A DNA stretch of 26,912 nt from a virus (lineage: Duplodnaviria; Caudoviricetes): IMG/VR virus record IMGVR_UViG_3300032327_000745, positions 1 through 26,912 of that record. The stretch is one strand, 5' to 3'. Every line of letters starts with the position of its first letter. Within the stretch, counting starts at the first letter, position 1. The position numbers were made by a program, and so were the translations under genes. The notes under the pieces are model-generated. The model ran no database searches. It worked only from the letters and a program-made list of their open reading frames with translations, and had not been told where the DNA came from. Positions 1 to 26,912 of the stretch are shown piece after piece.

Positions 1-33
1 CCATGCACCTGACATCAGTATCTCCATATGAAA

Positions 34-55
34 GACGGGACCGTTAAGTCCCGCC
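34..55 (-). terminator. Putative intrinsic terminator or stem-loop after the 88..369 gene
   Basis: Minus strand reads GGCGGGAC-TTAACG-GTCCCGTC followed by TTTC; the U-tract is short. Confidence 0.45.
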
Positions 56-87
56 TATCTTATCGCAAATCCACCAACAAGCAATGC

Positions 88-369
88 TTAGTAGTTTACC
101 ATTGACTTGTGTGCAGTGGGTTCCGTGCCTTTTGCGGCAGAAGACAGAGGGTTCATGTTGGAACCAACACGACCGCCAGCCTTACGAGCGGAACGATCCG
201 AACGCATCTTTGCCTTCGCGCCATCAACCTTGCCGCCGTGCTTGCGCTCTTTGGCTTCTTTGACGACATTAGAACCTGCGCCAGCGTAAACTTCGGTTGG
301 CGAAGCGTCATTTGCCTTGACGCCCTTTTCAACCATGCCACCGCTGGTCCGTTTTGAACGACCCTTCAT
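88..369 (-). CDS. Small basic GG-motif protein (head region)
   Basis: AGGAGAG SD upstream. Motifs RTSGG, RKHGG, RKAGG. Shares a 17/26-identical block with 5118..6659. Confidence 0.75.
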   Translation of the reverse strand: MKGRSKRTSGGMVEKGVKANDASPTEVYAGAGSNVVKEAKERKHGGKVDGAKAKMRSDRSARKAGGRVGSNMNPLSSAAKGTEPTAHKSMVNY

Positions 370-381
370 GGGACTCTCCTA

Positions 382-837
382 TTACTGCTGAATGTAGTTA
401 AGAGTGACATGCACATACCCGGCGGTGGTAGCACCGACAGGAGTGATGGTCACAACAACGGGGGCGGTTGTTGGAGCGGCAACGCCGAGAACAGACTGTC
501 CCGACATAGCCGCCAACTGAGCGGCAGTGTAAGTGATTGCAATGCGGCCCGTAGCGGCCTTTACGTTAACACCGCTTGCATACTGCGTTCCGGCGGCGGC
601 AGTGCCAACCGTCAGGGTTGCAGATGTGGCAGAGTCAAATGCAGTCAAAACATCGACAACAATGCTTTCGATGATCGAACCAGCAGGGATGTAAAGGGTA
701 GACGATACAGCGGTCGTGCCGTTCTTGGTTAAATCTGTAGTCTGGGAGAGGCGAACAAAGCCCTGATTTGGACCGTTCACTTCACCCTGTTGCAGATCGC
801 CCGTCAGGACAGGTCCACTGAAATGTGTAGAAGCCAT
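382..837 (-). CDS. Putative capsid decoration or minor virion protein
   Basis: Directly after the MCP; beta-rich T/A/V composition; MASTHFSGPV N-terminus is typical of post-MCP genes in such phages (recollection). Confidence 0.6.
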   Translation of the reverse strand: MASTHFSGPVLTGDLQQGEVNGPNQGFVRLSQTTDLTKNGTTAVSSTLYIPAGSIIESIVVDVLTAFDSATSATLTVGTAAAGTQYASGVNVKAATGRIAITYTAAQLAAMSGQSVLGVAAPTTAPVVVTITPVGATTAGYVHVTLNYIQQ

Positions 838-859
838 GATATGACCCTTTCAGTTGAAT

Positions 860-883
860 GCCCCCACCCACGATGGGCAGGGG
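860..883 (-). terminator. Stem-loop just downstream of the major capsid gene
   Basis: Minus strand GCCCTGCCCA-TCG-TGGGTGGGGGC; no clear U-tract. Confidence 0.3.
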
Positions 884-892
884 CTAGACCTA

Positions 893-1807
893 TTACGAAG
901 TTGGGAACGAACCGTAGATCGAACGCCAGTTGTAGTAGCCGAAGCTGTAACGCTCATAACCCTTGACGAGCAGGTTATCTGTCACAAAATCGACTTGCAT
1001 GTCTGTTTCAAATTTGACACGCTCCATATAGGAGAGACCGTCAATATTCGTCAACAAGAACCAAGCAAACTGCGAAGTCAAGAAGTCATTGACCATGTAA
1101 CCTTCAGGCAAACCACCTGCGGTCATCATGATGGCATTGACATCGTTGTCTGCGGAGCCGGGGCGCAATTCAGTCTTAGTAAGACGGATTGCTGTTGGTT
1201 CCAACTGCGGAGGCACAACCAGCTTGCGAGCGCGGGCAAACACTTTCAGACCAGCCTGATCCTTGAAGTTGGTCCGCACGGCAATCATGCTGTTCAGCAG
1301 GGTTGCTTCGTTCAGGTCAACGTCAGTGGTAGGACGGTTTGCTACAGTGCTTCCATCGATTGGGTGGTTGGTAGCGCAGAGAGCGACACCGTCACCGCCA
1401 ATGTTGGCATTGTAAGTGGTAGCCGTGTTCAACACGTTCGCACCATAGATTTCTTTGGTCTGCTGGAAAGATTCAATCAAACCCAAGTTCGATGGCATGA
1501 ACTGTGTTTTGTAGAGGTTGTCATCGATTGCCTTGCGGGTAATCGCGTAGCCGAGAGCAATTTCAGTATGCTCTTGGTTATAGACGTAACGCTCACCTGC
1601 GCTGTTGTCGAACTGGGTCTGACCACCTTCAGTCTTCAACTGGGCAAGGCCCAAGAAGCGCATTTCAGCGGTGCGTTCCAGAGCCATTTTCGACTCATGC
1701 TTGGTGAACAGCTTGTCATACTGAGATGGGATCATCTCGTATTTGCCTTCAACCCCACGGAGGCCGGGGAGCAGAAGGTCTTTAATGGCACTAAGATTGA
1801 CAGCCAT
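893..1807 (-). CDS. Major capsid protein (Mu gpT-like, HK97 fold)
   Basis: 304 aa with LLLPGL...GLAQLKTEG...ALGYAIT...DDNLY...LVVPPQL...AWFL...ERYSFG pattern; AGAGGAG SD; head-cluster position. Confidence 0.88.
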   Translation of the reverse strand: MAVNLSAIKDLLLPGLRGVEGKYEMIPSQYDKLFTKHESKMALERTAEMRFLGLAQLKTEGGQTQFDNSAGERYVYNQEHTEIALGYAITRKAIDDNLYKTQFMPSNLGLIESFQQTKEIYGANVLNTATTYNANIGGDGVALCATNHPIDGSTVANRPTTDVDLNEATLLNSMIAVRTNFKDQAGLKVFARARKLVVPPQLEPTAIRLTKTELRPGSADNDVNAIMMTAGGLPEGYMVNDFLTSQFAWFLLTNIDGLSYMERVKFETDMQVDFVTDNLLVKGYERYSFGYYNWRSIYGSFPTS

Positions 1808-1823
1808 GACTCTTTAACTCCTC

Positions 1824-2420
1824 TTAACCAACGCTCGTAAGCTGTTTGGTGCTTACGTTGTTGAAGCCGACGATGACATAGTTGTATGCGCCGCTTTCGG
1901 TTCCATTCGAGCCGGGAGGCTCAGTGACCAGCGACTTCACACGGAATGGAAGAGTGTCCGTGGTGGTTGCGCTGTTATAGACAACGTAGCCGCCAGAAAT
2001 CCCATTGGCGGGGTTACCCGTGCCATAGGAGAACTGCACGTTTGCGCCGATGTCAGCCTGTGTCAGGCCCGTGGTGGTCGAAACGCCAACCTGTGCGAGG
2101 AAGTTGGCATTTGGATCGGTCACGATATAAGCGGTGACATCACCATTGTTATCGGAACCGGGCCAATAGTTGGACCACACCGTGCGCTTCTGCGACACAG
2201 AGAGATACTTACAGCCGACGAAGATACCAGCGATCTGGACTGCGCCGGGGGTAACCGACGAGCCAGCAATATAGCCAGTGTTGAGAGGATACACGGGATC
2301 GCCGAAGAAGATCGGGGTCGTGTAATCGGATTTAATCAGGGCCGAGACCTGCTCATAGGACGGAGTGGTCCCAGTGCCGCTTGCCTGACGGAATCCGAAG
2401 GGCGCGTTTGTATTCGCCAT
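1824..2420 (-). CDS. Conserved head-cluster structural protein preceding the MCP
   Basis: Start revised to ATG 2420 (MANTNAPFGFR) after an AAGGA SD; IFFGDPV, GIFVGCKY and DP motifs. Confidence 0.7.
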   Translation of the reverse strand: MANTNAPFGFRQASGTGTTPSYEQVSALIKSDYTTPIFFGDPVYPLNTGYIAGSSVTPGAVQIAGIFVGCKYLSVSQKRTVWSNYWPGSDNNGDVTAYIVTDPNANFLAQVGVSTTTGLTQADIGANVQFSYGTGNPANGISGGYVVYNSATTTDTLPFRVKSLVTEPPGSNGTESGAYNYVIVGFNNVSTKQLTSVG

Positions 2421-2524
2421 TTTACGATTTCCTTTAAGGAGAGAGGTTGCTATGCGCCCGGCACTGCCAACCCCAAACATTTGTTTAACCCGCCTCCCCA
2501 AGGGCAGGTTCAGGAACTATGGCC

Positions 2525-3103
2525 TCAGTCGCGTGGGACTGGGATTGGCTCATAGCCCTTTTTAATCGAAGGACGAACCCGATCATGCTCTCGCGTCATC
2601 GTGCCGTCTGGTGTGGAACTAAGTTGCGCCTCTTTAGCGCGGACTTGATTCCTAGCCCTCCGTGATTCTACATCACGCGCTTCTTCTGTCAACTCCAAAG
2701 GCCGCTCCATAAGAATCATGCCATCGCGCTCAATCAGGCCGCTTTTCCAACCTGTCGGCATCAGTGCAAGATGACGAGCATCACGGTTAGCAGGAACTGG
2801 TTCCCAACCGCCAGCGGCAAGGCGAACCTGATAAGATGGGTCTTCCTGACCATAGATCGTGTGACGCTTCCACTCATAAGTCCAGCCATCTGGAACCATC
2901 GCCTGATCAATAGCGAACCGATCCACATCGTCCAGATCGACACCAGAGCGGTTGCCACGGATGGCATCTGCGCGCTTCTTCGCCCGTTCGCGGGGGTCTT
3001 CGTCGCGCATAGCTGGGCGCATTTCAGACCGACGAACTTCTGATCCCGAAACCTCGTCCATTTTGGGCTTGGTTTTGGTCAACTTTGCAATTTCTTCACT
3101 CAT
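2525..3103 (-). CDS. Conserved phage head-cluster hypothetical protein
   Basis: TGATG coupling to the scaffold stop; PDGWTYEWKR...GWEPV...GMILMERP motifs. Confidence 0.7.
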   Translation of the reverse strand: MSEEIAKLTKTKPKMDEVSGSEVRRSEMRPAMRDEDPRERAKKRADAIRGNRSGVDLDDVDRFAIDQAMVPDGWTYEWKRHTIYGQEDPSYQVRLAAGGWEPVPANRDARHLALMPTGWKSGLIERDGMILMERPLELTEEARDVESRRARNQVRAKEAQLSSTPDGTMTREHDRVRPSIKKGYEPIPVPRD

Positions 3104-3999
3104 CAGAGTTTTCCTTCTTTTTTCAGATCAAGCATGTTTTTGGCATATTCTTCGGGTGTCATGCCCATCATTGATGCCATTTCCTTCATATCAGCCGTCA
3201 AACGCACGGTTGTGGTGCGCCCGCCAGTGCTGGAAGCCGTCCGTGTGGATGGCGCGGCAGGTGGCGCAGAACGGTTCTGAGTGGCCTTTGATGCTGATGA
3301 CAAGATGACTTCCTCGCCCTGATCCACCTGAGCCTGACGGTTAAAGCCCATCTGGTTTTCGATGAAGTTGAAATAATCGTCGCTGTCAGGGGCATAACCA
3401 TCAGCAACAGCGATGTTGTGCGCTCCAACCATCTTTTGATACAGACGTTGGTCGGTGACACACTGTGGATGCGCCCGGACCCATGCCGCAGACCGAGGCG
3501 ACAACTGCGCCGCAACCTGCTCAATTGGGTCCATTCTTGGCGGTTCAATTGGCTTCACAGGTTGTGAAAGGCGACCCTCAAGGGAAACCTTGCCGTTCTC
3601 CAATTGAAGCAATTTAGCCGCTGTTGCGCTCATATACTGCTGAATTTCAGCCGCACGGTCGTAATCACCAGCCTGCATGGCATCACGATAGCCAGCTTTC
3701 ATGTAGTCTGATTCGCGGCTCAACTTGTCGATTGCGCCATTGATCAGTTGCAGGTCGCTGTTTTGCACCTCCAAGGAGGCACGTTGGACTTGCTCCTGAG
3801 CCTGATGAGCGCGTTGTTCTGCCTCATATCTAGCCCGTTTTTCCGATTCCAGACGCTCTTTCAGTTCAGCAATGCCGTCTTCTGGCGACTGACCGTCAAC
3901 AACAGCCTGTTTTTCTTCTTTTGCGGGTTTTTTCTCAACCGCTGGCGCATCGTCAAACGGAAGTTCCAATTCGACTTGAATGTCTTCGTTATCGCTCAT
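3103..3999 (-). CDS. Capsid scaffolding protein
   Basis: Acidic N-terminus, long coiled coil, low-complexity linker and short helical C-terminal tail (VRLT...GMTPEEYAK); GAGGTG SD; lies between portal and MCP. Confidence 0.75.
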   Translation of the reverse strand: MSDNEDIQVELELPFDDAPAVEKKPAKEEKQAVVDGQSPEDGIAELKERLESEKRARYEAEQRAHQAQEQVQRASLEVQNSDLQLINGAIDKLSRESDYMKAGYRDAMQAGDYDRAAEIQQYMSATAAKLLQLENGKVSLEGRLSQPVKPIEPPRMDPIEQVAAQLSPRSAAWVRAHPQCVTDQRLYQKMVGAHNIAVADGYAPDSDDYFNFIENQMGFNRQAQVDQGEEVILSSASKATQNRSAPPAAPSTRTASSTGGRTTTVRLTADMKEMASMMGMTPEEYAKNMLDLKKEGKL

Positions 4000-4007
4000 A
4001 AATCACC

Positions 4008-4400
4008 TCACCAAATTACATCTGGGGCAGGAAGAACGCCCCGCACATCGACATCGTCCAAAATCCGGCACGGGACGCCGTGGACAACCAAAGACCAGCC
4101 CTCTGCGGGACGGAAATAAATCCAATCGCCCACATTCACCTCAACGCCGTCGAACCAAACGCTTTTGGTGTCAACAAACGCCTGACTGCCTTTTTTGATG
4201 ACCAAGCCGACCTTGCCTTGATATTTGTCCTCATCGCGGGTTGCTCCGGGCAACATGATGCCGCCGCTGGTCACATCCGGGCGCACATAGGTGGCAACCA
4301 TGACCTGATTGTTGAATAACTGAATACCGCTGGTGTCGCCCAATTCTTTAAGAATTGTTTCCTTGGGGTCTTCAGCGTGATGCATCCTCATAAAAGGCAT
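4008..4400 (-). CDS. groES: GroES/Cpn10-like co-chaperonin
   Basis: Mobile loop TSGGIMLP, then GKVGLVIKKG, VNVGDWI and RILDDVDVRG. Start revised to ATG 4400 with an AGAGGA SD. Confidence 0.85.
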   Translation of the reverse strand: MPFMRMHHAEDPKETILKELGDTSGIQLFNNQVMVATYVRPDVTSGGIMLPGATRDEDKYQGKVGLVIKKGSQAFVDTKSVWFDGVEVNVGDWIYFRPAEGWSLVVHGVPCRILDDVDVRGVLPAPDVIW

Positions 4401-4401
4401 T

Positions 4402-4611
4402 TTATCCTCTTTCTCCTGTTGTGATGATCCGATCCGCTTCGGCAATCAGTTCTCTAGCCTGTTCAAGCCCTTTGATGATGCCCACGCGAAATTTGTAATC
4501 CTTGATGTCATCGATCAGCCCTGAAGACAGCACTGTGCTGACCTCGAAGACAGCCTCGTCAATCAAGCGGTTTGCTTCATATTCAAGTCGATTGGTGTAT
4601 GTCTGTTTCAT
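4402..4611 (-). CDS. Small conserved hypothetical protein upstream of GroES
   Basis: Helical, DYKFRVGIIKGL; abuts the groES start. Confidence 0.65.
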   Translation of the reverse strand: MKQTYTNRLEYEANRLIDEAVFEVSTVLSSGLIDDIKDYKFRVGIIKGLEQARELIAEADRIITTGERG

Positions 4612-4681
4612 GGGGCTACAATACGCCCATGCGGATTTGGTTCCTATATTGGGAAACCAACCCTCACAGAAAAATTGATGC

Positions 4682-4782
4682 TGTAAAATAATTTACAAAA
4701 CCCACTTGACAAACGATAAGCTATGCCTTAATATGATTTTTGTAAGCAACGGGGCCGAGGCCCAATCAAACGGAGAATGACG
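4682..4782 (+). promoter_or_regulatory. Cassette promoter P1 with TAAGCTATGCC box and conserved leader
   Basis: TGTAAAATAATTTACA 4682-4697; TTGACA 4706-4711, 17 bp spacer, TAATAT 4729-4734; TAAGCTATGCC 4717-4727; GGGC-CGAG-GCCC hairpin; ACGGAGA SD. Confidence 0.8.
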
Positions 4783-5046
4783 ATGCGTGATATTGTTCGT
4801 GATGTTATCAAGTGTGATGAACTGTTCTATGTGTTCCAGAACCAATTATGTGTCGATGATAACAAAGACATCAACGATTATACCGACAAAGAATTTCTTG
4901 ATGAGGCTCGGTATCGCTGGAAATTGTATTTTGAACCCGGAACAACGCCATATCAAATGATTAATGGCGAATACGGCGAAGCGGAACAGAGGGTTGCCAT
5001 CCAAGAACGCAACCAGATTACAAATTTCATCGCCAAATACGCTTAA
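4783..5046 (+). CDS. Hypothetical acidic protein; antisense moron-like cassette in the head cluster
   Basis: Own promoter and SD (ACGGAGA-ATGACG-ATG, the same spacing as other cassettes) plus a downstream hairpin; AT-rich. Confidence 0.75.
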   Translation: MRDIVRDVIKCDELFYVFQNQLCVDDNKDINDYTDKEFLDEARYRWKLYFEPGTTPYQMINGEYGEAEQRVAIQERNQITNFIAKYA

Positions 5047-5060
5047 CACCACTGGAATGC

Positions 5061-5098
5061 AAAAAGGGCCGCTTGGTATAATCCGAGCGGCCCTTGTT
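5061..5098. terminator. Likely bidirectional terminator
   Basis: AAGGGCCGCTTGG-TATAAT-CCGAGCGGCCCTT, 13-bp stem, A-run on the left; lies between convergent genes. Confidence 0.75.
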
Positions 5099-5117
5099 CT
5101 ATTTGAGTATCAGCCCG

Positions 5118-6659
5118 TTACCACTTGGCCTGCTTCAAGCCGTATGCAGGGGGTTTTTCCAAACGGGCATTGCCGCCGCCTGATCCCGTGGTAATTGGGT
5201 ATTTATAGGCACGGCCCCCATCCTTGCGGGCCATCTTCTTCTCTTCGATCTCGGTCTTCTCAAGGCGACCCAGACCAGAGCCAGCACCAGCGTCCATGTC
5301 TTTATAAGACCGATAGACACGACCACCCGCCTTGCGAGGCATTGGAGGCATGCCCATTGGCGCGGGGCCACCTGCTGGCATTGGAGGAGGACCGCCCATG
5401 CCGCCTTTAGCCGCCAAAGCCGCCAGCACGGCTGGGTCCATGCCCTGCCCGCCGGGAGCCATTGGCATTGGGGGTGGCGGACCCATTGGAGGCTTAGGAC
5501 CACCCATTGGCATTGGAGGCATAGGCAGACCGCCAAGATCAGGTTGCTGACCGCCGTTTGGAGCAATCACGATGTTGATGTTGGTCTTGCCCTTAGCCCG
5601 ACCGCCCGAAGCACGGGCCGTGCGCCCGCCGACAGCCCCCGGAACTTTAAACGGATAACCTTGGCCAGTGAACACGCCACCGCCATCTTTGCGTTCAGCG
5701 CGACCGCCCGACTTCAAACCCTTCATGGACTGCTGTTTGTCGTGCTTCTCATCCATCTTGGACTTTTCCCAAGACTTCATCGACATGCCGTGCTTCTTCG
5801 CCAGCTTCTTGTCTTCAGCCATATCTTTCTTGGAGCCTTCAAACTTGTCGAAGCCGCCATTCTTGCGAGGCATTGCATCAGGGGAGACAACCGAAGTTGG
5901 CGTGGTCATCATCCGCTTTTTCATCAAGTTTGGAGCGGCTGGGCCTGCGAGGATTGTGCCGCCAGCTTCCTTCTTGGTGCGCCCGCCGCGCTTCATCATT
6001 GGCGAATCACCTTGGCCCATAGGAATGCCAGTCGAACCAATCATGCCGCCATCAACGCGCTTGGCACGACCGCCCCCGCACTTCGCCATAGCTTTGCCGC
6101 CCTTCTTCAGGCCAGCAGGACGCTCTGGAGGCATTGGAACTGGACGGGGTGGAGGCATAGGTGTTTCATACCCTACGCCCTTACGAATTTCGTCATCAGT
6201 CACATACTTGCCGCCCGGACCAGTGATGCCTCTGGTGCTGATGTCCTTGTTCATGGGGTGTTTTGGGCTGGTGACAGGAACGTCTTCGACCTTGCCGTAT
6301 GTCGCATGCTTTGCACGACCGCCACGTTTCAATGCACCAACATGCTTCACGCCTTCACGGTGTTCATTGGCGCGTTTGTCATCGCGGTTGATGAAGCTGT
6401 CAATCTCGGTTGGCTTCTCAACACGACCGCCAGATTTGCGCTTCATGCGGTCATTGCGGACCTTTGCGGCTTTGCCAACAACCTTGCCGCCAGATTTGAA
6501 GGCGCGTTTGCTGATTGGGCGCATGCCAGTCTTGGCGGTGGTATTCAGCGGCTCTGCGGGTGACCAAGATGACGAATCAACCTTCTGCGACGATGCAGTG
6601 GTCATGTCCTTGGCCTTTTTTGCGGACCCAGAACGAGCCGCCTTTAGATACTCATGCAT
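5118..6659 (-). CDS. Basic K/M/G/P-rich protein with about 14 x-[K/A]-x-GG repeats (putative internal head protein)
   Basis: 513 aa; AGGAG SD; FKSGG, RKSGG, LKRGG, LKKGG, MKRGG, RKDGG, RKAGG and others; Pro/Met-rich tract; two G-x-G-x-G-xx-RLEK repeats at the C-terminus. Confidence 0.75.
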   Translation of the reverse strand: MHEYLKAARSGSAKKAKDMTTASSQKVDSSSWSPAEPLNTTAKTGMRPISKRAFKSGGKVVGKAAKVRNDRMKRKSGGRVEKPTEIDSFINRDDKRANEHREGVKHVGALKRGGRAKHATYGKVEDVPVTSPKHPMNKDISTRGITGPGGKYVTDDEIRKGVGYETPMPPPRPVPMPPERPAGLKKGGKAMAKCGGGRAKRVDGGMIGSTGIPMGQGDSPMMKRGGRTKKEAGGTILAGPAAPNLMKKRMMTTPTSVVSPDAMPRKNGGFDKFEGSKKDMAEDKKLAKKHGMSMKSWEKSKMDEKHDKQQSMKGLKSGGRAERKDGGGVFTGQGYPFKVPGAVGGRTARASGGRAKGKTNINIVIAPNGGQQPDLGGLPMPPMPMGGPKPPMGPPPPMPMAPGGQGMDPAVLAALAAKGGMGGPPPMPAGGPAPMGMPPMPRKAGGRVYRSYKDMDAGAGSGLGRLEKTEIEEKKMARKDGGRAYKYPITTGSGGGNARLEKPPAYGLKQAKW

Positions 6660-6689
6660 AGACTTGCTCCTAATTCTGCGCCACGGCAG

Positions 6690-9600
6690 TTACAGTCTGG
6701 AAAGAATACTCTGAATCTTGCGGTCAAACAATGGGTCTGAACGCATTTCGTTATGGATCAGATGTGCCAACCGAATTGCATTGTTGGCAGAATTGTTGGC
6801 ATGGGGAGACCCGCCACGGGCGTATCCGCTGTTGTCTCCTTGTCCGCTGTCATTACCAGACCCTTGGGATTCGGCTTGGCTTCCTGAATTTGCATCTGGT
6901 CCACCTGCGCTTGCGTCAGGACCACCAGCAGAAGCATCTGGCCCACCACCCAAACCACCGCCACCCCCAACGCCATTGGCTGAATCAGCCGCACTGTTTG
7001 CACTAGCTTGATCTGCGGCATTTTGAGCGGAAGTAGCGGCGGCTTGGTCAGCGGACATAGCCGCCGCCATTTCAGGCGCACCGACTGCACGACCAGCCGC
7101 CGAATTGGCGTTTTCTTGATCTGCCGCAGTCTGCGCCGCTGGCGTCCCTAAATCATTCGAGACTGCCGCCGCCATTGCGGCATTGGTATTGGCGTTTTGC
7201 GCCGCCGTTTGTGCCGCTGTCTGCGCCGCAGTTGCCTTGCCTGATGCGGCATCTGCTTTTGCCGCCATATCTGCCTTTGCCGCCGCCATTGCCGCCGCAA
7301 GTTCGGGGCTGATTGAAGGGGCGGCAAGGGAGCTTGCCATCGCACGGCCCGCAAGACCTCCAACAAGCCCGCCAACAGGCCCAGCAACTGCGGTTCCCAA
7401 AGCGGAACCAAGCATGCCGCCTGCCATAGTCCCAAACCCGCCGCCAAACATGCCGCTGAGACCTGACTGACCGGGCGTCCCCAACCCACTGCCGGGTCCA
7501 CCGGGGCCAACGGATGAATTTCCACCGCCGCCGCTACCGCCGCCACCTTCATAGGTTGACACGGTTGGTTCAACTTTGGGTGCTGTAGGGTTTGCCGCAA
7601 CAGGGGGCGCAACAGGAGGAATATACGATGGCCCTTGCTGACCTGATGGAATATTATCCACAGTTGATGGCATTGCAGGGTTGAATTGGAACGGTTGGAT
7701 GCCCTGTATACCGCTATAGATGTCATAAGGCGAACCGCCATAGGCATACCCGCCACGGGCAAGCCTTAATGCGCCATCGACTGCACCACCATCAGCGCGA
7801 GTTTCTTCCCCACGCATTTCATTCGCGCCCAATGCGGCAGGGATAATTCCGTATTTGCGCAAAATGTCGATTAATTTGTCATCAAACATAACGTAATTGC
7901 TCGTTTGTTTTCCACCCAACCGAGAACCTGCGTCCAAATATTGAATGCCTTTTAAACCTGCGTCATGCAACATATCAGTTGTTTTTTGGGGGCCATACGC
8001 CCCGCGCAAATAGTCAATGATTGCACCTCCAGCATAATCGTCAGGGTTTCCAACAAACTCGCGCAACCCACCAATGCGCCGTTCATCTTTTGGAACAATT
8101 TTATTGATAGCGTCAAGAACATAAGGGTTTTGTTCTGTTAAATCTTTATCCCAATTTAACATATGTTCTGGGTGTGCATTGATATTTACTTCATACATGT
8201 GGCCGCGCACCTTCATTGCCTCTTTGGCAAGGCGTTGTGCTTCATCAAAATCAATACTTTGGCCATATTTTTTGGCAAGACCCATCATGACATCCATATC
8301 TCGTGCATCGGGTTGTGTTGCCAAATGAAATGCGGCTTCTTCTTTTGGGTTCATATGCCCAGAATAATACCGATACCGTGCCTCTGGGTCGCCACGGTAT
8401 GTTTGCGCTACAGGTTCTGCTTCAGCAAGGTATAATCCATGACCGTATGATTGTGCGCCTTCACCAGTGTTAATTTTTTTGATGTCAAACCGATCAAAAT
8501 CATGAGGAGAACCATGATATGCACGAATGCCTTCCCATGCTTTTGAAAGTGCATCTGAAACTGCACTACCAGCGCGTTTCAAATTGTTTCCCTGCCCAGC
8601 CTCAGCAGGATTGATCATTTGATCCAAAGCAACAGTGCCAGCACCAATTGCTTTGCGGATAGGCCCACCACCGGGCATTGCCATAAGGGCAACGTCTGTT
8701 GCGCTCTGTGGAATGACAAAATCTGACGTTCCCAAAAGCCTTTCAAATCCTTTTGCAACCCGTTCACCGCCAAGAGTTGGCCTACCAGTCCCTGTTTGTG
8801 GGCCTTTTTCTGCCAAATACTGACCAACATCTTCATACCAGCGTGGTTCTTCAGTTCTTGTTGGCGTGATTGTGTCATTGCGGGATGCAATAATATTTTT
8901 GGAATCTTTAATCAGTTGATCCAGAGTCGTTTGATCCATTTCAGATTGATCATCTACATAGCCTTCCGTTGCATAGCCCCCACGGGCATAGCCAATTTTG
9001 CCGCCAGTTGATTTTGTAATATCAGGGTTCAATGAATCAAAAGTTCCACGATTTTCTGTTGCCGATTTGATTTGGTTTGGTTCAAAAGCAACATACGTTC
9101 CACCTTCCATTTTGGCAAAATCATGCGGGTTTCCCCACCCTCCAGTGATTTCACCAATGTTTTTGTCGTATAAACTGTAGGTTCCGTTATCAGTCTTTTT
9201 AAGATATTGACCGTTTGCTCTCCCTGTAGGGACAGGCAACCCAGAACTCAGCTCCGCCAACTGACTTTCGGAAAATTTGACGGGGGGTTCATGAATAACA
9301 CCATCATACCCGGCGTTCGCCAAAATGTTTCTTACACTGTTTTGAAGCGTATCGGACCTATCGCCGTTTTCCCATTGCTCAATTGCACCTTTTACAACGG
9401 ATTCAGGCGCAGGATTTTTCAATGCCACATGAAAAGGGCGAACTTCAGCATCAGGAGCATTTGGTCTTCCATAAGGAAATTTTCCTGCGCGTAAGGCGTC
9501 CCGTTCATTGGAACTAAACCAAAATCCATTATAGGGGGCATCTGGGTCATTTGGGTTTATTTTTGATTTGTCGAAAACGGTAAACCCTTTTTCTGGAGAC

Positions 9601-9929
9601 CCGTGGTATAAGGTTGGTTCGACCATTGGGTGGTTATTTTCCATAAACCGTGCCAAATTTTCTTCGTGTTTTGGCTGGCCACCCATCAATTTTTTGGCGG
9701 CGTTGACAGCCTCTTCAACCGCACCAGCAACAGGTTTTACAAATCCTTTGCCCGAATAACCCCCGCGCTCAAATTTCATCTGACCAACAGGCCAGTTCTT
9801 GCGGATCACTGATGCGTAATCACCGCCGCCAGCCAAGGGGACAGATGATTCGGCGAGTGTCTGCAACGCCTGATTGTAGGCATTGGTTGCACTGATTTCG
9901 TCCGCATCATCGCCCTTGTAAACCGCCAT
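6690..9929 (-). CDS. Large polyvalent protein with two ADP-ribosyltransferase-like (ART-PolyVal-type) domains
   Basis: Domain 1: LYHGS...GFWFS...GYDGVI...YVAFEPNQIKSATENRGTFD. Domain 2: AYHGSPHDFDRFD...GEGAQSYGHGLYL...GLKGIQYLD...NYVMFDD. G/A-rich low-complexity C-terminus; directly follows the portal. Confidence 0.75.
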   Translation of the reverse strand: MAVYKGDDADEISATNAYNQALQTLAESSVPLAGGGDYASVIRKNWPVGQMKFERGGYSGKGFVKPVAGAVEEAVNAAKKLMGGQPKHEENLARFMENNHPMVEPTLYHGSPEKGFTVFDKSKINPNDPDAPYNGFWFSSNERDALRAGKFPYGRPNAPDAEVRPFHVALKNPAPESVVKGAIEQWENGDRSDTLQNSVRNILANAGYDGVIHEPPVKFSESQLAELSSGLPVPTGRANGQYLKKTDNGTYSLYDKNIGEITGGWGNPHDFAKMEGGTYVAFEPNQIKSATENRGTFDSLNPDITKSTGGKIGYARGGYATEGYVDDQSEMDQTTLDQLIKDSKNIIASRNDTITPTRTEEPRWYEDVGQYLAEKGPQTGTGRPTLGGERVAKGFERLLGTSDFVIPQSATDVALMAMPGGGPIRKAIGAGTVALDQMINPAEAGQGNNLKRAGSAVSDALSKAWEGIRAYHGSPHDFDRFDIKKINTGEGAQSYGHGLYLAEAEPVAQTYRGDPEARYRYYSGHMNPKEEAAFHLATQPDARDMDVMMGLAKKYGQSIDFDEAQRLAKEAMKVRGHMYEVNINAHPEHMLNWDKDLTEQNPYVLDAINKIVPKDERRIGGLREFVGNPDDYAGGAIIDYLRGAYGPQKTTDMLHDAGLKGIQYLDAGSRLGGKQTSNYVMFDDKLIDILRKYGIIPAALGANEMRGEETRADGGAVDGALRLARGGYAYGGSPYDIYSGIQGIQPFQFNPAMPSTVDNIPSGQQGPSYIPPVAPPVAANPTAPKVEPTVSTYEGGGGSGGGGNSSVGPGGPGSGLGTPGQSGLSGMFGGGFGTMAGGMLGSALGTAVAGPVGGLVGGLAGRAMASSLAAPSISPELAAAMAAAKADMAAKADAASGKATAAQTAAQTAAQNANTNAAMAAAVSNDLGTPAAQTAADQENANSAAGRAVGAPEMAAAMSADQAAATSAQNAADQASANSAADSANGVGGGGGLGGGPDASAGGPDASAGGPDANSGSQAESQGSGNDSGQGDNSGYARGGSPHANNSANNAIRLAHLIHNEMRSDPLFDRKIQSILSRL

Positions 9930-9940
9930 AGCGCAGTTCC

Positions 9941-12259
9941 TTACTTGATTTCACCGTCAGGCGAAGGTTGCAACGCTGGCTCGTTTGACTCCAGACGATC
10001 CAACATATCAGGTTTAATCAATTTGTCAGCTATTGCGAGGCCTTCAGGGTTCTTTGCCATGTCTTCGGCAAGGCGCAAGGTTGCCAGACGCTCACGGCTC
10101 TCACGATCACGTTTGCGGTTGATAGCATCAAGCGTCACATCCTGCCGCCGCTGTTCGATCTCAGCCTGCTTCAGAGCCATCTCGGTTTGCTTCTGCTCAA
10201 TTGCAACTGGGTCTTGCTGGTTGCCTTCCGTCTGCATTTTCAACTGCGTCTCGGCAACCTTCGCCTGAGCCGTCATCATCTTGGACTGCGAATCAATCTC
10301 AAGTGCCTTGGCCTGTGCCATTTGCAACATAGCCTCTGGGCGTGGAAGCGAAGGCGTGTCCTGATCTTTCAGCAAGTTTTCCGCACTGCCCCAACCAAGG
10401 GTATTGAGGGCTTCTTTGTTGACTTCCTCAAGGTTGTAGAGGTCAGGGGCCATCTGCGCCAATTGGATCAATGCCGTCACACGCATCACACGTTGCATGT
10501 GGCTGGCGGTATTTGGATCAGCCTGTGGCACAAGCATGAAATTATCCAATGCCTGAACAAAGGTTGCCTCATCCCACGGCATGGCTGGCTTCTTGTTGCG
10601 TTGCCAAAAACTGTTGGGATGCTCACGGAAACATTCAGCCAGAAGCTGGAACTCATCAGCCTGTGCCGCATGCATACGCTTGTGAACCGAATTAAGCACC
10701 TTCTGGGCCTGTTCAATGACCGCCAAGGTAGTGCCTACAGGGGCATCTGCGCGGCCCTCCCCCACGGCCAATTCTGCGGTTCCACCGACACGCTGGCCAT
10801 ACTGGCTGATGTTCTCGCACAACTGCATCAACGCGCCTGATGGCTCCTTGTAGGGGAGCGGCATCACAGCCTGCTGGATTGGCATGCCCTGCGTATCAAT
10901 CTGCGCCCCGCCGCCGGGAGGCACACGGAAGATGTTGCTGTTCTGACGGCCCGACGATTTGGCATAGAGGAAACCGGGGAAGTTGGCATACATCCCAGCG
11001 TCCAGCATCTCGCGCCAGCCAGCGGTCAGCGCATTAGTCGTATTACCCAAGATATGAAGCAAACCAATATCATAGAACCCAAGCCCCGGCACAAACGAGT
11101 ATTTCACAAAGACCCGCTTGGCCTCTGGCAATTCCGAATCATCTTCATCAAAGTTGCGAACAATGCTCAAAATTTTCTTTGACGATGCGTCGATGGTGAC
11201 ACGGTATGGAACCTCCAGCCCGCTGTTCTCGCCATCGATGGCATGCTCGAAACCTTTGATGTCCAGTTCGCAATAGCATTCGTAAATCTGGCGGTCACGA
11301 TCCTCAGCCGACTTCACATCAAACTGCACACCCTGTTGCGCGTTCTTTTCCTGCTGAACGGCATCCGGCTCGCGTGGGTTTGGCTGGCTCAGTTCAACGT
11401 CACGGTATGCGCCAATGATCTGCATGCGCTTAACAACAGATGGGCGCATGAACAGGCGGTGCGTGATGCGCCGTGCGTTGTCCAGATCGGTCGCCTGATT
11501 GTTGACGATGAAATCATCCGCATCGATGCTTTCCGACACAGGGCGGTTTCGCAACGGGCAGAAATAAATCTTTTTGAACGCCGTGCCGCCAAAGCCAAGC
11601 ATGAACAACATGCGGTCGGTGTCTGGGTAATACGCCTTGTCGGTCGCAGTCAGGTAGTGGTTCATGTCCCGCTCAAGGGATTCGGCCAGCTTGTCCTGTT
11701 CAGGGTTCCGATTGTTGCTATCGTCGCGCACCTTCACGGGGCCATCAGTTGGCAACAGCTCCGAACGGGCATTGGCCTGAAAACGCAACACGGCTTCCAG
11801 CAACAGCGGGTGACGGACCTTGCTCATGCCCTCGATCGGCGCACCATCAGTGCCGCCAGTAGTTCCCGGCAGTTCGATCTTGAGGCCCAGCAAGCGCAGA
11901 CCCTGTGCGCGGTCCTGTATCCACTCCTCGCGGCTGGACAGGTCTTCCTCAATCCCACGAACTAGATCGTCAGCAATGCGGGAAAGTTCATTATCATCAA
12001 TTTCTTCGGCAAGATTGGCAAACCAGCCTTCGTTTTTCTTTTTGTCCGCCTCTTCAATCGGTTTTCCGTCCAAGGATACCGTAATTGACCCATCGCCGTG
12101 GTCAATGCGAAGAATATTGCCCTTTTGGTCAAACTGGGGCTGGTCGCTTTTGCCATCTGCGTCTGCGACAACGATCACATCCATACCGCCAGCGGGTTTA
12201 GGTTGCGGGGTTTGATCCACAAGACGGATGTTTGGAACGAGGCCGGGGGTCAGAGCCAT
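9941..12259 (-). CDS. Portal protein (P22-like)
   Basis: 772 aa; HPLLLEAVLRFQANARSELLP.DGPVK, GTAFKKIY, PGLGFYDIGL, VGTTLA...HKRMH; C-terminal coiled-coil barrel. Confidence 0.88.
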   Translation of the reverse strand: MALTPGLVPNIRLVDQTPQPKPAGGMDVIVVADADGKSDQPQFDQKGNILRIDHGDGSITVSLDGKPIEEADKKKNEGWFANLAEEIDDNELSRIADDLVRGIEEDLSSREEWIQDRAQGLRLLGLKIELPGTTGGTDGAPIEGMSKVRHPLLLEAVLRFQANARSELLPTDGPVKVRDDSNNRNPEQDKLAESLERDMNHYLTATDKAYYPDTDRMLFMLGFGGTAFKKIYFCPLRNRPVSESIDADDFIVNNQATDLDNARRITHRLFMRPSVVKRMQIIGAYRDVELSQPNPREPDAVQQEKNAQQGVQFDVKSAEDRDRQIYECYCELDIKGFEHAIDGENSGLEVPYRVTIDASSKKILSIVRNFDEDDSELPEAKRVFVKYSFVPGLGFYDIGLLHILGNTTNALTAGWREMLDAGMYANFPGFLYAKSSGRQNSNIFRVPPGGGAQIDTQGMPIQQAVMPLPYKEPSGALMQLCENISQYGQRVGGTAELAVGEGRADAPVGTTLAVIEQAQKVLNSVHKRMHAAQADEFQLLAECFREHPNSFWQRNKKPAMPWDEATFVQALDNFMLVPQADPNTASHMQRVMRVTALIQLAQMAPDLYNLEEVNKEALNTLGWGSAENLLKDQDTPSLPRPEAMLQMAQAKALEIDSQSKMMTAQAKVAETQLKMQTEGNQQDPVAIEQKQTEMALKQAEIEQRRQDVTLDAINRKRDRESRERLATLRLAEDMAKNPEGLAIADKLIKPDMLDRLESNEPALQPSPDGEIK

Positions 12260-12344
12260 AAGGTATCCCTCAATTCAGATTTCCCCCCACTATAAGCGAA
12301 AGATCACCTGAAATCAAAGGCGCAAAAAGCAGAATACCCGCAAA

Positions 12345-12761
12345 TCACTCTTTGTCTGGCAAAACCACAAATTTCTTTGCGATTTCCTGATAACCAGCGG
12401 CTGTCGGGTGGATATTATCCCATTCCAGCTTGTTTGCAGGCCGTTCTATTGCCCCATCGCCATACTTTTCGGCTATGTCACGCACGATTTGGCCCGCAGG
12501 ACCATAGGGGACAACCCAAATAAAAGTGCGATTGCCCCCGCCAAGGCGAACACGCAACGTCTCAAGCGTCATCTTGGTGGTCCGAGCCTCTCCATCATTG
12601 TTTCCAAGGCTTATGACGGTGACTTTGGCTGGGTCAATCACCCTATATCGGCTGTTGAACTGTTCGCTGGTGATGCCAACCTTGGCAATTGAACTGCAAT
12701 CGCGGCGGTATGTGGCAGTGCCAACCGCGATGCTGTCCCCTATGATAAGGCAATCAAGCAT
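12345..12761 (-). CDS. SGNH/GDSL hydrolase
   Basis: Block I IIGDSIA, block III SLGNND, block V DNIHPTAAGY; start revised to ATG 12761. Confidence 0.8.
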   Translation of the reverse strand: MLDCLIIGDSIAVGTATYRRDCSSIAKVGITSEQFNSRYRVIDPAKVTVISLGNNDGEARTTKMTLETLRVRLGGGNRTFIWVVPYGPAGQIVRDIAEKYGDGAIERPANKLEWDNIHPTAAGYQEIAKKFVVLPDKE

Positions 12762-12930
12762 CTGCCCGCTCCTCGACAATCTCAACATCTTCCCATGCGT
12801 CAGAACCCTCCCGCTTGAACTCAAAACGGTGGCGGCTGATCACTTCTTTCATCACAACATTGCCGTCCTGATCCTTTTCAGGCACTAGATCAATGATATT
12901 GACGGCACGAATGGCAATAATAGGGTTCAT
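12754..12930 (-). CDS. 58-aa hypothetical protein (below the ORF-track cutoff)
   Basis: MNPIIAIRAVNIIDLVPEKDQDGNVVMKEVISRHRFEFKREGSDAWEDVEIVEERADA; ATGA overlap with the upstream stop, and it overlaps the SGNH start. Confidence 0.6.
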   Translation of the reverse strand: MNPIIAIRAVNIIDLVPEKDQDGNVVMKEVISRHRFEFKREGSDAWEDVEIVEERADA

Positions 12931-13127
12931 TTGACTACCTTTGCTGGTTTTGCGTCTGCGATACCAAGTTGTTTATATACCTTTAGTAGTATAATCCGTG
13001 GTGTGTTTTTGGAAACTTTGAACTTCCTTGCGATAGACGCATAGGACATTCCCTTCCTCCGCATTTCAAGCATAGCCGCACGACGAATGCCGCGCTCTTC
13101 ATGTTCTGTTTTGGTAGCCGCCATCAT
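12927..13127 (-). CDS. Small HTH DNA-binding protein
   Basis: MLEMRRKGMSYASIARKFKVSKNT helix-turn-helix; start revised to ATG 13127 (ATGA overlap). Confidence 0.65.
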   Translation of the reverse strand: MMAATKTEHEERGIRRAAMLEMRRKGMSYASIARKFKVSKNTPRIILLKVYKQLGIADAKPAKVVK

Positions 13128-13327
13128 TTGTTCTCTTGTTGTTGAAGCATTGATACATTCGGTGGCAATTTGACTTGCGGGTTGGCCCATGTCCAACACT
13201 CGCCTGTTGCGTCAGTGAAGCATACCCAGAGCAGATGGTGTTCCTGCCCGTAATCAATCAGGAAATGCGCCTTTGCCAAACCTTTTGGGGTGATCATTGG
13301 TATGGTTGGATCAAGTTGGATGATCAT
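13124..13327 (-). CDS. Conserved phage hypothetical protein
   Basis: MIIQLDPTIP...TPKG...IDYGQEH..W...TGECWTW pattern; ATGA coupling on both sides. Confidence 0.7.
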   Translation of the reverse strand: MIIQLDPTIPMITPKGLAKAHFLIDYGQEHHLLWVCFTDATGECWTWANPQVKLPPNVSMLQQQENK

Positions 13328-13587
13328 TCTTCTTCGCCCAATGCTTCACGAGCGGCTTTGACATGGTTGTCAACGACAAACATCAAGTTCAATTCCTCGT
13401 CTTCTTCCCAGCCATCAGACATGTCGGCGATGTATTCCAGTGCTTCCCGCAAGTCGAAGTTTCTTCTCCGCAACCATGCAATTTCTTTTCGCATGGCAAT
13501 GCCTTGGCATTCTTCAAGGCAATGAGTGTTCATTGCTTGGCCTTCAATTTTAAGTGAAGCAATTCCCAAAAGATTTTTGTCCATCAT
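13324..13587 (-). CDS. Hypothetical protein
   Basis: AGGAG SD; helical LREALEYIA...AAREALG tail typical of phage accessory genes. Confidence 0.6.
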   Translation of the reverse strand: MMDKNLLGIASLKIEGQAMNTHCLEECQGIAMRKEIAWLRRRNFDLREALEYIADMSDGWEEDEELNLMFVVDNHVKAAREALGEEE

Positions 13588-13606
13588 TTACTCCTATATG
13601 TGTTGT

Positions 13607-13720
13607 GGTGTCAGCTAATCTGGTTTCACGGTTGAACACCTCTTGCGGGGACCGAACCAAACCTTGTTGCTATGCGCTCACCCGTTGCTGACGCGGCTGT
13701 GGAGGAACCTACCCCGCAAA
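13607..13720 (-). ncRNA. Candidate structured RNA or 5' leader
   Basis: Nested stems GUCAGC/GCUGAC, GGUUUGGUU/AACCAGAUU (three G-U pairs work only on the minus strand) and CGGU/ACCG; alternative pairing UUGCGGGG/CCCCGCAA. Confidence 0.4.
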
Positions 13721-13723
13721 TCC

Positions 13724-13764
13724 TGTATATCGAGTATTTACATTAAATGCAAACGGTGTAGAAT
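13724..13764. promoter_or_regulatory. Overlapping divergent sigma70-like promoters
   Basis: Minus: TTGCAT (13752-13747), 17 bp, TATACA (13729-13724). Plus: TTTACA (13737-13742), 16 bp, TAGAAT (13759-13764). Confidence 0.5.
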
Positions 13765-13863
13765 GCAAGCCCTGTAAACGATTGAAACCATTCGGTTTTG
13801 TCATTACAGTTACACAATAGTTTGACCTTGTGATAAAACAAGCTGTCATCATGGAGATTACAC

Positions 13864-14802
13864 ATGACATTTGCACCACTCAGCAAAGAACTGATGCTGG
13901 AGACAATTCGGCAGTGGAATGCGGCGGGGTCAATCAGTTCAGCGGCCCGCTTGGCTCAAATCCCTCGCACGACATTCCAGAACCGCTTTCATCAAGCCGA
14001 GCAACAATTCCCCGACTTGATCAAGACACCCAAAAAGCATGACGGCACGTTTCAGCCGTGGACATACCCAAACACAATCATTCCAGAAACGGAAATCAAA
14101 ACCGTCCTCATTGGCGGTGATGCACACATCTGGAACAAAGAGCCGAGCCTGATGTGGCAAGCCTTCTGCAAGGTTGCCAAGTCCGTCAAGCCGGATGCCA
14201 TTGTCCTGAATGGCGATATCCTTGACGGCGCAAAGGTATCCCGCCACAGCCGCCACCTTGGCTCCCGCGCACCAAAGATCGGTGACGAGATTGATGCCGC
14301 CCGTGAGTGGCTCCGCATGCTCCCCAAGGTTCAAACCCGCATATGGACAATGGGCAACCACGATCAGCGCGTTGACAACTACCTTGCCAACCAAGCACCA
14401 GAACTGGAAGACTACGCAGGCCGTTTGTCTGACCGCTTCCCCGACTGGCAGTTCTGCTACTCAACCGCCATAAACGGGGTGGAGATACGCCACCGCTTCC
14501 GTGGAGGTATTCATGCCGGATGGAACAACGCACTGCATGGCGGCATCACCATCGTAACCTCCCACACCCACCAGTTGCAGGTGACCGCCGTCCGCAACCG
14601 CAATGGCTCTCACTACGGCATTGAATGCGGCATGCTGGGCGACCCACAGTCCGCCGCCTTTGAATACACCGAGGGCGCACCGTCTCGCGTCTGCGCTGGC
14701 TTTGTCCTTCTCAGCTTTGACGATGACGGCAATGTCCTACCGCCAGAGTGCGCTGAGATGATTCGTGGACGTCCCGCCTTCCGTGGAAAATATGTCTTTT
14801 GA
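13864..14802 (+). CDS. Calcineurin-like metallophosphoesterase with N-terminal HTH
   Basis: GDAH, GDILD, GNHD and SHTH motifs; N-terminal SISSAARLAQIPRTTFQNR HTH; GGAG SD. Confidence 0.85.
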   Translation: MTFAPLSKELMLETIRQWNAAGSISSAARLAQIPRTTFQNRFHQAEQQFPDLIKTPKKHDGTFQPWTYPNTIIPETEIKTVLIGGDAHIWNKEPSLMWQAFCKVAKSVKPDAIVLNGDILDGAKVSRHSRHLGSRAPKIGDEIDAAREWLRMLPKVQTRIWTMGNHDQRVDNYLANQAPELEDYAGRLSDRFPDWQFCYSTAINGVEIRHRFRGGIHAGWNNALHGGITIVTSHTHQLQVTAVRNRNGSHYGIECGMLGDPQSAAFEYTEGAPSRVCAGFVLLSFDDDGNVLPPECAEMIRGRPAFRGKYVF

Positions 14803-14859
14803 AATTCATAATTCGCGCATACGATCTTTTGGCAATCCCCCAAACCCTTGGAGAGTATC

Positions 14860-15123
14860 ATGGCTTCCGTATTTGATATTGGCACTATCGGCATCGATGA
14901 GAGCGATGAGACCGTCATCGAGTTCACCGAAGAGTTTATGGAACTGACCGTCGAAGAACGCCTCGACGCAATGAACAACGTGATCGACTATGTCCTGTCG
15001 CTCATTGAAGAGGTCGAAGATATCGATTTGGACATCGACGGCGAAGACGAAGACGAGGAAGATGCTGAAACCGAATCAGATGATGATGACGATGACGCCT
15101 TCGATCCTCTGCAACTGTCGTAA
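14860..15123 (+). CDS. Highly acidic small protein
   Basis: ATG 14860 after GGAGAG; about 36 of 87 residues are D/E, one R, no K. Confidence 0.7.
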   Translation: MASVFDIGTIGIDESDETVIEFTEEFMELTVEERLDAMNNVIDYVLSLIEEVEDIDLDIDGEDEDEEDAETESDDDDDDAFDPLQLS

Positions 15124-15130
15124 GTGATTG

Positions 15131-15150
15131 GGGGGCTTCGGCCCCCTTTT
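15131..15150 (+). terminator. C(UUCG)G hairpin intrinsic terminator
   Basis: GGGGGC-TTCG-GCCCCC-TTTT. Confidence 0.8.
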
Positions 15151-15620
15151 CAATTCGTGACTACCCACAGCACCACAAAGATCAGCCCGAACGCAATACC
15201 GCCAATCAACACCATACCGACAACCGCGCTGATCAATTCAAATAGTTCGTCCTGCTTGCGCCTCTGCTCGGCCTCAGCCAGTGCCGCCTGCCGCTTCATC
15301 TCAGCCACAGCGCGTTGCACCTGATCCCACGCATCCATGCCATATGCCGCGATGAAATGGCCCCGCACCTGCATCGCCATATCGTGCGCCTTGGCCTTCG
15401 CCGCATACAGTTCAATCGCCCGCGCCTCGTAGCTTTCACGGGACGATCCGATATTCACATGCTTGGCAGGTTCAGCCGCCATGCGCGTCAGCTTGGCAAC
15501 GCTGTCCCACAGGCCAGCAAGGTCGCCAGCCATGTGCTGGATTTCCTTGCCAACTGCAATGCCAGCCTTGATCGCGTTATAGGAAGCGGTGCATGCCGCT
15601 AATACAGTCACTGGGTCCAT
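15150..15620 (-). CDS. Hypothetical membrane protein with a C-terminal TM helix
   Basis: MDPVTVLAA...AIKAGI start; hydrophobic C-terminus; GAGGTG SD. Confidence 0.7.
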   Translation of the reverse strand: MDPVTVLAACTASYNAIKAGIAVGKEIQHMAGDLAGLWDSVAKLTRMAAEPAKHVNIGSSRESYEARAIELYAAKAKAHDMAMQVRGHFIAAYGMDAWDQVQRAVAEMKRQAALAEAEQRRKQDELFELISAVVGMVLIGGIAFGLIFVVLWVVTN

Positions 15621-15660
15621 GATCCACCTCTCGGCGGTATCTTACCACGGCCCCCAAAGA

Positions 15661-16053
15661 CTATGAAGGCGAATTACTCAGTCTTTGCTTTTTTGACATG
15701 GCCTTCACCTTCGCAGTCCATTCATCAGCCAATCTGCGCGTGGACTCAAAGTCAAGATCGGCATCGACGTTGCCCGTGATTTTGCCTTCGTTTTTCAGAT
15801 CAAGCAGGTTCTTTGCGTATTTCTCTGCTGACATCCCCCAGAGTTCGCACAGTTCAATCTGCTCACTGGTCAAAGCCACCGTCACAGGCATGCGAACCAT
15901 GTAAGTCGGAACCGTCACCGCTGTTGTTGCAACCGTTTCAGCAACCGCCAATGGTGCGGCTTCCACTGCCGCAGGGATTGCCGCCTTCGCACCAGCCGTT
16001 GCCGCGCCAGCACCAAGGCCAAGCATGGCAAGGAAAGATCGCCGCTTCATCAT
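15661..16053 (-). CDS. Twin-arginine (Tat) signal protein carrying a scaffold-tail homolog
   Basis: MMKRRSFLAMLGLGAGAATAGAKA (RRxFL, h-region, AxA); residues at 15778-15882 are 19/35 identical to the scaffold C-terminus. Start revised from 16089. Confidence 0.75.
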   Translation of the reverse strand: MMKRRSFLAMLGLGAGAATAGAKAAIPAAVEAAPLAVAETVATTAVTVPTYMVRMPVTVALTSEQIELCELWGMSAEKYAKNLLDLKNEGKITGNVDADLDFESTRRLADEWTAKVKAMSKKQRLSNSPS

Positions 16054-16248
16054 TTTGTTGCCCACCATTTCCTCATGAAATTCAAGCAATCATCAAGACT
16101 GCCAGCAAATAGCAACGAGTGATACCCGTTTGCAAAGTCATGCTCTTTTACCACAAAGCCGCCATGCTCCAACTTGATGATGATGATTGCCGTTGTCATT
16201 TGGTTTATAATTTCCCAAAAACGTCAAACCAGATTGAACAAATCGTCA

Positions 16249-16374
16249 TCAATCATCCTCCAGCACCGCTTCATCGGCTTCTTCTTTGGTGTCGTATGGG
16301 CCGTGGAAAGGCTGGTCATTTTCATCCAGAACCCAAAACCGACCAAATTCATCCATAGAGACATAAAGTTCCAT
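16249..16374 (-). CDS. 41-aa acidic hypothetical protein (below the ORF-track cutoff)
   Basis: MELYVSMDEFGRFWVLDENDQPFHGPYDTKEEADEAVLEDD; TGATG coupling; GPYDTKEEA motif common in small phage proteins. Confidence 0.6.
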   Translation of the reverse strand: MELYVSMDEFGRFWVLDENDQPFHGPYDTKEEADEAVLEDD

Positions 16375-16586
16375 CACTCTTTCTCCCCCATTAATACAAG
16401 TTCAGCATATGATTTCGGATCAATTTCTTCCTCACGGTCCACAATCCGCTCTAATGCTCTGCGGAACCGCCAATTTTCTTTGGCAAGATCGTCAACAGTG
16501 GCCCGCAACCGTTCGATCTCATCAGCCGCCGCATCAATGTCATATCTGCCTGTGACGTGAAACCGCAACTTTTCAACAATGTCCAT
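16374..16586 (-). CDS. Hypothetical protein
   Basis: MDIVEKLR...AADEIERLR pattern common in phage accessory genes; AGGAGG SD. Confidence 0.7.
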   Translation of the reverse strand: MDIVEKLRFHVTGRYDIDAAADEIERLRATVDDLAKENWRFRRALERIVDREEEIDPKSYAELVLMGEKE

Positions 16587-16609
16587 CAGTCATCCTCCTG
16601 ACAACGGGT

Positions 16610-16858
16610 TTACGCCAAATCTGTTGGAGGTTGCCAGACATACCGATAACCATTGAAAACAAACCCATGCCCGACAAGGACTTCTTTGAAGTTTGCCAAA
16701 GACTTAACCCCAAAATTACGACAGTCGAGCAACTCTGTGTCATCCAACAAAGCAAAGTCAGCCAATTTAAAATCAAAAGGAAAATTGTTCTTCAAACAAG
16801 TTTGAACCCTTTGTGAGAAACCAGCATCGTATAAGTCTATGGTCTTTGGGTCTTGCAT
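16610..16858 (-). CDS. Stand-alone RNA polymerase alpha C-terminal-domain-like protein
   Basis: FSQRVQTCLK and ELLDCRNFGVKSLANFKEVLVGHG align with E. coli RpoA LTVRSANCLK and [30 protein letters not shown] SD. Confidence 0.8.
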   Translation of the reverse strand: MQDPKTIDLYDAGFSQRVQTCLKNNFPFDFKLADFALLDDTELLDCRNFGVKSLANFKEVLVGHGFVFNGYRYVWQPPTDLA

Positions 16859-16898
16859 CGTTATCCTCCTGTGTTGATCCGTTTACAATAAATGCAAA

Positions 16899-18599
16899 TC
16901 AAACAGGATACAATGGGGTGTCGCCCGTATTCCCACGGAATGTTTGCTTCTCGCTCAACTCAGCCGTCCGCTCCTCGCCACGCTGGATCATGCCAGTCTG
17001 CCGGAGCCAGTTCATCGCCTGCGTCACGGTGTCGTGCAAGTCATCGTGCTTGCCCTTAGGAAATTCTTCACATTGCGTGATCACCATCTGCGCCCACACC
17101 CGATCCTCCGGCGCATGCACAAGCCCCTCGCTGAACAGATGCTGGATCGCATAGGTGCGGCTTACTTTGTCCACACCCAGCGGGTCGATCAGCCTCACGC
17201 CCCACTGCTCGTGTGCATACAGCCGCCTGATCTCCTGCGCCACGCTGATGCCGCTGGCCTTGTTCTCGATCAGCAGGGTGTCCACCTTGAACTGCTTGCA
17301 CTCCTTCGCCACCACCGTCACCAGTTCGTGGATCGGAACGCGGCCCTGCCACGCATGCATCATGATGACCTTCGGCACATCCGCTTCCACCCCAGCCTTC
17401 TCGATGCGGGTCGTGATCTGACCGAACTGGTGGTCTCTGGTCACCACACCCGTGGTCTCCCCGCTGTCACGCCACACGCCCCAGATGGTCAGCGCACTGA
17501 AGTCGCCCTCGTGCTGTCTCGCGCCATAGGCACAGTCAAGGCTGGCCACAACGAACTCAAGGCTGTCGGGAAACTTAGGCCGATCCCACGGTTGCCACCA
17601 CAGGCGTTCGATGATGCCCCCACCGCCAACGACAGGGCTTTGCTGTAGCTGACCCGCCGCCTTGGCTGGACCCATCGTCTTCTCCAGCAGGGTCACCTCG
17701 TTGTCGCCGAACCGCTCAGGCCAAAGCAGTTCGCCCTCGGCCTGTCGGGGGTCGGCCCAGATGATCGGCTCACCATCGTCGGTCGCCCACGCAGGGGCCA
17801 GCACCGTGGTCGGGGATCGGTGCGGCTCATAGCGCATGGGAAGCATCAGGTGCGTCCACTCGTCTTGGCTGTTCTCGATCAGATGCTCGGAGATGTCCTT
17901 CCGGCTGATTCGCTGTTGGATCACGATGCGGCAACCGTATCCCTGACGCAGGTCGTTCAGGCGGTTGTAGAACGCGCCATCCCACCAGTCTCTGGCGGTT
18001 GCTGTCACCAGATCGGAGTGGCTCTGCATCACGTTATTGATATCGTCAGCCAGCAGGATCGCGCCGCCCTTACCAGTGGTCGCCGATCCAGTGGACACGC
18101 ACTCACGCAGACCGCCCTTGTCATTGCCGAACTTAGCGATGGTGTTCTGATCCGCCAGCAGGCTGAACCGATTGCCCCACCGTTTCTGATACCAGTCCGA
18201 TTCCACCAGCAGGCGGGTCTTGCGGGCCGCATCGAGCGCGAGGTTCAGTCCATACGAGGCGCACAGAAACTTGACCTGCGGACCCTTGAGCGGGCCGATG
18301 TCGCGTTGCGCCCAGACCCACCCGCAGAACAGCACCGAGCAGATCGTGGTCTTCGACATGCGCGGCGGGATGTTCACCAGCAGGTTCGGGATGTAGCCAT
18401 CGACGCAACTCATCAGGTGATCGCACACGGCTTGGATCGCCCAGCTATCGATGAACTGCGCGGGATCGACCACATGCCACGCCTCTCGGACGAACTCATA
18501 CAGGTCGCGCTCCAGCCGGAGACGCTCGGCTTCCAACAGCAGATCGTCGATGTCCTTGTATGTGAGGTTCGATGGATCGAGGCCGCTGATGTCGGTCAT
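16899..18599 (-). CDS. terL: Terminase large subunit
   Basis: Walker A NIPPRMSKT, Walker B ILLADD, coupling motif IQQR; nuclease SLDCA...DFSA...IENKASG...FPKGKHDDLHD. Confidence 0.95.
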   Translation of the reverse strand: MTDISGLDPSNLTYKDIDDLLLEAERLRLERDLYEFVREAWHVVDPAQFIDSWAIQAVCDHLMSCVDGYIPNLLVNIPPRMSKTTICSVLFCGWVWAQRDIGPLKGPQVKFLCASYGLNLALDAARKTRLLVESDWYQKRWGNRFSLLADQNTIAKFGNDKGGLRECVSTGSATTGKGGAILLADDINNVMQSHSDLVTATARDWWDGAFYNRLNDLRQGYGCRIVIQQRISRKDISEHLIENSQDEWTHLMLPMRYEPHRSPTTVLAPAWATDDGEPIIWADPRQAEGELLWPERFGDNEVTLLEKTMGPAKAAGQLQQSPVVGGGGIIERLWWQPWDRPKFPDSLEFVVASLDCAYGARQHEGDFSALTIWGVWRDSGETTGVVTRDHQFGQITTRIEKAGVEADVPKVIMMHAWQGRVPIHELVTVVAKECKQFKVDTLLIENKASGISVAQEIRRLYAHEQWGVRLIDPLGVDKVSRTYAIQHLFSEGLVHAPEDRVWAQMVITQCEEFPKGKHDDLHDTVTQAMNWLRQTGMIQRGEERTAELSEKQTFRGNTGDTPLYPV

Positions 18600-18850
18600 C
18601 CGATCAGCACCGCCAAGAACAGGACGAGCAGGGCAATGCTGGTGGCGATAAGCATAACCATAGTGCCGCCAAACAAAGCGAAGACCAAGGTGCGGTAAGC
18701 AAAGCTATTGATGACGCGATAAGCTAAACCATAAGCACAGGATAAGCTAAACCATGAGAAGGCCGATAAGCTAAACCGTAGTGACGATAAGCTAAACCAT
18801 TGCGGGCCACGGCATAGCTTAATCATGGCATCGCTCATCCAGTATGGCAT
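18596..18850 (-). CDS. Dubious small hydrophobic ORF spanning the repeat array
   Basis: Fills the terS-terL gap with a 4-nt overlap to terL and has a hydrophobic C-terminus, but the repeats cross reading frames, so DNA-level function is more likely. Confidence 0.3.
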   Translation of the reverse strand: MPYWMSDAMIKLCRGPQWFSLSSLRFSLSAFSWFSLSCAYGLAYRVINSFAYRTLVFALFGGTMVMLIATSIALLVLFLAVLIG

Positions 18851-18856
18851 AGCTTA
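18647..18856. repeat. Array of TAAGCTA-core repeats between terS and terL
   Basis: GATAAGCTAAACC at 18718, 18741, 18765 and 18786; degenerate copies at 18647 and 18694; inverted TAAGCTATGCC at 18811-18821 and 18846-18856. Confidence 0.9.
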
Positions 18857-19510
18857 CTTGTCCTCTGACGGCTTAGGCAGGGCTTTCAGCATGGCCTCGA
18901 ACTGAGCCAATTGGTCTGGCGGTAATGAGGCCAGATCGACCTTGCGCGTGGCCTCGATCTGCACCGCGCCACCGTCATGGCCTGTCACCGCCACACGGTC
19001 ACCGAACACCCGTGCGGCCAGTTTTCCGGCCTGCCAGCGCAGGGTGTCCATGATCAGGCGTCTTTCCCCAGCATCAAGCAATTCCACGCCTTCTGGGCCT
19101 TCTCTGTAGCACAGCGGGTCGGTTCCTGCGGCAATCCCCATCGCACGGTCAGCCAGCGCGAACTGTTGCTTCTCACGAGCGCGCATGTATTGCTCTCCGA
19201 AGGCGGCGTCCCTCGCAACGTGCTTAAAGATCGTCCTGAAGTCCGGCATGCCATCCATCCGACTGATCTCATATACTGACGAGCCAGACGCGATGAGTTC
19301 GCAGATGTCATCCTTCATGTCCTGGGACATCATTGTTGACGGTCTGCCGATCTTGATCCCCTCGGTCATTGATGGCCTTTGGACTGTCTTGCGCTTTGGC
19401 TTGTCCTGAGCCGTGCTGTCCGCAGAACCGCCAGAGTAAACCCGCACCTTTTTGGTCGAGCGTTTCTTGTCCAGCTTCATGTCGATGACAGGCCGATCAA
19501 TCTCAGGCAT
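18854..19510 (-). CDS. terS: Terminase small subunit (Sf6-like)
   Basis: GRPS...DICELIASG.S..EI..MDGMP..RTI...F.EQY.RARE...DTLRWQAGKL..RVFGD; lies upstream of terL. Confidence 0.88.
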   Translation of the reverse strand: MPEIDRPVIDMKLDKKRSTKKVRVYSGGSADSTAQDKPKRKTVQRPSMTEGIKIGRPSTMMSQDMKDDICELIASGSSVYEISRMDGMPDFRTIFKHVARDAAFGEQYMRAREKQQFALADRAMGIAAGTDPLCYREGPEGVELLDAGERRLIMDTLRWQAGKLAARVFGDRVAVTGHDGGAVQIEATRKVDLASLPPDQLAQFEAMLKALPKPSEDK

Positions 19511-19817
19511 CGTCCTCACCCCAGCCGTCTATCCCATCCAGATCGTCCATGCCTTCCAGCACCTGCTCTAACCGCTCCACAGCAAGCAATGCCTCGGCAG
19601 GCGACAGACCGACACGCTCCACGATATCGCCGATCAGGATGGCACGGCTCTCAGCCAATACGTCATCCCCAGCGTCCTCCATCGAATCACCGATGGCACT
19701 GATGATCTGCGCCTTGCGGACAGGTGGCAGGTGTTTCCACGCCTCTCCCCAATGCAGGAGCGCATGCAGGTCATCGCCATCAGCCTCAATTGATACCGCC
19801 AAGATATGATCAGCCAT
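19503..19817 (-). CDS. Hypothetical acidic protein upstream of terS
   Basis: ATG 19817 after GGGAAA; overlaps the terS start. Confidence 0.55.
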   Translation of the reverse strand: MADHILAVSIEADGDDLHALLHWGEAWKHLPPVRKAQIISAIGDSMEDAGDDVLAESRAILIGDIVERVGLSPAEALLAVERLEQVLEGMDDLDGIDGWGEDDA

Positions 19818-19910
19818 GTGTTTCCCAGACGTTTTATTGAACCAAATCAATCACTTGCAAACATCCTACAACTTTTTTTGAAAAAAAGCAAAAAACTTTG
19901 TGAATGGGGG

Positions 19911-19986
19911 TTTACATCCGATAAGCTATGCCGTAGGGTGTTCAAGTCAACAACGGGACCACGGTCCACACCAACGGAGAACGACC
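19911..19986 (+). promoter_or_regulatory. Cassette promoter P2 with TAAGCTATGCC box and leader
   Basis: TTTACA 19911-19916, 17 bp, TAGGGT 19934-19939; box 19922-19932; GGAC-CACG-GTCC hairpin; CAACGGAGAACGACC-ATG. Confidence 0.75.
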
Positions 19987-20217
19987 ATGAACAACGCAAC
20001 CCGCACCACTCTCGCCACCCTCGCGCAGACCGACATCGACACTATCGCAAGCCTGATCAAGCAGGGCTACGGCGCAAGCGGCATCCGCAACGAGACCACC
20101 TACAGCCTGAAGCAGATCAACGCGGTGTTCAAACTGGAAGCCGAGCGGAAGGCATCCAAGCCCTTCTGGCAGGTTCACTGGGAAGCAACCGACATCCCGA
20201 ACATCGCCCGCGATTGA
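19987..20217 (+). CDS. Hypothetical early protein
   Basis: Start revised to ATG 19987 on the conserved SD/leader. Confidence 0.7.
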   Translation: MNNATRTTLATLAQTDIDTIASLIKQGYGASGIRNETTYSLKQINAVFKLEAERKASKPFWQVHWEATDIPNIARD

Positions 20218-20222
20218 ACCAA

Positions 20223-20242
20223 CTGGGGGCTTCGGCCCCCAG
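20223..20242 (+). other. C(UUCG)G hairpin without U-tract
   Basis: CTGGGGGC-TTCG-GCCCCCAG. Confidence 0.7.
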
Positions 20243-20265
20243 CCACCCCAAACGAGGATAACGAC

Positions 20266-20496
20266 ATGAACACCGAATTGACAAACCTCTTTTTGAAAAT
20301 CGCATCGAAGAACTGGGCTGGCGTGACTGACCCTTATGACGGCTTTGATGACGGAGAACTTGACCAGATGCAGACCCTGTGCGCTCACGGCCTGATCAGG
20401 TTCACAGGTGACGAGACCTGCACTTGGGTTGCCTTCACAGACGCTGGCCACACCCTTGGCGCATCGCATAACGTATCGACCCGCACGAACCGCTAA
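20266..20496 (+). CDS. Hypothetical protein (possible winged helix)
   Basis: GAGGA SD; LCAHGLI...WVAFTDAG resembles a winged-helix end. Confidence 0.65.
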   Translation: MNTELTNLFLKIASKNWAGVTDPYDGFDDGELDQMQTLCAHGLIRFTGDETCTWVAFTDAGHTLGASHNVSTRTNR

Positions 20497-20514
20497 CCAA
20501 CGAGGAGAACGACA

Positions 20515-20844
20515 ATGAGCAAAGCCCGCAAGAACGACATCATCGTGGTCGAAGAATCCAAATCATTTACAGGCGTCAAAATGAAGACCGTGCGCTATGA
20601 CACTTACTTCATCGCCAAGGTGGTCAAGGCCACCCGTGACGGCATCGTCGAACGGTTCCAGAAGATCGGCGGGAGCGTGATGGACACCGATGGCGCAAAG
20701 ACCCTGCGCGTCCTGACCGTCGAAGACCCCGACAAGCAGGCACTGGCCCGCAAACTGGCTGACCTGCTGGCAGTCGAACCTGCCAAGAATTATTACAAGG
20801 ATCACCGTCAGGTGCGTGACGCGATCCTGACCACCACACCATAA
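20515..20844 (+). CDS. Hypothetical protein
   Basis: GAGGAGAACGACAATG leader. Confidence 0.7.
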   Translation: MSKARKNDIIVVEESKSFTGVKMKTVRYDTYFIAKVVKATRDGIVERFQKIGGSVMDTDGAKTLRVLTVEDPDKQALARKLADLLAVEPAKNYYKDHRQVRDAILTTTP

Positions 20845-20848
20845 GGGC

Positions 20849-20874
20849 AGGGGCTTCGGCCCCTTTTCTTTTTT
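20849..20874 (+). terminator. C(UUCG)G intrinsic terminator
   Basis: AGGGGC-TTCG-GCCCCT followed by TTTCTTTTTT. Confidence 0.85.
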
Positions 20875-20963
20875 GTAAAATAATTTGCAAAGAGGGGTTG
20901 ATCATCTCTTTAAGCTATGCCATAAAGGGTCATCGACAACAACGAATCAAACGGAGATACCCA
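20875..20963 (+). promoter_or_regulatory. Cassette promoter P3 with TAAGCTATGCC box
   Basis: GTAAAATAATTTGCA 20875-20889; TTGATC 20898-20903, 17 bp, CATAAA; box 20911-20921; ACGGAGA SD. Confidence 0.7.
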
Positions 20964-21560
20964 ATGTCCTTCATCGAAAACGAAGCCCGCTACGAAGCCG
21001 CCATCCGCCGCCGCATTGCAGAGAACACCCGCATTGGCGGTGAACGCCGCTTCAAGGCCGCGCATGCAGATGCTGATACGCTGATCGAGTTCGTCAACTG
21101 CAACGTGTCAGACGCGCAGATCGCTCGTGGCCCGCATGTCAAAACCCCAGACGCTAAGTTCATCGATGCCTGCTGGTGCAGTGTTCAGGTGTTCGGTGGT
21201 CTGACCGATAAACAGGCTGAGGCTGTCCGCAACGTCATCACCAAGCGTGAGGAGCGCAAGGCTGAGTTTCGCGCCCAGAACCTCGCTAGCCAGCACATCG
21301 GCACTGTCGGCGAACGCCGCGACTTCGAACTGACCGTTTCGTTTGTGACTGACTTCCAGACCCAGTTCGGCATCACCAATGTTTTTGGTCTGCGCGATGC
21401 TGATGGCAACATCGTGATCTACAAAGGTTCGTCAGCCCTCTACAACGCTGATGACCAGTTCGCTGTTAAAGGCGACACCGTCAAGGTCAAAGCGACCATC
21501 AAGGAACACGGCGAACGCGATGACGTGAAGCAGACCATCATCGCCCGCCCAAAACAGTAA
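20964..21560 (+). CDS. Hypothetical protein with C-terminal OB-fold-like domain
   Basis: HIGTVGER...DADGNIVIYKG...GDTVKVKATIKEH...QTII; start revised to ATG 20964. Confidence 0.7.
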   Translation: MSFIENEARYEAAIRRRIAENTRIGGERRFKAAHADADTLIEFVNCNVSDAQIARGPHVKTPDAKFIDACWCSVQVFGGLTDKQAEAVRNVITKREERKAEFRAQNLASQHIGTVGERRDFELTVSFVTDFQTQFGITNVFGLRDADGNIVIYKGSSALYNADDQFAVKGDTVKVKATIKEHGERDDVKQTIIARPKQ

Positions 21561-21564
21561 AGGC

Positions 21565-21580
21565 AGGGGCTTCGGCCCCT
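21565..21580 (+). other. C(UUCG)G hairpin without U-tract
   Basis: AGGGGC-TTCG-GCCCCT; part of a 19-bp exact repeat with 20846-20864. Confidence 0.7.
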
Positions 21581-21626
21581 ACCCACCACTATCTGAATAT
21601 CCCCACCTGTTAATCGGAGAACCACT

Positions 21627-21851
21627 ATGACCGTGCAAGTCACCTTCAACGATATCTGCGAATCAACCAATGCAATCCTGCGCCACGCCCGCAATAAGGC
21701 CATGCTGGGCAACTCATCTTACCCTGATGCCTACATTGTCGGCTACTTCAGCGGGTTCATCGAAACATTCTTCTTGGACCAGCCCGACAATGTCCGACAG
21801 GCTTATTTGGATGATGTGGCGCGTCATATCGAAACCCACGGCGAAAAATAA
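21627..21851 (+). CDS. Hypothetical protein
   Basis: CGGAGA SD; YPDAYIVGYF motif. Confidence 0.65.
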   Translation: MTVQVTFNDICESTNAILRHARNKAMLGNSSYPDAYIVGYFSGFIETFFLDQPDNVRQAYLDDVARHIETHGEK

Positions 21852-21853
21852 TT

Positions 21854-21949
21854 GGAAAATATTTTACAGCCCTGTTGACAATGGTTTTAAGCTATGCCAT
21901 AAACGTATCACTGCAACGGGGCTGATGCCCAACACAACGGAGAACGACA
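21854..21949 (+). promoter_or_regulatory. Cassette promoter P4 with TAAGCTATGCC box and leader
   Basis: GGAAAATATTTTACA 21854-21868; TTGACA 21875-21880, 17 bp, CATAAA; box 21888-21898; GGGC-TGAT-GCCC hairpin; CAACGGAGAACGACAATG. Confidence 0.8.
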
Positions 21950-22222
21950 ATGGAAGCCTTCACTTTTGAACACGACCAGATCGAAACCACCATTGGCCTA
22001 ATCGATGTTTATTTCGATGTTCAGTTTCAAATCATCGAAGACGAGACTGGCAAAGAATGCGAGTGGGAACCAGATCACACCCTCCATGCCAGCCTTTGGA
22101 ACGAAGACGGCGAAAATACTGATCTGCTGATCAAGCACGGTGAGCCGCTTTATTACGAGGTTCTCAAAAAGTGCAATGATGCGATCATTGACGAGTGCTA
22201 CGAGAATGCATCTGGCTGGTAA
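21950..22222 (+). CDS. Small acidic hypothetical protein
   Basis: Conserved leader; D/E-rich with few basic residues. Confidence 0.7.
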   Translation: MEAFTFEHDQIETTIGLIDVYFDVQFQIIEDETGKECEWEPDHTLHASLWNEDGENTDLLIKHGEPLYYEVLKKCNDAIIDECYENASGW

Positions 22223-22338
22223 AATAATTTGCAGGGCGGTGTAAAATAATTTGCATCGCCCTCTTTACAATCAACATAAGCTATGCCATAACAATATCAC
22301 TGCAACAGGGCAACAGCCCAAACCAACGGAGAACGACA
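22219..22338 (+). promoter_or_regulatory. Cassette promoter P5 with duplicated upstream AT element
   Basis: GTAAAATAATTTGCA at 22219 and 22241; TTTACA 22264-22269, 17 bp, CATAAC; box 22277-22287; GGGC-AACA-GCCC hairpin; CAACGGAGAACGACAATG. Confidence 0.75.
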
Positions 22339-22665
22339 ATGTTGAATTTCATCCCCGCCCCCGATGTCAGCGAACTGACCGATTGGGAACTGTCCGACGA
22401 ACTGGGCCGCTTGCACACCCTGCATGCCGCCATCACCAAGAAACTGGAAGCCGCCAAAGACCGTTACAAGGCGCGTGGTCTGACCGAAGTGTCTGGCCTT
22501 CACTATACAGTAACAGTCGGCGAATCCACCAAATGGATTTTGGATCAGGCTGGCATCAAGGAAGAGTTCGGTGAGGCTTGGTGCAATAAGCGTTCAAAAC
22601 TGGTCACCAGCAAATCGCTTCGGGTCAAGCCGACCGTGAAACTGGAAAAGGCTGATACCCTGTGA
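22339..22665 (+). CDS. Hypothetical protein (coiled coil plus beta C-terminus)
   Basis: Conserved leader and SD. Confidence 0.7.
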   Translation: MLNFIPAPDVSELTDWELSDELGRLHTLHAAITKKLEAAKDRYKARGLTEVSGLHYTVTVGESTKWILDQAGIKEEFGEAWCNKRSKLVTSKSLRVKPTVKLEKADTL

Positions 22666-22696
22666 TCATCAACCTGATCAGGCGGTTCACCAAAGC

Positions 22697-22719
22697 AAGA
22701 CGGGCCTCGCGCCCGTTTT
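22697..22719 (+). terminator. Intrinsic terminator
   Basis: AAGACGGGC-CTCGC-GCCCGTTTT. Confidence 0.6.
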
Positions 22720-22797
22720 GTCGCTCTCATGTTGTGGTGAGAAACCCGCAATTCAAAACCAGCCCTAAGTTCATAACCATTTATAAGGCTCCCGATC

Positions 22798-23079
22798 ATG
22801 GCAATCAAAATAAGCCCCGTTGAGACCGATTTACCCGTGTCTGTTCCAATCACCCGCAAAACAAAAGCAAAGCCGCCACAGGCCGCTTCTGTGGCTTCTG
22901 ATGCCGTTCCCAAGAAGCCCCGTGGGTTTGCCGCGATGTCACCAGAGAAGCGCAGGGCCATCTCTGAACGCGGCGGTCGCGCCCTGAAGGACAGCTATGC
23001 CTTCCAAAACCGTGATCTGGCGGTGGCCGCTGGTCGGGCTGGTGGTAAGGCAAGCAAGCGCAAGAAAGAGGGGAAGTGA
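22798..23079 (+). CDS. KGG-repeat (stress-induced protein family) protein
   Basis: RGFAAMSPEKRRAISERGG and F..RDLAVAAGRAGG match KGG repeats. Confidence 0.75.
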   Translation: MAIKISPVETDLPVSVPITRKTKAKPPQAASVASDAVPKKPRGFAAMSPEKRRAISERGGRALKDSYAFQNRDLAVAAGRAGGKASKRKKEGK

Positions 23080-23540
23080 TGGGCCGCTATCAAACACCGT
23101 GGACTGAGGAAGACAAAAAGATCGCCTTCGAAATGTATGCGAAGGGTGTGTCATGCCGATGGATCGGGGCGCACTTTGGTCGAACCCGCAATTCGGTGAT
23201 TGGGATGATGTATCGGTCCGGCGTTCATACAGGCCGATCCACGATGGAGAAGCCGCCTAAACCACCCGCACCGCCAAAGCCTACCAACACCATATCTTTG
23301 GCCCCGATCCGCAAACCATCAATTGTCACGCAATTGCTGAAACTGAAATCACCAATACCAGAACCAGCAGGTGAAGGCCGCATCGCCTTTCCGGCTTGGA
23401 CCAACAGCAGATGCAAATTTGTGATTGGAGCCGTCAATGGCGCAGAAACCATTGCTTGCGGCGAACCTTCGATCAGCCATGCACGACCTTGGTGCAAGTT
23501 TCACGCTCAAATCGTCTATTCACCAGCGAGGCCGAAATGA
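23076..23540 (+). CDS. gcrA: GcrA-like cell-cycle/transcription regulator
   Basis: WTEE...G.S...IG..FG.TRNSVIG N-terminal HTH, Pro-rich linker, C-terminal CKFVIG...CG...PWCKFHAQIVY. Confidence 0.8.
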   Translation: MMGRYQTPWTEEDKKIAFEMYAKGVSCRWIGAHFGRTRNSVIGMMYRSGVHTGRSTMEKPPKPPAPPKPTNTISLAPIRKPSIVTQLLKLKSPIPEPAGEGRIAFPAWTNSRCKFVIGAVNGAETIACGEPSISHARPWCKFHAQIVYSPARPK

Positions 23541-23722
23541 AAACACCTGAAGAACAAATTGCAGAACTGAAACAGTCACTGGCACAGGCCAAACAAAAAA
23601 AGACTTTGCGGGATGAGTTTGCAATGACTGTCCTGCCGGGAATTGCAGGATATACCGCTGAGGATATGGCACGATTGGCATATCTTGTTGCTGATGCAAT
23701 GTTAAAGGAGCGGAGCAAGTGA
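23537..23722 (+). CDS. Hypothetical protein
   Basis: TLRDEFAM...AYLVADAMLKER motif common in phages; ATGA coupling. Confidence 0.7.
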   Translation: MKTPEEQIAELKQSLAQAKQKKTLRDEFAMTVLPGIAGYTAEDMARLAYLVADAMLKERSK

Positions 23723-24300
23723 CAGGCTTTGCCAGCAAAAAGAAATCCTCAAACCGTGAAGGGGTTGAAATGGGGAAACGCTCAGACTTCGAACGCAAGA
23801 AACTGGATTACTACCCTACACCATTGGCGGCATTCGTGCCGCTAATCCCGCATCTGCCCCGCTCTGGCACGTTCTGCGAACCCTGCGCTGGTGCTGGTGT
23901 CCTGATCGACCACATTGAGCGGCACACCGATCTGCGCTGTGTGTCGGCTTTCGATGTCGAACCTCGTCGCCCTGACGTCAGGGTCGGTGACGCATCATGG
24001 GCATTGCCCGAAGACATGTGGGAAGCCGACTTTTGCATCACGAACCCGCCTTGGGATCGGCCTGTTCTGCATCAGATCATCGAGCGGTTGCCATCGTTGA
24101 AACCAACTTGGCTGTTGTTCGACGCGGACTGGATGCACACCCGTCAGGCCAGCCGTTATCTTGAAATCTGCCACAAGGTGGTTGCCATTGGCAGGGTCAA
24201 GTGGATCGAGGATTCCGATATGGCGGGCAAGGACAACGCTTGCTGGTATTTTTTCGATGCGTCCTTCACCGGACCAACAACCTTTGTGGGGCGACCATGA
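23719..24300 (+). CDS. Small SAM-dependent DNA (N6-adenine) methyltransferase
   Basis: DYYPTP, motif I EPCAGAG, motif IV ITNPPW; alternative start at ATG 23770. Confidence 0.85.
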   Translation: MTGFASKKKSSNREGVEMGKRSDFERKKLDYYPTPLAAFVPLIPHLPRSGTFCEPCAGAGVLIDHIERHTDLRCVSAFDVEPRRPDVRVGDASWALPEDMWEADFCITNPPWDRPVLHQIIERLPSLKPTWLLFDADWMHTRQASRYLEICHKVVAIGRVKWIEDSDMAGKDNACWYFFDASFTGPTTFVGRP

Positions 24301-24521
24301 CCGCAGATGACTTTGAAGACTTCTATCAATTGGTGAAACGCGAATACAACGCGACTGATTCGTTCTTGGCAAAAGTGCTTGGATGTTCACGCCCAACACT
24401 GAACAAGTGGCGCAAGACAGGTGCGCCGCTTTATGTTGGTTTGGCATGCACCGCTGTGATCAATGGCCTTGATCCGTGGACCAAACATCATTCCAGTCCC
24501 CAACCTCCTCTGGAATTCTGA
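24297..24521 (+). CDS. Small Cro/XRE-like HTH protein
   Basis: TDSFLAKVLGCSRPTLNKWRKTG...YVGLAC; ATGA coupling to the MTase. Confidence 0.7.
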   Translation: MTADDFEDFYQLVKREYNATDSFLAKVLGCSRPTLNKWRKTGAPLYVGLACTAVINGLDPWTKHHSSPQPPLEF

Positions 24522-25353
24522 CCTCCACTTCACGACCAAACTGAACAGACAAACGATTCGCGGCGGCATAAGCCTTGGCATGCCCCGCGAAATTTTTATC
24601 GTGGTCACCGAACACAATGATGTATTCGGCAATCTCTGGCGGTCTCCACTTCGCCAGCATTGTGCCGTTGATAACCGACCAAACTGGCACGCCGAACATC
24701 CGCGATGCTGATAGGGCTGTTTCAATCCCCTCAGCGATCCCCATCACCTTTGCCGCAGGCATCAGCCTGATCGCAGACCCTTCCGGCAACTTGCCAGCCA
24801 TCACCCGCTTGGTGGGCTGTCCTTCGACCACCCGCTTGGTTCCGTCTGGGTTCAGATAGGTCAGGTGGACGTTCACCGCCTTGTCATCGTGCGTGATGAT
24901 TTTTGACACCATCATGGTCTGCCGATCTGACACATATTCACGGATCGCATTAGAGGGCCACAGGAAGCCCGTTCTGTGTTTCAGGTAGGCATGGACCGCC
25001 CCACCCTCTACAGGCCGCTGGCTGGCCTCCCAAATGCGTTTAATCATCATTCTGTTGGCATGGTCCTGATCATTTGGCACAAAGGTCGGTTTGATGTCCA
25101 AAAACAGGTTGATGCGGGCAAAGGTTTCTTTCGCCGATATGCCCAACAATTCGGACACCAGATCGAAACCGTCCCCATTGCCGCAACCGTTGCACCAATA
25201 GGTTCCGTTGCCGCCCTTGTTGTCATACCGAAAGCGATCCTTGCCGCCACAAACGGGGCAGGGGCAATGCCGTCCGTTCATCCAGTCACCGCCAATGCCA
25301 AAATGGGCGAAGATTTCAGACCAGCGGTTCGTTGCGTGTTGTTTCGTTGTCAT
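24460..25353 (-). CDS. Primase: P4-alpha-type Zn-binding domain plus Toprim
   Basis: HCPCPVCGGKDRFRYD...WCNGCG; IAEGIETALS; VFGDHD; GDWND. Confidence 0.9.
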   Translation of the reverse strand: MTTKQHATNRWSEIFAHFGIGGDWMNGRHCPCPVCGGKDRFRYDNKGGNGTYWCNGCGNGDGFDLVSELLGISAKETFARINLFLDIKPTFVPNDQDHANRMMIKRIWEASQRPVEGGAVHAYLKHRTGFLWPSNAIREYVSDRQTMMVSKIITHDDKAVNVHLTYLNPDGTKRVVEGQPTKRVMAGKLPEGSAIRLMPAAKVMGIAEGIETALSASRMFGVPVWSVINGTMLAKWRPPEIAEYIIVFGDHDKNFAGHAKAYAAANRLSVQFGREVEVRIPEEVGDWNDVWSTDQGH

Positions 25354-26822
25354 TTGATGCGGCTCTTTGCTTTGACGATGTTTCGGTGTCTGATCCAGCT
25401 TAGGGTCGCTGGCGATGGTGGGAGCGAGAACTTGTCCATGCCATTGGCAGGAGCAACCCCGAACTTGTCCTTGTAGCTGTGATAGGCCCAGCCGCTCTTG
25501 AAGCCGCGCATCTCAGCGTATCCAATCAATTCGCAATAGAATTTTGACTTCTCGTCCATCGTGTAGGCCGAAGCCTTTTTCTTGCCGTCCCGACCCATCT
25601 CGACTAGTTCGCCGTCGATATGATCCACCTGATCAAACGGCTTGGGCTTTGCGCCGCAATGCGGGCAGGCATAAACCTTGGCTGGGATCAGGTAGGTGCA
25701 AGCCTTGCATTCGCGGGGTAACTTCTCTTCCTTTTTGCGGGGTTCGGCTTTCTTCTTTGGCTTACCATCATCCAGCGTGGTGTGGTGGATATCGGTGACA
25801 AATCCCAACCGCAGGGTCGTGTCGCTATGGTCGAGGATCAGGCAATGGTCTTTCCCCTGCGCTGTCCGAAGCCCCCGACCGATAATCTGGGTGTAAAGGA
25901 TTTCACTTTTGGTCGGTCGGGCAAGGATCACGCACCGCACATCCCAATCGACCCCAGTGGTCAGAACGCCCACGTTGCAGACCACCTGCACCGCGCCGCT
26001 GGCAAAGTCATCAGCAATCCGCTTGCGCTCGTCCAGTTCGGTATAGGCATCGAGATAGGCCGTCTTGACCCCAGCCTCCTGAAACTTCTTTTCGATATTC
26101 TGGGCATGGGCGCGGTTGACCGCAAAGCACAGGGTCGGTCGGTTCTGCCCCCGCTCCAACCATGTCGAGACGATATCGGCAACCAATGGGGCTTTGTCCA
26201 TCGCCACACCCAACTGCTTCTGGTCATAATCGCCTGCAACCGTCTTCACACCGCCAAGGTCAGGGTGGCTTGGGGCCATCACCTTGAAGTCGGACAGGTG
26301 GCCCTGATTGATCAGTTCCTGTGTGGTCGTGCCGATGATCAAATCATCCCATAGCAAACCCATGCCTCTGGCCCAAGGTGTCGCTGTCAGACCGATCACA
26401 GGCACATTGCGCCAATCGGGATGGTTAAACCAGTCGTGGTAAAACTTGAACGTGACATGCGCCTCGTCGATGATGATCAGATCGGCCTTTGGTATCACGC
26501 GGTTCTGAAGGGTCTGGACCGAGCAAACCTGCACAGGCTGGCGATAGTCCGTCCGCTCGTGCATAGCTTGGATCACGCCAATGTCCCAGATGCCGTTCTG
26601 CTCGAACCGCTCGACGGTCTGGTCAATCAGGCTGATCGCTGGAACGCAGAACAAAACCTTCTTGCCCTTGTCCTGCGCCATATTGACGATAGCGGCGGCG
26701 GCAATGGTCTTGCCAGCACCTGTCGGCATCTGGAGAACTGGACGTTTCTTACCGCCAGTCAGTGAACGTCTGACATGCTGGATGGCTTGGTCTTGGTAGT
26801 CTCGTAAATTCATCGTTGTCAT
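25350..26822 (-). CDS. SF2 DEAD/H-box helicase (ResIII-like) with C-terminal Zn ribbon
   Basis: LRDYQ, PTGAGKT, IIIDEAH, GLTATP, VLTTGVD, QIIGRGLR, CKAC...CPHC. Confidence 0.93.
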   Translation of the reverse strand: MTTMNLRDYQDQAIQHVRRSLTGGKKRPVLQMPTGAGKTIAAAAIVNMAQDKGKKVLFCVPAISLIDQTVERFEQNGIWDIGVIQAMHERTDYRQPVQVCSVQTLQNRVIPKADLIIIDEAHVTFKFYHDWFNHPDWRNVPVIGLTATPWARGMGLLWDDLIIGTTTQELINQGHLSDFKVMAPSHPDLGGVKTVAGDYDQKQLGVAMDKAPLVADIVSTWLERGQNRPTLCFAVNRAHAQNIEKKFQEAGVKTAYLDAYTELDERKRIADDFASGAVQVVCNVGVLTTGVDWDVRCVILARPTKSEILYTQIIGRGLRTAQGKDHCLILDHSDTTLRLGFVTDIHHTTLDDGKPKKKAEPRKKEEKLPRECKACTYLIPAKVYACPHCGAKPKPFDQVDHIDGELVEMGRDGKKKASAYTMDEKSKFYCELIGYAEMRGFKSGWAYHSYKDKFGVAPANGMDKFSLPPSPATLSWIRHRNIVKAKSRIK

Positions 26823-26889
26823 CGTCGGCCTCGCGTGTGTGTGTGCGTTAGTGACTCTTAAAGAAAGTCCTCTTCTGGAGGTATTCTTC

Positions 26890-26912
26890 CTGTATCTGTA
26901 TCTGTATCTGTA
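26890..26912. repeat. (CTGTAT)n hexamer tandem repeat running off the window edge
   Basis: ctgtatctgtatctgtatctgta; a (GT) dinucleotide run also lies at 26835-26845. Confidence 0.85.

Follow-up and report, generated by a model that had tools for sequence, protein, structure and literature searches.

A small gene on the minus strand of a phage contig encodes a protein in which a twin-arginine-type leader is joined to a copy of the helix-turn-helix in which the likely scaffolding protein of the same phage ends. The gene is real, is conserved without being essential to every relative's gene set, and has no description in the literature searched. The best reading of its product, to which we give a probability of about 0.4, is a Tat-targeted sink for unassembled capsid protein.

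Architecture and genomic setting of the fusion gene

The window, that is, the whole stretch of DNA that was analysed, is a 26.9-kb phage contig, the full-length relatives of which measure 54-64 kb. The fusion gene is made up of the following parts:

15661..16053, minus strand: whole gene, 130 aa, with a Tat-type leader, a linker, a scaffold-tail copy and a variable extension
15982..16053, minus strand: twin-arginine-type leader, residues 1-24, with K-RR-S-FL, 17 uncharged residues and K23
15898..15981, minus strand: A/T/V/P-rich linker, residues 25-52, a low-confidence model region
15883..15897, minus strand: V-R-M-P-V stretch preceding the tail copy, residues 53-57, conserved in the family
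15778..15882, minus strand: copy of the scaffold C-terminal helix-turn-helix, residues 58-92, 19/35 identical, a predicted capsid-binding module
15661..15777, minus strand: variable C-terminal extension, residues 93-130 and the stop

The count of 130 residues was made from the ATG of MMKRR, the start methionine shared by the relatives, and in-frame starts are found up to 16089. The KRRSFL leader and the A/T/V linker described in the initial annotation are both present, the latter being A/T/V/P-rich, and the residues A22-K23-A24 of the leader may form an AxA cleavage site. Across 28 family sequences the linker is 23-38 residues long, and the model of the 130-aa protein has pLDDT values below 50 at residues 14-40. 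Helices are predicted in the tail copy at residues 63-71 and 76-88. The copy is followed by 38 further residues in the window's protein and by an extension of 18-81 residues in 27/28 family sequences (the remaining one is truncated), whereas the tail of the scaffold is followed by 0-2 residues before the stop in 124/124 scaffolds. The 83-aa sequence P0021, which matches the L048 protein through the first tail helix and then diverges, is a truncated copy or an assembly error. A fold search of the small protein against the PDB gave 0 matches at E <= 0.001 (model pLDDT 58.8, from a 4-sequence alignment), and the best score in an Atlas search was 0.77, to an unnamed match.

The minus strand of the window carries genes for a helicase, a primase, the small and large terminase subunits, an SU10-type portal and a GroES-like protein, followed by the scaffold ORF, two ORFs and the capsid gene. 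Those most relevant to the fusion gene are:

16899..18599, minus strand: terminase large subunit (phrog_38, E 2e-74), 0.85 kb upstream of the fusion gene and on the same strand
3103..3999, minus strand: likely scaffolding protein, 298 aa, of the donor family of the tail
3106..3210, minus strand: scaffold C-terminal tail, residues 264-298
893..1807, minus strand: major capsid protein, 304 aa (phrog_371, E 7e-13)

The fusion gene lies on the same strand as the terminase gene, and at most 2.2 kb from it, in 7/7 distinct contexts with a terminase on the contig; these contexts are the window/L001, L048, L049/L050, L057/L058, L059, L060 and G037, with G010 and L047 outside the count. The gene is optional. 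Among 10 full-length relatives, chosen by scaffold or capsid, it was found in one, G037, which belongs to the five virus records in this set that are at least 90% complete. It is absent from W01 and from four contigs of 54-62 kb (G016-G019), and G002, which is 85% complete, is without the gene at the site occupied in L060. No tyrosine integrase (PF00589) was found in 10/10 relatives, a set that includes five genomes with a completeness of 90% or more, and the control was positive in 14/14 genomes, so a resident prophage state is not indicated. The window also encodes a GcrA homologue, which we take to hint at an alphaproteobacterial host.

Several other features were observed in the window. 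An 82-aa protein encoded between the large terminase gene and the fusion gene (16610-16858, minus strand) has a match to PF03118, the C-terminal domain of RNA polymerase alpha (E 1e-5), and an ORF of similar look precedes an 88-aa tail-copy ORF in G018, described below. After the portal gene lies the gene for a 1,079-aa protein with two ART-PolyVal stretches (6690-9929, minus strand; E 9e-24), possibly an injected internal protein, and its slot holds different large proteins in relatives. The head genes are flanked by genes for basic Gly/Pro/Met-rich proteins with repeated K/R-x-G-G motifs (5118-6659 and 88-369, both on the minus strand), which are conserved in relatives and gave no family match. 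A gene for a GroES-like co-chaperonin (4008-4445, minus strand) stands directly upstream of the scaffold gene in every mapped relative (W01, G002, G010 and G037). Repeated intergenic blocks of about 65-110 bases, 77-85% alike by BLAST against L001, were found at 21486-22341, where they precede small plus-strand genes and are possibly early promoters.

Leader, tail copy and fusion family

Tat substrates are described in PMC13673990 as sharing the consensus Z-R-R-X-phi-phi, with a basic c-region in only a subset of them. In the fusion family, RRSFL is located at residues 3-9 in 28/28 distinct sequences, with K (23 sequences), L (4) or E (1) at the Z position. It is followed in all 28 by 14-21 uncharged residues, and the first charged residue thereafter is K in 27. 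The best 13-residue Kyte-Doolittle mean of the h-region is 1.5-2.3. Two short models of Tat signals matched weakly: PF10518 in 6/24 members (best E 0.061, none at the Pfam cut-off) and TIGR01409 in 7/24 (best E 0.0017), the window's own protein not being among the latter. Judged by its anatomy in 28/28 sequences, the leader is probably the Tat-type signal that had been claimed for it. The likeness to Tat signal peptides (PF10518/TIGR01409) lies in the twin-arginine motif, the length of the uncharged h-region and the basic residue next to it; the difference lies in the passenger, which is here a piece of a cytoplasmic virion-assembly protein and whose export is putative.

The RRSFLAMLG leader also heads four unrelated phage proteins of 80-146 aa, and a second twin-arginine-leader family (RRKFL, about 160-170 aa, without a known domain) occurs in three related phages:

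L002:454-699, L061:4933-5373, L062:4958-5230 and L063:9989-10291: proteins with the RRSFLAMLG leader
L080:551-1054 (minus strand), L060:10293-10769 and L215:1111-1731: RRKFL family, adjoining the fusion gene in L060

Given the presence of the same leader on unrelated small phage proteins, together with the RRKFL gene beside the fusion gene, the leader is a portable module, and one that may act on its own. On five other twin-arginine-leader ORFs, no virion-protein fragment was found among 7,725 reading frames or PHROGs below E 0.1. The L063 gene lies near a large terminase gene, in a bacterial contig. The nearest link between a phage and Tat found in the literature is Mu gp25, for which PMC9239132 gives a speculative twin-arginine motif with reversed topology.

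Residues 58-92 of the fusion protein align without gaps to residues 264-298 of ORF 3103-3999, with 19/35 residues identical and 27/35 similar (pairwise E 8e-11), and 2,000 shuffles of the small ORF reached a maximum of 12/35 (mean 7.1), which confirmed the match between 15778-15882 and 3106-3210 that the initial annotation had drawn. Profile-profile alignment of the fusion family with the scaffold family covered 39 columns (P 97.9%, E 4e-13). The DNA stretch said to be shared by the two genes is present and is one base longer than stated:

15791..15806 against 3119-3134 of the scaffold gene: exact DNA match of 16 bases

The same codon is used at 10/18 identical residues, versus 4-7 of 13-17 (about a third) for eight more distant scaffolds, and gene conversion is possible behind the 16-base match. 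Residues L61, G73, M74, Y79, A80, N82, L86 and G90 are common to the family and all scaffolds, with L, A, Y and G invariant among 85 unique scaffold tails, and T62, Q65, C69 and L83 are specific to the family. The copies are also more acidic, with a mean charge of -1.5 versus +0.9 for scaffold tails. A winged-helix DNA-binding reading of the tail was rejected, as the tail has just two helices and the matches were weak (HTH_Crp_2 at E 0.005 for the scaffold, HTH_36 at E 0.26 in 1/24 family members).

Tracking of the own scaffold by the copy, raised as a question in the initial annotation, is not supported by the comparison of tails. When the copies were compared with 97 unique scaffold tails, that of the own scaffold came at rank 4 in the window, 26 in G010 and 37 in L059, and in G037 it is clearly not the best (22.7 bits, versus 29.6 for the best tail), so that it stands near the top in 1/4 phages. 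The G010 copy has drifted far (10/35 to its own scaffold), and the L059 scaffold was taken from contigs 97.6-97.8% identical across the terminase and portal genes. Recent copying from, or co-evolution with, the own scaffold is left unsupported by these ranks, and the tracking suggested by the LDLK and ALKREG endings failed in the larger tail panel.

The 298-aa ORF is very likely the scaffold that it had been taken for, by its gene position and by an AlphaFold2 layout matching the published P22 model. In the window, W01, G002, G010 and G037 it has the GroES-like gene on one side and the capsid genes on the other, and two ORFs without an assigned role separate it from the capsid gene. The AlphaFold2 model, based on 87 sequences (pLDDT 76.6), has a disordered region at residues 1-36, long helices at 39-145, a small helical domain at 158-224, a linker and a helix-turn-helix at the C-terminal end (269-295). 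The P22 scaffold gp8 is described with a disordered N-terminus, a long helix, a small helical domain and a helix-turn-helix at its C-terminus (bioRxiv 10.1101/2022.12.13.520362), and serves here as an analogy, without a sequence link to the P22 tail. The scaffold-family search gave 1,490 clusters at E <= 1e-5 among 3,471 candidates. The ORF gave no sequence match to PF09306, to which an Atlas search gave a lead at 0.86; BFVD gave 5 matches at E <= 0.001, all of them unnamed phage proteins, with a named scaffold at E 0.079, and PDB fold matches were generic helical hairpins. Phrog_328 was weakly matched by 38/87 scaffold-family members. The last 45-57 model positions of the Mu-like gpI protease/scaffold C-terminus (PF10123, phrog_328) are weakly matched by the scaffold, in its linker and the first helix of its tail (E 0.009 and 0.0045), as well as by the small ORF (E 0.011), but these matches are below cut-off and lie partly in the low-complexity linker, and the protease domain is absent here.

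Searches with the single sequence yielded three clusters, and metagenome contigs yielded two more at 43-49%; of 8,000 candidates scored with a six-sequence profile, 22 clusters reached E <= 0.01, and phmmer gave 10 matches among 1.84 billion representatives. The 24 aligned relatives are 34-73% identical, with a mean column identity of 40%, and R4-R5-S6-F7-L8-A9, G12, P56, L61, Q65 and A80 are invariant in the 24-sequence alignment, with V53 conserved in at least 90%. Comparison with L001 gave a dN/dS of 0.11 (14 synonymous and 5 non-synonymous differences), and dN/dS was 0.11-0.28 in all 7 computable of 12 gene pairs, three of the other five being saturated and two without synonymous change. 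In 8 distant pairs pN was 0.46-0.65 in the extension and 0.13-0.38 in the tail, as low as in the leader; the constrained parts are the leader and the tail, and the extension drifts. In a tree of 124 tails (97 scaffold tails, 25 family tails and 2 other copies; 35 columns, bootstrap not settled), the 25 family tails stand alone behind a 99/96 branch, of which a single origin is the simple reading, with rough support; P0021, which is cut after helix 1, was excluded from the tree and the tail statistics. The possibility of a one-off decaying duplication, considered in the initial annotation, is ruled out, because homologous fusions exist under purifying selection: the 24 relatives keep the tail and the invariant RRSFLA of the leader at these dN/dS values, and the tails form one clade.

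The most divergent member (L215:6600-6911, in G037) bears the leader RRFFLK, has two residues inserted in its tail, and directly follows the large terminase gene. The sole match in INPHARED was the scaffold tail of one phage, a GTDB scan with the family gave one locus with the leader only, and an exact-pattern scan of IMG/VR, of which 6 of 7 loci were read, gave three scaffolds, one fusion and two glutaredoxin-like chance matches.

Copies of the tail also occur outside the fusion family. In G018, an 88-aa ORF without a leader (L106:1486-1752, G018:C124:43543-43809) starts with a tail copy and continues with a basic helix; the copy shares 21/38 residues with the scaffold of its own phage, the first-ranked of the 97 tails, and has no convincing relatives in IMG/VR. 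In G019:C127, a more distant phage contig (portal 30%, terminase 28%), a 172-aa protein (L216:2066-2581, minus strand) combines a Bac_DnaA_C helix-turn-helix (E 1.6e-6) with a C-terminal tail-like 35-mer (E 9e-5 in a 1.5-Mb genome). Since these two copies group with another scaffold lineage, on long branches, the tail has likely been captured repeatedly, and the G018 copy is likely an independent capture.

A comparable reuse is described for SaPI1 CpmB, a small non-scaffold protein with the scaffold's C-terminal capsid-binding motif, which competes with the scaffold for the same capsid N-arm site (PMC5644958); the N-arm is also the docking site predicted here. CpmB is satellite-encoded, carries its motif at the C-terminus, dimerises and resizes the head, according to the same paper, whereas the fusion protein is encoded by the phage itself and has an export-type leader where CpmB has a dimer domain; its motif is followed by 18-81 residues, and its helix-turn-helix shows no sequence relation to the RIIK hook of CpmB. 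Two CpmB features are absent, namely the C-terminal motif (27/28 sequences are extended) and satellite encoding; the contig holds genes for the capsid, scaffold, portal, both terminases, primase and helicase, as does G037. In the full-text literature, outside of which subscription journals largely lie, no published phage Tat-leader protein with a scaffold fragment was found, in agreement with the earlier statement that no equivalent had been described.

Predicted capsid binding and readings of the fusion protein

The capsid protein is 85-98% identical in 23 relatives, the scaffolds of which are about 35-65% identical, and no solved relative was found by sequence for the capsid protein, the scaffold family or the fusion family. 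Co-folding of the capsid protein (23-row alignment) with residues 50-100 of the fusion protein (24 rows) gave a score of 0.62, versus 0.01 for the best of three controls. The co-folding mark is reached by 116/157 solved complexes and 2/215 mismatched pairs, counts that are only rough for these alignments. The runs share at least 97% of contacts, with a partner pLDDT of at least 76, and place the tail copy at the following site:

1754..1792, minus strand: capsid N-arm, residues 6-18, where the tail copy is predicted to dock

The predicted interface comprises capsid residues 6-18, 100-104 and 269 and lies within tail residues 64-94 (contacts at 64-65, 68, 71-74, 78-80, 82-83, 85-86 and 91-94), centred on Y79, N82, L83 and L86. 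Among the lowest-error contacts, Q65, Y79, A80 and L83 are invariant in 24 unique tails, L86 is conserved in 92% and N82 in 83%; the entropy of the 16 contact positions is 1.07 versus 1.45 for the other 19, a difference that is not significant (p 0.095). On the capsid side, residues 10-15, 17 and 18 are invariant in 23/23 relatives, and 11/16 contacts are invariant, which is close to the 190/304 of the whole protein.

The coat binding proposed in the initial annotation is in this way given a predicted pose on the N-arm. Close cousins of a true partner also pass, and scaffold-capsid complexes of the same general kind have been solved, so the copy may have passed co-folding just for being similar to the scaffold tail; the result shows likeness to a binder, not binding by the copy. 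The P22 scaffold tail binds the coat N-arm, the docking site predicted here, but its binding is described as electrostatic (bioRxiv 10.1101/2022.12.13.520362), whereas hydrophobic contacts make up most of the predicted interface and the copies are acidic on balance. For the 80alpha scaffold and for SaPI1 CpmB, too, the capsid N-arm is the binding site (PMC5644958). A near-invariant N-arm target would explain why tracking of the own scaffold is not needed, and would also mean that the protein could not spare the coat of its own phage or tell it from that of a rival.

If the fusion protein is a Tat-targeted sink, its tail copy would attach to the capsid N-arm, where the scaffold likely binds, and its leader would hold the copy-capsid pair at the inner membrane or carry it across via Tat. 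Hitchhiker export by Tat is known. As a monomeric mimic without the coiled-coil body, the protein could cap coat subunits and could not build a shell. The most plausible benefit would be that free coat is kept low or masked, with less firing of capsid-triggered host immunity; capsid proteins are described as triggers of Lit and Thoeris-like systems in PMC12926258. We infer the Tat targeting, the late expression and the purpose of the fusion gene. Against a sink stand the position of the copy, which is not the near-terminal one kept by 124/124 scaffolds, its greater acidity, the far drift of some members, the non-significant conservation of the contacts and the presence of the leader on unrelated small proteins. 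Moreover, with its gene next to those of the terminase, a sink for coat protein would deprive the phage of heads of its own if expression were not weak.

The main rival reading is an immune bait, in which the copy mimics a conserved phage pattern seen by a host sensor, the leader would drag the bound sensor to the membrane or out of the cytoplasm, and capsid binding is a by-product of the likeness. Patchy presence among variable small genes is typical of counter-defence genes, and the fusion gene is found in 1/10 full-length relatives, in a region of this kind; the lack of own-scaffold tracking and the family-specific Q65, C69 and L83 would fit a partner other than the own capsid. A bait is the strongest alternative, though less probable than the sink; against it, no sensor of scaffold tails was found in the literature searched, no virion-protein fragment was found on five other twin-arginine-leader ORFs, and leaderless tail copies exist. 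The mimics treated in EVADES are DNA mimics. It is less probable again that the leader is the working part, occupying or jamming the host Tat translocase, with the tail as a small stable folded passenger acquired once. The RRSFLAMLG leader on four unrelated proteins, the RRKFL-leader gene adjoining the fusion in L060 and the non-significant contact conservation (p 0.095) are in keeping with this, but the pN of the tail equals the low level of the leader, far under that of the extension, capsid-facing residues are among the invariant ones, and the copy passes co-folding as a predicted binder.

The initial annotation had offered a membrane tether, a decoy and a capsid-loaded protein. As a tether for head assembly, the protein would keep its leader uncleaved or stalled, and its tail would hold growing procapsids at the inner membrane; T4 prohead assembly is described as beginning on a membrane-bound portal (PMC9958956), uncleaved Tat anchors are described in Rieske proteins (PMC13673990), and both the predicted capsid binding and the terminase within 2.2 kb on the same strand in 7/7 contexts are consistent with such a role. 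The gene is missing, however, in 9/10 full-length relatives, with capsid proteins at least 85% identical where aligned. A completed Tat anchor, by its established topology, would moreover place the C-terminal domain in the periplasm. The scaffold site of 80alpha faces the shell interior (PMC5644958), so a partner held at the membrane could not keep its grip on a head that is closing, and we consider the tether improbable, with a similarly small chance that none of the readings listed here is correct. Slightly more remote is a capsid-loading tag, by which the protein would enter the head through its tail, in the manner of the scaffold, with the leader coming into play once the protein has been ejected into the next cell. 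The tails grafted on the basic-helix protein of G018 and the DnaA-type protein of G019:C127 would suit internal DNA-binding passengers, and the CpmB and scaffold tails are interchangeable capsid-binding tags according to PMC5644958, but a working Tat leader would clear the protein from the cytoplasm before head assembly, and the P22 scaffold is described as exiting the head at maturation (bioRxiv 10.1101/2022.12.13.520362). The poorest prospects are those of a decoy trapping the coat subunits of competing or superinfecting phages. Predicted capsid binding would allow it, and with so conserved an N-arm every phage of the clade would be open to it; the carrier, however, has the same target and hence no self-protection. 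The claim is weak because the target residues are invariant in 23/23 relatives, own and rival coat not being distinguishable, and no PF00589 integrase was found in 10/10 relatives.

Implications for the phage clade

The scaffold grip may be a portable tag in a large freshwater-type clade, which the fusion family would couple to Tat, removing or masking its own immune-triggering head proteins or a sensor. Such counter-defence by export, which would belong to a broader class of mimics built from Tat-tagged virion fragments, is put forward tentatively, with the odds somewhat against it.

In conclusion, the fusion gene has a specific predicted partner and surface. If its product both binds the capsid protein and is Tat-targeted, it would have no counterpart that was found in print, being an assembly motif of the phage itself that is coupled to an export route of the host. 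Such a gene would represent a new control of free coat protein or an evasion of capsid-sensing immunity. It would also identify where scaffold and capsid touch in a clade that numbers about 1,500 scaffold clusters and lacks a solved relative, and would offer a 35-residue capsid-binding tag.
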